A stretch of DNA of 64,000 nt from an uncultured Rhodoblastus sp. (GTDB lineage: Bacteria > Pseudomonadota > Alphaproteobacteria > Rhizobiales > Beijerinckiaceae), in NCBI GenBank assembly GCA_964425315.1, contig CAYRNB010000002.1:2973-66972 (forward strand), written 5' to 3'. Of this stretch, positions 1 through 64,000 are shown piece after piece (position 1 is the stretch's first letter; every line of letters begins with the position of its first letter). Position numbers and translations under genes: made by a program. The notes under the pieces are model-generated. The model was given only the letters and a program-made list of their open reading frames with translations. It searched no databases and was not told where the DNA came from.

Positions 1-573
1 CCGGCCGGAACCGATCTCGTTCTTCTTCCGGGCGGCTTCAGCTATGGCGATTACCTGCGCTGCGGCGCGATCGCGGGCCGCGCGCATATTATGGACGCGG
101 TGCGCCGCCACGCCGGGCGCGGGGGCTTGGTGCTCGGCATTTGCAACGGTTTCCAGATTCTTTGCGAAAGCGGCCTGCTGCCGGGCGTGCTGATGCGCAA
201 CCGCGACCTGCGCTTCATCTGCAAGCGTCAGCATTTGCGCGTCGAGCGCAATGACACGGTTTTCACCCGCGCCTACGCTTTGCATCAGGCGATTGACGTC
301 GCCATCGCCCATGGCGAGGGCAATTTCGAAGCGCAGGAAGACACTATCCGCCAGCTCGAAGACCAGGGCCGCGTCGCCTTCCGCTATTGCGACGCAAATG
401 GCGCGGTCACGGACGCCGCCAATCCCAATGGTTCGACCCATAATATCGCCGGGATCTATTCGGAAAAATTCAACGTGCTCGGCATGATGCCGCATCCTGA
501 AAATCTGATCGATCCACTGGTCGGCGGAATCGACGGGCGCGGCCTTTTCGAAAGCCTTATGCGGGCGGCGTGA
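1..573 (+). CDS. purQ: Phosphoribosylformylglycinamidine synthase subunit PurQ (5'-truncated by window)
   Basis: Frame 1 is open from base 1 (PAGTDLVLLPGGFSYGDYLRCGAI). It carries the GICNGFQ nucleophile motif and MMPHPE, and lies directly upstream of purL. Confidence 0.97.
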   Translation, partial: PAGTDLVLLPGGFSYGDYLRCGAIAGRAHIMDAVRRHAGRGGLVLGICNGFQILCESGLLPGVLMRNRDLRFICKRQHLRVERNDTVFTRAYALHQAIDVAIAHGEGNFEAQEDTIRQLEDQGRVAFRYCDANGAVTDAANPNGSTHNIAGIYSEKFNVLGMMPHPENLIDPLVGGIDGRGLFESLMRAA

Positions 574-593
574 GCCGGAGCGCGGGCGCCATT

Positions 594-622
594 CTTGCCA
601 ATTGCGGCGCGACGTTCTAATC
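594..622 (+). promoter_or_regulatory. Putative sigma70 promoter of purL
   Basis: CTTGCC-N17-CTAATC fits the alphaproteobacterial cTTGac-N17-cTAtat pattern. Confidence 0.35.
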
Positions 623-672
623 GAGACGCCTGCGCGCCTGTCCTTCGCGCGCCTTTCACAAGGCCGGAATCC

Positions 673-2898
<2,226 letters not shown>

Positions 2899-2938
2899 AT
2901 ACCTGCAAGGTCAGACGCCCATTTTCGAGGACTCCCCG

Positions 2939-3178
2939 ATGCCGATGCCAGCCGACGAAATCGAACGCATGATCAAGGCCGCCCTACCGGACGCCGAGGT
3001 CTATATCACCGATCTGGCCGGGGACGGCGATCATTACCGCGCCCAGGTGATTTCCGAGGCTTTCAGGGGATTGAGCCGGGTGCGGCAGCATCAGTTGGTC
3101 TATGCCGCCCTCGGCGGCCAGGTGGGCGGCGCGCTTCACGCCCTGGCGCTCGAAACGGCCCCTCCGGAAACCGCTTGA
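2939..3178 (+). CDS. bolA: BolA family protein
   Basis: MPMPADEIERMIKAALPDA...DGDHYRAQVISEAFRGLSRVRQHQLVY...LHALAL is a BolA signature, and it sits next to grxD. Confidence 0.93.
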   Translation: MPMPADEIERMIKAALPDAEVYITDLAGDGDHYRAQVISEAFRGLSRVRQHQLVYAALGGQVGGALHALALETAPPETA

Positions 3179-3247
3179 AGAGCGCGGTCATAGCCCTTAC
3201 CTCTAACCCGTCGCGGAGCCTTGACCTCCGTTCGAAAGGAAACAGCC

Positions 3248-3604
3248 ATGTCGGACACTGAACTTTCCAACGCCATCGACCGTATCAAGCAGGACATCGC
3301 CGGCAACGACGTCGTCCTCTACATGAAAGGCACGCCGAATTTTCCGCAATGCGGCTTTTCCGGCCAGGTGGCGAAAATCCTTTCCTATTTGGAAGTGCCC
3401 TATAAGGGCGTGAATGTGCTCGAGGACCCGGACATTCGCGAAGGCGTCAAGCAATACGCCAATTGGCCGACCATTCCCCAGCTTTACGTCAAGGGCGAAT
3501 TCGTCGGCGGCTGCGACATTGTTCGGGAAATGTTCCAGTCCGGCGAGCTGATCGACCAGTTCAAGGCCTCCGGCGTGCCGGTCAAGGATCCCCGGCAGGG
3601 CTGA
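3248..3604 (+). CDS. grxD: Monothiol glutaredoxin Grx4 family
   Basis: [13 protein letters not shown] active site and [18 protein letters not shown]. Confidence 0.96.
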
Positions 3605-3607
3605 GCT

Positions 3608-4312
3608 TCATTTCTCTGCCGCTGATTTCTGCGCCGCCGCCTTGATCAGAGCCAAGGCGTCGGCGCCATCCCATTTTGCGGGCCCGGCGATCACGCCGAC
3701 GCGACAGCCGTCGGGGCCGACGAGGAAACTGGTCGGCAGGCCGACGACCTTGCCGGTCGCTTTCAGCGTGGAAAGAACATCGCCGTCGGGATTGGCGTAA
3801 AATGTCAGGTTTTTGACGCCGATCCGCTTGAGAAACTTCTTCGGCCGGTCGCGCCGCGCCGTATCGATATTGACCGCGGCGACGGTGAAGGTATCGCCGC
3901 CGACCAAGCCCTGGAGCCGATCGAGCGAGGGCATTTCCTCGCGACAGGGAACGCACCAGGTCGCCCAGAGATTTAAGAGAACCGTGCGCCCCTTGAAGGA
4001 GGCAAGATCGACCGGCCCCTTGTCGCTGGAAAAGCTCAAGGCCGGCATGGGCTGAGGCCGGGAGTCGATCGCAAGACCGGCTATGCCGCCTTTCGCGAGC
4101 GGCGCGAGTTGGGCGGCAAGTGCGGTGGAAGCGGCGCATGCGCTCGATGCGGCTTCCTTGCTCCCGCCCCCCTTCTTCCAGTATAGGACGCCCCAAATCA
4201 TCGCTGCGACGACGACGGCGGTGACGATGGCGGGAGGCAGTATGAGCCGCCGGGCTATGGCGCGCATTTGTTCGGGCGTGGCCTGCGGCGGCGTCTGTTC
4301 CTCGTCATCCAT
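3608..4312 (-). CDS. tlpA: TlpA-family membrane-anchored thiol:disulfide oxidoreductase
   Basis: N-terminal TM helix and [19 protein letters not shown] thioredoxin motif. Start at ATG 4312; divergent from argH. Confidence 0.9.
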
Positions 4313-4336
4313 TCTCGACCTCGTTGCGGGGCAGGC

Positions 4337-5731
4337 ATGAGCAATCAAATGTGGGGCGGCCGCTTCGCCAGCGGCCCCGATGCGATCATGGAGGAGATCA
4401 ACGCCTCCATCAGCTTCGATTATCGACTGGCGCAGCAGGACATAAGGGGCTCCAAAGCCCATGTCGCCATGCTGGCCCAGACCGGCATTATCAGCCAGGC
4501 CGACGCGGAAGCCATTTCCGCGGGTTTAGACAAAGTCTTGGGCGAAATCGAGAGCGGAAAATTTTCCTTTTCCCGCGCCCTCGAAGACATTCACATGAAC
4601 GTCGAATCCCGCCTGGCCGAATTGATCGGCCCGGCGGCGGGGCGGCTGCACACCGCTCGCTCGCGCAACGATCAGGTGGCGCTCGATTTTAAGCTTTGGG
4701 TGCGCGACACGATCGACGAGATCGACGCGCAGCTCGCCGACCTGCAAAAAGCGCTGGTGGAAAAGGCGGAAAAATTCGCCGATGCGGTCATGCCGGGCTT
4801 CACTCATCTGCAATCGGCGCAGCCGGTGACGTTTGGCCACCATCTTCTCGCCTACGTCGAAATGATCTCGCGGGATCGCGGCCGGTTCCGCGACGCCCGG
4901 GCGCGGCTCAACGAATGTCCGCTCGGCGCGGCGGCTCTTGCCGGCACGTCTTTTCCCATCGACCGCGACGCGACGGCGAAAGCGCTTGGCTTCGACCGCC
5001 CGACCGCCAATTCGCTCGACAGCGTCTCGGATCGCGATTTCGTGCTGGAAACCCTGGCCGCAGCCGCAATCGCGGCGACGCATCTGTCACGCTTCGCCGA
5101 GGAAATCGTGCTGTGGACCACGCCGCAGTTCGGCTTCGTCGCCCTGTCCGACAAGTTCACCACCGGCTCGTCGATCATGCCGCAAAAGCGCAATCCCGAC
5201 GCGGCGGAGCTGGTGCGCGGCAAGTCGGGCCGGATCATCGGCGATCTCGCTGGCCTGCTGGTGGTGATGAAGGGCCTGCCGCTCGCCTATTCCAAGGATA
5301 TGCAGGAGGACAAGGAAGGCTGCTTCGATTCGCTACAGTCGCTGTCGCTTTGCGTCGCCGCCATGGCGGGGATGACGCGCGACATGAGTCCGCGCCTCGA
5401 CAAAATGAAGGCGGCGGCGGGATCAGGCTATTCCACCGCCACCGACCTGGCCGACTGGCTGGTGCGCGCGCTCGGCCTGCCATTTCGCCAGGCCCACCAT
5501 GTCACCGGGGGCATTGTCGCTCTTGCCGCAGAAGCCGGGCTGGAGCTGCAACAATTATCGCTGGCGCAGATGCAATCGGTCGAACCGGCGATCACTGACG
5601 AAGTCTTCACCGTTCTCGGCGTCGAGAAATCGGTGCGCAGCCGCACTAGCTATGGCGGCGCGGCGCCGGAAAACGTCCGGCGGCAGGCGGAAGCCTGGGC
5701 CAAGCGCCTCACCGAGGAACGGTCGTCGTGA
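4337..5731 (+). CDS. argH: Argininosuccinate lyase
   Basis: [10 protein letters not shown] start, [12 protein letters not shown] and [12 protein letters not shown] signature. Confidence 0.98.
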
Positions 5732-5812
5732 CCTTTAAGATTTTTTTGCGAGCATGAGGCGTTTCGCCGCGTCTTCGGCTATAGTCCGCGCCACCCGCGC
5801 GCAATTCGGGAG

Positions 5813-6082
5813 TTGAGGCTGTTGACCCGTCCACCCATCGTCAAGATTCTCATGGCCTCGGCGGCTTTGTCGTGCGTCTTGCTGCTTGACGGCTGTGGAC
5901 GCGCCGGCCCGCCAGTCCCGATCGATCCTTCCGTGGCGGCCAAGGCCAAAGCCGCCAAGAAAGCGCCCAAGGAAACCAACGCTGCCGCCAATTCCAAGAA
6001 AAATCTCCCGCACGGTTTCAACGACAACGCTCTCAAGGCGGGCGCGCCCAAAGGTCCAACCTTTTTCGACTTCCTGCTCTAA
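5813..6082 (+). CDS. Small lipoprotein, LptM/YifL-like
   Basis: Hydrophobic signal ending in lipobox LDG-C followed by GRAGP, resembling the CGxKGP motif. Sits in the usual argH-lipoprotein-lysA position. Confidence 0.7.
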   Translation: MRLLTRPPIVKILMASAALSCVLLLDGCGRAGPPVPIDPSVAAKAKAAKKAPKETNAAANSKKNLPHGFNDNALKAGAPKGPTFFDFLL

Positions 6083-6090
6083 GGCGCCTT

Positions 6091-7362
6091 ATGCATTTTT
6101 TCTCCTATGACGGCGGAGTTTTGCGCGCCGAGGGTGTGCCCTTGCCCGAATTGGCCAAGGCGGTCGAAACGCCGTTCTATTGTTACAGCGCGGCGACAAT
6201 CCGTCGACATTTCAAAGTCTTTTCGCAGGCTTTGAGCGATATGGACCCCATGGTCTGCTATGCGATGAAGGCCAATTCCAACCAGGCTGTGCTCACTTTG
6301 CTAGGGAAGCTCGGCGCCGGAATGGACGTGGTTTCGGAAGGCGAATTGCGCCGCGCCCGCGCGGCCGGAATCCCGGGCGAGCGGGTCACTTTTTCCGGAG
6401 TCGGCAAGACCGACCGCGAAATCGCCTTGGCTCTTGGTCACGGCATTTTCTGCTTCAATGTCGAATCGGAGCCGGAACTCGAGCGGATTTCCCAGATCGC
6501 GGCCTCGCGCGGTCAGGCGGCGACGGTGGCGTTGCGCGTAAATCCCGATGTGGATGCGAGGACGCACGCCAAAATCTCGACAGGAAAATCGGAAAACAAA
6601 TTCGGCGTGCCGATTTCGGTCGCGCGTGAGGTTTACGCGCGCGCCGCCAGACTTCCAGCGATAAGAATCGCCGGCGTCGACATGCATATCGGCTCGCAGA
6701 TCACTGATCTCGCGCCATTCGACAACGCTTTCGCCATTCTCGCGGAATTCGTGGGGCGGTTGCGCGCCGACGGTCACGAAATCTCGCACCTCGACCTTGG
6801 CGGCGGCCTCGGCATTCCCTATTCGGAACGCGACGACCCGGCGAGTTGCCATCCCGAGCTTTACGCCGAGATCGTCCGTCGCCGCTTGAAGCCGCTGGGC
6901 GCGCGTTTCATATTCGAGCCGGGGCGGCTTATTGTCGGAAACGCTGGGGTGCTGGTTACCCGCGTCATCTATCTGAAGCGCGGCGCGGCAAGGAATTTCG
7001 TCATTGTCGACGCCGCGATGAACGACCTTGTCCGTCCCACGCTTTACGAGGCGCATCACGACATATTCCCAGTGGAGACGCCGAATGAAGGAACGCCCGT
7101 CATCAAGGCAGACATTGTCGGGCCGGTCTGCGAAACCGGCGATTATCTGGCCCTGGGGCTCGAAATGCCGGAACCGCGTCCGGGCGACTTGCTGGCCGTG
7201 ATGTCGGCGGGCGCCTACGGCGCCGTGCAGGCCGGAACCTATAATTCGCGCCTGCTCGCGCCCGAAATCCTTGTCGACGGCGATCTTTACGCCGTGATCC
7301 GCCCGCGCGGGGATTACGACTCGTTGATTGGACTGGACAAGATTCCCCCCTGGCTGGCATGA
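6091..7362 (+). CDS. lysA: Diaminopimelate decarboxylase
   Basis: CYAMKANSN (PLP lysine), HIGSQI, EPGR and GPVCETGD motifs. Confidence 0.98.
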   Translation: MHFFSYDGGVLRAEGVPLPELAKAVETPFYCYSAATIRRHFKVFSQALSDMDPMVCYAMKANSNQAVLTLLGKLGAGMDVVSEGELRRARAAGIPGERVTFSGVGKTDREIALALGHGIFCFNVESEPELERISQIAASRGQAATVALRVNPDVDARTHAKISTGKSENKFGVPISVAREVYARAARLPAIRIAGVDMHIGSQITDLAPFDNAFAILAEFVGRLRADGHEISHLDLGGGLGIPYSERDDPASCHPELYAEIVRRRLKPLGARFIFEPGRLIVGNAGVLVTRVIYLKRGAARNFVIVDAAMNDLVRPTLYEAHHDIFPVETPNEGTPVIKADIVGPVCETGDYLALGLEMPEPRPGDLLAVMSAGAYGAVQAGTYNSRLLAPEILVDGDLYAVIRPRGDYDSLIGLDKIPPWLA

Positions 7363-7411
7363 ACCTTTTTCCCGACGCGCGATTGTGGGTTGGAGAGCGA
7401 GGCGCCAAAGC

Positions 7412-9892
7412 GTGAATCTGATCCCATTGGCATGGACGACGCGTATCCGCGCTTTTTTTGCGACTTCGGCGTCGTCGCGCCTGCGCCGCCTGACCCTCCT
7501 TGCCCAGGCGGCATTGGCCTTCGAGCGTCTGGCGCGGGCCCTCGCGCCGGCAATGATTGTCGTCGGTTTTTTCGTCGCCTTGAGTTGGACTGGCCTCTGG
7601 CTCGGCGCCAACAGCTACGCGCGTATGGCGGGAACAGTCGCTTTTGTCGCGCTCTTTGCCGTCGCTTTGTTCCGGCTCCGCGACTTTTCCTTCCCCAGCG
7701 CGGCGGAGGCCCGGGCTGCGCTCGACCTCGGCGACGTCGACGCGCCGGCGGCGACGCTTGCGGATCGGCTAGCCAATGACGGCGATCCGCAAACGCAAGG
7801 CCTTTGGCGGCTGCACTTGCGCCGCGCCGCCCGGAACGCGGCAAGGTTGCGTCCAATAAAACCTTCGCCGCGCCTTTGGACCATCGACCCTTACGCCCTG
7901 GGGGCCTTGGCCCTTCTCGCCCTCGGCGCCGGCGCTTTCGTCGCCGGACCGGAAAAATACGCCCGGATCGCGGCGGCTTTCGACTGGCGTCGGGACGTCG
8001 CGGCCACTGCGCCCTTCCGCGTCGACGCCTGGATCGACCCGCCCGCCTATACTGGCCGGCCGCCGATCGTTTTGCCGATCAAGAGCGCCGGCGCCAAGAT
8101 TTCGCCCGTGACGGCGCCGGTCGGCTCAACCATCACCGTGCGCGCTGCGGGCGGCCATCTCCATGTGACAACCAAGGGACGAATCGTATCGGCGCCGCCG
8201 TCCGTGGCAAAGGACGCGGCGAAGGCGCAGCGGCGTTTCATCCTGCGCGGCGATGGAAGCCTGCGCCTTTGGCGCGGCGGCGCCGAACTCGCGGAATTTT
8301 CCTTGCGCAGCCTGCCGGATGCGCCGCCGACCATCACGGCGCTCGGGCGGCCAAGGATCAATTTACACGGTTCCTTCTCGCTCGCTTATCGGATCAATGA
8401 CGACTATGGCGCGCGCGACGCGGAAATCAGCGCCAAGCCAGCGGCGGGCGCGCCCGTCCCGCAAGGTCATGCGCTGGTCGCCCCGCCAAGCGGAAAGCTC
8501 GACTTGCCCGCCACGCCTACCGGGCTGGGCCAAGCCCGCTCCACAATCGACTGGTCAGACAGCCCCTATGGGGGGACGCGCGTCGACCTGACCTTGCGCG
8601 TTCATGACGAAGGCGGCAACGAGGGTCGCGCCGTTATACGTAATTTCGTCTTGCCACGAAAAAAACTGACCAATCCGCTCGCCAAAGCGCTCGCCGAGCA
8701 AAGCAGAATTCTTGCCCTCGATTCCGCAAAGAAAAACAATGTGTTGGAGGCGATCGACGCTTTGATGATCGCGCCCGAGCTTTTCACGCCTAAAGCCGGC
8801 GTCTATCTCGGCCTGCGTTACGCCCATGATTCATTGCGGCGCGCGCGCAATGACGCCGATCTCGTCGCCGTCTCCGATTTTCTTTGGCAGATGGCCTTGC
8901 GAATCGACGAAGGCGACATGCCGCAAGCCGAGCGCAATCTGCGCGCCGCCGAAAAAGCTTTGCGCGACGCGCTCAAACGCGGCGCGTCGCCGCAGGAAAT
9001 CGCCCGTCTCACTGCGCAATTGCAGAAAGCCATGGACGCCTTTCTTGCCGAACTGGCGAAGAAAGCCGCCCATAACAAGGCCCAGTCGAGCAATAGCTTG
9101 GCCGGCCGGGAAAGAGCGATTACGGCCGAGGATCTCAAATCCATGCTCCAGCAATTGGCTGAAGCGGCCAAGCTCGGCGACAAACAAGCCGCCCAGGAAC
9201 TGCTCGACCGGATGCAGGACATGTTGGAAAACCTCCGCCTGGCCGGAAAGGCCGGCGCGAGCCAGGCGGCGCGCGACCGGGAGACGCTGCGCGAAATCGA
9301 CAGGCTGATGCGCGAGCAACAAAAGCTGCGCGACGACACTTACGCGGACCAGCGCCGTCAATCGGGACGAACGCCGCCGCAAGCGCGCCCCGGCGGTCAA
9401 GGCGAGAAGCCCCAGGGCCAAGGCCAGGCGCCAGCGCAGGAACTCGAGCGGCGCCAGAGTCAGTTGCGGCAGCAACTCAACGCCTTGCGACAACAACGGG
9501 AAGGAGCCGGTGGCGCGCCCAAGAGCCTGAACGAGGCGGAAAAGGCCATGGGGCAGGCGGAAAAGGCGCTGCGAGGCCGCAACGATCCTTCCGCCGTCGC
9601 CGCCCAGGGACGCGCCCTGGAGGCTTTGCGCAAAGGCGCCAGCGAACTGGCCGCACAGGCGCAGAAGGGCGCTCCCGGCGAAGCTGGAATGCAAATGGGC
9701 GAAGGAAGGCCTGGAATGCGCGGTCAGTCGGGGGAAAGCCCCTTTGGCGATCCTTTCCGCCGGAATAGCATCGACCCTACGGCGGAAATGAATGCGCGCA
9801 AAGTGCTCGAAGAATTGCGCCGTCGGCTTTCCGACCCCAATCGCGCGCGTGAGGAGCTCGACTATCTCGAAAGGTTGATCAAACCCGATTGA
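7412..9892 (+). CDS. TIGR02302/DUF4175 family membrane protein
   Basis: N-terminal TM helices, WIDPPAYTGRPP motif, long coiled-coil Q/G-rich tail ending ELDYLERL. Conserved position after lysA. Start GTG 7412 is uncertain. Confidence 0.85.
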   Translation: MNLIPLAWTTRIRAFFATSASSRLRRLTLLAQAALAFERLARALAPAMIVVGFFVALSWTGLWLGANSYARMAGTVAFVALFAVALFRLRDFSFPSAAEARAALDLGDVDAPAATLADRLANDGDPQTQGLWRLHLRRAARNAARLRPIKPSPRLWTIDPYALGALALLALGAGAFVAGPEKYARIAAAFDWRRDVAATAPFRVDAWIDPPAYTGRPPIVLPIKSAGAKISPVTAPVGSTITVRAAGGHLHVTTKGRIVSAPPSVAKDAAKAQRRFILRGDGSLRLWRGGAELAEFSLRSLPDAPPTITALGRPRINLHGSFSLAYRINDDYGARDAEISAKPAAGAPVPQGHALVAPPSGKLDLPATPTGLGQARSTIDWSDSPYGGTRVDLTLRVHDEGGNEGRAVIRNFVLPRKKLTNPLAKALAEQSRILALDSAKKNNVLEAIDALMIAPELFTPKAGVYLGLRYAHDSLRRARNDADLVAVSDFLWQMALRIDEGDMPQAERNLRAAEKALRDALKRGASPQEIARLTAQLQKAMDAFLAELAKKAAHNKAQSSNSLAGRERAITAEDLKSMLQQLAEAAKLGDKQAAQELLDRMQDMLENLRLAGKAGASQAARDRETLREIDRLMREQQKLRDDTYADQRRQSGRTPPQARPGGQGEKPQGQGQAPAQELERRQSQLRQQLNALRQQREGAGGAPKSLNEAEKAMGQAEKALRGRNDPSAVAAQGRALEALRKGASELAAQAQKGAPGEAGMQMGEGRPGMRGQSGESPFGDPFRRNSIDPTAEMNARKVLEELRRRLSDPNRAREELDYLERLIKPD

Positions 9893-9921
9893 GCCAGTGA
9901 TTTTTTGAGGACCGGCGGACC

Positions 9922-10110
9922 ATGAACGATGCTTCCAATATTCTCCTCGGCGCGGCGCTGTTGGCTGTGACGGTGACGCTTTTCTTAGGCTTGGCCAATA
10001 TGATGCGCGGCGGCGCTCCCAATCGATCGCAAATGCTCATGCGTTGGCGCGTTGGCCTGCAGCTGATGGCGATCGTCGTCATCCTCGGTGTGCTTTATCT
10101 GCGCAAATGA
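9922..10110 (+). CDS. Twin-transmembrane-helix small protein (HIG1 domain)
   Basis: Two hydrophobic helices flank GLANMMRGG-NRSQMLMRWRVGLQ. Confidence 0.85.
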   Translation: MNDASNILLGAALLAVTVTLFLGLANMMRGGAPNRSQMLMRWRVGLQLMAIVVILGVLYLRK

Positions 10111-10134
10111 CCGCATTGGGGCGAACGAATAGCC

Positions 10135-10710
10135 ATGGTCAAGCTCAACAAAATTTACACGAAGACCGGCGACGACGGCTCAACCGGCCTCGCCAACGGG
10201 GAAAGGCGGCGCAAATCCGATCCGCGGGTCGAAGCCTATGGCGATATCGACGAGGCCAATTCCGCCATTGGCCTGGCGCGCCTCTCCACCGGCGCTCTCC
10301 CCGAACTCGACTCCATGCTGGCGCGCATCCAGAATGACCTGTTCGACCTCGGCGCCGACCTTGCGACGCCGCCTTCCGACAAACCGCTCGGTTACGAGCC
10401 TTTGCGCATTGTCGCCGCGCAGGTGACGCGCTTGGAGGAGGAAATCGACCGGCTCAATGCGCGCCTTGCGCCTTTGCGTTCTTTCGTTCTGCCCGGCGGC
10501 TCGCCAGCGGCGGCCGGCCTGCATCTCGCCCGCGCCGTCGCGCGCCGCGCTGAAAGGCGAATGGTCGCCTTGGCGGCGGAAGGAGAGTCCGTCAGCGCGC
10601 CGGCGCTGCAATTCATCAACCGTCTCTCGGATTTCCTCTTCGTCGCCGCGCGCATCGCCAATAATGACGGCGAAGACGATGTTTTATGGCGGCCTGGTCA
10701 GAATCGCTGA
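10135..10710 (+). CDS. pduO: ATP:cob(I)alamin adenosyltransferase, PduO type
   Basis: KIYTKTGDDG, RVEAYGDIDEAN, RAVARRAER and NRLSDFLF motifs. Confidence 0.95.
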   Translation: MVKLNKIYTKTGDDGSTGLANGERRRKSDPRVEAYGDIDEANSAIGLARLSTGALPELDSMLARIQNDLFDLGADLATPPSDKPLGYEPLRIVAAQVTRLEEEIDRLNARLAPLRSFVLPGGSPAAAGLHLARAVARRAERRMVALAAEGESVSAPALQFINRLSDFLFVAARIANNDGEDDVLWRPGQNR

Positions 10711-10828
10711 CACGCTTGCCGCGCCTAAGTTGATCTGCGGCGTCTCTCTGCAAGTTTTTCAGGCGCCTAAGCGGCGTTGACTCGCCACACCGCCCCGATT
10801 ACCAGATGCTCCGAACATTTTCAGCTCC

Positions 10829-10868
10829 GGGACCCTTTCGCGATTCGGCGGATTTGCGAAAGGGTCTC
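10829..10868 (+). promoter_or_regulatory. Long stem-loop in etfB 5' leader
   Basis: gggaccctttcgcga pairs with ttgcgaaagggtctc (15 bp, two G-U). Candidate promoter TTGACT-N17-TACCAG at 10777-10805. Confidence 0.55.
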
Positions 10869-10948
10869 ATTCCCACGGACGCGCGGCTTTTCTTGCGAAA
10901 GACCGGGATCTGCTTTTTCGCGCGCCGCGCCGGCGGAGGTCGAAGCCG

Positions 10949-11698
10949 ATGAAGATACTTGTGCCCGTGAAGCGGGTTGTGGACTACAATGTGAAGATCC
11001 GGGTGAAGACGGACGGTTCGGGCGTCGAACTGGCCAATGTGAAAATGTCGATGAACCCGTTCGACGAAATCGCCGTTGAAGAAGCGCTGCGTCTCAAGGA
11101 GGCGGGCAAGGCGAGCGAGGTCGTTGTGGTCTCCATCGGCCCGCAGCAGGCGACCGAAACCTTACGCGCCGGCCTCGCCATGGGCGCCGATCGCGGCGTT
11201 CTGGTCAAGACGGACGAGGCGGTCGAGCCGCTGGCCGTCGCCAAAATTTTGAAAGCGATCGCGCTCGAGGAGCAGCCGGGCCTGATCATTCTCGGCAAGC
11301 AGGCGATTGACGACGATTCCAACCAGACCGGCCAGATGCTCGCGGCCCTTCTGGGCTGGGGACAGGGGACTTTTGCATCGAAGGTGGACCTCGCCGACGG
11401 TTCGGCGGACGTGACCCGCGAAGTGGACGGCGGCCTCCAGACGGTGACGCTAAAACTGCCTGCCGTCGTCTCGACCGACCTGCGCCTCAACGAACCGCGC
11501 TACGCGTCGCTGCCCAATATCATGAAGGCCAAGAAGAAGCCGATCGCGGAAAAGACGCCGGCTGATTGCGGCGTCGATGTCGCGCCGCGGCTGAAAGTCC
11601 TGAAGACGGCGGAGCCGGCGACGCGCAAGGCCGGCGTGAAGGTCGGTTCGGTCGCCGAACTGGTCAGCAAACTTAAAGATGAAGCCGGGGTGATCTGA
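10949..11698 (+). CDS. etfB: Electron transfer flavoprotein beta subunit
   Basis: [27 protein letters not shown] and GKQAIDDD motifs. Confidence 0.98.
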
Positions 11699-12636
11699 TG
11701 ACGACTCTTCTCCTTGCTGAGGTTCACGGCGGCAAGCTGAACGACGCCACCGCCAAAGCTTTGACCGCCGCCAAAGAAATTTCCACTCCCGTGCATATAC
11801 TGGTCGCAGGCGGCGACGAGGCGGCGCAGGCCGCGGCGAAACTGGATGGCGTGGAAAAGGTGCTGACGGTTGCAGGCGACGCCTTCGTCCATGGCCTGGC
11901 GGAGCCACTGGCGGATCTCATCGTGTCGCTGGCGCCGGCTTATGACGCCATTGTCGCGCCGGCCACCTCCAACGGCAAAAATGTATTGCCGCGCGTCGCG
12001 GCGCTTCTCGACGTCGCGCAGGTGTCGGAAATCAGCAGGGTGGTTTCGCCCGACACGTTCGAACGGCCGATTTATGCCGGCAATGCGGTGCAGACGGTGC
12101 AGGCCACCGACGCCAAAAAGGTGATTACGGTGCGAACTTCGACTTTCGCCGCGACCGGCGAGGGCGGTTCGGCTCCGATCGAAGCGGTCGCAGGACCGGC
12201 GGAAGCCGGCCTTTCCGCTTTCAAGAGCGAGGCCCTGGCCAAGTCCGACCGGCCCGAGCTCACTTCGGCGAAGATCGTCATATCCGGCGGGCGCGCCATG
12301 CAGAACGCCGAGAATTTCAAGACCTATATCGAGCCGGTGGCCGACAAGCTCGGCGCGGCCATGGGCGCTTCGCGCGCGGCGGTCGACGCCGGCTATGCGC
12401 CCAACGACTGGCAGGTCGGCCAGACTGGCAAGGTGGTCGCGCCCGAGCTTTATATCGCCGTCGGCATTTCCGGCGCGATCCAGCATCTTGCCGGCATGAA
12501 GGATTCCAAGGTTATCGTCGCCATCAACAAGGACGAAGACGCCCCCATCTTCCAGGTCGCCGATTACGGCCTCGTTGCAGATCTCTATAAAGCTCTGCCT
12601 GAACTGGACGACGAACTCAGTAAAATCGGTCGTTAG
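11698..12636 (+). CDS. etfA: Electron transfer flavoprotein alpha subunit
   Basis: [35 protein letters not shown]-binding motif. 1-nt overlap with etfB. Confidence 0.98.
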
Positions 12637-12704
12637 GCTAAATGCGCCGGCGGCGAATGTGACTTATCATCGCCGCCGCGTCCAAGAGCGTTCGGGAATG
12701 GATC

Positions 12705-13586
12705 ATGACTTTGGAAATTCGTAAAATCGGCGTGATCGGCGCTGGCCAGATGGGCGGCGGCATTGCGCAAGTCAGCGCCATCGCCGGCGTTGACGTCCTC
12801 CTGAACGATTTGACGGAAGAGCGGATCAGCGCCGCCATCGCCAAGATCGACGCCAATCTCAGCCGTATGGTGGAGCGCGAGGCTCTTTCCGCCGCCGACA
12901 AAAACGCGGCGATGGCGCACATCAAGCCGGCCGCGGATTTCAAGCTTTTGTCCGACGCCGATCTCGTCATCGAGGCGGCGGCGGAAAACGAGGACGTCAA
13001 ACGCAAAATTTTCAGCAGTCTGTGCCCACATCTGAAAAAAGACGCCATCATCGCCAGCAATACGTCTTCAATTTCGATCACCCGCCTTGCTTCGATCACC
13101 GACCGACCTGGCCGTTTTATCGGCATTCATTTCATGAATCCCGTCCCACGCATGCAATTGGTCGAGGTGATCCGTGGCATAGCGACAGAGGATGAAACCT
13201 TCCAGGCGGCGCGCGCTTTCGTCGAAAAGCTTCACAAGACGGTCACGGTTTCCGAGGATTTCCCCGCTTTCATCGTCAATCGAATCCTGCTGCCGATGAT
13301 CAATGAGGCGATTTATACGCTTTATGAGGGCGTCGGCTCGGTCGATGCGATCGACACCGCCATGCGGCTCGGCGCTAATCATCCGATGGGGCCGTTGCAA
13401 CTGGCGGATTTCATCGGTCTCGATACTTGTCTCGCGGTCATGCAGGTTCTGCATGAAGGTCTGGCCGATTCGAAATATCGGCCCTGTCCGCTGCTGGTCA
13501 AATATGTCGAGGCGGGCTGGCTGGGCCGCAAGACTCAACGTGGTTTTTATGATTATCGCAGCGGCGTGCCCGTTCCCACGCGCTGA
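12705..13586 (+). CDS. hbd: 3-hydroxybutyryl-CoA dehydrogenase
   Basis: GVIGAGQMGGG Rossmann motif, SNTSSISIT, GIHFMNPVP and NHPMGPL. Confidence 0.95.
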   Translation: MTLEIRKIGVIGAGQMGGGIAQVSAIAGVDVLLNDLTEERISAAIAKIDANLSRMVEREALSAADKNAAMAHIKPAADFKLLSDADLVIEAAAENEDVKRKIFSSLCPHLKKDAIIASNTSSISITRLASITDRPGRFIGIHFMNPVPRMQLVEVIRGIATEDETFQAARAFVEKLHKTVTVSEDFPAFIVNRILLPMINEAIYTLYEGVGSVDAIDTAMRLGANHPMGPLQLADFIGLDTCLAVMQVLHEGLADSKYRPCPLLVKYVEAGWLGRKTQRGFYDYRSGVPVPTR

Positions 13587-13611
13587 CAGCGGTGAAATCA
13601 GCGAGAAATGC

Positions 13612-13651
13612 GGCCGATAACGCCTTCACAAAGGCGTCATCGGCCCTATAC
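13612..13651 (+). promoter_or_regulatory. Hairpin (possible etfBA-hbd terminator) overlapping a putative sigma70 promoter
   Basis: ggccgat-a-acgcctt/caca/aaggcgt-c-atcggcc forms 14 bp at 13612-13645. CTTCAC(13624)-N16-CTATAC(13646) overlaps it. Confidence 0.5.
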
Positions 13652-13654
13652 ACT

Positions 13655-13790
13655 ATTGGCGACTGAGATTCGGCCCCTTAAAAGGGGGGCGACCAGGACG
13701 TAACGGCCAAAATGTATCTCGTCGGAACGAAATTAAGCGTTTTCTCCGACCGGACTCACTCCAAACTGGAGCTTTGCCCGGCGCGCCAAT
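13655..13790 (+). ncRNA. Candidate structured RNA or leader upstream of the HNH operon (unassigned family)
   Basis: Closing stem attggcg/cgccaat, internal hairpins at 13673-13690 and 13759-13771, and alternative helices 13660-69/13716-24 versus 13721-26/13745-50. Confidence 0.4.
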
Positions 13791-13848
13791 TTCTGTCCCT
13801 GCAAACGGTCCTCAAGGAGCAAATAGACGTCGAGACGGGAGACGCGGC

Positions 13849-14025
13849 ATGAAGGCCGCGTCGGTTCCGCCTCGGCGCTCAAGGGCGCTGGTCGTGGAAA
13901 CGGCGGCTCCGGCGGCCGCGCAAAGCGAATCGCTCCTTTCGTCCTTATTTCGCCGCCAGGCCGATGAACGGCTGATCGAGCAAAGTCAGCAAGTGGAAGA
14001 GACGATATTGCGGGAGGCGGCATGA
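13849..14025 (+). CDS. 58-aa hypothetical protein translationally coupled to HNH
   Basis: GGGAGA RBS 5-6 nt before the ATG. Its TGA overlaps the HNH ATG (ATGA), and it ends in REAA. No recognised domain. Confidence 0.55.
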   Translation: MKAASVPPRRSRALVVETAAPAAAQSESLLSSLFRRQADERLIEQSQQVEETILREAA

Positions 14026-14588
14026 ACGCTTCCGTCGCCAATCTGCGTACCCTCGTGCTGAATGCCGACATGCAGCCCGTTTCCTGGGCGCCTCTGTCGA
14101 TTTGGAGCTGGCAGGACGCTTTGGTGGCCTTGCTCAAGGGGCGCGTCTATCCGATCGCGAATTATGACGACGTTGTGGTGCGCTCCGCCAACCAATCCTT
14201 TGAAGTGCCTTCCGTCGTCGCGCTCAAGGCCTATCATCGGCGTAAAACCTTGGCCTTCACTCGATATCATGTTTTTTTGCGCGACGAATTCACTTGCCAA
14301 TATTGCGGTCAAAGGGCGCTGGCCAAGGATTTGACCTTCGACCACGTCACACCGCGTTCGAAGGGCGGCCATACCGTTTGGACCAATATCGTCGCCTGCT
14401 GCCAACGCGATAATCTGTTGAAGGCGGACAAGACGCCAAGGGAAGCAGGACTGAAATTGCGCCGCCTACCATTCGAGCCGTCCCCCTACCAGCTCGACAA
14501 GGTCGCCCGACGCATTCCGCAGGCCAATAGCGAACTCCACAAGACCTGGAACGATTTCCTTTATTGGGATACGGAACTTGAGCGCTGA
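14022..14588 (+). CDS. HNH endonuclease (McrA-like, LVLNA-N-terminal family)
   Basis: LVLNADMQPVS, VFLRDEFTCQYCG, LTFDHVTPRSKGGHTVWTNIVACCQRDNLLKADKTP and C-terminal FLYWDTELE. GGAGG RBS at 14013. Confidence 0.93.
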   Translation: MNASVANLRTLVLNADMQPVSWAPLSIWSWQDALVALLKGRVYPIANYDDVVVRSANQSFEVPSVVALKAYHRRKTLAFTRYHVFLRDEFTCQYCGQRALAKDLTFDHVTPRSKGGHTVWTNIVACCQRDNLLKADKTPREAGLKLRRLPFEPSPYQLDKVARRIPQANSELHKTWNDFLYWDTELER

Positions 14589-14725
14589 CCTCGTTTGCGC
14601 GGACGGCGCAACGCCTAAGGGAAAATCCAGATTGACAGAACGGCGCCACGCGAATAACCGGACCGTCCTATTATCATTGAAGCGTCCCAGCCTTTGCCGG
14701 CGACCGACATAGAGGAATTCCACAC

Positions 14726-15094
14726 GTGGCTAAACCGGAGCTCGGCAGCAAGCGCCAGTGCCAGAACTGCGGCGTCAAATTTTTCGACCTGAACAAGGAC
14801 CCCATTCTCTGCCCCAAGTGCGGAACGACGTTCCAACCGCCGATCCTGTCGCGTAGCGCAGCGCGCGCTGCAGCCGCGGACGACGAAGAGTCCGAATCGC
14901 CCGAAAAGGGCGCGGAAATGGTTTCGCTGGAAGAGGCCGAGGCCGCTGAGGATAAGGTCGCAGCTGTGGCGGATGACGATGTCGACCTAGGCGACGACGA
15001 CTCCGACGACACCTTCCTCGAAGAGGAAGAGGAAGACAACGACGACGTCTCCAACCTTATCGACGGCGACATCGAGACCGACGAAGAAAGTTAA
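14726..15094 (+). CDS. TIGR02300 (FYDLN_acid) family protein
   Basis: AKPELGSKRQCQNCGVKFFDLNKDPILCPKCG zinc ribbon followed by a highly acidic tail. Confidence 0.93.
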   Translation: MAKPELGSKRQCQNCGVKFFDLNKDPILCPKCGTTFQPPILSRSAARAAAADDEESESPEKGAEMVSLEEAEAAEDKVAAVADDDVDLGDDDSDDTFLEEEEEDNDDVSNLIDGDIETDEES

Positions 15095-15263
15095 ATCAGA
15101 AAGTTTGCGAGAAAGCGCGCCCACCCCGATCCCTTCGGCTTACGCGATATTTCGCCAAATTTTTCAATAACCGGCAAAGCGACGCCTACAACGCCTCGAG
15201 AGCGGCCGAACGCTGTCAGTTCAATAGAAAAGGCGATTTTGTCCGCCGCCGACAATCAAAGGG

Positions 15264-15292
15264 CTTGTCGCGTCGTCGCCTTGCCGCTATAC
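15264..15292 (+). promoter_or_regulatory. sigma70 promoter of tRNA-Ala
   Basis: CTTGTC-N17-CTATAC followed by a GC-rich discriminator (agccgccc). Confidence 0.65.
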
Positions 15293-15350
15293 AGCCGCCC
15301 ACTGCTGCGCTGCGGTCGGTCACCCCAAGGGCCGGATATTGGGCGCAAAT

Positions 15351-15426
<76 letters not shown>

Positions 15427-15482
15427 ATTCAGGTCTAATCGTTGCGATTGGCAAAGCTTCGGCTGCGCAAACCACACACAGG

Positions 15483-16859
15483 TCATTCCGCATCGGCCAC
15501 GGTAGCGGCCCCCGAGCGCGAAAAGAGCGAACGCTGCTCGCCGCGCGCCAATTTCCTGACCCCTGCGGCGGCGGCGATCTCGCCCTTATTGGCGTAAGCC
15601 TCGTGATTGCGCTCGATTTCGTCGAGGTCATACAAGTAGTTGACCATGATCGTCGCCGATTCGCGGACGCCTTTCGCCGAGCGGTCGCCAAGCCAGTTGA
15701 TTCGCTCCAAGCGCGCCCCATTGCCCAGATGAAATCGCGCGACTTGATCGATCGGTCGTCCGCTTTCGTTCTTGGCTTTGAGAAAATATTGCGCAGCCAA
15801 AGGCTCTAGGACGCGACGCAAGGCCTCGCGGTTTTCGGGCGAATCGATCCAGTCCGGCCTGTTCAGAATTTCCCGCGAGGCGGCGTCCAGTCCTGGACTG
15901 GCGGCGTCGCTGGTTTCCAGCCATTTCATGAAGCCGGGCGCCGGCGACAGGGTGACGAATTGGTCGAGCCTTGACAGTTCGCGGCGCAATTCTTCAACGA
16001 CTTGTTTTATCAGAAAATTACCGAATGACACGCCCGCCAGGCCATCCTGGCAATTCGAAATCGAATAGAAGACGGCCGTGCGCGCCTTCCTCGCGTGCTC
16101 CGGCTGGCGATCCGGCGCGAGCAGCGTCTGCACATTGTCGGGCATCGCCACGGTCAGCGCGACTTCCACGAAAATGAGCGGCTCGTCCACAAGAGCAGGA
16201 TGGAAAAACGCGTAGCAGCGCCGATCCTGAGGATCGATGCGGCGTCGCAACTCATCCCAGTCGTGAATTTGGTGCACGGCCTCGTAACGAATGATTTTCT
16301 CCAAAATATTGGCCGGCGTCTCCCAATCGATATGACGCAATACGAGAAAACCCGGATTGAACCAGGAAGAGAAAAGGTGAACGAAATCGGCGTCGACCAA
16401 AGCCAGATCGGGATTTGCGCGTTTGAACTTGAGGAAATCCGCGCGCATGGCGACGATATCCTTGGTCCCGCCCGGCGCCCGGTTGAGCCGACGGAATAAT
16501 TCCTGACGGCGCGGTTCGGTCAAATAGTGAAGATTCGACGCCTCCGCCGCGCCGGGATTTCGCCCATAGGCTTCGACGGCTTGCGCGAGCCGCGCCCGAT
16601 CCGGGCCGAAATCCGTCGCCAGACTTTGAAAGAACTCCGCCTTTTCGGATTCGGGCAGGCGCGCATAGGCGTCGAGGACATCACGCGCCAGTGCGGCCCC
16701 GGAAGCTTCGCCGCGCCCCGAGAGCAAAGCTTGGCACAAAGACAGCACGTCCCCCGCCGCGACGGGCGCGCCATTTGACGTCCTGATCCTGCGGTCGAGC
16801 AGATTGCGCCCGCGTTCGGCGATGCTGGTCAGCAAGTCGGAAAAAAAGGCATTGCTCAT
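15483..16859 (-). CDS. Malonyl-CoA decarboxylase
   Basis: YEAVHQIHDWDELRRRI, RRCYAFFHP, FYSISNCQDGLAGVSFGNFLIKQVV and ARFHLGNGA motifs. Confidence 0.95.
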   Translation of the reverse strand: MSNAFFSDLLTSIAERGRNLLDRRIRTSNGAPVAAGDVLSLCQALLSGRGEASGAALARDVLDAYARLPESEKAEFFQSLATDFGPDRARLAQAVEAYGRNPGAAEASNLHYLTEPRRQELFRRLNRAPGGTKDIVAMRADFLKFKRANPDLALVDADFVHLFSSWFNPGFLVLRHIDWETPANILEKIIRYEAVHQIHDWDELRRRIDPQDRRCYAFFHPALVDEPLIFVEVALTVAMPDNVQTLLAPDRQPEHARKARTAVFYSISNCQDGLAGVSFGNFLIKQVVEELRRELSRLDQFVTLSPAPGFMKWLETSDAASPGLDAASREILNRPDWIDSPENREALRRVLEPLAAQYFLKAKNESGRPIDQVARFHLGNGARLERINWLGDRSAKGVRESATIMVNYLYDLDEIERNHEAYANKGEIAAAAGVRKLARGEQRSLFSRSGAATVADAE

Positions 16860-16944
16860 GGCGCGCCCCCAGGCTCAAATTTCGATCGGCAGATTCGACG
16901 CAAAAGCCAGTAAAATTATGATGCAATTGCAAGTCGGGCGCCGC

Positions 16945-17907
16945 CTATTCCGCCGAGAGAACCTTCCTGCATTCGGATGGAAGACTGGCCATAGTCAGCC
17001 CCCGCCTCGGCTTGGCGCGGTGGCCGATCCGCGATTGCCGAACGGACGGCCTGAACCAAAAGGCCAAGGAGGCGGCGTCGCAGCCCTCTCCCGGCGGAAC
17101 CGCGATCTGCTCCCGACACGCCTGGTCTCCCTGCGGACAGGCGATGCGGACATGGAAATGATACTTATGACCCCAATAAGGTCGAATCTTGTGCAGCCAG
17201 GAACGATCGCCGGTTGCTTCACGGCAGAGCGCTTTCTTGATCGCGGCATTGACGAAAATGCGCTCCACTTGCGGATCCAGCGCGGCCGCCCGAATAATGC
17301 CCAGATGTCCCGACGTCCAGACTTTGGGATCGACGTCGAGCCCATCCGGGCGCACGACGCCGACTGCCATCATTTGCTCGCTCTCCGCCCTTGTCAGTCT
17401 TCTGTCAGGCATCGGCATAAGCCATATGTCGGCGTCGAGACCGATCTGATGCGAGGCATGACCCGTCAGCATCGGACCGCCGCGCGGCTGCGACATATCG
17501 CCGACAAGAATGCCAGGCCATCCCGCTGTTTCAGGCGCTTCATTCGCCAGTTTTTCCAGAAATCTGATCAGATTGGGATGGCCCCAGTAACGGTCGCGCG
17601 AAATGCGCATGACCTTCCAGGTTGCGCCGTTAACAGGCATGGCTTGCGCTCCCGCAAGGCAGCCGCGCGAATAAAAGCCGATCGCGTGCGCGTCCATGGA
17701 TGAGGGCTCCGTCTCGCGGCCGAATAATTCTTTCGCCGGCGTCCCCGGACTATTGGGGTGAGCCAGCGGCGGCAAAGGCTTAGGGTTGACCGTGCCTCTT
17801 TCCTGCGCCCAGGCGGCGTAACTCGACGCGAACAATGCCGAAGCAAAGAGAGCGCCAGCGATCGGACGATTGAAGCGTTGTTTCGACCTCATCCCGTCAA
17901 CCTTCAT
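16945..17907 (-). CDS. mepA: Penicillin-insensitive murein endopeptidase
   Basis: GFYSRGCLAGA, GDMSQPRGG, GHASHQIGLDADIW and HFHVRIACP motifs, with a signal peptide. Confidence 0.93.
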   Translation of the reverse strand: MKVDGMRSKQRFNRPIAGALFASALFASSYAAWAQERGTVNPKPLPPLAHPNSPGTPAKELFGRETEPSSMDAHAIGFYSRGCLAGAQAMPVNGATWKVMRISRDRYWGHPNLIRFLEKLANEAPETAGWPGILVGDMSQPRGGPMLTGHASHQIGLDADIWLMPMPDRRLTRAESEQMMAVGVVRPDGLDVDPKVWTSGHLGIIRAAALDPQVERIFVNAAIKKALCREATGDRSWLHKIRPYWGHKYHFHVRIACPQGDQACREQIAVPPGEGCDAASLAFWFRPSVRQSRIGHRAKPRRGLTMASLPSECRKVLSAE

Positions 17908-17989
17908 TTCTGATTGAACTTTACGAAGCCTAGGCGAATTGGAATCGTAGCGCGGGGTGACTGTCCCGAGTTGGTCATGGGAGCGAATT

Positions 17990-18592
17990 ATGCGTAAACA
18001 GATTCAGCTTCTTGTTGTTTTTGTTTCGTTATTTCTCACCCCGCTTACGGCCGCAGCGCGAGTCCACATCACGATTAACCTGTCAACGCAACGGATGGCC
18101 GTTCAAGCCTCAAATGGCGCCTCCTATTCCTGGCGGATATCCACGGCGCGCGCCGGCTATGTCACCCCGCGTGGCGTCTATTCGGCGGTCAATCTGCAAA
18201 GGATGCACTATTCAAAAAAATACCACCATTCCCCCATGCCGCATTCGATATTCTTTCGCGGCGGCTTCGCCATCCATGGCACTTACGAAACCCGCTGGCT
18301 CGGCCATCCGGCTTCGCATGGCTGCGTCCGCCTCTCGCCCGCCCATGCCGCCACTCTTTTCAAATTGGTGCGCGCCGAAGGCGCCACAATCCATATAATC
18401 GGCTCCCCGCCGCCGAGCAGGCCGTTCGCCAGAGCGGGGCGGCGTCATGCGTATCGCCATCATTTCCATCATTCCAGCCGATACAGTCGCTCCGGCCAAC
18501 GCGGCCATGGCTTTTCCTATCTTTCCAATCCGCCCAGACACCGCCACTCACACTCAAGGCCGCGGATCTTCGGCTTCGCAACGGCGCATTAG
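17990..18592 (+). CDS. L,D-transpeptidase (YkuD family) with His/Arg-rich tail
   Basis: Signal peptide, ISTARAG, MPHSIFF and AIHGT...ASHGCVRL catalytic motif. Confidence 0.9.
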   Translation: MRKQIQLLVVFVSLFLTPLTAAARVHITINLSTQRMAVQASNGASYSWRISTARAGYVTPRGVYSAVNLQRMHYSKKYHHSPMPHSIFFRGGFAIHGTYETRWLGHPASHGCVRLSPAHAATLFKLVRAEGATIHIIGSPPPSRPFARAGRRHAYRHHFHHSSRYSRSGQRGHGFSYLSNPPRHRHSHSRPRIFGFATAH

Positions 18593-18606
18593 GCGCGCCA
18601 CAGACA

Positions 18607-18882
18607 CTAAAGGCTCTTCCCGCCTGAATCGTAACGTAATTTGAGCGCGATGATCAGGAGCGTGAGCGCCACCGTCACCACATTGAACACAATAATGGCG
18701 GCGGAGCCGATCAGCAGGCCATAAATCAGCCAGAGTGTGCAGCCGACCGCGAACGTCAGTTGGGTGATGAGGGAAACGGCCTTGGCGTCACGGCTGCGCA
18801 GAATCTTGATCGCCTGTGGCGTCCAACAGAGGGTCGTCAGGGTTCCGGCGGCAAAGCCGATGGTTTCGGACGGAAGGTTCAC
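18607..18882 (-). CDS. SemiSWEET / PQ-loop transporter
   Basis: IGFAAGTLTTLCWTPQAIKILRSRDAKAVSL..LWLIYG: three TM helices with a PQ motif. GTG start at 18882. Confidence 0.88.
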   Translation of the reverse strand: MNLPSETIGFAAGTLTTLCWTPQAIKILRSRDAKAVSLITQLTFAVGCTLWLIYGLLIGSAAIIVFNVVTVALTLLIIALKLRYDSGGKSL

Positions 18883-18917
18883 GCGCCAGTCCCCATATCG
18901 ATTGAGCCATGGCGGTT

Positions 18918-20006
18918 TTATACGCCGCCGAATAGTCGCGCCATCACCCGCGCCGTATAATCGACCATGGGCACGACGCGCGCGTAATTGAGCCTCGTCG
19001 GCCCGATCACGCCGAGCACTCCGACGATCCGCCGCTGGGAATCGTGAAAAGGCGCCGCCACCATGGAGGAGCCGGAAAGCGAAAAAAGCTTGTTTTCCGA
19101 TCCGATGAAAATGCGGACGCCTTCGCCATTTTCTGCGCGCGCAAGGAGATCGATCACGTCGCGCTTGGTTTCGAGGTCGTCGAACAGCAGACGAATGCGC
19201 TCGACATCCGCCATGGCGGTCACATCTTCCAGGAGATTGGCCTGGCCGCGCACAATAAGATTCTGAGCCGCGCCCGCCGGGCCCACCCAACTGGCAAGGC
19301 CCGCGGATACCAACCTCGCGGTCAACACGTCGAGCTCGGCCTGAGCGGCGCCGCGAGAGGCTTCGATCTCGGCGCGTAGCTGGCCCAGAGTGCGGCCGCG
19401 CAGCCGCGCATTAAGATAGTTGCTTGCCTCAATCAGGGAGGAAGGCGGCAAATCCGACGGCACCGGCAGAATACGATTCTCGACCGATCCATCCTCCGAA
19501 ACCAGAATCGCCAAGGCCTTCTCCGGCTCCAGCCGAACAAATTCGACCTGCTTGAGGCGATTGTTCTCCTTGGTCGTCAGAACCACGCCGGCGCCGCGTG
19601 ACAGTCCCGAAACCAACGACCCCGCCTCGACCAGCGCCTCTTCAATCGTCCGTTCGCGCAAAGCCGCACCGATCTGCGCTTCGATTTGGGCTCTCTCCTG
19701 ATCGCTCAGGTCGCCGATCTGCAACAGGGAATCGACAAAAAAGCGCAAGCCCAACTCCGTCGGCAATCGTCCGGCGCTGGTATGCGGCGAATAGACAAGG
19801 CCCAGTTCCTCCAGATCCTGCATGACGTTGCGGACTGAAGCGGCGGAAAGAGACATGGGGAGAATTCGCGACAAATGTCGGGAGCCCACTGGCTCGCCGT
19901 GCGCTAAATAAGTCTCGACGATATTCCGGAAAATCTCGCGCGAACGCTCGTTGAGCCTGGACAGAGCGCCAAGGCCCGGCGGCGGAAATTCGGGGTGCGA
20001 AGCCAT
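18918..20006 (-). CDS. hrcA: Heat-inducible transcription repressor HrcA
   Basis: [32 protein letters not shown] and [10 protein letters not shown] motifs. Confidence 0.97.
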
Positions 20007-20057
20007 GGGGCAAATCTTACCCCTCGCGCCGCCAGGCGCAAGCGGTTGCGAGAGTCA

Positions 20058-20094
20058 ATAAACCCGAAAGCCCCGACGACGAAGCCGACGGGGT
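20058..20094 (-). terminator. Probable intrinsic terminator of rpsT
   Basis: On the minus strand, CCCCG-U-CGGC/UUC/GUCG-U-CGGGG is followed by CUUUCGGGUUUAUU. Confidence 0.55.
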
Positions 20095-20121
20095 TGGAAA
20101 AGTGCGTTAGCGACCAGGACG

Positions 20122-20394
20122 TTAGCTCTGCTTGGCGAGCGCGGCGACGCCGGCGGTCAAGCGCGACACTTTGCGTGACGCGGCGTTCTTGTGAACGACG
20201 CCTTTCTGCGCCGCCCGCATCAGGACCGGCTCCGCGGCGGCGAGGGCCGTCTTCGCCGCCGTTTGATCGCCGGCGCGGATCGCTTCCTCAACCTTGCGAA
20301 TGGAAGTGCGCATTTTGCTGCGGCGCTGGCGGTTCACCGCCGTGCGGCGGTCGATCTGACGGACGGCCTTTTTAGCCGATTTCGTATTGGCCAT
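20122..20394 (-). CDS. rpsT: 30S ribosomal protein S20
   Basis: [13 protein letters not shown]...[16 protein letters not shown]. Confidence 0.98.
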
Positions 20395-20487
20395 AATTTT
20401 CCTCGGACGAAGCGCCGCCCAAATCCTGGGGCGCGCAGTCGAAAAAACGTTGACGGCGCCTGTTGCAGGCGCCGCGAGCAGAGGCGC

Positions 20488-20516
20488 TTATAAGCGCGAA
20501 ACCGACCGGACGTCAA
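20488..20516 (-). promoter_or_regulatory. sigma70 promoter of rpsT
   Basis: Minus strand TTGACG-N17-TTATAA. Confidence 0.7.
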
Positions 20517-20543
20517 CGCGCGATTTGGGCTCCCGTCGCGGCT

Positions 20544-21317
20544 TCAACGATTCTTGAAGCGGGGCGGGCGCTTTTCAATAAAGGCCGCCATGCCCTCTTT
20601 CTGGTCCTGCGTCGCGAATGTGGCGTGAAAATTCCGTCTTTCAAATTTCACCCCTTCTTCGAGGGTCGTCGACTGCGACGTATGGATGCAGTCCTTGACC
20701 TGCATCGCGATGGGCAGCGACATGGAAGCAATCGTCGCCGCCGCCTTCATCGCCTCTTCGAGCAAAACTTCGGCCGGTACGATGCGCGAAATGAGGCCGG
20801 CGCGCTCAGCTTCCTGTGCATCCATCATGCGGCCGGTCAGGCACATTTCCATCGCCTTGGCCTTGCCGACTGCTCGCGTCAATCGCTGAGTGCCGCCGGC
20901 GCCGGGTGTAATGCCAAGCTTGATCTCCGGCTGCCCGAATTTGGCGTTTTCCGCCGCGAGAATGAAATCGCACATCATCGCCAACTCGCAGCCGCCGCCA
21001 AGAGCGAAGCCGGCTACGGCGGCTATGGCCGGCTTGCGAAAATAGGACAGCCTTTCCCAACTGGCGATCGTGTCGCTGAGATAGGCGTCCATGTAAGTCA
21101 GGGCGTGCAGTTCTTTGATGTCGGCGCCCGCCGCAAAAGCCTTGTCCGAACCGGTGAGAACGAGGGCGCCGATATTGGGGTCTTTTTCGAATGCGTCGAG
21201 CGCGACGTTGAGTTCGGCGATCAGGGCGGAATTAAGCGCATTCAGGGCCTTGGGCCGGTTGAGCCGAATGAGCCCGACCGATCCGTGGATTTCGACAATG
21301 ATGTTTTCAAAAATCAT
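20544..21317 (-). CDS. Enoyl-CoA hydratase
   Basis: RLNRPKALNAL, AFAAGADIKE, ALGGGCELAMMCD and FGQPEIKLG crotonase motifs. Confidence 0.95.
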   Translation of the reverse strand: MIFENIIVEIHGSVGLIRLNRPKALNALNSALIAELNVALDAFEKDPNIGALVLTGSDKAFAAGADIKELHALTYMDAYLSDTIASWERLSYFRKPAIAAVAGFALGGGCELAMMCDFILAAENAKFGQPEIKLGITPGAGGTQRLTRAVGKAKAMEMCLTGRMMDAQEAERAGLISRIVPAEVLLEEAMKAAATIASMSLPIAMQVKDCIHTSQSTTLEEGVKFERRNFHATFATQDQKEGMAAFIEKRPPRFKNR

Positions 21318-21384
21318 GGCGCGCCCTTCCTGGCTCTTCCGCCGAAAGGGCTAGCAAAGCCCGTACCATGTGGAAAGCGGCGCG

Positions 21385-22368
21385 TCACAGCCCTTCGAAC
21401 AAGGCGGTCGAAAGATAACGCTCCGCGAAAGACGGAATGATGATGACGATATTCTTGCCTTCCGAACTTGGGCGCGCCGCCACCTGCAGCGCCGCCGCCA
21501 CCGCTGCGCCCGATGAAATGCCGACCGGAACGCCCTCCATCCGGGCGACTTGCCGCGCCATCTCCATGGCCGCGGCGCTGTCGATTGTCACTACTTCGTC
21601 GATTACGGCGCGATCGAGCACCGGCGGCACGAAGCCGGCGCCAATGCCTTGAATCTTATGAGGCCCAGGTTGGCCGCCCGACAAAACCGGCGATTCGACC
21701 GGTTCGACGGCCACCATTTTCACGCTTGGCTTGCGTGATTTGAGGACTTCGCCAACGCCGGTGATGGTGCCGCCCGTGCCGACGCCCGAAATGACAATAT
21801 CGACGCCGCCCTCGGTGTCGTTCCAAATTTCTTCAGCCGTGGTGCGACGGTGAATCTCTGGATTGGCCGGATTTTCAAACTGGGCTGGCGTGATTGCATC
21901 CGGCGTCGATGCGACCAGTTCCGCCGCCTTGGCTATGGCGCCTTTCATCCCCTGCGCCGCCGGCGTCAGCACCAATTCGGCGCCGAGCAGAGCCAGCATT
22001 TTGCGCCGCTCGATCGACATGGATTCCGGCATGACCAGCTGCAGTTTATAACCGCGCGCCGCGGCGACGAAGGCGAGCGCAATGCCGGTATTGCCAGATG
22101 TCGGTTCGATCAGAACGGTTTTTTCTGGAGCAATCTTGCCCTTCGCTTCCAACGCGTCGATCATCGAAACGCCGATACGGTCTTTGACCGAGGCGATCGG
22201 ATTGAAGAATTCGAGTTTGGCGAGCAAATTCGCCTTCACTCCGCGCGCCGCCGCCAAACGATCGAAACGCACAAGCGGCGTGTCGCCGATCGTGTCGGTG
22301 ATGGAATGGTATATTTTTCCGCGTCCTGGCTTGTTCACCGCCGGTTCCGCTTTGGTCGCGTCATTCAT
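21385..22368 (-). CDS. cysK: Cysteine synthase A
   Basis: [16 protein letters not shown] (PLP lysine), [15 protein letters not shown] and HKIQGIGAG. Start at ATG 22368. Confidence 0.97.
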
Positions 22369-22414
22369 TGCTTGCTCCCTTGGGCCCCTCCCGCCTCGCT
22401 CCAGCCAAACTAAC

Positions 22415-22439
22415 AAGGTTGATATAATTTGTCGATTTA
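22415..22439. promoter_or_regulatory. Putative Rrf2-family (IscR/CymR-like) operator upstream of cysK
   Basis: AAGGTTGATATAATTTGTCGATTTA is an AT-cored imperfect palindrome. It matches 16 of 25 positions of the E. coli IscR type-1 consensus ATASYYGACTRWWWYAGTCRRSTAT. Confidence 0.45.
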
Positions 22440-22898
22440 ACGCAACGGCGACTTTTCTCCTGTCGAGCCAAATCCACCGGTTCCGCGCGTCGTCGCCGAA
22501 AGGTCCTCCACTGCGACGAGGCGGGCCTGTGGCGCCGGAGCGACAACGAGCTGCGCAATGCGGGCGCCGCGGGCGATCTCGAACGGCTGGTCGCCGTGAT
22601 TGACCAGGATGATCCCCACTTCGCCACGATAGTCGCTGTCGATCGTCCCCGGCGCGTTCAAGACCGTCACGCCATATTTGATGGCCAAGCCGGAACGCGG
22701 CCGCGTCTGGGCCTCGTAGCCTGGGGCGATCTCCATCACCAAACCCGTCGGAATCAAGGCCCGGCCGCCCGGGCGCAGAATGACTGGCGCATCGGCGGGA
22801 AGGGCCGCAAGCAGATCGAGGCCCGCGGCGCCGGCGCTTTGATAGGCCGGCAGCGGCAAATCCGCGGCATGGGGCAGGCGTTTGATCTTGATCTCCAA
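22437..22898 (-). CDS. dut: dUTP diphosphatase
   Basis: [31 protein letters not shown] and [10 protein letters not shown] motifs. Confidence 0.98.
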
Positions 22899-24131
22899 TC
22901 AGCGCCCCTCGCGTTTTGTCGACATTTGAGCAAGCACTGCGATCAGTCGACGCGCAGCGGCGTTTTTGTCGAGCTTCGGAAAAGTCGTCTCTCCCTCGGA
23001 GCCGACGATAATGAGCGTATTTTCTTCGCCGCCCATGACGCCGCTCGCCGGACTGACGTCATTGGCCACGATCAGGTCGCACCCTTTCCGCGCCAGTTTT
23101 TCTTTGGCGTGCTCGATCACCCTTTCGGTTTCGGCCGCAAAGCCGACGACAAATTCCGGACGGTTTTTGGCGCGCCGCGCCACTTTGGCGAGAATGTCGG
23201 GATTTTCCACCAGGCGCAGTGCGGGCGGGCCTTGATCCGTTTTCTTGATCTTTTGGACGGCCCCGTCCTCAACCCGCCAATCGGCGACCGCCGCGGCGGC
23301 GATGAAAATGTCGCATGGCTGCGCCGATTCGACCGCTTCCGCCATGTCGCGCGCTGTTTCGACGCGCACGATGCGCACATTTCTTGGCGCGTCAAGCGCG
23401 ACAGGACCAGATATCAGCGTCACTTCGGCGCCTGCCTCTTGCGCCGCTCTCGCTATGGCGTAGCCCTGCCTGCCCGACGAGCGATTGGCGATAAAGCGGA
23501 CCGGATCGATCGGCTCATGCGTCGGGCCAGCGGTGACGACGATCTTTTTTCCGACAAGACTTGGCGCGGAGCCGTCCCCCGTTTCCAAAGCGGCTTTCAC
23601 CGCCGAAAAGATTTCTTCCGGCTCCGCCAGGCGGCCGGGGCCAAATTCGCCGCAGGCCATTTCGCCTTCATTGGGTCCGACGAAAATCATGCCGTCGGCC
23701 CGCAATCGCGCAATGTTGCGCTGCGTCGCCGGGTGGGTCCACATGCGCCAGTTCATCGCCGGCGCCGCGAGAATCCTTTTGTCCGACGCGAGAAGCAGAG
23801 TGGAGGCGAGATCGTTGGCGAGACCCTGCGCCGCTTTCGCCAGAAGATCGGCGGTCGCGGGCGCGATAACCACGAGATCGGCCTGCCGGGTCAGCTCGAT
23901 ATGGCCCATTTCGGTCTCGTCGGTCAGCGAAAACAAATCCTCGAAGACCTTATAGTTGCTCAGGCTCGCGAGCGACAGCGGCGTAACGAATTGCCCGCCG
24001 GCATGGGTGAGGACGACTCGAACCTTCATGCCGGCGCCTCGAAGAAGACGAATCAGTTCAAGGCTTTTGTATGCCGCTATGCCGCCGCCAACGATCAGCA
24101 GAATGGATGGTTTTTCGGCGGGCGTCGCCAT
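22899..24131 (-). CDS. coaBC: Bifunctional phosphopantothenoylcysteine decarboxylase/ligase
   Basis: [40 protein letters not shown] and VGFAAET motifs. Confidence 0.97.
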
Positions 24132-24143
24132 GGCCGGTGCTCC

Positions 24144-25703
24144 TCAGCGCCAGAGCAGGAAAATAAGGACGACAAGAGCCAGCCCAACGATGTAGCGCCA
24201 GAGCCGCTGGCCCGCGGCATTGGCCCTACCCAGTTCCGCCACCGTTCGCGGCGCCAGAGTGAAGCCATGCTCCGCCATTGTTTCGAATTTCTCGACGATG
24301 CGGCCGGCGCGCGTCAGCATGTCCGGCGTTTGGGACGCGACCTGCGCCAGTGCTGCGAAGCTGCGGCCGGCGTCGGCGATCTTGCCGCGCGGACCGAGAT
24401 TGTCTTCCATCCAGCTGCGCACCACCGGCTCCGCCGTCGACCACATATCGAGGCGCGGATCGAGCGCGCGCGCCACTCCTTCCACTACCACCATGGTCTT
24501 TTGCAGCATAACCAGTTCGATCCGGGTGCGCATGTCGAATAACGCGGTAATTTCGAACAGCAGCGCCAAGAGCTTGGCCATGGAAATTTCATCGGCCCGC
24601 CGCGAATGAATCGGCTCGCCGACGGCGCGAATCGCCTGAGCGAAATCGGCGACGCGATAATGGGGTGGGACGTAACCCGCCTCGAAATGCACCTCCGCCA
24701 CGCGCTGATAATCGCGCGTAATGAAGCCATGGAGAATTTCCGCGAGAAAGCGGCGCTCTTTGGCGCCGAGCCGACCCATAATGCCGAAATCCACCGCCGC
24801 CAGCCGGCCCTCCCCGGTCAGAAACAGGTTGCCGGGATGCATATCCGCGTGAAAAAAACCGTCGCGCACCGCATGGCGCAAGAACGACTGGATGAGGATG
24901 CGTCCGAGGCGGGGCAGATCGGCGCCGGCGCGACGCAAAGCCTCGACATCGGTGAGCGGTATGCCCTCGATCCATTCCAAGGTCATGACTTCGCGCGCGC
25001 AACGATCCCAATCGACACGCGGAACGAGAAAATCATCGTCGCCTTCGGTGTTTTCGGCGAATTCCGAGGCGGCGGCCGCCTCGAGCCGAAAATCCATCTC
25101 GACCTTGACCGAGCGGGCGAGCGTTTCCACAACGCCGACCGGATTGAGCCTTTGCCCGTCCGGCAGGAATTTTTCCGCCATGCGGGCGGCGAAAAACATG
25201 TCGCTGAGATCGCGGCGAAAACGGCGCTCTATGCCCGGCCGGAGGATTTTCACGGCGACGGGGCGGGTGACCCCGTCCTCAATGATTGCGGCGCGATGCA
25301 CTTGCGCCACCGACGCCGCCGCCACGGTTTCGCTCAGTTCGACGAACAGGCTTTCGAGGGGCCGTCCGAAGGACTTTTCCACAACGCTGACCGCCACATC
25401 GTGGGAGAACGGCTCCATCCGGTCCTGCAAAGCTTCCAGTTCACGCGCCACGGCGACACCGACCACGTCGGGCCGCGTCGCTAATGTCTGGCCGAGCTTG
25501 ACATAGGATGGGCCGAGCCGGGCGATGGCTGGCGCGAGCCGCGCCATACCGCCGCCACGTCGCGCGACCAGTCTCGCCAAAAACAAGCCCATCCGCGCCT
25601 CCGGCGGCACGGCGGAGCCGTCGATACCGGAAAACACGCCTTCGCGCGCCAGGATGAACCCGGCGCGGCCAAGCCGCAGAACATGGCCGAGAAACGCCAA
25701 CAC
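24144..25703 (-). CDS. ubiB: ABC1/UbiB ubiquinone biosynthesis kinase
   Basis: LGPSYVKLGQ, AAASVAQVH, VAVKILRP, FFHADMHPGN and DFGIMG motifs. Confidence 0.96.
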   Translation of the reverse strand: MLAFLGHVLRLGRAGFILAREGVFSGIDGSAVPPEARMGLFLARLVARRGGGMARLAPAIARLGPSYVKLGQTLATRPDVVGVAVARELEALQDRMEPFSHDVAVSVVEKSFGRPLESLFVELSETVAAASVAQVHRAAIIEDGVTRPVAVKILRPGIERRFRRDLSDMFFAARMAEKFLPDGQRLNPVGVVETLARSVKVEMDFRLEAAAASEFAENTEGDDDFLVPRVDWDRCAREVMTLEWIEGIPLTDVEALRRAGADLPRLGRILIQSFLRHAVRDGFFHADMHPGNLFLTGEGRLAAVDFGIMGRLGAKERRFLAEILHGFITRDYQRVAEVHFEAGYVPPHYRVADFAQAIRAVGEPIHSRRADEISMAKLLALLFEITALFDMRTRIELVMLQKTMVVVEGVARALDPRLDMWSTAEPVVRSWMEDNLGPRGKIADAGRSFAALAQVASQTPDMLTRAGRIVEKFETMAEHGFTLAPRTVAELGRANAAGQRLWRYIVGLALVVLIFLLWR

Positions 25704-25720
25704 GGAAGGGTCTCGAACTC

Positions 25721-26521
25721 CTACAATTTCCAGCCGGAATGAATGACGACGACCCCGCCGGTCAGGCGGGTGAAGCCGACCCGCTGGAATCCCGCTTGTT
25801 CTATCATGGCGGCGAACTCCTCGGCCGGCGGAAACTGCCGGATCGATTCAACCAGATAGCGGTATGGCTCCGCTTCGCCCGTGACAATCCTGCCCATGAG
25901 CGGGATGACCGAAAAAGAGTAGGATTCGTAGATTTTAGCGAGAAACGGGGCTTCCACTTGAGAGAATTCAAGGCAAAGAAAACGCCCGCCGCGCTTGAGA
26001 ACGCGATAGGCTTCCGCCAAGGCTTTTTCGATGCGCGGCACATTTCGAATTCCAAAGGCGACCGTATAGGCGTCGAATTCGCCCTCGGGAAAGGGAAGGT
26101 CCTCGGCATTGGCTTCGACGAAGGTCAACCGGTCGGAAAGGCCTTTCTTTTCCGCTCTCTCGCGCCCGACCGCCAGCATGTCCGGGTTGATGTCGAGAAC
26201 CACGCATTTTGTCTGCCGCCCGCCGGCGCGCGTCACGCGGAAAGCGATGTCCCCGGTGCCTCCCGCAACATCCAAGTGCTTGAAAGGTCTGGACTTAGAC
26301 GGATGAACCTTGGCGACAAAAACATCTTTCCATAAGCGATGGAGGCCGCCCGACATCAAGTCGTTCATCACGTCATAGCGATGGGCCACCTTATGAAATA
26401 CATCGTCGACCAGTCCCTGCTTGTCACCAAGCGGTACTTCCGAATAACCGAAATGGGTGCGGGTTTCGCCGCCGCCTTGCTGGGCGCGACCGTCGAAATC
26501 CGGCGGGGAGGCTTCTCGCAT
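25721..26521 (-). CDS. ubiE: Ubiquinone/menaquinone C-methyltransferase
   Basis: [33 protein letters not shown] and AFGIRNV motifs. Confidence 0.97.
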
Positions 26522-26611
26522 CTTGTCTTCTCCCGATGACGGGCGGACCATAGCGCGACCGCTCGCGCATGGCTATCTATCGCGGAGAAAACGCGATTTG
26601 AAGGGGACGAA

Positions 26612-27496
26612 ATGCCCGAACTGCCGGAGGTCGAAACTGTGCGTCGGGGTCTTGCGCCGATTCTTGTCGGCGCCCGGATCAAGCGCGTCGAGCTGCGACG
26701 GCCGGATTTGCGCTTTCCCTTTCCGGAAAAGTTCGCGCAACGTTTGCAAGGCCGGCGCATTATCGGACTCGATAGGCGCGCGAAATATCTGATCGCGCCT
26801 CTTGACGACGGTGCGGCGCTGATCGCCCATCTCGGCATGAGCGGGGCCTTTCGCGTTGAAAAGGCGGATGAAATTCGGGGCGAACCGCTTGGCGCATTCT
26901 CTCTGCCTCATTCAAAAAAGCCGGCGCATGACCACGTCGTTCTTCATTTCGAGGGCGCGCGCGTCATCTACAACGATCCGCGCCGCTTCGGCTTCATGAC
27001 CCTTGTCCCGCAGGCGGAGCTCGAGGCGCAGTCTTTTTTCGCCGGACTGGGCGTCGAGCCCCTGTCCGAGGCTTTCAGCAGCGCGGTCCTGGCGCGGCTT
27101 TTCGCCGGCAAAAGGGCGCCGCTGAAATCGGCGCTCCTCGACCAAAGACTGGTCGCAGGATTGGGCAATATTTACGTTTGCGAGGCTCTGCATCGATCCG
27201 GCTTGTCGCCAAATCGCCCGGCAGGGGGTTTGACAAAACGCAACGGCGCGCCTGCCAGGGCAGCAGAAAAGCTTGCGCGCGCCATCCGCGAGGTGCTGGA
27301 AGAAGCGGTCGCGGCAGGCGGATCTTCGCTCCGCGACCATCGGCAGACCGATGGCTCCCTCGGATACTTCCAGCACAATTTCCGAGTTTACGGACGCGAA
27401 GGCGCGGCTTGTTCGAAAAGAAGCTGTGGCGGAACAATAATCAGGCAAACCCGAAGTGGCCGCTCGACCTTTTTTTGTCCCGTGTGCCAAAATTGA
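26612..27496 (+). CDS. mutM: Formamidopyrimidine-DNA glycosylase
   Basis: [26 protein letters not shown] and a C-terminal zinc finger. Confidence 0.98.
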
Positions 27497-27528
27497 CAGA
27501 CGCGAACGAGACCGGCGGATTCGAAACC

Positions 27529-28329
27529 ATGCTGAAATTTCTCGGCGGGAACCGCGCAAAGGCGGTGAGCGAAATCGAAGTCGCCTTCGGCGGCGAATCG
27601 TTTCTCGTTGCCCTCAAGCGCGTCGCGTCCGCGCGACGTTTTACCTTGCGCGTCCGCGCGGCGACCCGCGACGTCGTCCTGACCATGCCCGCCAGGGCAG
27701 GATTGCGGCAGGCGCAGGAATTCGCACAAAGCCATGCGGCGTGGATCGCTCAGCGCCTCGCGCGTTTGCCGGACCGCCTTCCGTTTGAGCCGGGCGCGAA
27801 GATTTTTTTTCGCGGCGCGGAGCATGTATTGCGGCACTGCCCGCAGTCGCGCGTCGGCGGTGCTCGACGCGGCCCGGTCTGGCTGGAGGCGCGCGATGGA
27901 CGGACTTTTATTTGCGCTTCCGGCGAATTGGCCCATTTCGAGCGTCGAATCGCCGATTTCCTTCGGCGCGAGGCGCGCCGCGATCTTGAAGCCGCCGTGC
28001 GACGGCATGCGGCGGTGGTTGGGCGTGCGCCCATTGCGCTAACACTTCGCGACACGTCCAGCCGCTGGGGCTCCTGTTCAGCCAAGGGCGCGCTGAATTT
28101 TTCCTGGCGGCTGATCATGGCGCCGCCTTTCGTCCTTGATTACCTCGCCGCGCATGAAACGGCCCATCTGCGCCACCACGACCATTCGACGAAGTTCTGG
28201 GCTTTGACGAGGAGCCTATGCCCGCAGACGGAACAGGCGGAAGCTTGGCTCAAGGCTCACGGCGCGCATTTGCACCGTTATGGGCGTCGTCCGCGGCCAA
28301 GCGGCGACAGCGATCTTAACGCCGAATGA
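27529..28329 (+). CDS. M48/YgjP (SprT-like) zinc metallopeptidase family protein
   Basis: SRWGSCS, LNFSWRLIMAP and DYLAAHETAHLRHHDHS (HExxH). Confidence 0.9.
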   Translation: MLKFLGGNRAKAVSEIEVAFGGESFLVALKRVASARRFTLRVRAATRDVVLTMPARAGLRQAQEFAQSHAAWIAQRLARLPDRLPFEPGAKIFFRGAEHVLRHCPQSRVGGARRGPVWLEARDGRTFICASGELAHFERRIADFLRREARRDLEAAVRRHAAVVGRAPIALTLRDTSSRWGSCSAKGALNFSWRLIMAPPFVLDYLAAHETAHLRHHDHSTKFWALTRSLCPQTEQAEAWLKAHGAHLHRYGRRPRPSGDSDLNAE

Positions 28330-29026
28330 AAGTCAGATAGACGGGCCGCCGCCCGTCGCGCAAAGCTTTGGCTTCGTAGCGCGTTCCCGGCCAATCGGCC
28401 CAAGGAGCCAGCCAATCCTTGGCGCTTTTCGCCGGCCAGAAGAAATCCGCAGAGCGAAGGACGCGCGCCAGAGTCCAGCCGGCGTAATCGTCAATGTCGG
28501 TAGCGAAACGCAATTCCGCGCCCGAACGCATGACTCGGCCCAGCCGAGACAGCATTTCGTCGGAAATGAAGCGGCGACGCCTGTGTCGCCGTTTCGGCCA
28601 AGGATCTGGATAGAGCAGGCAGACGCCGGCCAGGCTGGCCGCGGGCAATGCGTCGATCAATCGCGCCGCGTCTCCATCATGGATGCGAATGTTGGTCAAA
28701 CAGCGCGTTTCGATCTCGGCGAGGAGTTTTGCGACGCCATTAACGAAGGGCTCGCAACCGAAATAGCCACGCCGAGGATGGACGCCAGCTTCGGCGGCGA
28801 GGTGTTCGCCTCCGCCAAAACCGATTTCGAGCCGAAGGTCGTCGGGACGATCGGGAAAAAGGCATCGAGGATCGACGAGGGGCGCGGCCAAGTCGACGCG
28901 CAACTTGGGGAGCAGAGTCTCGATCAATTTAGCCTGATGGGGACGCAAGGCCTTGCCTTTGCGCCTGCCGTATATTCCGCCGTCGCCTAATGAGCGAAGA
29001 CGTTGCTGATCGTTCGCAATAGTCAT
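28316..29026 (-). CDS. trmB: tRNA (guanine-N7)-methyltransferase
   Basis: LEIGFGGGEHL, GCEPF, YPDPWPKRRH, FATD and TRYEAKA motifs. Confidence 0.96.
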   Translation of the reverse strand: MTIANDQQRLRSLGDGGIYGRRKGKALRPHQAKLIETLLPKLRVDLAAPLVDPRCLFPDRPDDLRLEIGFGGGEHLAAEAGVHPRRGYFGCEPFVNGVAKLLAEIETRCLTNIRIHDGDAARLIDALPAASLAGVCLLYPDPWPKRRHRRRRFISDEMLSRLGRVMRSGAELRFATDIDDYAGWTLARVLRSADFFWPAKSAKDWLAPWADWPGTRYEAKALRDGRRPVYLTFIRR

Positions 29027-29040
29027 TCCGCCTCAACTTT

Positions 29041-30237
<1,197 letters not shown>

Positions 30238-30391
30238 GATCTGCCTCCAGATTAAAAGGCGCCGTCGCGCCAGGGCTCGAACGACCCGCCTCCCAATCGA
30301 GTCCGCGCCGCCCAGAGCGCAAACCCGGATCCGACGCGCCGCATTAGAGCACGGTCCACGTCGTCGAAACCGCGATCAAAAGACCGCATCG

Positions 30392-30420
30392 TTTAATGGA
30401 ACGGCGTTCGTTTCGTCAAG
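30392..30420 (-). promoter_or_regulatory. Putative sigma70 promoter of metK
   Basis: Minus strand CTTGAC-N17-ATTAAA, implying a leader of about 150 nt. Confidence 0.5.
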
Positions 30421-30490
30421 CATTTCGGCGCGAATCGTTCGATAAAACAAACGCGCTGTGAAAAATGCCGCGATTGCTGAATTGATCGGC

Positions 30491-30901
30491 TCAGCTATTT
30501 TCGCTTTCCGCAAGCGCCGTCACCAGATCAACGATTTTTTTCCGAACTTTGGGATCGGCAATCCGTGCGAAGGCGCGGTTGAGGCTCAACCCTTCCGCCG
30601 TCATGACGAAATCGCTGGCAAGGCTGTCTTCCGCGTCGCCCTCCGCAAATCCACCGTTGATCGCTCCGTCGGCGACCGGCGCGCCTTTAAAGAAATAGGC
30701 GAGGGGAATATTCAACGCTTCCGATATCTGCTGCAATCGGCTGGCGCTGATCCGATTGGTTCCTTTTTCGTATTTTTGCACCTGCTGGAATGTCAGCCCC
30801 AGGGCTTCGCCCAGCTTCTCCTGACTCATGCCGACCAGCATCCGCCGCATGCGCACACGGGCGCCGACGTGGCGGTCGATTGGATTGGGTGCTTTGGACA
30901 C
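30491..30901 (-). CDS. XRE-family HTH transcriptional regulator
   Basis: PNPIDRHVGARVRMRR..SQEKLGEALGLTFQQVQKYEKGTNRISASRL. GTG start at 30901. Confidence 0.93.
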   Translation of the reverse strand: MSKAPNPIDRHVGARVRMRRMLVGMSQEKLGEALGLTFQQVQKYEKGTNRISASRLQQISEALNIPLAYFFKGAPVADGAINGGFAEGDAEDSLASDFVMTAEGLSLNRAFARIADPKVRKKIVDLVTALAESENS

Positions 30902-30958
30902 GGAATTTCCCGGCGAGACAACTATACCGTGCAATTTGCGACAGAGCCTGACCTAAAG

Positions 30959-32527
30959 TCAAACCCTGATTGGGCGAATAAAAGCGCCTATAAGGACAAA
31001 AATCCATAAGATCGCGGGGATCAAATGGGGATTGCGAGAAAATTCAGTTGGCGCCAACGGCTTGGGCAACGGTCCATCGACGAAGGCTTCCACGCCCAGC
31101 GGCGCTGATGCGACGGTGCGCCCATAGGGATCAATAATCGCGGATATGCCGGTGTTCGCTGCGCGCACCAAAGGCAAGCCCTGTTCAATCGCCCGCAGAC
31201 GAGCTTGAGCGAAATGCTGATAGGGACCTGGCGTATCGCCGAACCAGCCGTCATTGGTGACGTTGAGCATTAGCCCCGGCCGTATGGGCAGGGCGCGGAT
31301 ACGATCAGCTATTTCGTCGGGAAATATGGACTCATAACAAACCATTGGGAAAACCGGCGGCAGTCCTGGGGCGGTCAGAAGCCGCGACTTCACGCCCGGT
31401 TGGAAACCGCCAGGAATTGATACGAATTGGGTGATTCCGGCGCGCGCCAGCAGAAAAGCAAAAGGCATGTATTCTCCGAAAGGCGCGAGATGCATTTTGT
31501 CGTAGCTCTCTTTGATCTCACCATCCGCGATGACCTCTACAGAGTTGAAATAATTTGTTTTACGTCCTTCTCCTTCGGCGCGGGCGGCGCCTGTGAAAAG
31601 AATAGTGTTCTGCAAACGCTCGCCAATTAGCGACAAGGCCGCCGGGTTGCGCGACAGGATGAAAGGAAACGCGGACTCCGGCCAGAACAAAGCGGTGATA
31701 TCCTTTACCCCGGTCGTTTGCGGCGAAGTCGCGCGATCAGACAAGCTGAGGTAGCGCTCAAGCAACTGATTGCGACGATCCCAGCGAAATTCATCCAGCG
31801 GAACATCGGGCTGAACGACGCGCAACTTGACGCCCGGCAAATTCCGGGCGGTCGCGTGCAGGCGCCAAAAACCGAAAAGCGCGAGGCCTGCCAGGGCGAC
31901 CAGCGCGGCTGATGGCGCAATCCGATTCGGCTTTGCTCCCGCGAGCAGCGCGGGAGAGGCGAATAGCAGCACCGAAAGGACGGTCAGGCCGTAAAGACCG
32001 TAAATCGAGGCCGTCTGGGCGAAATACAGATTGCCGCCCAGGACCATGCCGAAGTCATTCCAGGGAAAGCCGGTAAAAAGGTGTCCGCGCAGCCATTCCG
32101 CCAGGCTTAATCCGGCTGCGAGGGCAAAGATTCGCGCCGGCCCCGCAGACCACAACAGTCGCGCGACAAGAAATCCAAAAGCGGTGAAAAGAGCCAGACC
32201 GGCCGGAAGTCCCAGCACGCCGAGGGGCAAAGCCCAGGCGAACTTGTCGGCCTCCGCCAGAAAAGCATTCCCGAGCCACCACAGGCCGGCGACAAAATAA
32301 CCAAAGCCCATCCACCATCCGGCGCCCGCCGCGCGGCGCAAGCTCGCCCACAGGTTGTCGCCGGTTGACCCATCGATGAGCCAGACCGCGAGGACCATCG
32401 GAACAAAGAAAGCCGGGAAAAAGCCTATCGGCGCCAAGGCGAGGGCGCCGACGGCGCCGCCGCCAAAGGCGATAAGGCGGCGCGGCCAACGATCGGCGAG
32501 AACGACGCGCTGGGCGATAGATTCCAT
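30959..32527 (-). CDS. lnt: Apolipoprotein N-acyltransferase
   Basis: FTGFPWN, FWPES, YDKMHLAPFGEY, VCYES and NVTNDGWFG (nitrilase-fold triad). Confidence 0.96.
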   Translation of the reverse strand: MESIAQRVVLADRWPRRLIAFGGGAVGALALAPIGFFPAFFVPMVLAVWLIDGSTGDNLWASLRRAAGAGWWMGFGYFVAGLWWLGNAFLAEADKFAWALPLGVLGLPAGLALFTAFGFLVARLLWSAGPARIFALAAGLSLAEWLRGHLFTGFPWNDFGMVLGGNLYFAQTASIYGLYGLTVLSVLLFASPALLAGAKPNRIAPSAALVALAGLALFGFWRLHATARNLPGVKLRVVQPDVPLDEFRWDRRNQLLERYLSLSDRATSPQTTGVKDITALFWPESAFPFILSRNPAALSLIGERLQNTILFTGAARAEGEGRKTNYFNSVEVIADGEIKESYDKMHLAPFGEYMPFAFLLARAGITQFVSIPGGFQPGVKSRLLTAPGLPPVFPMVCYESIFPDEIADRIRALPIRPGLMLNVTNDGWFGDTPGPYQHFAQARLRAIEQGLPLVRAANTGISAIIDPYGRTVASAPLGVEAFVDGPLPKPLAPTEFSRNPHLIPAILWIFVLIGAFIRPIRV

Positions 32528-32683
32528 CTGTCTTTCCTGGGGCCCACAACCGCGAATCGCCGTTGATCCTATAGCGGTCGACGGCGGATTGCGAAGCTGC
32601 GAGCTTTAAGCTCCTTCATTTCCCGAGAACAACGCCGACCGTCAAGCTATTCTCGTGAATGAAGTTGTTGCCGAAGGGTACGT

Positions 32684-33718
32684 TTAGGAAGGACTCGCGG
32701 TCGCGGGCTCCGGCCCGGCTTTCGTGTCGATCAGCCGCAATTTGAGCCGTTTCAATCGCCGCGGATCGGCGTCCAATATATCGAATTCGAAGTCGCCATC
32801 GGGGCTGACGACCACTTCGCCACGGATCGGCACTCGCCCAGCGAATGCGGCGGCGAGGCCGCCGAGCGTGTCGACTTCCTCGCGTTGGCCGAGGCCGCCT
32901 AAATCCAGCCCGACCATTTCCGAGGCCTCCTCAAGTCCAACGCGCGCGTCCGCGATGAAAACGCCAGGCGCAACATTTTCTATTTTGGGATTTTCGTCGA
33001 AATCATGCTCGTCTTCAATGTCGCCCACGATCATTTCGACAATGTCCTCAATCGACACCAGGCCGTCCGTGCCGCCATATTCGTCGATCACCAGCGCCAT
33101 ATGGGTCCGGGTCGCCTGCATTTTTACCAGGAGGTCGAGCGCGGGCATCGACGGCGGCGCATAAAGCACCGGCCGCAAAATCCCTGCCGCTTCGAGCTTC
33201 ATCGAGAGATCGACTGGCGCATAGCGCGCCGCGGCCGCAGCCGGCGGCGTCCCTGGCGCCGAAGCGCTGTCGCTCGGTTGACCAGGCCGTTGCAAAAGGG
33301 AATTTTCGGCCGAAGCGGCGATGAAATCGACGAAATCGCGAATATGGACCATGCCGCGAGGATCATCGAGCGTTTCGCCATGAACGGGGAGGCGGGAATG
33401 GCCCGCCATCCGAAAGGTTACAAGCACTTCCGCCAAAGACACGTCAATTGGGACCGCGATTATATCCGCCCGCGGAACCATGACGTCGCGCACCCTGATT
33501 TCATGCAAGCCAAGCACGTTCTTGAGCATGGCCCGCTCCTGCGGGCTGAAATCATCGGCGAGCGAGGCGTCATCCAGAGCATCCTCGATATCGTCGCGAA
33601 TCGAAGCGCCGCTCAGGCCGAACAGGCCGCGCAAACGTTCCAGAACTGACCCTCCCGACCTACTCGAACTTCGCTCGTCAGATGACGGCCCTTCCGTTTC
33701 CCTTTCAGACGCGCTCAT
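32684..33718 (-). CDS. CBS-domain hemolysin/CorC family protein
   Basis: DVMVPRADI, GHSRLPV, VIDEYGGTDGLVSIEDIVE and a CorC C-terminal domain. Confidence 0.92.
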   Translation of the reverse strand: MSASERETEGPSSDERSSSRSGGSVLERLRGLFGLSGASIRDDIEDALDDASLADDFSPQERAMLKNVLGLHEIRVRDVMVPRADIIAVPIDVSLAEVLVTFRMAGHSRLPVHGETLDDPRGMVHIRDFVDFIAASAENSLLQRPGQPSDSASAPGTPPAAAAARYAPVDLSMKLEAAGILRPVLYAPPSMPALDLLVKMQATRTHMALVIDEYGGTDGLVSIEDIVEMIVGDIEDEHDFDENPKIENVAPGVFIADARVGLEEASEMVGLDLGGLGQREEVDTLGGLAAAFAGRVPIRGEVVVSPDGDFEFDILDADPRRLKRLKLRLIDTKAGPEPATASPS

Positions 33719-34208
33719 GGTCGACCGTCTTTTCCCTTTCCTCTTTTCCGTAGGGGTCGTCGAGGCCCAAACGCCGCAAAATGCGGATTTCCATCGCCTC
33801 CATCACCTCGGCTTCTTCATCGTCCTCATGATCGTATCCCAAAAGATGGAGAAAGCCGTGGGCAATCATATGGCGGCAATGATCATCGATGGTCTTGCCT
33901 TGTTCCCGAGCCTCACGCTCCACGGTTTCGTAAGCTATGGCGATGTCTCCAAGAAAATGACCGGATTCAAGGGACAAAGCGGCAGGAAAGGAGAGAACAT
34001 TGGTAGGTTTATCCTGACTGCGGAACTGTCGATTCAGCCCCCGAATACACTTGTCGTCACAAAAAAGCAGGCTGACCTCAGTCCCTTCCGGCAAATCTAT
34101 GCCGATTTCCTGCAATGAGGCCTGCAAACATTCCGAAATCAAGGAATCGAGGTCCGCCAGTTCGTCCCAGCTGGAGCAGTCGACCGCCGTTTCAATTGCC
34201 AGTCTCAT
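33705..34208 (-). CDS. ybeY: rRNA maturation endoribonuclease YbeY
   Basis: DKPTNVLSFP, LGDI and HGFLHLLGYDH motifs. Confidence 0.96.
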   Translation of the reverse strand: MRLAIETAVDCSSWDELADLDSLISECLQASLQEIGIDLPEGTEVSLLFCDDKCIRGLNRQFRSQDKPTNVLSFPAALSLESGHFLGDIAIAYETVEREAREQGKTIDDHCRHMIAHGFLHLLGYDHEDDEEAEVMEAMEIRILRRLGLDDPYGKEEREKTVDHERV

Positions 34209-35293
34209 GACGACCGATCCTTATCGCCATCCACACGCGGCGATGACGCCTCAATCGTCCGGCGCGTCTGGGTTTCATAGGCTCCAACGATCCGGCGCAC
34301 GAGGTCATGGCGAACCACGTCTTCTTCCCCTAAAGTGACGTGGCCGACGCCTTCCAATCCTGTCAGCAAAGCTATGGCCTCGTTCAAGCCCGGCCTTTGC
34401 CCCAGAGGAAGATCGGTTTGGGACGGGTCGCCTGTAACAACCATACGCGATCCTTCGCCCAACCGGGTAAGGAACATTTTCATCTGCATCGAGGTGGCGT
34501 TTTGCGCTTCATCCAGCAAGATGCAAGCATTGGACAAAGTCCGTCCTCGCATGAAAGCCAAAGGCGCGACCTCGATCATGCCGGTCTGCATCCCGCGCTC
34601 GAGCATCCGAGGATCCATGAAATCCTGTAAGGCGTCGTAAATCGGGCGCAGGTAGGGATCGACCTTTTCGCGCATGTCGCCGGGAAGAAATCCGAGCCTT
34701 TCGCCGGCTTCGACTGCCGGCCGCGACAGGATCAACCGCTCGACCGCGCCCTGTTCCAGCAGTGAGACCGCATGTCCGACGGCCAGCCACGTCTTGCCTG
34801 TGCCGGCGGGGCCGGCGGCGAAAACCAGCTCGTAACGCTTCAACTCGCGGATATAGAGATCTTGCGCTGCGGTGCGGGCTCGTACGACGCCCTTCTTGCG
34901 TGTCGAAATCTGCTCAAAATTCGACCTCGGCGAATAGGCCTCTCTGGGGAACAGATTGCCCTGGAAGGCGCATTCCTGGATCGCGCCGTCAACGTCGCCC
35001 AAAGTGGCGGGCTCCCCCGCCCTTGCTCGCCCGCACAAAATTTGCAGCACCCGCCGCGCATGGCCGGTTGCCTCGGGCGCCCCTTTGATGACGACATGAT
35101 TGCCATTCGCGTTCAACACGACATTGAGACGCCGCTCGATCCGCGCAAGATTCTGGTCGTAATGACCGAAAACCAAAGAGGCCGTGCGATTGTCGTCCAA
35201 AGCCAACGTCAAGTCCGTGGTTGATGCTTCCGGATTTTGGTCGGCCTTGCCTGGGTCGGAGTTCGGCGCTCCATCCGTGAGAGCCATGCTCAA
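34205..35293 (-). CDS. PhoH-family ATPase
   Basis: [38 protein letters not shown] and GDPSQTDL motifs. Confidence 0.96.
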
Positions 35294-36738
35294 TTCGTCT
35301 CCCGCATCGGCGCGTCTAGCGAAAACTCATCCGTAAGGCGGCCAAAAAGCGAATTGGAGCCGCATTCGACGATTTTCACCGGAGCGACGCGTCCCATCAG
35401 CTCTTCCGGCGCCTCGACCTGCACGGCCTGAAGATACGGAGATTTGCCGGCGACTTGACCGGCGCGCCGGCCGGCTTTTTCGAACAGCACGTCAACCTCG
35501 CGTCCGACCATGGCGGCGTTGAAGGCTCGACGCTGCGCCTCAAGCGTCTCCTGAAGTCGCGCCAGTCTCTCAATCTTGACCTCTTCCGGCGTTTGCGCGG
35601 CAAGCTCAGCGCCTGGCGTTCCCGGTCGCGGCGAATATTTGAAATAAAAGGACGATGCGAACCCGGCCTCTTTCGCCAAAGACAAGGTGGCGGCGAAATC
35701 CGCCTCGGTCTCGCCGGGAAAGCCGACGATGAAATCGGAGGAAAGGGCGATATCGGGCCGCGCCCGGCGGATTCGTTCGACCAGGCGCAAATAGTCTGCG
35801 GCTTTGTGTCGCCTGTTCATCGCTTCGAGGATCCGATCCGATCCCGACTGCACCGGCAAATGCAGGAACGGCATCAAGACGGGCAATTCGGCATGAGCGC
35901 GGATGAGGTCATCCGTCATGTCGTTTGGGTGGCTGGTCGTGTAACGCAATCGCTCCAACCCCGGAACTTCGGCAAGACGATAAAGCAGTTGCGTCAGCGA
36001 CACTTCCTCGTCCTGTTCGTTCCGACCGCGATAGGCATTGACGTTCTGCCCCAACAAAGTGATTTCGCGCACGCCGGCGCGGGCGAGGATCGCCGCTTCG
36101 TCAAGGATTTTTTCGACCGTGCGCGAGTTTTCGGCGCCGCGCGTATAGGGGACGACACAAAAGGAACAGAACTTGTCGCAGCCCTCCTGGACCGTGAGGA
36201 AGGCGCTTGCGCCACGCTCGCGGATCTTTTCTTCGGACGGCCGAGCGAGGTGGTCGAACTTGTCTTCGATCGGAAATTCCGTGTCGATGACCGGTCCATG
36301 ATCCGATACCCGCAACATTCGCGGCAAATGGTGATAGCTTTGAGGGCCAACGACGAGATCGACCGCGCGTTGCTTGCGCAGGATTTCCGCGCCTTCGGCT
36401 TGAGCCACACATCCGGCGACAGCGATTTTCGTCGCCAGTCCGGCGGCTTTCCGCGCCTTTTTCAGCAAGCGCGCCTTACCCAGTTCGGAAAAAACCTTTT
36501 CCGAAGCTTTTTCACGGATGTGGCACGTGTTGAGGACGATCAGATCGGCCTCTTCCATAACTTTCGTTTCCGCAAAGCCTTCTGGCGCCAATACGTCCGC
36601 CATCCGCGCCGCGTCATAGACATTCATCTGGCAGCCGTAGGACTTGACGAAGAGCTTCTTCCCAGCGGTCGGCGCCGACGCTTCAACCCTGGTCCTATTC
36701 GCGGTTTCCGGCCAGCGGGAATTCGGATCGCTTTTCAA
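35290..36738 (-). CDS. miaB: tRNA-2-methylthio-N6-dimethylallyladenosine synthase
   Basis: [17 protein letters not shown], radical-SAM GCDKFCSFC and a TRAM domain. Confidence 0.97.
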
Positions 36739-36834
36739 AATCTAGAGGGGCCTCCGCGAAGTTGCCATCGCCTTATAGATAGTCGATTTTGCAGCATCCG
36801 ACAGGCGAAGCCAACAAATTTTACTTTTTGGCGG

Positions 36835-37620
36835 TCAAGGCGGGTCAAGCGTAGCGGCAAGTTCGCGCACCCGCCGTTCAGTTTCGAGGGCAATGGCCTT
36901 GCGATCGCTTTCGGCCGTAAAAGTGAGCGGCGCGCCAAAGCGAATGCGACATTCGACTGGCGCGCTTTTCAGCAAGATCCAAATATGCGGCGCAAGATCG
37001 GCGTCGCCAAACCAGGCGAGACGACGGCGGCCTTCCGTGTCGAGCGCCCTCCCCTGCGCATGCGTATAAGCAATCGCCGCGGGCTGAACCGTAACCGCCC
37101 GCGCCTGAGGATAAAGACGCAACAAATCGCGCGCCGCGGCGAAATGCGAGGGTTTGAAGGACAGGACGCCTTGCCCGTCGCTCGACGTCCCCTCTCCGAA
37201 CAGGAGAACGTCTTCGCCCTGCATCATTTTTGTCGCCATGGCGGCATTCACTCTCGGCACATCGGCGCGGCTGCCACGGCGAACGAAAATCGTGTCCTGG
37301 ACGCGCGCGAAAGCGCCGAGAAGCGGCCAGCCGGCGACCTCGCTTTTGGCGACAAAGCAAGGCGTCTCTATGCTGGCCAAGGCGAGGATGTCGCTCCAGG
37401 AAACATGATTCGACACAATCATGCGCGGCTTGGACCCGGTTTGACCGCCCTCGAACCGGACGCGCAGCCCCAACAAGGCGCATATCGTTCGGGCGAAAAA
37501 AGGCGGAATGAACTGCGCCATAGGCCAGCTGCGCCGACGCGCCAATCGCTGCAGCGGGACGCCCAGCAGGTAAAATCCCAGCAAAGCGAGAATAAGGAAA
37601 AACGCGCGAAAATAGGCCAT
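36835..37620 (-). CDS. Lysophospholipid acyltransferase (PlsC/OlsA-like)
   Basis: VSNHVSWSD, FVAKSEV and FGEGTSS motifs. Position next to miaB resembles olsA in rhizobia (recalled synteny). Confidence 0.88.
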   Translation of the reverse strand: MAYFRAFFLILALLGFYLLGVPLQRLARRRSWPMAQFIPPFFARTICALLGLRVRFEGGQTGSKPRMIVSNHVSWSDILALASIETPCFVAKSEVAGWPLLGAFARVQDTIFVRRGSRADVPRVNAAMATKMMQGEDVLLFGEGTSSDGQGVLSFKPSHFAAARDLLRLYPQARAVTVQPAAIAYTHAQGRALDTEGRRRLAWFGDADLAPHIWILLKSAPVECRIRFGAPLTFTAESDRKAIALETERRVRELAATLDPP

Positions 37621-37686
37621 GCGCGCCCGTTAGGGGCAGGACGTGACGGATTTATGTCAACTTGCATGGCCAGCAACGCCGAGGCC

Positions 37687-38172
37687 TTACGTCAGGACAC
37701 GAACCATGATCAAGGCGTTGGCGCGCGTCCCGTCCGGCATTTGGTAATAACCCTTGCGCGTTCCCTTTTCGATAAAACCCTGACGACGATAAAGCGCCAA
37801 GGCCGCTCCATTTTGCTCGTCGACTTCGAGAAAGAGCTTCTGAACGCCCATGCTCGCAAGGCGCGACAAATGTGTTGAAAGCAACCTTTGGCCGAAGCCG
37901 CCCCGCCTTTGGCGGAGATCGACGACAATTGTCAGAATCTCCGCCTCGTCGAGAGCACGTCGCGAAAGAACGAAGCCGACTAGCCCCGACGCCGTTTCGA
38001 TGGCTTCGCCGGCGCAGGCTGGATCAATCAGCAGGGCTTCGAATTCCGGACCAGACCAGGAATGCGCGAAGCTCGCTCGGTGCAGGCCAGCACAAGCCGC
38101 GGCATCTGACGGATGCAGCGCCCGGAGCGTTGCTGATTCGGGGCGCCGACGCCAAAAAAACAAAGACTTCAT
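37687..38172 (-). CDS. rimI: GNAT acetyltransferase, RimI-like
   Basis: DEAEILTIVV..RRGGFG, LFLEVDEQN and RKGYY motifs. Downstream of tsaB. Confidence 0.88.
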   Translation of the reverse strand: MKSLFFWRRRPESATLRALHPSDAAACAGLHRASFAHSWSGPEFEALLIDPACAGEAIETASGLVGFVLSRRALDEAEILTIVVDLRQRRGGFGQRLLSTHLSRLASMGVQKLFLEVDEQNGAALALYRRQGFIEKGTRKGYYQMPDGTRANALIMVRVLT

Positions 38173-38858
38173 GCGGATGCTAACGGCAAAGCCTGGTTCG
38201 CCATTGGCTTGACGTCAGGCGCCTTAAGATAAAGCGGCTGCGCCGGCGCATTGGTCGGATCTGCCACAAATCCGAGGCGCGCCACCGCAACAATGTCCGG
38301 CGCCGGCATTGCGCTCAAGACCGCGATCTCGATTCCGATGGCCGCCGCCGCGTCCCGGAGCAGCGGAGCGCCCGCGCCGACCGCTCTAATCCGACCGCGG
38401 CCCAACAGCCGGCACGCGTCCTGCAAAGAAAGAAGACGTGGTGAGGTCAGCACACGCCCGCCTGGCCCGAAAGCCGCAAAATAAACATGGCCATGCCGCG
38501 CTTCGAGCACGGCGGCAAGGACGCCTTCCGCCCCACCATCAAGCAGAGGCGCAGCAAATGCGGAGAGAGTGGAGACGCCAACCGCCGGGATTCCACGCGC
38601 AAGCGCGAGTCCCCGGGCCGCCGCGACGCCAATGCGTATCCCTGTGAACGAACCAGGTCCAACGGTCACTGCGATCCGATCGAGCGAGGCGAAGCCGTCT
38701 CCCGCACGCTCCATGACTTCAGCAAGCAGCGGCATCAGCGCCTCAGCGTGACCCCGGTCCATGGCGCGGGATTCACAAACGATCGGCCGCTCCGCCCCCT
38801 CATCCAGAATGCAGGCGGAAACAGCGGGCAAAGCGGTATCGAGGGCAAGAATCCGCAT
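38169..38858 (-). CDS. tsaB: tRNA threonylcarbamoyladenosine biosynthesis protein TsaB
   Basis: ILALDT, RGHAEALMP and GPGSFTGIRIG motifs. Confidence 0.96.
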   Translation of the reverse strand: MRILALDTALPAVSACILDEGAERPIVCESRAMDRGHAEALMPLLAEVMERAGDGFASLDRIAVTVGPGSFTGIRIGVAAARGLALARGIPAVGVSTLSAFAAPLLDGGAEGVLAAVLEARHGHVYFAAFGPGGRVLTSPRLLSLQDACRLLGRGRIRAVGAGAPLLRDAAAAIGIEIAVLSAMPAPDIVAVARLGFVADPTNAPAQPLYLKAPDVKPMANQALPLASA

Positions 38859-38901
38859 ATAACTCAGGGTCCGGGGCCCTTGACGCGTAAGCCCGGCGTC
38901 G

Positions 38902-39462
38902 TCACGCTTCCTGCACCTCTTTGACCTCTGGCAGGAAATGGCACAAGAGATTTTGGATTCCCCGCTTGAGCGTCGCAGTAGACGACGGGCATCCAGAACA
39001 AGCGCCTTTCATCTTCAAATAAACAATACCTTCCTTGAAGCCGCGGAAGACAATGTCGCCGCCATCGCCGGCGACGGCGGGACGCACGCGCGTATCCAGC
39101 AAATCCTTGATCGCCGCTACGACTTCCGCATCTTCAGGCGCGAAAAACTCGTCTCGCTGCGCGTCGGCGGACGACGCTCCCGGCGAAAGGACCGGCCCTC
39201 CGGACATGAAGTGCTCCATGATCACGCCGAGAACCGCCGGTTTGAGATGCTGCCATTCGCCGGCCGATTTGGTTACGGAAATGAAATCCGGCCCCAAGAA
39301 GACGCCGCTGACGCCGTCTATGCAGAAAAGCGCGCTGGCCAACGGCGAATCCTGCGCCTCTTCAGCGTTCCGCATGTCGCGCGAGCCATTTTCGAGAACG
39401 GGACCCCCGGGCAGGAATTTCAGGGTCGCCGGATTAGGCGTGGCTTCAGTCTGAATAAACAT
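38902..39462 (-). CDS. NifU/NfuA-family Fe-S carrier
   Basis: MFIQTEATPNPATLKFLPG, VRPAVAGDGGDI and GACSGCPSS motifs. Confidence 0.94.
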   Translation of the reverse strand: MFIQTEATPNPATLKFLPGGPVLENGSRDMRNAEEAQDSPLASALFCIDGVSGVFLGPDFISVTKSAGEWQHLKPAVLGVIMEHFMSGGPVLSPGASSADAQRDEFFAPEDAEVVAAIKDLLDTRVRPAVAGDGGDIVFRGFKEGIVYLKMKGACSGCPSSTATLKRGIQNLLCHFLPEVKEVQEA

Positions 39463-39565
39463 TTGCGCCTCCGAATTCATCCGGTTCAAGGCCGGAGATG
39501 GGATTATGCTGAGATAGGTCTTCAACAGCCTTGTGGAAGAGGAAAGGCCGGGAAAAACCTCATTT

Positions 39566-40600
39566 TCAATGAATCAGCCCCAGAATATCCTTGACCTGAT
39601 CCATAACCGGTCTGGCGATCTTGCGGGCCCGTTGCGCGCCATCGCGGAGAACAGAATCGATGTAGCCCGGATCGTCTTCGAGCCGCCGCATTTCCTCGCC
39701 AATCGGCCCCAACTTGGCGACCGCGAGATCAACCAAGGCGCTCTTAAAAGCGGAAAATTGCGCGCCGCCGAATTGCCGCAGCACGTTTTCGAGCGAAGAA
39801 TCGCTCAGCGCAGCGTAAATTCCAAGGAGATTTTCCGCCTCGGGCCGTCCGGCAAGACCTTCTACGGCGCTAGGGAGCGGTTCCGGGTCGGTTTTGGCTT
39901 TGCGAACTTTTTGCGCGATGACGTCTGCGTCATCGGAGAGGTTAATGCGCGAATAATCAGAAAGATCCGACTTCGACATCTTCTTGGAGCCATCGCGCAA
40001 GCTCATTACGCGCGCCGCAGGTCCCTGGATAAGAGGCTCCGGCAGCGGAAAGTAAGGGCCCTGACAGCCGTTCGCCAAGATGGAAGCGGCGAAATCGTTG
40101 TTGAATTTCTGAGCAATGTCGCGCGCCAGTTCGATATGCTGTTTTTGGTCTTCTCCAACGGGCACATGAGTGGCTCGGTAGAGCAAGATGTCCGCAGCCA
40201 TCAAAGTGGGATAAGCAAAGAGGCCGATCGATGCATTTTCTCGATCCTTGCCGGCCTTCTCCTTAAATTGAGTCATGCGATTGAGCCAACCGATGCGGGC
40301 GATGCAATTGAACACCCAAGCGAGTTCGGCATGTTCCGCAACCTGGCTTTGATTGAATATGATGTTTCTGACCGGATCGATCCCCGACGCGATATAAGCG
40401 GCGGCGATTTTTCGGATCGCCTGCCTTAATTCGCCCGGATCCTGCGGGACTGTAATCGCATGGAGATCGACAACGCAGAAAAGACACTCATGCGTCCTCT
40501 GCAAAGCGACGAATTTCACAATCGCGCCCAGATAATTGCCAAGATGCAAATTGCCGGTGGGCTGAATTCCGGAGAAGACCCGTTCGGGAAAAGCTGTCAT
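39566..40600 (-). CDS. trpS: Tryptophanyl-tRNA synthetase
   Basis: [15 protein letters not shown] (HIGH-like), [10 protein letters not shown] and KMSKS motifs. Confidence 0.97.
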
Positions 40601-40808
40601 CGCGGTACGGTTGGAAGGTGAATTCCGCCGTCTTATGGCTGCAGCGCGACCCTCTGGCAAGGGCCGCTCCCGCCATAGCGGCCGATTCTCGCCTTTTCGA
40701 CGGACCAAGCGGCCGACCCGCGAAGGCAAAACGATGATGGCGGTGATGAATGGTTCTCGGCGGGCTTATCGTGAACGGACTCTGTGATCTTGCCGCTCCG
40801 AGCGACGC

Positions 40809-42110
40809 TCATAAGATGTAGCGGCTCAGATCGATGTTGCGCGCAAGATCGCCGACGCGGCTTTCGACATATTCGCCATCGATCGTCACCTCATGGCCGG
40901 AATTGTCTCCTGCGGCAAAGCTTACGTCATCGAGCACGCGCTCCATAACCGTTTGTAAGCGCCTTGCGCCAATATTTTCGACACTCGCGTTAACATGCGC
41001 CGCCACGCGAGCCAGCGCATCGACCGCATCTTCGGTAAAGGACAAATTGACGCCCTCCGTGCCGAGCAAGGCGCAATATTGCTTGACGAGACTGGCCTCC
41101 GGCTGCGTCAAAATGCGCTTGAAATCTTCTTCGTCGAGGGACGACAGCTCCACGCGGATAGGCAGGCGACCTTGTAATTCCGGCAGGAGATCGGAAGGTT
41201 TGGCCACATGGAAGGCGCCGGAAGCGATAAAAAGAATGTGGTCGGTCTTTATCGCCCCGTGTTTCGTCGCGACGGTCGTGCCTTCGATCAAAGGCAAGAG
41301 ATCGCGCTGCACGCCTTCGCGCGACACGTCGGCGCCGCGTCCGTCGCGCGCACATATTTTGTCGATTTCGTCGAGGAAAACGATGCCATTGTTTTCCACT
41401 TCCCGGATCGCCACACGAACGATTTGTTCCTGATCGAGCAATTTTTCGCTTTCTTCAGCCTGCAATGGCGCATAGGCGTCCCTCACCGCCAATCTCTGGA
41501 GCTTTGGCCGACTCGATTTTCCGAAAATGTCGCCAAGGGAAATCGCCCCGATTGACGCGCCAGGCATGTTGGGCAGTTCGAACATCGGCATGGCGGGATT
41601 GGCGGACGAACTGATTTCTATGTCGATTTCCTTGTCCTCCAATTCGCCGGCGCGCAATTTCTTCCGAAAAGAATCTCGGGTGGCCGGACTGGCGTTGGTT
41701 CCGACCAAAGCCGTGACGATTCTCTCTTCCGCGGCCAGTTGCGCCCGCGCCGTCACGTCCTTGCGTTTGCCCTCCTTCACCAAGGAAATGCCGATTTCAA
41801 CCAAATCGCGCACGATCTGCTCGACATCGCGGCCGACATAACCAACTTCGGTAAATTTGGTCGCCTCGACCTTGAGAAAGGGCGCATTGGCGAGACGCGC
41901 CAGGCGGCGGGCGATTTCGGTCTTTCCGCAGCCCGTAGGGCCGATCATCAGAATGTTTTTCGGCAAGACCTCCTCGCGCATCGATCCTTCGAGTCGCAGA
42001 CGCCGCCACCGATTGCGGAGCGCGATCGCCACCGCCCGCTTCGCCTCCTTTTGGCCGACAATGAAACGATCAAGCTCTGAAACAATTTCGCGTGGAGAAA
42101 GGTCGGTCAT
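40809..42110 (-). CDS. hslU: HslUV protease ATPase subunit
   Basis: [28 protein letters not shown] and [10 protein letters not shown] motifs. Confidence 0.98.
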
Positions 42111-42141
42111 GCACTCGCGCCTGGAGCTGGATTTCTGTTGA

Positions 42142-42711
42142 TCAAAGCGATTCGACGCTTTCGACAATAATATTGGTATTGGTGTAGACGCAGATTTCTG
42201 CGGCTATCTGAAGGGCGCGCCGGGCGATTGCTTCCGCTTCCAGCGAAGAATCCAGCAAAGCGCGCCCGGCGGCCAGAGCATAATTCCCGCCGGAACCGAT
42301 CCCCATGACGGCTCCATCAGCACTCTGTTCTGGCTCTAACACGTCCCCGTTTCCGGTAAGGACCAGGGCCGCGTTCTTGTCCGCCACCAGCATCATCGCC
42401 TCCAGCCGGCGCAAATAACGATCTGTTCGCCAGTCTTTGGCGAGTTCCACGCAAGCGCGCAAGAGCGAGCCCGGATATTGCTCGAGCTTGGCTTCGAGTC
42501 GTTCGCATAGGGTGAATGCGTCGGCGGTGGCGCCGGCGAAACCAACTATGACCTGGCCTTTGCCCAGGCGTCGCACCTTGCGCGCATTGCCCTTGATGAT
42601 CGTCTGACCGAGGCTCACCTGGCCATCCCCCGCAATCACGGTCTTGCCGCCCTTGCGAACCAGAACAATGGTCGTCGCGTGCATGGAAGAATGATTCTGT
42701 TGATCGGTCAT
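42142..42711 (-). CDS. hslV: HslUV protease peptidase subunit
   Basis: HA-TTI (N-terminal Thr nucleophile), [18 protein letters not shown] and GSGGNYA motifs. Confidence 0.97.
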
Positions 42712-42862
42712 GCGCAGCTTTCCGGCGGGGAACGAATCGTTCAGTCTTTGCCAGCGCATCTATTGCGCCGCCGTCGCCGATACAAGGCGGGCGCATCGAA
42801 CAGTGGCGAATGGACGTGACTTTTGCTACAAGCCACCCAGCCGCAGGGCAAGGGAAAGAAAG

Positions 42863-43453
42863 ATGACGCGCCAGGCTGAAATCAAGCGCAAGACAAAAGA
42901 AACCGACATTTCCGTGAAATTGACAATCGACGGATCGGGGCTCGGCAAGATTGCGACCGGAATCGGTTTTTTTGACCATATGCTCGATCAGCTTGCTCGC
43001 CATTCCCTGATGGACATCGAAGTTGCGGCTAAAGGCGACCTCCATATCGACCAGCATCACACCGTCGAAGACGTCGGCATTGTTCTCGGCCAGGCTCTGC
43101 GCAAAGCCCTCGGCGATTCCCGCGGAATCATGCGCTATGCAGACGTCTGCCTGCCGATGGATGAAACCATGACACGTGTTGCCGTCGATGTTTCAGGGCG
43201 ACCGTTTCTGGTTTTCCGCACCCATTTCCCGCAAGCCAGAATTGGCGAGTTCGATACCGAACTGGTGCGCGAGTTCTTTCAGGCTTTCGCGCAGAACGCC
43301 GCCATGGCCCTTCATATCGAGACGCTGTACGGATTAAATAGTCACCACATTGCGGAAACCTGCTTTAAGGGCGTGGCGCGCGCCCTGAGATCCGCTCTCA
43401 CCGTCGATCCGCGCCAGGGCGACCGCGTTCCTTCCACCAAAGGAACGCTTTAA
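42863..43453 (+). CDS. hisB: Imidazoleglycerol-phosphate dehydratase
   Basis: [30 protein letters not shown] and PSTKG motifs. Confidence 0.98.
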
Positions 43454-43471
43454 ACTCGGCCAGGAATCGTT

Positions 43472-43978
43472 ATGCGGCTATATGCAGTCTTCCTTCCGCC
43501 CAATCAGGCGCCGCTGGCCGCCGCCGATAAAGCAGAGCTGGTGCCGCAGGGATTTAGTTGGGGGGCTTTCCTGCTCACGCCGTTCTGGGCGATGCGGCAA
43601 AGGCTGTGGCTTGCCTTCGCGCTTTGGCTGTTTTGGGTTTTTGTGGTCGCCTGCGCCGCCTTTTTCGGCCATTTGAGAGTGAATTTGGTCGTTTCGATTT
43701 ATGCGCTCGGAGCCCTCGCCTTTGGGTTTGAGGCCGACCGGTTCCACGAAGCGCGCCTCGCCCGATCCGGATTTCTATTGCAAGGGCTGGCGCTTGGCAG
43801 GTCACTTGCAGAAGCTGAGCGCTTCTATTTCAGGCGTCGCCCTAAATTCGGAGGCAAACCGCCCCCCTTTGGCGCGCAAATGGCGCGCGCGCCTGTCGAC
43901 CCCGGCGACTCGCCGAAAGCGACCACGGGCGAAGCTGACTTCCTCGGCTTATTTCCCCCCCGGGAGACGGGAAATTGA
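43472..43978 (+). CDS. DUF2628-family membrane protein
   Basis: [23 protein letters not shown], hydrophobic. Usual position between hisB and hisH. Confidence 0.8.
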
Positions 43979-44625
43979 GCGTCGCCATCATCGATTATGG
44001 CTCAGGCAATCTGCATTCCGCGGCAAAAGCGTTCGAACGGGCCGCTCGTGAAGCCGCGCTGGCGACGCCAATCCTTGTCACCAGTGATCCCAATGAGGTC
44101 CGGCGCGCCGATCGGGTGGTCTTGCCCGGCGTGGGCGCTTTTGCTGATTGTCGGCGCGGTCTGCTCGCGATGAACGGCATGGTGGAAGCCATGACCGAAG
44201 CGGTGGAAAAGCGCGGCGCGCCCTTTCTCGGCATATGCGTCGGGATGCAATTACTGGCCGAACGCGGGCTTGAGCACGGCGTGACGCCGGGCCTTGGATG
44301 GATCGCCGGAGAGGTTGCGCCGATCGAACCCAAAGATCCGAACCTGAAAATTCCGCATATGGGATGGAATAATCTCTCTTTGACTCGTCCGCACGCCGTG
44401 TTGCAAGACATTCCGACCGGGGACGAAGGACTTCACGCCTATTTCGTCCATTCTTACCATCTTCGGGTCGCCAACCCCGACGATCTGGTGGCTACGACCG
44501 ATTATGGCTCGGCTTTGACGGCCATCGTCGGACGCGACACGATCGTCGGCGTCCAGTTTCACCCTGAAAAGAGCCAGAAATTGGGTTTGCGACTTATTTC
44601 CAACTTTCTGCGGTGGCGTCCGTGA
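43975..44625 (+). CDS. hisH: Imidazole glycerol phosphate synthase, glutaminase subunit
   Basis: [27 protein letters not shown] and QFHPEKS motifs. Confidence 0.98.
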
Positions 44626-45365
44626 TTCTCTTTCCGGCGATCGATCTAAAGGGCGGCCAATGCGTTCGTCTTGTGCGCGGCGATATGGCGCAGGCGACCG
44701 TTTTCAACGACGATCCCGCCGCGCAGGCGTTGATTTTCGAAGGGCAGGGCTTTGAATACCTTCATTTGGTCGATCTTGACGGCGCATTTGCTGGCAAGTC
44801 GATGAACGCCGGCGCGGTCGAAGCCATTCTTGCCGCCCTGACCCGAATGCCTGCGCAACTCGGCGGGGGCATACGCGACATGAACGCCATCGAAGCCTGG
44901 CTCGGCAAAGGCATAGAGCGCGTCATCATCGGCACCGCAGCCGTGCGCGATCCCGTTCTCGTCCGAGAAGCGGCGCGGCGTTATCCCGGGCAGATCGCCG
45001 TCGGAATTGATGCGCGCGATGGGAAAGTGGCTGTGGACGGATGGGCCAAATCGTCGGAACTGACGGCGATCGAACTCGGCAGGCGTTTTGAAGACGCGGG
45101 GGTAGCGGCGATCATTTACACCGATATATCGCGCGACGGCATATTGAAGGGACTGAATATCGAGGCGACCCTCGCCCTCGCCGAAGCCCTTTCTATTCCC
45201 GTCATCGCGTCGGGCGGTCTCGCTTCCATCGCAGATATTGAGCGGCTACTGCAACCCGATTGCGCCCGGCTGGCGGGAGCGATCAGCGGCCGCGCCCTTT
45301 ATGACGGCCGGCTTGACCCGAAGAAAGCGCTCGATCTCATCAATGCGAAGCGCGCGGCTTCGTAA
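44622..45365 (+). CDS. hisA: ProFAR isomerase
   Basis: [31 protein letters not shown] and TDISRDG motifs. GTGA overlap with hisH. Confidence 0.97.
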
Positions 45366-45391
45366 GTGAATATAGGACCCGGGAGAATGTA

Positions 45392-46162
45392 TTGCTGAAG
45401 ACGCGCGTAATTCCTTGCCTTGACGTCAAGGACGGACGGGTGGTCAAGGGCGTCAATTTCGTCAATTTGCGCGACGCTGGCGATCCCGTCGAATGCGCCA
45501 TAGCCTATGACGCGGCCGGCGCCGACGAATTGTGCTTTCTCGATATCACAGCCAGCCATGAAGAGCGGGGCCTGCTGCTCGACGTGGTGCGTCGCACGGC
45601 GGAGGTCTGTTTCATGCCCCTCACGGTTGGCGGCGGCGTTCGCACGCTCGACGACATACGCAATTTACTGCTAGCGGGCGCTGATAAGGCGTCGATCATG
45701 ACCGCGGCGGTCCACGATCGCAATTTCGTCCGGCGGGGAGCGGAAAAATTCGGCAGTCAATGCATTGTTGTGGCGATCGACGCCAAAGCCGTCGCTGCCG
45801 GTCGCTGGGAGATTTTCACCCATGGCGGACGACGCCCGACCGGCATTGACGCAATCGCCTATGCTAAAGAGGTCACAGAGTTGGGCGCCGGCGAAATTCT
45901 TTTGACCTCTATGGATCGCGACGGGGCCAAATCAGGCTTCGACATAGAATTAACCAGAGCGATCGCAGATGCGGTATCCATTCCCGTCATCGCCTCAGGT
46001 GGAGTTGGAACTCTCGACCATCTGGTCGAAGGCGTGCGCGACGGCCACGCCAGCGCCGTTCTCGCCGCTTCCATCTTTCATTTTGGCGAATATAGCATCG
46101 GTGAAGCCAAAGCCTATATGGCCAAGGCCGGCCTACCCGTGCGTCTCGATCCGGCCGCCTGA
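45392..46162 (+). CDS. hisF: Imidazole glycerol phosphate synthase, cyclase subunit
   Basis: [29 protein letters not shown] and IASGG motifs. Confidence 0.98.
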
Positions 46163-46180
46163 TGAACGGAAGCTCGTTCG

Positions 46181-46504
46181 ATGACTGAACCATTCACTCT
46201 CGACTCGCTCGCGAGGCTCATCGCCCAGCGCGCCGGCGCCTTGGCCGATGAATCCTATACGCGCAGCCTGCTCGATTCCGGAACGGAGCGAATCGCCAAG
46301 AAATTCGGCGAAGAAGCCTTCGAGGCGGCCATAGCCGCAGTAGCGCGAGATCGCAGCGGTTTGAAAATGGAAGCCGCCGATCTGCTTTATCATCTATTGG
46401 TCTTGCTTCAAGATGGCGGCGTTCCGTTGCAGGATGTCATCGACGAGTTGGCCCGGCGGACGCAGCAGTCGGGCCTTCAGGAAAAAGCCTCCCGTCCGCA
46501 ATAG
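46181..46504 (+). CDS. hisE: Phosphoribosyl-ATP diphosphatase
   Basis: SYTRSLL, KKFGEEA and EAADLLYHLLV motifs. Confidence 0.96.
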   Translation: MTEPFTLDSLARLIAQRAGALADESYTRSLLDSGTERIAKKFGEEAFEAAIAAVARDRSGLKMEAADLLYHLLVLLQDGGVPLQDVIDELARRTQQSGLQEKASRPQ

Positions 46505-46531
46505 GGAGCCCAACGGGTCTCGGAGACGCCC

Positions 46532-47521
46532 TTGGTTGAGCCTGTTCGGCAATTGGGTAGCGACCCCGCAAGCGATGCGGCCGAAATAAGCCTCTCGCCC
46601 TTTCGGCATTTTACGCGTGACGAATGGGCGCAATTGCGGGCCGACACGCCGCTAACCCTGTCCGTCGAAGACCTTAAGCGACTTCAATCAATAAACGATC
46701 CCATATCGTTGGAAGAAGTTATCGCCATCTACTTGCCGCTTTCACGGCTTCTCGCGCTTTACGTCGCCGCGACTCAGGGGTTATTCAAGGCGACACAACG
46801 ATTCCTTGGCGCGGTCGACGGAAAGGTGCCCTATATTATTGGCGTCGCCGGCTCGGTCGCGGTCGGCAAGTCCACCACTGCACGCGTTCTTCAGGCTCTG
46901 CTATCGCGCTGGCCCAATACACCGAAGGTAGACCTCGTAACAACCGACGGTTTTCTGCTGCCCAACGCTCAGCTTGAGCGAGACGATTTGATGGATCGCA
47001 AGGGATTCCCGGAAAGCTATGATAGCGCCCGACTCTTGCGCTTTTTGTCCGACGTCAAGGCGGGACGCGGCCATGTCGAAGCCCCTATCTATTCCCATCT
47101 GACCTATGACGTTATCCCGGACGAGACAATCAGCGTCGATCGTCCGGACATTCTCATTGTCGAAGGCGTCAATGTGCTGCTGCCCAGCCGCTTGCCGCGC
47201 GATGGAAAGGAAACCTCGTTCATCTCGGATTTCTTTGATTTTTCCGTCTATCTTCATGCCGACGAAGATCAGTTAGAAAAATGGTATGTGTCGCGATTCA
47301 TGCGGCTGCGGTCGACGACCTTTCGCGATCCACGGTCCTATTTCAGGAAATTTGCCGAAATCTCCGATGCGGAGGCGGAAGAAGCCGCCCGCAGCATTTG
47401 GAAGCGCATAAACTTGCGTAATCTGCACGAAAATATCCTGCCCACCCGGGCGCGCGCCAGTTTGATTCTAACCAAAGGTTCGAGCCATCGAATCGAGCAA
47501 GTGGCTTTGCGCAAATTGTGA
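46532..47521 (+). CDS. coaA: Type I pantothenate kinase
   Basis: [30 protein letters not shown] and [10 protein letters not shown] motifs. Confidence 0.97.
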
Positions 47522-47527
47522 CAGGCG

Positions 47528-47905
47528 TCACAACGATATGAGTTTGGGCGTCTTCTCGAGCGCTGCCAGGAGTCGCAGCAAATCTGAGCCACGTTTCATG
47601 ATCAGGCCCGATTGCATAACGATCAGATAGACTCCTTGTCGCCGCGCTGCTTTTGGCTCCTTTACGATTTGATAATATGCGAGTTCGCCATTTCGCCGAA
47701 AAATTGAGAATATGGCGCGCGTCGGCGAGAAATCGACCGCATAGTCCCGCCATAAGCCTTTTGCGACCATACGACCGTAAAGATTGAAGATCGCTTGCAG
47801 TTCGCACCGGTCAAAGCCAACCACGTTTCCCGACAGAACCTGTTCCGCCCGAGGTGGCGGCAAGCGCAGTATCTGAAGATCCGGATTGGCTCGATCGTCG
47901 TTCAA
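47528..47905 (-). CDS. DUF2794 family protein
   Basis: FDRCELQAIFNLYGRMVAKGLWRDYAVD..AIFSIFRR..KRGSDL. Start at TTG 47905 is uncertain. Confidence 0.8.
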   Translation of the reverse strand: MNDDRANPDLQILRLPPPRAEQVLSGNVVGFDRCELQAIFNLYGRMVAKGLWRDYAVDFSPTRAIFSIFRRNGELAYYQIVKEPKAARRQGVYLIVMQSGLIMKRGSDLLRLLAALEKTPKLISL

Positions 47906-48178
47906 GCGCCAAACTTCGCTCGCAAAGGTTCGAAGCGGATGATGGCGCGGTTCCATTTCCAGCGCAAGCGCTGAAAGTTGCGGGCGCGTCACGAGGCCGT
48001 CGCGCTGTTGCAAGCATTTTTTATTGGAGACTCAAATCGATAAGCCACATTTCCGCCTCTATGCCGCCCTTTGTCTGCTCAAGTGACGTTTCAAAAAGAC
48101 TCGCGTCGGAGGCTTCCGCACCGGTTCCGGCCGTGTTGACTAAGCCCCCCAGCCTGCACGGCTTTTCTGGGAGTAAAT

Positions 48179-48233
48179 GCGCGAACCTCTTGACCTTGAG
48201 CCGATCGGAATCTTCCGATCGGCTCATTCGCGC
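48179..48233. other. Strong stem-loop in the DUF2794/htpG divergent spacer
   Basis: tgagccgatcggaa/ttccgatcggctca is a perfect 14-nt inverted repeat (48197-48226), extended by gcgcgaa/ttcgcgc across an 11-nt bulge. Confidence 0.7.
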
Positions 48234-48359
48234 TATAGGCGTGTATCTCTTGCATTTTCCCGCATAGCCGGCGAAATCCGGGGTTAAAAACGCTTTCGCA
48301 TCGAAGATGCGAAGATCGGATGATTGCCGGTCGAAACAAAATCCTTCATATCGCTCCAC

Positions 48360-48392
48360 CTTGAAAGGCAAAGTCCGCGCCGCAATATTGCG
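48360..48392 (+). promoter_or_regulatory. RpoH (sigma32)-type promoter of htpG, overlapped by a 12-bp palindrome
   Basis: CTTGAA-N16-GCAATAT compared with the alphaproteobacterial RpoH consensus CTTGAA-N15/16-CCTATAT. Palindrome CGCAATATTGCG at 48381-48392. Confidence 0.55.
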
Positions 48393-48436
48393 ACCCGAAT
48401 CCGAATTCGACCGACAAGAACCATAGAAGGGCAAGG

Positions 48437-50338
48437 GTGAAGGAAATGGACGGCGAAGCTGAGGCAATGACGGGCGAACGGCATGTTTTTCAAGCCGATG
48501 TGGCGCGCCTGCTGCACCTCATGGTGCACTCGATTTATTCCGATCGCGATATTTTCTTGCGTGAATTGATCTCGAACGCCGCGGATGCCTGCGAGAAATT
48601 GCGCTACGAAGCAAATGGCGATCCCAACCTTATCAGTGATGGCGCGCCTTTCGGCATCCGCGTCGCCCTCGATCCCGACGCCGGGACTTTGAGCATCGAA
48701 GACAATGGGATCGGCATGTCGAGGAGTGATCTCGCCGTCGCTTTGGGAACAATTGCTAATTCGGGAACACGCGCTTTCCTCGAGAAAATACAGGGACCAG
48801 AAAATGTCGCGGCGGAGTTGATCGGTCAGTTCGGCATCGGCTTCTATTCAGCATTCATGGTGGCGGACCAAGTGGTCGTCGAGACTCGACGCGCTGGCGA
48901 AAATCATGCCTGGCGTTGGAGTTCCGACGGCAAAGGCGACTATGAAATTGCTTCCTTAGACGTGGAGCGCGCGCCCCTGCATGGTTCGCGCGTCATTTTG
49001 CATCTAAACGCGGAATCGAAAGGCTATCTGGAGGCGCGCAAGGTCGAATCGATCATTAGCGAGCATTCGAGCGCAGTCGCCACACCGATTGATTTGATCG
49101 AAAAACCCGGAGCTGAGCCGAAGCGGGTCAGCGAAGGCGCCGCGCTCTGGGCAAAAAACAAGAATGAAGTTACGCAGGATCAATACAAGGACTTTTACCA
49201 AGATCTTGCCGGTCAATTCGACGAACCCGCCTTAACTGTGCATTGGCGCGCTGAAGGGAGGGCGGAATATTCCGTCTTGGCCTTCGTACCGGGATCACGC
49301 CCGTTTGATTTATTCGATCCAGCGCGAAAAAATCGATCTAAACTTTATTCACGCCGCGTCCTGATCGCCCGAGATGCCGATATCCTTCCTGGCTATCTCC
49401 GGTTCATCCGTCTCGTGGTTGATTCGCCAGATCTGCCGCTCAATGTTTCTCGCGAAATGGTGCAGCAGAGCCACCTCTTCACGGCAATCAGGAAAGGGGT
49501 CGCCAATCGGTTATTGCAGGAAATCACGAAATTGTCTGAGACGGACGCCGAAAAATTCGGAGAAATATGGAATAACTTCGGCGCCGTATTGAAAGAGGGC
49601 CTCTATGAGGACCCGGAACGGCGCGACATCCTGCTCAAAATGGCGCGTTTTTCCACAACTGCGGAAAACAAGGCAAAACGATCGCTAGCCGAATATGTCG
49701 CCGCGATGCGGCCCAACCAGACCGCCATCTATTATCTTGTCGGCGAAGGAGCTGAGCGCATTGCCGCAAGTCCGCAGCTTGAAGGTTTTCGCGCCCGAGG
49801 CGTGGAAGTTTTACTGTTGTCTGATCCCGTTGATGCGTTCTGGGTCCAGACTGCTGTCGGTTACGATGGCAAGCCGTTCAAGTCGGCGACCCAAGGCGCC
49901 GCCGATATCAAATCCATCGACTTCATCGAGGGTCATAATCCTGAGCCGCAAAACGCGGCGGCGGCCGCGGTTTTTGTCGCTCTCGCCAAACAAACGTTGG
50001 AGGCTGTCGTCGAGGACGTTCGTGTTTCGGACCGTCTTTTGGAAAGCCCGGCGTGTCTTGTCGCGCCGGAATTCGGCCCCGACCTGCGTTTGCAGCAAAT
50101 TCTCGCCTCGCATGGCCAAGTTCCGGGAGGCTTGAAACCGATCCTGGAAATCAATCCTTCTCATCCTCTGGTAATGGCGCTCGAATCGCAAGCCACAACG
50201 GACGACAAAGGGCTTCTCGATGACGCCATCTGGCTTCTTTTCGATGAAGCGAGGATGATGGACGGCGAAGCACCGCAAAACGCCGGCGATTTTGCCGCAC
50301 GGCTTACGCGTGTGCTTGGCAAGGCGCTGGGAGTTTGA
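48437..50338 (+). CDS. htpG: Hsp90 chaperone HtpG
   Basis: FQADVARLLHLMVHSIYSDRDIFLRELISNAADA, DNGIGM, IGQFGIGFYSAF and DSPDLPLNVSRE motifs. Confidence 0.98.
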   Translation: MKEMDGEAEAMTGERHVFQADVARLLHLMVHSIYSDRDIFLRELISNAADACEKLRYEANGDPNLISDGAPFGIRVALDPDAGTLSIEDNGIGMSRSDLAVALGTIANSGTRAFLEKIQGPENVAAELIGQFGIGFYSAFMVADQVVVETRRAGENHAWRWSSDGKGDYEIASLDVERAPLHGSRVILHLNAESKGYLEARKVESIISEHSSAVATPIDLIEKPGAEPKRVSEGAALWAKNKNEVTQDQYKDFYQDLAGQFDEPALTVHWRAEGRAEYSVLAFVPGSRPFDLFDPARKNRSKLYSRRVLIARDADILPGYLRFIRLVVDSPDLPLNVSREMVQQSHLFTAIRKGVANRLLQEITKLSETDAEKFGEIWNNFGAVLKEGLYEDPERRDILLKMARFSTTAENKAKRSLAEYVAAMRPNQTAIYYLVGEGAERIAASPQLEGFRARGVEVLLLSDPVDAFWVQTAVGYDGKPFKSATQGAADIKSIDFIEGHNPEPQNAAAAAVFVALAKQTLEAVVEDVRVSDRLLESPACLVAPEFGPDLRLQQILASHGQVPGGLKPILEINPSHPLVMALESQATTDDKGLLDDAIWLLFDEARMMDGEAPQNAGDFAARLTRVLGKALGV

Positions 50339-51222
50339 ACCTGGGTGACGCATTGCTCACTTTCACGGCGGCCGAAACTTTGGCCCAGACGCGGAGAAAG
50401 CTGACGGAGGCGCTCGCGGCTGCGGGAAAAGAGCCCGCAACGCTCGAATCTCGTCTTTTGCTCGAAGAAGCAACTGGCCTCACATCGCTCCAGCTCCTGT
50501 CTCAGAGCGAGACGCGTCTGAGCAAAGACGCTGCGGCTGCGCTGCGTCAACTTGCCGCACGACGTTGCGCCGGCGAACCCCTGAGCCGCATCCTCGGGCA
50601 TAGCGCCTTCTATGGTCTGAGCCTCGGTATCAGCCCGGATGTGCTCGACCCTCGCTCGGACACCGAGACCCTGGTCGATGCGGCGCTCTGCCTGCTCGAA
50701 GAAAAAAAATTCACCGGCCCACGTATTCTCGATCTGGGAACCGGCTCGGGGGCCATATTGTGCGCGCTGCTCGACGCGCGCCCGGACGCTTTTGGCGTCG
50801 GCCTCGACATCTCGCCGGCCGCCTGCGCCATGGCGCGTCAAAATCTTTCAAATTGTGGGCTTTCTCAACGGTCCGCGGTTGTTTGCGGCGATTGGACGCA
50901 AGCCGTCCGCGGTCAATTCGATCTGATCGTCTCCAACCCTCCCTACATAGCCGAGTGGGAGGTGATGACGTTGGAGCGCGAGGTAGTTGCTTTCGACCCC
51001 ATCCTGGCCCTCTCCGGAGGAGCCGACGGCCTCGACGCATATCGGCGGATAGCTCGCGATCTCGGCCATTTGGTGCGACGCGGGAGCATCGCCTGTTTCG
51101 AAATCGGCTGGCGCCAAGCTGCCGACGTCACTCACATTCTATCCGAAACGGGCTTGGGCGGCGCCCAAAAATTTCAGGACTGTGGGTTGCGGGATCGAGT
51201 CGTTGCAATTGAGGCGCTATAA
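50335..51222 (+). CDS. prmC: Release factor glutamine methyltransferase
   Basis: GEPLSRILG, PRSDTETLV, ILDLGTGSG and VSNPPYI motifs. TTG start overlaps the htpG stop. Confidence 0.94.
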   Translation: MNLGDALLTFTAAETLAQTRRKLTEALAAAGKEPATLESRLLLEEATGLTSLQLLSQSETRLSKDAAAALRQLAARRCAGEPLSRILGHSAFYGLSLGISPDVLDPRSDTETLVDAALCLLEEKKFTGPRILDLGTGSGAILCALLDARPDAFGVGLDISPAACAMARQNLSNCGLSQRSAVVCGDWTQAVRGQFDLIVSNPPYIAEWEVMTLEREVVAFDPILALSGGADGLDAYRRIARDLGHLVRRGSIACFEIGWRQAADVTHILSETGLGGAQKFQDCGLRDRVVAIEAL

Positions 51223-51270
51223 GTCCGCACTTGGTTGCCTTCTCGCGCTTTTCCGCGAGTTTGCGCTTGG

Positions 51271-51299
51271 CTTGACAAAAAAAACCGTCTATTCTAGGT
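51271..51299 (+). promoter_or_regulatory. sigma70 promoter of the DUF4167 gene
   Basis: CTTGAC-N17-CTAGGT, implying a leader of about 300 nt. Confidence 0.55.
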
Positions 51300-51602
51300 C
51301 TCAGCAAATAGCTGGTTGCGCTTCATTTCATCGCAGCATGGTTGGGGGCCAAGCGGTTTCGCTTGCGGCGGCGTCGTCAGGCGACGTGACTCCAAACCCG
51401 AAGAAGAGCGACTTGGCGCGATTCGCTCGTTCCCGCAATGTTACTGTCTGACGGAAGACGAGCCAGCGGGAAGATCGTAAACATAGTCGGTAAGCCGAAA
51501 AGGCTAAGATTGCCGCGCCATGGTCATTCGCAGAAGGCATGAATGCCGCCATGTGTCGGCGACCTCGGTCGCCGGCGGTTCAACATCTTTCAGGGATTGT
51601 CG

Positions 51603-52595
51603 ATGAGACCTGGTCAAAACAAGCGCATGCGTGGTCGTAGCAATCGTAAAGGTCCCAACCCTTTGACGCGGACCTACGAGTCGAACGGTCCCGACGTAAA
51701 GATCCGTGGCACCGCCCAGCATATCGCCGAAAAATATTTGCAATTGGCGCGTGACGCCCATTCTTCCGGCGATCCCGTGGGAGCCGAGAATTATTTGCAA
51801 CATGCAGAACATTATTTTCGCTTGATCGCGGCAGCGCAGACTGCTCAACAACAAGCACATATGGGCTACGCCCGAAGCAGCGAAGAATTGGACGAAAGCG
51901 ACGAAGATGACGATCTTGGCGCGGCGCCGGATCGTTTCGCTTCGCCCTTCGAAAGAGCCACGCAAAACACCTCCTTTCAGGCGCCACAGCAGAACGGTGG
52001 GCCGATGGGATATGGCGGTCAGCCGCAGCCTTATTTAGATCGTCCGAATTTTGCCTCAGAAGGTAATGAGCGTCAGGGCGAGAGGTCGGATCGTCAAGAA
52101 AGAAACAATGACCGTGGCCTGAACCCTGTCGGCGATCGTCAAGATAGACAACCGCGCCCCGAACGGCGCTTCGGTGCGCAAGGCGAACGCCCGAGCGGAG
52201 ACCGTCAACATAGCCAGGGTCGCAACCGATTTCGTGATCAGCAGTCGCGCAACGACCCGAGCCCTAGCGGCCAGGAGCAGCCACGTGTCGAATTTGACGC
52301 GATGAACTCGGTCTTGCCCTCTTTCATCACCGCTCCGACGCGCATTCCTGCCGCTTCCGCAGCGCCTAGCGCGACGGATCCGTCCTCGCCTCCGCAAGCT
52401 GGCTCGCGAATGGACGCTCTTTCCGCGCCCGCCGCTTCATCGGCGCAGCCCTCGGAATTTGACGGGGGACCTGATGGGGGTGGAGATGAGAACCGCTTCC
52501 ATCTGCGTCCTCGCCGTCGCCGGCGGCCGCGCCCCGATACGGCGCTGGAAAGCGGAGACGCTCCGCCTTTGGCAGAGACGAATTCGACCGACTGA
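51603..52595 (+). CDS. DUF4167 protein with long disordered C-terminus
   Basis: [59 protein letters not shown]. Usual position between prmC and clpB. Confidence 0.92.
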
Positions 52596-52615
52596 AATCG
52601 TCGTCCCGGACGTCA

Positions 52616-52641
52616 GCGGCGCCTCACGGCGCCGTTTTTTT
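52616..52641 (+). terminator. Intrinsic terminator after the DUF4167 gene
   Basis: gcggcgcc-tcac-ggcgccgt (8 bp) runs into a run of 7 T. Confidence 0.8.
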
Positions 52642-52686
52642 GGATTCTGCTCCCTCGCCCCCAAGACACCCTTTATGCCGTAGCGC

Positions 52687-52715
52687 CTTTTCAACTTTCC
52701 AAGGCGTTCCCATAT
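52687..52715 (+). promoter_or_regulatory. RpoH-type promoter of clpB
   Basis: CTTTTC-N16-CCCATAT: strong -10 match, weak -35. Confidence 0.45.
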
Positions 52716-52801
52716 CAACGCCGTGGCTGCCGAATGGGGCCAAATCGGTAGGACGCGACAATCTCGCCGCAGGGAGATTGTCGCGGGCTTGGAGGACTGA
52801 C

Positions 52802-55429
52802 ATGAATTTCGAGAAATTCACCGAACGCGCGCGTGGCTTTGTGCAGTCGGCGCAATCCTTGGCGATCCGCGAAGGCCATCAACAATTTACGCCGTCGCAT
52901 CTCCTCAAGGTTCTTCTTGAAGACGATCAAGGACTTTCCGCCGGCCTTATTGACAAGTCCGGAGGGCGTTCGCGCGAAGCGCTCCAGCAGTGCGAAATAT
53001 CGCTGGCCAAACTGCCTCGCGTGGAAGGCTCCGGCGCCGGTCAGCTTTATCTCGCCCCCGCCACGGCGCGGCTTTTCGACAACGCGGAGAAGATTGCGCA
53101 GAAGGCCGGCGATTCTTTCGTAACGGTTGAGCGGCTTCTGCTCGCTCTCGCCATGGAAAAGGATAGCGACGCGGGCAAGATCCTCGCCGCAGCCGGAGCC
53201 AATGCACAGGGACTAAATAAGGCCATCGAAGATTTGCGCAAAGGTCGGACCGCGGATTCCGCCTCTGCCGAAAACGCCTATGACGCCTTGAAGAAATATG
53301 CGCGCGACCTGACCGAGGCGGCGCGCGAGGGAAAGCTCGACCCTGTCATCGGTCGCGACGAAGAGATCCGTCGCACCATTCAGGTTCTTTCCCGCCGCAC
53401 CAAGAATAACCCCGTCCTCATCGGCGAGCCGGGCGTCGGCAAGACCGCCATTGTCGAAGGTTTGGCTTTGCGCATCGTCAATGGCGACGTGCCTGAAAGC
53501 TTGCGCGACAAAAGCCTCCTGGCCCTGGACATGGGCGCGCTGATCGCCGGAGCCAAATATCGTGGCGAATTCGAGGAGCGTCTCAAAGCCGTGCTCAATG
53601 AAGTGACGGCGGCGGCAGGCGGAATCATTCTTTTCATTGACGAAATGCATACGCTCGTCGGCGCGGGTAAGGCGGATGGCGCGATGGACGCCTCCAATCT
53701 GCTCAAACCTGCCTTGGCGCGCGGCGAGTTGCATTGCGTGGGGGCGACCACGCTCGACGAATACCGCAAGCATGTTGAAAAAGACGCGGCTTTAGCTCGC
53801 CGCTTTCAGCCGGTTTTCGTCAGCGAACCGACTGTCGAGGACACCATCTCGATTTTGCGCGGTCTCAGGGAAAAATATGAACTGCATCACGGGGTGCGCA
53901 TGAGCGATTCGGCTCTGGTCGCGGCGGCCGTCTTGTCCAATCGCTATATTTCCGACCGTTTTCTGCCTGACAAGGCCATAGACCTTGTCGACGAAGCTGC
54001 GTCGCGGCTAAGGATGCAAGTCGATTCGAAGCCTGAGGAACTGGACGAATACGACCGCCGGATCGTTCAACTGAAGATCGAGCAAGAAGCGCTCAAGAAG
54101 GAGACCGACAAGGCTTCGCAGGACCGTCTCAAACGGCTCGAGGCCGAACTGGCCGATCTGAGTGAGAAATCTTCCGAATTGACGTCTCGATGGCGGGCGG
54201 AAAAGGACAAGCTCGGCGCGGCGCAAAAGATGAAAGAGCAGCTGGAATCGGCGCGCAATGAATTGCTCATAGCTCAGCGTAAGGGCGACTTTTCCGAAGC
54301 CGGCCGGCTTACCTATGGCGTGATTCCAGAACTTGAGCGCAATCTCGCCGAGACTGAGGCCAAGACCAGCGACGTTCTGGTGGACGAAGCCGTGACCCCC
54401 GACCATATCGCGCAAGTCGTTTCGCGTTGGACCGGAGTGCCGGTCGACAAAATGTTGGAAGGCGAGCGAGCTAAACTCTTAAAGATGGAAGAGGAGCTTG
54501 CCCGTCGCGTGGTTGGGCAGAAGGAGGCGGTGGCTGCGGTCGCCACTGCCGTGCGTCGGGCGCGCGCGGGCCTGCAGGATCCCAACCGGCCGATCGGCTC
54601 CTTCATGTTTCTGGGCCCCACGGGCGTCGGCAAGACGGAACTCACCAAAGCACTGGCCGCCTTCCTGTTCGACGACGAAACGGCCATGGTCAGGCTCGAT
54701 ATGTCGGAATATATGGAAAAACATTCCGTCTCGCGGCTGATCGGCGCGCCTCCGGGCTATGTCGGTTACGAAGAAGGCGGCGCGTTGACTGAAGCGGTCC
54801 GGCGGCGGCCTTATCAAGTCGTGCTGTTCGACGAGATCGAAAAAGCCCATCCCGACGTCTTCAACGTTTTGCTGCAGGTTTTGGACGATGGACGCCTCAC
54901 CGACGGCCAAGGGAGGACGGTGGATTTTCGCAACGTCGTCATCATCATGACCTCGAATCTCGGCTCGGAATTTCTTGTGATGCAAAAGGAGGGCGAGGAT
55001 TCGTCGGCCGTGCATGACGAAGTGATGCAGGTTGTCCGCTCCCATTTCCGCCCCGAATTCTTGAACCGCGTCGATGAGATCATCCTGTTCCATCGCCTGC
55101 GGCGAGAGGATATGGGCGCCATCGTCGACATCCAGTTCAAGCGGCTCTCTCGCCTGCTGGAGGATCGCAAGATTGAGCTGGACCTTACGGATAGTGGGCG
55201 CAAGTGGTTGGCCGATAAAGGATATGACCCCGCCTATGGCGCCCGTCCATTGAAACGGGTGATCCAGAAAAATGTGCAGGATCCGCTGGCGGAAAAGATT
55301 CTCGACGGCGAGGTCGGCGAAGGTCAGACCGTTAAAATTGCGGCAAAAGACGGGGTTCTAATGATAGATGGCGCTCCAGTCGGCCGCGATCACGGCGACG
55401 CCGAGCCAGCGCCGGCGTTTCTCAACTGA
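52802..55429 (+). CDS. clpB: ATP-dependent disaggregase ClpB
   Basis: Two AAA+ modules ([17 protein letters not shown]), a coiled-coil middle domain and GARPLKR. Confidence 0.98.
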
Positions 55430-55435
55430 AATCGG

Positions 55436-55462
55436 GAGGGGCGGCTTTCGGTCGCCTCTCTT
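55436..55462. terminator. Terminator hairpin between convergent clpB and uppP
   Basis: gaggggcggc-tttcg-gtcgcctctc forms a 10-bp stem with two G-U pairs. Confidence 0.65.
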
Positions 55463-56336
55463 AATGCAACCACCCTACAGCCACTCCGCCCAGCAAGAAG
55501 ACGCCAAGGAGAATTCGGTAGACAACGAATGGCCAAGCGGCAAATCTTTCCAAAATCCGCATAAGACCCCAGATCGCCACAAAGGCGGAAATAGACGCCA
55601 CGACAATGCCAACGCCGAGGATCATCCAGCCATGGGCCGATAAATGCGCTTTGTGAAGCTCGTATAGTTCTTTGACGCCAGCGCCAAATATCGCCGGCAA
55701 TCCGAGAATAAAGGAAAAACGCGCGGCTTCGTCGCGTTCCAGATCGAGAAAAAAAGCGGCGGTCAAGGTTGAGCCGGAACGCGAAACGCCGGGAATCAAC
55801 GCGCCAACTTGCGCCAATCCAACCAACATTGCGTCCTTAAGCGAGACATTATCGAGGGTTCGTTTGTGTGAACAAAATTTCTCCGCCACGGCCAAGAGGA
55901 GCCCCATGACGATGCAGGCGACGCCAATGACCGGCAGCGTCCGCAAAGGCGAGCCACAGGCGTTGAGCCATTTGGACAATAAGGTTCCGAAAATGACGAT
56001 TGGAAGCGTCGCGAGCACAATCCATGTGCTGAAACGAAACTGCCAATCGCCAAAATCGCGGCGGCGTAAAGCGTCAATTGAACCGAAAACCAGTCCTCTG
56101 ACATCGCTCCAAAAATAGGAAACGACCGCCGCGAGGGCGGCCATTTGCATTGCCGCCGAAAAGGCTGAACCCGGATCACGCCATCCCAATAATGCGGGAA
56201 CGACGCGCATATGCGCGGTCGAAGAAATGGGCATAAGTTCGGTAATGCCCTGAAGAACGCCAAGCGCCGCGACCTTTACGAAGCCTAGCGCGACAAATCC
56301 CGTATCCACTCCATGAGTGCAGGCGCCTGCCGACAT
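55461..56336 (-). CDS. uppP: Undecaprenyl-diphosphate phosphatase
   Basis: LQGITELMPISSTAH, LIPGVSRSGST and AARFSF motifs. Confidence 0.95.
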   Translation of the reverse strand: MSAGACTHGVDTGFVALGFVKVAALGVLQGITELMPISSTAHMRVVPALLGWRDPGSAFSAAMQMAALAAVVSYFWSDVRGLVFGSIDALRRRDFGDWQFRFSTWIVLATLPIVIFGTLLSKWLNACGSPLRTLPVIGVACIVMGLLLAVAEKFCSHKRTLDNVSLKDAMLVGLAQVGALIPGVSRSGSTLTAAFFLDLERDEAARFSFILGLPAIFGAGVKELYELHKAHLSAHGWMILGVGIVVASISAFVAIWGLMRILERFAAWPFVVYRILLGVFLLGGVAVGWLH

Positions 56337-56419
56337 GATTGAGCCCCGCGCGAATCAAAAAACAGCGTCTGACTGTTGTGGCAAAGGCGCCCGAGGCTTG
56401 CAATCGCAGTTCAACGAAA

Positions 56420-58402
56420 TCAGGCGTTGCAGCCACGATCCTCAACAATGCGGACGATATCGGCCATGATGGCGTTGATCTCGTAATCTTTGGGCGTATA
56501 GACCGCCGCAACCCCTTCAGACAGAAGCAGTTTTTCGTCTTCAGGCGGAATGATGCCGCCGACGACGACGGGGACATCCGACATACCTTGCACCTTCATG
56601 CGAGCCAAAACATCGCGCACCAATGGCACGTGCGAACCCGAGAGAATAGACAGACCGATGACGTGAACGCCTTCTTCCAGCGCAGTATTGACGATTTCCG
56701 CCGGGGTCAGGCGGATGCCTTCATAAACTACCTCCATGCCGGCGTCGCGAGCGCGCACCGCAATCTGTTCGGCGCCGTTGGAGTGACCGTCGAGACCCGG
56801 CTTTCCGACCAGGAATTTGACCCGCCGGCCGATTTTCCTAGAAACTCGCTCGACCTCCGAGCGCACGGGATCAAGTGACCCGCCAGCCTGTCGGGCGCTG
56901 ACCCCGACGCCAGTTGGAGCGCGAAACTCGCCGAAAACCTCGCGCAGTGTTCGGCCCCATTCACCAGTCGTGACGCCGGCTTTGGCCGCAGCGATCGACG
57001 GCTCCATAATATTGCGTTCCTCCTGAGCCGCGGCGCGCAATTCCGCCAAGGCTTTCTCGACCGCCTTTCCATTGCGTTTCGCACGCCATGACTTAAGACG
57101 CTCAATTTGCTCGTCTTCGACACGTTCGGGCACCACAAGGATAGCCCCTTCGCCCGTCGTCAAAGGCGATGGTTCGCTTTCAACGAATTTATTGACGCCG
57201 ACGACGATTTGCTCGCCCGCCTCAATGGCTTCGAGACGCCGCGAGTTCGATTCGACTAATTTCGACTTCAAATATCCGCTTTCGACCGCAGCCACAGCGC
57301 CCCCCATGGCGTCGATGGCGGCAAGCTCGGCGAGCGCCTCTTTCTTGAGCTCATTGACTTTTTTCGTCAGTTCCACGCTGCCGTCGAACAAATCCCCATA
57401 TTCGAGCAGGTCGGTCTCGTAAGCGAGGATTTGCTGCAGGCGCAGCGACCATTGCTGGTCGAACGGACGGGGGAGACCCAAAGCTTCGTTCCAGGCCGGT
57501 AATTGCACGGCGCGGGCGCGCGCCTTTTTCGATAGCACTACCGCCAAGGTCTCGATCAATATGCGATAAACGTTATTCTCCGGCTGTTGTTCGGTAAGCC
57601 CAAGCGAATTGACCTGAACGCCATAGCGGAAACGCCGGTATTTCTGGTCCGTGACGCCATAGCGATCACGGGTGAGCTCGTCCCACAATTCGGTAAAGGC
57701 GCGCACTTTGGCGAGTTCGGTGACAAATCGCATGCCGGCGTTGAGAAAAAAGGAAATCCGGCCGACAACCTCGCCGAAGTCGGCCTCCGAAACTTGGCCG
57801 GATTTTTTCACCGTATCGAGAATGGCGACGGCGGTCGCCAAAGCATAGGATAATTCCTGAACCGGCGTCGCCCCCGCCTCCTGCAAATGATAAGAGCAGA
57901 CATTCATCGGGTTCCATTTCGGAACTTCGCGGGTAGTGAATAAAATCACGTCCTTCGTCAGTCGCAACGACGGGCCGGGCGGAAACACATAAGTGCCGCG
58001 CGAAAGATATTCCTTGATAATGTCATTCTGCGTCGTTCCCTGCAGCGCCATGCGCGGCGCGCCTTGGGCGTCGGCGGCGGCTATATAGAGCGAGAGGAGC
58101 CACGGCGCCGTGGCGTTGATCGTCATAGATGTGTTCATCTGCGCGATCGGAATACCGTCGAACAAAGCTTTCATATCGCCCAGATGCGATATCGGCACGC
58201 CGACTTTGCCCACTTCGCCGCGGGAAAGGGGATGATCGGAATCATAGCCGGTCTGGGTCGGCAAATCGAAGGCGATTGAGAGCCCTGTCTGACCCTTCGC
58301 GAGATTGCTGCGATATAGTTTGTTGGATTCCGTCGCGGTTGAATGGCCCGCATAGGTGCGGAAAATCCAGGGCTTATCGCGTTGGGAAGCTGTCTTCGTC
58401 AT
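56420..58402 (-). CDS. ecm: Ethylmalonyl-CoA mutase (MeaA), B12-dependent
   Basis: KPWIFRTYAGHS, LSIAFDLPTQTGYD, QVNSLGLTEQQPENN and B12-binding KPGLDGHSNG motifs. Divergent from ccr. Confidence 0.94.
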   Translation of the reverse strand: MTKTASQRDKPWIFRTYAGHSTATESNKLYRSNLAKGQTGLSIAFDLPTQTGYDSDHPLSRGEVGKVGVPISHLGDMKALFDGIPIAQMNTSMTINATAPWLLSLYIAAADAQGAPRMALQGTTQNDIIKEYLSRGTYVFPPGPSLRLTKDVILFTTREVPKWNPMNVCSYHLQEAGATPVQELSYALATAVAILDTVKKSGQVSEADFGEVVGRISFFLNAGMRFVTELAKVRAFTELWDELTRDRYGVTDQKYRRFRYGVQVNSLGLTEQQPENNVYRILIETLAVVLSKKARARAVQLPAWNEALGLPRPFDQQWSLRLQQILAYETDLLEYGDLFDGSVELTKKVNELKKEALAELAAIDAMGGAVAAVESGYLKSKLVESNSRRLEAIEAGEQIVVGVNKFVESEPSPLTTGEGAILVVPERVEDEQIERLKSWRAKRNGKAVEKALAELRAAAQEERNIMEPSIAAAKAGVTTGEWGRTLREVFGEFRAPTGVGVSARQAGGSLDPVRSEVERVSRKIGRRVKFLVGKPGLDGHSNGAEQIAVRARDAGMEVVYEGIRLTPAEIVNTALEEGVHVIGLSILSGSHVPLVRDVLARMKVQGMSDVPVVVGGIIPPEDEKLLLSEGVAAVYTPKDYEINAIMADIVRIVEDRGCNA

Positions 58403-58483
58403 CGGGAGCCTCACTCTTAACCAGCGCGGGGGACGGCTGAGCTTATGGTCTGCGCTTTCGCTCGACCATTGCTTTGCCTCACT

Positions 58484-58690
58484 TTGCCGCACAGCACAAT
58501 CGGCTATCAGGCGGCAGCCTCCCGGCGCAGATTAGCTGCTTGGAGCCAATAACTCTATGATTTCGCCCAGGGTTGGGCGAAGGATCGCCTGGCTGCCATG
58601 ACGGGAACAAAACAGGCGCCAACTTTAGCATGAAATAAAAAATCTCGGCGTTGCTCGCCAAGACGCAATAACATGTATATTGCCGCACAG
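58484..58690 (+). repeat. 11-bp direct repeat TTGCCGCACAG in the ecm/ccr divergent spacer
   Basis: Copies at 58484-58494 and 58680-58690, one near each gene. Confidence 0.55.
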
Positions 58691-58818
58691 AGACGTGAAA
58701 CCAACCCTTCCGCTTTCGTTTAGTCTCCCCCACGCAGTTTTTTGTGTGGCGCCGCACGAGGCGGATCAGCTATTTCACTTTTTCATGTCGCATTCTCGTT
58801 TCGGGCTATCAAGAAGCA

Positions 58819-60144
58819 ATGGTCCAGCAACGACAGGAGTCAGCGTTGAACACTCAATCGCCAGTGGCGACCGGCGCTAATGCCGGAAAGGAGCCGGTCC
58901 TGAAGGATTTGTATGATATCGGCGAGATTCCGCCCTTGGGCCATGTCCCCAAGAACATGCATGCTTGGGTCATCCGCAGGGAAAGGCACGGTCCACCGGA
59001 ATCGGCGATGCAGCTTGAAGTCGTTCCGACCTGGGAGCTGGACAGTCATGACGTCCTGGTCTTGGTCATGGCCGCCGGCGTCAACTACAATGGCGTCTGG
59101 GCTGCTCTTGGCGAGCCCATTTCCGTTCTGGACGTCCATAAGCAGCCTTTCCATATAGCCGGTTCCGACGCTGCAGGCATCGTTTGGGCCGTCGGTTCCA
59201 AGGTCAAGCGCTGGAAAGTCGGCGACGAGGTTGTCGTCCATTGTAATCAGGACGACGGCGACGATGAGGAATGCAACGGCGGCGATCCTATGTTCTCTGC
59301 GTCCCAGCGGATTTGGGGATACGAGACCCCGGATGGCTCGTTCGCGCAATTCTGCCGCGTGCAGGACCGCCAGCTGATGGTGCGTCCCAAACATCTGACG
59401 TGGGAAGAAAGCGCTTGTTACACACTGACCCTCGCCACTGCCTATCGCATGTTATTCGGTCATGAGCCGCACCGCTTGAAGCCGGGGGACAATGTGCTCG
59501 TCTGGGGCGCTTCCGGCGGCCTCGGCGTTTTTGGCGTTCAGCTCATTGCCGCGGCTGGCGCCAATGCGATTGGAATCATCTCGGACGAATCCAAGCGCGA
59601 TTATGTCCTTTCCCTGGGGGCGAAAGGCGTCATCAATCGCAAGGAATTCAAGTGCTGGGGTCAGCTTCCCAAGGTCAATTCGCCCGAATATGCGGAATGG
59701 CTCAAGGAATCCCGCAAATTTGGCAAAGCGATCTGGGATATTACCGGGAAGAAGGACGTCGACATCGTTTTCGAACACCCCGGAGAAGCGACGTTTCCCG
59801 TCTCGACCCTCGTGGTGAAGCGCGGCGGCATGGTCGTATTTTGCGCCGGCACCACCGGCTTCAACCTAACTTTCGACGCCCGCTATGTCTGGATGCGTCA
59901 AAAACGCATCCAAGGATCGCATTTCGCCCATTTAAAACAAGCGGCGGCGGCCAATAATTTCGTCGTCGACCGGCGCGTCGACCCTTGCATGTCGGAAGTT
60001 TTTCCCTGGACGAAAATTCCTCTGGCCCACACCAAAATGTGGAAAAACCAGCACGCGCCCGGAAATATGGCTGTACTCGTCAACGCCACGCAAACCGGTC
60101 TGCGCACTTTGGAGGATGTGATCGACGCAGGAAAAACCCGCTGA
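58819..60144 (+). CDS. ccr: Crotonyl-CoA carboxylase/reductase
   Basis: KDLYDIGEIPPLGHVPKNM, MAAGVNYNGVW, IWGYETPDGSFAQF and WMRQKRIQGSHFA motifs. Exact start is uncertain. Confidence 0.96.
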   Translation: MVQQRQESALNTQSPVATGANAGKEPVLKDLYDIGEIPPLGHVPKNMHAWVIRRERHGPPESAMQLEVVPTWELDSHDVLVLVMAAGVNYNGVWAALGEPISVLDVHKQPFHIAGSDAAGIVWAVGSKVKRWKVGDEVVVHCNQDDGDDEECNGGDPMFSASQRIWGYETPDGSFAQFCRVQDRQLMVRPKHLTWEESACYTLTLATAYRMLFGHEPHRLKPGDNVLVWGASGGLGVFGVQLIAAAGANAIGIISDESKRDYVLSLGAKGVINRKEFKCWGQLPKVNSPEYAEWLKESRKFGKAIWDITGKKDVDIVFEHPGEATFPVSTLVVKRGGMVVFCAGTTGFNLTFDARYVWMRQKRIQGSHFAHLKQAAAANNFVVDRRVDPCMSEVFPWTKIPLAHTKMWKNQHAPGNMAVLVNATQTGLRTLEDVIDAGKTR

Positions 60145-60172
60145 AATTCAAGGCGGCAGTTAGGCTCCAGAT

Positions 60173-60295
60173 ACGTAGCTGAATGAAGAATCGCTCGGCG
60201 AGGTTCCGATCGCGGTCCAGGTATTGGCTGAAGGTCGAAAGATTCCTTCGTTCAGAAATTGCCTTGAAGTCGGCCCGCCAGCTCCGCTAGCTAAG
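60173..60295 (-). pseudogene. Decayed IS5-family transposase C-terminal fragment
   Basis: Minus frame LS*RSWRADFKAISERRNLSTFSQYLDRDRNLAERFFIQLR aligns without gaps to the IS5 motif LAERGAWANIKPMPNR..FSPFLYRYRNLVERFFNKLK recalled from memory. It has an in-frame TAG, and no inverted repeats were found. Confidence 0.6.
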
Positions 60296-60807
60296 CGGCA
60301 GATGCAAGAGCCACAGCAACAGGAATTAAGGATCCGCCGGTAATTCGGTTCAGTCGCCGGCGGTCCTATGAGCGCGCCGCTGCAGCAGTTTGTACGACGA
60401 TCCTGGTCTCGCAAATCCCGACGCCGCGTCAGGCTAAAGCAAGCGATTTCCGCTTTGAGACGAATTGCGGCAATCGAGAGATGACGCCGTCTTGTCGCCC
60501 GCGCTTCTTGTTTGCGGTTTTCTCTTCTCACTATTTCCTGTAGAGCATGGCGCGTCCTAGACAAGGCAGCGCGGTCCGCCGCTGCGGCCAGGTCGTTGAT
60601 CCGCCAGTTCGGCGTTGATAAATTTCTCGCCTGGCGGCGACGGCCGTAAATCATATGCTTCCGCATATCCGACTTGGCGGCGCCGTAGCCGCTCGTTCAA
60701 TATCCAGCCGCCATGCTGCAACGAAAGATATCGATCCTCAGCCCAACCTCTTTCCTTTCCGGAAAGTCTGCAGCTTTTGGCGGGTGACTACCCAAATTCA
60801 GGTCTCT

Positions 60808-62628
60808 ATGAAACTTCGCAATATCGCCATCATCGCCCACGTCGACCACGGTAAGACCACGTTGGTCGATCAATTGCTTCGTCAATCCGGCGCGTTTCGT
60901 GAAAACCAGCGTGTCGCCGAGCGCGTAATGGATTCCAACGATCTCGAAAAAGAGCGCGGCATCACCATCCTTGCGAAAGCCACGTCGATCGTCTGGAAAG
61001 ACACGCGCATTAATATTGTCGATACGCCCGGCCATGCCGATTTCGGCGGAGAGGTCGAACGCATTCTGTCGATGGTCGATGGCGCCATTGTTTTGGTCGA
61101 TGCTGCGGAAGGTCCTATGCCGCAGACAAAATTTGTTGTTGGCAAGGCGCTGAAAATCGGTCTCAAACCGATCGTCGCCATCAATAAGGTCGACAAGCCC
61201 GATGCACGGCCAAGCCAGGTGATCAACGAAGTTTTCGATCTCTTCGCTGCTTTGGATGCGGATGACGAACAACTCGACTTCCCCATTCTCTACGGATCGT
61301 CAAAACAGGGATGGATGGCGGAAAGCCCGGACGTCCCGGCCAAGGACATGTCGGCCTTGTTCGATCTTGTTCTCGATCATGTCCCAGAGCCCCAGCTCGA
61401 AAGCGGCGGCTTCCGCATGCTGGGCACTTTGCTCGAATCCAATCCGTATCTCGGCCGCATCATTACCGGCCGCATTTTTTCTGGCTCGGTTAGGCCCAAC
61501 CAAACAGTAAAGGTTCTCGACCGGTCGGGCGCTGTCATTGAACAGGGACGCATTTCGAAGATTCTTGCATTTCGCGGCATTGAACGTCAGCCGATCGACG
61601 CGGCCGAGGCAGGCGACATTGTCGCTATTGCCGGTCTCGAAAAATTCAATGTCGCCGACACGCTCTGTGCGCCCGACGTCACCGAGCCCCTACAGGCCCA
61701 ACCTATCGATCCGCCAACTCTTTCGATGACTTTCCTCGTGAATGATTCACCGCTCGCCGGCACCGAAGGCGACAAAGTCACCAGCCGCGTGATCCGCGAT
61801 CGTCTCTACCGGGAAGCGGAGGGGAACGTCGCTCTCAAGATCGAAGACTCGCCGGGATCAGATTCCTACATAGTCTCGGGTCGCGGCGAGTTGCAGCTGG
61901 CGATACTGATTGAAACCATGCGCCGCGAGGGCTTCGAGCTTGGCATTTCGCGACCTCGGGTTGTCTTCCAAAAGGGTGAAGACGGATCGCGGCTCGAACC
62001 GATCGAAGAGGTTATGATCGACGTCGATGAAGAATATTCTGGCGTCGTCGTCCAAAAAATGTCCGAGCGAAAGGCGGAAATGATGGAGATGCGACCATCC
62101 GGCGGCAACCGCCTCCGTCTCGTCTTCCACGCGCCAACGCGCGGCCTTATCGGCTATCAAGGAGAATTGCTTACCGATACGCGCGGCACGGCGATCTTGA
62201 ACCGCGTATTCCACAATTATGCGCCTTACAAAGGCGACATTGCGCGCCGACGCAACGGGGTCTTAATCTCCACTGACGCCGGCGAAGCGGTGGCTTACGC
62301 CATGTGGAACCTCGAAGATCGCGGTCCGATGATGATCGAACCGGGATGGAAGGTTTACCCCGGCATGATCGTTGGCCAACACACGCGCGAAAATGACCTG
62401 GAAGTCAATGTGCTTAAAGGCAAGAAGTTGACCAACGTTCGCGCCGCAGGCAAGGATGAGGCCGTCAAACTGACGCCGCCGATCCGCATGACGCTGGAAA
62501 AATCGCTTGCCTTTATTGAGGACGACGAACTCGTTGAAGTCACGCCTAAATCGATACGGTTGCGCAAAGCCATTCTTGACCCGAACGATCGAAAGCGCGC
62601 GGAGAGGGCCAGAGAACAGGTTGCCTAG
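60808..62628 (+). CDS. typA: Translational GTPase TypA/BipA
   Basis: [30 protein letters not shown] and [10 protein letters not shown] motifs. Confidence 0.98.
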
Positions 62629-62710
62629 ACTCCGATCTCTATCATTTCGGCCCGATTTGAGGTTCTGTCTACCTGGCCAGCACGACGGAATTACGGAGTT
62701 TTACGCCTAG

Positions 62711-64000
62711 ATGGAACGGACGCTCGATCGATTTGAAATTGGCCAAGACGCCCGACGATTAAGGATAGATACTCTATCTAGGTTACGGTGGTTAGCATTA
62801 TTAGGACAGTTACTTACGGTACTTATCACCGTATTTATTCTACGGTTTTCTCTACCACTAGAAATTTGTTTTTTTGTTATAGGTATTTCAGCGTTATTGA
62901 ATTTTATTATTCAGTTACGAGCACCGAAGAGTTTGCGTTTGACGGATAAGCAAGCGACGGCCCTGTTAGCTTTCGATGTTTTACAACTTGCTGCGTTGCT
63001 TTATTTTACAGGAGGACTCGAAAATCCTTTTGCCATGTTATTTCTTGCACCGGTGACTATCGCGGCAATGTCCCTTCCTATACCACAAATCCTATTAATT
63101 GGCGTTCTGGCGGCGCTTGCAGCCAGCATCCTTGGCGTCGAACATTGGCCATTGCCTTGGTATCATGGGCAAACCGTCAGCCTTCCTCTGCTTTACAGAT
63201 TTGGATTATGGACGGCGATTCTCGTCGCGAGCGCTTTTATTGGGGCTTATGCCTCGCGAGTGGCCCGCGAAGCGCGCGCCTTAAGCCAGGCATTGACTGC
63301 GACGGAATTGGCTTTGGAAAGGGAGAATCACCTTTCGCAGCTCGATGGACTTGCCGCCGCGGCGGCGCACGAGCTTGGAACGCCGCTCGCCACGATCGCG
63401 CTTGTGACGCGCGAGTTGAGCAACGCCGATTTTTCTCCCGAATTTTCAGAGGACCTGACTTTGCTGACTCAGGAGGTCAAACGTTGCCGGGCCATTCTCG
63501 GGCGATTAACGTCGCTTGCAACTGAAGACCAGCAGCCTTTCGGACGAAGTAAACTTAGTGTTTTGCTGGAACAGATTGTCGAGCCCCACAGGCAGCCGTC
63601 TGTGGAAATCCGAATCGATGCAAAAGGCGAAGGCGCCGAACCTCTTCTGACGCAAAACCCTGCGATCATCTACGGCCTTGGCAATTTCATCGAAAATGCC
63701 GTTGATTTTGCTAAAACTTCGACGATCATTGAAGCTCTGTGGTCGGTGGATTCTGTTCGGATCGTCATCCTCGACGATGGTCCAGGCTTTTCGATTGAAG
63801 TCGCGAACAGGATTGGCGATCCTTATGTCACCAGCCGCGCCGACCGTCGCATGAAACGCGACAAACATTCGGGCCTGGGGCTCGGCGTGTTCATTGCTAA
63901 GACTTTGCTGGAACGAACAGGAGCTCATATCAAATTTTCAAACCGTGAAATTGGCGGGGCAAAGATACAGCTAGACTGGGAGCGCCGTCTGTTCGAAAGC
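62711..64000 (+). CDS. regB: RegB/PrrB/ActS redox sensor histidine kinase (3'-truncated; missing from ORF track)
   Basis: Manual translation is open from ATG 62711 to the window end: RRLRIDTLSRLRWLA, quinone-binding GGLENPF, H-box AAHELGTPL, redox Cys VKRCRAIL, N-box GNFIENA, DDGPG and GLGLGVFI. Confidence 0.96.
   Translation, partial: MERTLDRFEIGQDARRLRIDTLSRLRWLALLGQLLTVLITVFILRFSLPLEICFFVIGISALLNFIIQLRAPKSLRLTDKQATALLAFDVLQLAALLYFTGGLENPFAMLFLAPVTIAAMSLPIPQILLIGVLAALAASILGVEHWPLPWYHGQTVSLPLLYRFGLWTAILVASAFIGAYASRVAREARALSQALTATELALERENHLSQLDGLAAAAAHELGTPLATIALVTRELSNADFSPEFSEDLTLLTQEVKRCRAILGRLTSLATEDQQPFGRSKLSVLLEQIVEPHRQPSVEIRIDAKGEGAEPLLTQNPAIIYGLGNFIENAVDFAKTSTIIEALWSVDSVRIVILDDGPGFSIEVANRIGDPYVTSRADRRMKRDKHSGLGLGVFIAKTLLERTGAHIKFSNREIGGAKIQLDWERRLFES

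Follow-up and report, generated by a model that had tools for sequence, protein, structure and literature searches.

The regB gene in this stretch of DNA carries, inside a native and orthologous reading frame, a lineage-specific block of ~340 bp with codon usage like that of a genome of ~38% GC, in a host of 60% GC. G+C has been lost generally, at codon positions one, two, and three alike, with some tolerated amino-acid changes in the direction of AT-rich codons. The block is old, as at least its second lobe is common to a sister species at ~85% nucleotide identity, and it arose in place, with no import from a distant AT-rich donor. The low-GC block probably lowers production of the sensor, and our preferred reading, held tentatively at a probability of about 0.35, is that this block, old and evolved in situ, damps RegB output.

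The low-GC block and its gene

The window, that is, the whole stretch of 64,000 nucleotides analyzed here, ends inside regB (Table 1), whose start ATG at 62711 comes right after a TAG codon in the same frame. A gene for a 196-aa Response_reg protein lies directly after regB in the two closest relatives. A 433-aa protein on record (P0001) is 100% identical to the product, and homologs at ~70% identity bear the name RegB in their sources. Its N-terminal multi-helix membrane domain is supported by PF25323 (6TM_PilS-type) and by an end-to-end alignment with 14 RegB homologs; HisKA (PF00512) and HATPase_c (PF02518) are also on record for P0001.

Table 1 Features of the typA-regB region, in window positions
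Feature	Position	Strand	Remarks
typA/bipA, upstream neighbor of regB	60808..62628	+	same strand as regB; GC3 uniform at ~0.65 up to the stop codon
typA-regB spacer	62629..62710	+	82 nt; remodelled in the present lineage (comparison with 10 close relatives)
regB (ActS/PrrB/RegB-type sensor histidine kinase)	62711..64000	+	from translation; 430 of 433 codons in the window, gene runs past its end
Core AT patch, codons 17-70	62759..62920	+	first two predicted membrane helices; GC ~33%, GC3 12/54
Weak hairpin in the patch	62818..62856	+	inner stem ACCGUA/UACGGU, then UUUUCUCU; terminator-like but weak
Intermediate stretch, codons 71-90	62921..62980	+	third-position GC near normal, 11/20
Second AT lobe, codons 91-130	62981..63100	+	GC3 12/40
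Remaining regB	63101..64000	+	last membrane helices, H-box, Cys259 and ATPase domain; GC3 0.57 vs 0.69 background, mildly AT-shifted

The anomaly is local and the protein still looks like a functional RegB with intact motifs, as the earlier note maintained. Both RLRW and GGLENPF, which had been picked out as canonical RegB motifs, were found in the translation. GGLENPF (residues 101-107; 63011-63031, in the second AT lobe) is encoded as GGA GGA CTC GAA AAT CCT TTT and is invariant in the 15-sequence alignment. It fits GGXXNPF, a heptapeptide between membrane helices that is the quinone-binding motif of the Rhodobacter literature. The H-box, AAAAAHELGTPL, contains an invariant His220 (codon at 63368-63370). 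Downstream of it, Cys259 (in R-C-R; codon at 63485-63487), invariant in the 15 sequences, may be the counterpart of the redox-active Cys265 of Rhodobacter capsulatus.

The lowest GC content of any 180 nt in the window is 0.333, at 62755-62934, compared with 0.461 for the runner-up and a mean of 0.596 (sd 0.048). Recounting bore out the figures from which the earlier note had started: 61 of the 180 nucleotides at 62761-62940 are G or C (33.9%), only 12 of the 54 codons from 17 to 70 end in G/C, and between codons 17 and 110 TTA occupies codons 17, 25, 28, 30, 31, 34, 62, 69, 86, 91, and 110. One extra TTA lies beyond that list, at codon 129. The minimum GC3 over 54 codons is 0.22, in the regB patch, whereas 45 background ORFs have a mean of 0.69 (sd 0.077) and a minimum of 0.41; the chance of at most 12 G/C third positions among 54 is P = 2e-12. 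TTA accounts for 12 of the 29 Leu codons between codons 17 and 130, against 3% of Leu in the background (P = 4e-11 for at least 12 among 29), and no background ORF exceeds 3 TTA per 94 codons. Two of the earlier comparisons stand in part. The GC contrast with purL and argH holds at that end of the window (62-63%), but the window as a whole is at only 59.6%, and the kinase half, described as closer to normal codon usage, does lie above the patch in GC3 but still under the background.

The AT patch is two-lobed (codons 17-70 and 91-130), with a near-normal stretch in between. Its core, which has a sharp left edge at codon 17, holds 8 of the TTA codons together with CTA, ATA, and GTA codons. The GC drop sets in after codon 16, so that the translation-initiation region itself is not enriched in AT, and since the GC3 of typA stays uniform to its stop codon, the compositional drop begins in regB. 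Describing the patch as synonymously recoded, as had been done, is right for the third positions, which are AT-shifted, but the AT shift extends to GC1, GC2, and the amino-acid composition, which makes the change synonymous only in part. GC1/GC2/GC3 of the patch are 0.47/0.37/0.31, compared with about 0.61/0.43/0.6-0.84 in close orthologs, and the share of FYMINK (the amino acids with AT-rich codons) in the patch peptide, 0.246, is the highest among 80 orthologs (0.169 ± 0.020). The block contains ~22 NTA codons, each making up 2-11% of its own codon family in the host. Its TpA odds ratio is 1.17-1.42, versus 0.45 genome-wide, and its CpG odds ratio, 1.36-1.52, is host-like. At four-fold sites the patch has 19 A, 18 T, 13 G, and 5 C, and its third-position base mix is that of natural low-GC regB orthologs. 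A specific depletion of C was therefore rejected as a special signature, as these natural orthologs encode the same segment likewise. Hypermutation of the deaminase type, which makes transitions only, was also ruled out, as the gained third-position A's need more than transitions. A search for repeats gave nothing beyond short pairs at chance level.

The patch is not a chimera, because an independent assembly and two other metagenomes hold its sequence. A 989-nt Logan contig from the source run covers 62705-63693 with 0 differences at a depth of 21.8, beside flank depths of 25.5 and 22.5. Parts of the patch occur in metagenome runs of two further studies, and in a marine-sediment run of another study 62974-63130 is present with 1 difference. 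The extreme local composition, and the position of the locus near the predicted origin region (by synteny ~2.3 kb beyond regB, outside the window), could still suggest an assembly or sequencing artefact such as a chimeric contig, or an intragenic replication origin or DNA-unwinding element. Both are hardly credible: the independent contig runs through the patch into the flanks on either side with a depth that stays even, a search for DnaA and CtrA boxes within 62700-63150 gave no match, and the closest relatives have their origin-like cluster, with a perfect CtrA box and three DnaA-like boxes, elsewhere, in the hemE-DUF299 spacer.

Origin and age of the block

Conservation of the patch across regB orthologs at constant protein sequence, a possibility raised in the earlier note, was not found: none of 157 orthologs shows it. 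The difference in GC3 between patch and rest has a mean of +0.024 in these orthologs (sd 0.042, minimum -0.056) and is -0.26 in the window (z = -6.8). A xenologous replacement, in which the N-terminal phylogeny would conflict with that of the rest, had been named as what would overturn the original interpretation. We looked for such a conflict and there is none. The five nearest relatives are identical for the patch and for the remaining protein, the offset in identity between patch and rest (0.032) falls within the values of the clade members (0.029-0.06), and identity at second codon positions in the patch, 0.83-0.90, is as high as in the rest. The synteny of regB is native. A protein search gave no better match to the RegB N-terminus alone (maximum 69%), and the RegB orthologs of the lowest-GC loci (37-41% GC) reach only 43-44% identity in the patch. 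No donor was found in 5.8 billion proteins, GTDB species genomes, JGI metagenomes, or plasmid and phage collections, the last two of which hold no match to the patch. A distant AT-rich donor was dismissed on the segment-wise identity, the neighbor ranking, the N-terminus-only search, and the plasmid and phage searches.

A closer source would be the regB of a low-GC relative within the clade that has yet to be sampled, acquired by recombination to give a mosaic gene. The codon usage of the block cannot be told apart from that of a truly low-GC genome, its two lobes recall mosaic genes, and the clade does have lower-GC members, one of which (L086) has a locus GC of 0.50 and an N-terminal GC3 of 0.40. 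However, this member matches worse (0.65 identity) than the GC-rich relatives, patch and rest are in no phylogenetic conflict, a donor is absent from all collections searched, and the CpG odds ratio is still host-like. Homologous recombination needs identical stretches, which versions at 35% and 60% GC would not share. We consider such an import improbable.

The age of the block follows from run X5, which contains a sister species at 84-86% identity over the 7 kb examined. Over 62921-63198, the regB pieces of this species are just as rich in AT, with ~82-85% identity in the second lobe; the changes listed on these pieces comprise 6 AT>GC and 5 GC>AT, and TTA occurs where the window has TTG. 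A patch hypervariable between strains was rejected on the same data, as the divergent pieces come from this second organism, 84-86% identical throughout the 7 kb. A crude ORF-based scan for similar patches among 557 ORFs of related loci, with survivors checked by Pfam, returned mostly artefacts (gene fusions across spacers, starts called too early), and only dnaQ of two relatives (L081 and L082) survived, with a milder AT shift inside its conserved domain.

Upstream changes and possible effects on RegB output

All 10 close relatives have a GC-rich terminator hairpin with a T-run after typA (-16.6 kcal/mol), which is absent here, and an AGGAAAG ribosome-binding site ahead of regB, where the window has only GGAG, 12 nt from the ATG. 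A TATAAG-like element conserved upstream of regB in relatives is lost in the present lineage, and a scan of the typA-regB spacer of the window found no promoter-like sites. Because the module that stands ahead of regB in the relatives, with its strong typA terminator, TATAAG-like element, and well-spaced ribosome-binding site, appears to be lost, regB is probably read through from typA. Inside the patch, the hairpin listed in Table 1 folds at -9.9 kcal/mol (z = -2.7), and the scan gave 3 terminator-like sites versus 1.5 ± 1.3 in shuffles, which is not significant. An intragenic terminator was rejected, given the weakness of these hairpins and a count no higher than in the shuffles.

The block probably acts to damp expression of the sensor kinase. 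The ~22 rare NTA codons would slow decoding, to which the poor ribosome-binding site would add, the AU-rich RNA stretch would tend to decay faster, and the AT-rich DNA would tend to attract nucleoid proteins with a preference for AT. The joint outcome would be a RegB level kept low relative to that of the downstream regA. Several points weigh against such damping. It is deduced from two neighboring lineage-specific changes in a single lineage, a search for RNA runs containing the locus returned none, codon rarity and AT-richness are confounded in the host genome, and the support from the sister species comes from the second lobe. The uniqueness of regB was assessed within 64 kb, and two relatives have the milder dnaQ shift. 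Furthermore, base composition alone accounts for every sequence property and nothing positively demands selection, and the drift of amino acids to those with AT-rich codons is unexpected from selection on codon speed alone.

Alternatively, the block could be a neutral by-product, with the force that sustains a high GC (selection or biased gene conversion) locally absent, or mutation locally AT-biased, so that the stretch has settled at the AT-rich equilibrium of mutation and purifying selection keeps only the protein. Composition covers every measured property, tolerant sites have drifted to AT-codon amino acids as is seen when a whole genome is under AT pressure, there is no motif, structure, or ortholog conservation, and the dnaQ shift gives a milder in-domain parallel. 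Nevertheless, the adjacent spacer and typA are normal and the edge at codon 17 is sharp, nothing in the 64 kb comes near the block, and the sister species (~85% identity) has the same state, with no visible return to high GC. We know of no process that limits such a bias to ~340 bp with a sharp edge, which also counts against a neutral origin, and we regard it as unlikely. The earlier note had proposed, as one of two hypotheses, gating like that by bldA. RegB synthesis would then be limited by tRNA-Leu(UAA) or by the MiaA/MiaB modification of UNN-reading tRNAs, and thereby be coupled to Fe-S or oxygen status. TTA is indeed rare in the host (56 of 17,682 background codons, 3% of Leu, in the 64 kb sampled), twelve TTA lie within 114 codons of regB, six of them within 18, and miaB is in the window. 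However, when the patch peptide is re-encoded with codon frequencies taken from natural regB genes of 37-39% GC, 11.3 ± 2.7 TTA are expected, against the 12 observed, and the same simulation reproduces the NTA count, GC3, and TpA dinucleotide count of the patch. The abundance of TTA is thus a composition effect, with no specific accumulation of TTA beyond local composition. All codon positions are shifted, as are non-Leu codons and the amino acids. In the six close relatives that were tabulated, the segment contains 0-3 TTA (L001-L005) or 6 (L086, the locus with 50% GC), and the TTA positions are not kept. The miaB gene is 26 kb distant, belongs to a housekeeping miaB-phoH-ybeY-corC-lnt cluster, and has no linkage to regB, and the sole tRNA gene in the window is a tRNA-Ala, not a tRNA-Leu. 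The part specific to TTA and MiaB is not supported, and we consider it very improbable; a generic slow decoding of the rare-codon block may survive from it.

The other proposal of the earlier note, an element acting at the DNA level, failed in all the versions tested. Besides the search for DnaA and CtrA boxes, internal promoters in the patch are not in excess (1 site versus 1.0 expected), no Rfam family was found in it, and in a test for 10.5-bp helical phasing of AT dinucleotides a single period among five gave P = 0.03, which is not significant after correction. A related possibility is that the AT- and TpA-rich block serves as a nucleation island that recruits an AT-preferring silencer, of the MucR/Ros type in this bacterial order, and so represses or gates regB-regA transcription, similar to the intragenic H-NS sites in proU. 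Its 340-bp length at 33-38% GC within a genome of 60% GC, and the raised TpA odds ratio, speak for it, and the sharp left edge followed by a gradual downstream decay would suit nucleation and then spreading. It is also consistent with the behavior of MucR1 in Sinorhizobium fredii, whose targets are AT-rich genes, some of them core genes, with a recruitment that correlates with TpA steps (PMC8857273). Against this, TpA is no higher than codon usage at the same GC predicts, helical phasing is absent, the block is conserved in 0 of 157 orthologs, and no MucR-like ORF was found in a query-based search of the 64-kb window. Such an island is, on balance, doubtful. Improbable is the further step in which the AT island in this native regulator recruits a MucR-type silencer and/or Rho/RNase in replacement of the lost terminator-promoter module, so that regBA would be controlled from inside the regB frame.

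Significance and comparison with known systems

If selection maintains the block, the control of expression of a global redox regulator would have moved from an upstream module of terminator, promoter, and ribosome-binding site to the coding sequence itself, through its base composition. The gene would then also offer a natural test case for the effect of a rare-codon, AU-rich block on a membrane sensor kinase where the host is GC-rich. Should the block be neutral, it would mean that native genes can develop 340 bp of fully “foreign” codon usage internally, and composition-based calls of horizontal gene transfer, as well as TTA-based regulatory inferences, can therefore mislead.

The bldA/TTA control of Streptomyces resembles the present case in that TTA is rare in a GC-rich genome and concentrated in a regulatory gene. 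However, genes controlled by bldA have one or a few TTA codons and are otherwise GC-rich, whereas in regB TTA is one symptom of a low-GC block. The penicillin-binding protein genes of Streptococcus and Neisseria are mosaics from interspecies recombination and, like regB, carry an atypical, lobed block in a native gene; unlike in these mosaics, the protein phylogeny of the regB block agrees with that of the rest, and no donor is present in the collections searched. The proV gene of the proU operon contains an intragenic downstream regulatory element for H-NS, likewise AT-rich and situated toward the 5′ end of its gene. The targets of MucR in alpha-proteobacteria (PMC8857273, PMC9410896) are similarly AT- and TpA-rich over a few hundred bp, and binding of such proteins to the regB block would be expected. 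An AT and TpA excess over at least 100-200 bp, typical of xenogeneic-silencer targets, is present (33-38% versus 59.6% GC), but the regB block is not horizontally acquired, its phylogeny agreeing with the rest and its synteny being native, and its TpA content and phasing are no more than codon usage gives. Finally, rare-codon clusters and N-terminal ramps (e.g., PMC5438181) share with regB the dense placement of the host's rarest codons in the 5′ third of the gene for a multi-pass membrane protein whose sequence is kept. Functional rare-codon clusters are conserved in position across homologs (PMC5438181), whereas the block is absent in 157 of 157 orthologs and common only to the sister species, in the second lobe. 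Moreover, at ~110 codons it is far longer than the known clusters, spares the first 16 codons, and comes with a shifted amino-acid composition.

The low-GC patch of regB

The last gene of the window encodes a complete-looking RegB/PrrB/ActS kinase and has an in-frame TAG immediately 5' of its ATG. Its translation contains RLRW, GGLENPF (residues 101-107), an H-box (AAAAAHELGTPL) with His220, Cys259 within R-C-R, and the ATPase domain. An identical 433-aa protein is in the database (Pfam PF25323, PF00512, PF02518), the RegB name is carried by homologs at ~70% identity, and the closest named relatives are Rhodoblastus and Beijerinckiaceae. Two membrane-helix cysteines are substituted (ILVASAFIGAY): Cys174, present in at least 90% of 15 aligned RegB sequences, is replaced, as is the second (FICAY, codon 178), which is present in most of the 15, two relatives having FIA. 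Upstream, typA/bipA is preceded by a crotonyl-CoA carboxylase/reductase gene that adjoins a methylmalonyl-CoA-mutase-family gene, a pair that suggests the ethylmalonyl-CoA pathway and fits a Rhodoblastus- or Beijerinckiaceae-like organism.

An earlier note had described the 5' part of regB as low in GC and rich in TTA, and our recount reproduced all its figures. The lowest 180-nt GC of the whole window, 0.333, lies here (window mean 0.596, sd 0.048; runner-up minimum 0.461), and in-frame GC3 over 54 codons falls to 0.22, compared with a mean of 0.69 (sd 0.077, minimum 0.41) in the 45 other ORFs. TTA supplies 12 of the 29 Leu codons in codons 17-130 vs 3% of background Leu (P = 4e-11). The patch is bilobed (codons 17-70 and 91-130, separated by a near-normal stretch) and has a sharp left boundary at codon 17; typA keeps a GC3 of ~0.65 all the way to its stop codon, and regB outside the patch is mildly AT-shifted (GC3 0.57).

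Independent assembly of the source salt-marsh run gave a Logan contig across the patch with 0 differences (depth 21.8; adjoining contigs 25.5 and 22.5), and flanking or internal segments recur in a sediment run and in a marine-sediment run of another study. The source run also holds two strain variants, with 5 and 4 differences in two stretches; the 989 nt between these, whole patch included, form one invariant contig. We sampled regB DNA from 79 GTDB species, from two contigs that encode the closest proteins and from 80 metagenome contigs, and for the 157 usable orthologs subtracted the GC3 of codons 131-430 from that of aligned codons 17-130. The difference averaged +0.024 (sd 0.042, minimum -0.056) in orthologs and was -0.26 in the window (z = -6.8). 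Low GC in this segment is not a general regB property: N-terminal GC3 is 0.78-0.84 in the closest relatives (73% identity), and L001, the sole closest relative in which TTA was counted, has zero in the segment. The anomaly is genuine, statistically extreme and confined to one lineage.

Another metagenome contains a near-identical strain and a sister species, the latter 84-86% identical over the 7 kb examined. Two sister pieces match the AT-richness of the window; the changes listed are 6 AT>GC and 5 GC>AT, with a TTA at a window TTG. As these pieces are equally AT-rich, at least the second lobe should be older than the split between the two, without visible reversion.

Features of the window and of the loci of its two closest relatives (L081, L082)
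Feature	Position	Strand	Remark
HNH-type candidate ORF	13968-14588	+	206 aa
miaB	35290-36738	-	
Mutase-family gene and crotonyl-CoA carboxylase/reductase	56420-60144	-/+	
typA/bipA	60808-62628	+	gene 5' of regB
Sediment-run match	62572-62770		exact
Strain-variant stretches	62605-62734; 63664-63776		5; 4 differences
typA-regB spacer	62629-62710		82 nt
Logan contig	62705-63693		
regB	62711 (ATG) to past window end	+	last gene
Lowest 180-nt GC	62755-62934		
Weak hairpin, then U-run	62818-62856		-9.9 kcal/mol, z = -2.7
Sister-species pieces	62921-63026; 63056-63198		
Marine-sediment match	62974-63130		one difference
Substituted cysteines	63230-63244		codons 174, 178
typA, L081	1887-3797		
Region upstream of regB	L081:3609-3797; L082:1610-1698		
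hemE-DUF299 spacer	L081:7294-7719; L082:5230-5653		
dnaQ 5' half	L081:~10120-10400; L082:8031-8270		AT shift

Import, TTA codons and base composition

The earlier note had considered xenologous replacement, but no distant donor was found. The five nearest relatives are the same for both segments (identity 0.68-0.73 in the patch, 0.66-0.72 in the rest), the patch-vs-rest offset of 0.032 is within the 0.029-0.06 of other clade members, and at second codon positions the patch is 0.83-0.90 identical, the rest 0.82-0.88. RegB genes of the lowest-GC loci (37-41% GC) reach merely 43-44% identity in the patch, the N-terminal 154 residues queried alone gave no match above 69% identity, and plasmid and phage collections gave none. 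Shared neighbours, equal offset and these searches rule out a distant xenolog. Import from an unsampled low-GC member of the same clade is improbable: L086, the single lower-GC clade member sampled (locus GC 0.50), is a worse match than GC-rich relatives, and homologous replacement between 35% and 60% GC versions would be mechanistically unlikely.

Gating of RegB synthesis by TTA codons and MiaB had also been proposed. miaB does lie in the window, 26 kb from the patch in its usual miaB-phoH-ybeY-corC-lnt cluster, and tRNA-Ala is the only tRNA gene there. However, GC1/GC2/GC3 are 0.47/0.37/0.31 in the patch vs ~0.61/0.43/0.6-0.84 in close orthologs. The share of FYMINK residues (amino acids with AT-rich codons), 0.246, is the highest among 80 orthologs (0.169 ± 0.020), the GARP share is joint lowest, and window-specific substitutions go AT-ward (L>F, V>I, L>I, G>E/F, R>Q, V120>M). 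Simulated re-encoding of the window's patch peptide, following the codon usage seen in natural regB genes of 37-39% GC, gave 11.3 ± 2.7 TTA codons (12 observed), 22.4 ± 3.5 NTA codons, that is TTA, CTA, ATA and GTA (22 observed), a GC3 of 0.29 (0.31) and 33 ± 3.7 TA dinucleotides (36). The shift is thus one of base composition, not of TTA, and gating specific to TTA and MiaB is very unlikely. Third-position bases (A.34, C.08, G.23, T.35) resemble those of natural low-GC orthologs (A.32-.36, C.10-.11, G.17-.19, T.36-.39), so the apparent C-specific depletion is not a mutational signature. A transitions-only mutation process is excluded by four-fold sites.

The patch is real and old, belongs to this lineage and was formed in place; within a native regB, the part that codes for the membrane domain has turned to low-GC codon usage and the defining protein motifs are kept.

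The upstream region and the predicted origin

The region upstream of regB was compared in ten clade relatives with typA upstream, using the 200 nt before regB in L001-L005, L083, L085 and L086. In all ten, a strong intrinsic terminator (GCGGGGCTTCGGCCCCGC plus a T-run, -16.6 kcal/mol) lies ~40 nt ahead of regB; downstream of it come a conserved element, GTATAAG, and a ribosome-binding site, AGGAAAG. The window spacer has none of the three; what survives is a piece of the hairpin's right arm, along with a GGAG 12 nt from the start codon. With this module lost, transcription from typA probably runs on into regB in the window lineage, and regB is probably initiated inefficiently. In L081, an ENA contig, typA is frameshifted close to its 3' end, and coding sequence persists in another frame beyond the called stop; a long-read assembly error is the most likely cause.

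The closest relatives have the order typA-regB-regA-hemJ-hemE, a spacer, then DUF299-aroE-coaE-dnaQ. The hemE and DUF299-aroE-coaE-dnaQ surroundings are the typical gene neighbourhood of alpha-proteobacterial origins, and within the spacer there is a perfect CtrA box (TTAACGATTTGTTAA) together with a cluster of three DnaA-like boxes. Boxes and synteny place the predicted chromosomal origin ~2.3 kb beyond regB, outside the window, and so away from the patch. Within the patch, searches for specific DNA or RNA elements came up empty: we found no DnaA or CtrA boxes, one promoter-like site vs 1.0 expected, no Rfam family, no helical phasing, TpA not above the codon-usage level and chance-level repeats only. 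The hairpin in the patch is much weaker than a real terminator. That the patch is an origin, or an artefact, is extremely unlikely.

Other features were observed in this neighbourhood and along the window. In the two closest relatives, dnaQ is also AT-shifted, though less strongly, within the exonuclease domain (GC3 ~0.37 over the first 54 codons vs ~0.65 later; 180-nt GC down to 0.31-0.38); it is a second conserved gene near the origin whose 5' part has a low-GC block. The shifted half, read in L082 only, has no TTA. GC declines steadily along the window toward the predicted origin: it is 0.63 where purQ, purL and argH lie and 0.54-0.57 around typA and regB. GC skew is weakly negative throughout. 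The 206-aa ORF matches a Cas9d model weakly and in part (66 residues, E = 1.4e-11) and probably encodes an HNH-type nuclease domain on its own.

Possible consequences for RegB

Two effects would be close to unavoidable: slow decoding, the ~22 NTA codons being among the host's rarest classes, and occupation by AT-preferring nucleoid proteins, which bind AT/TpA-rich stretches of this kind (PMC8857273). As the terminator, promoter and ribosome-binding module is also lost, damping of RegB would be the most coherent reading, and we tentatively put the probability that the patch damps RegB output relative to regA at about 0.35. It is unlikely that nucleating a silencer is its primary function. Neutral local relaxation to an AT-rich mutational equilibrium is similarly doubtful. 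Nothing in the sequence of the patch calls for selection, and the case for function comes from the sharp boundary, the persistence in the sister species and the adjacent loss of upstream control. If damping is correct, the patch would be a natural experiment, of moderate interest, in control via coding-sequence composition. The patch also warns against calling horizontal transfer from composition.
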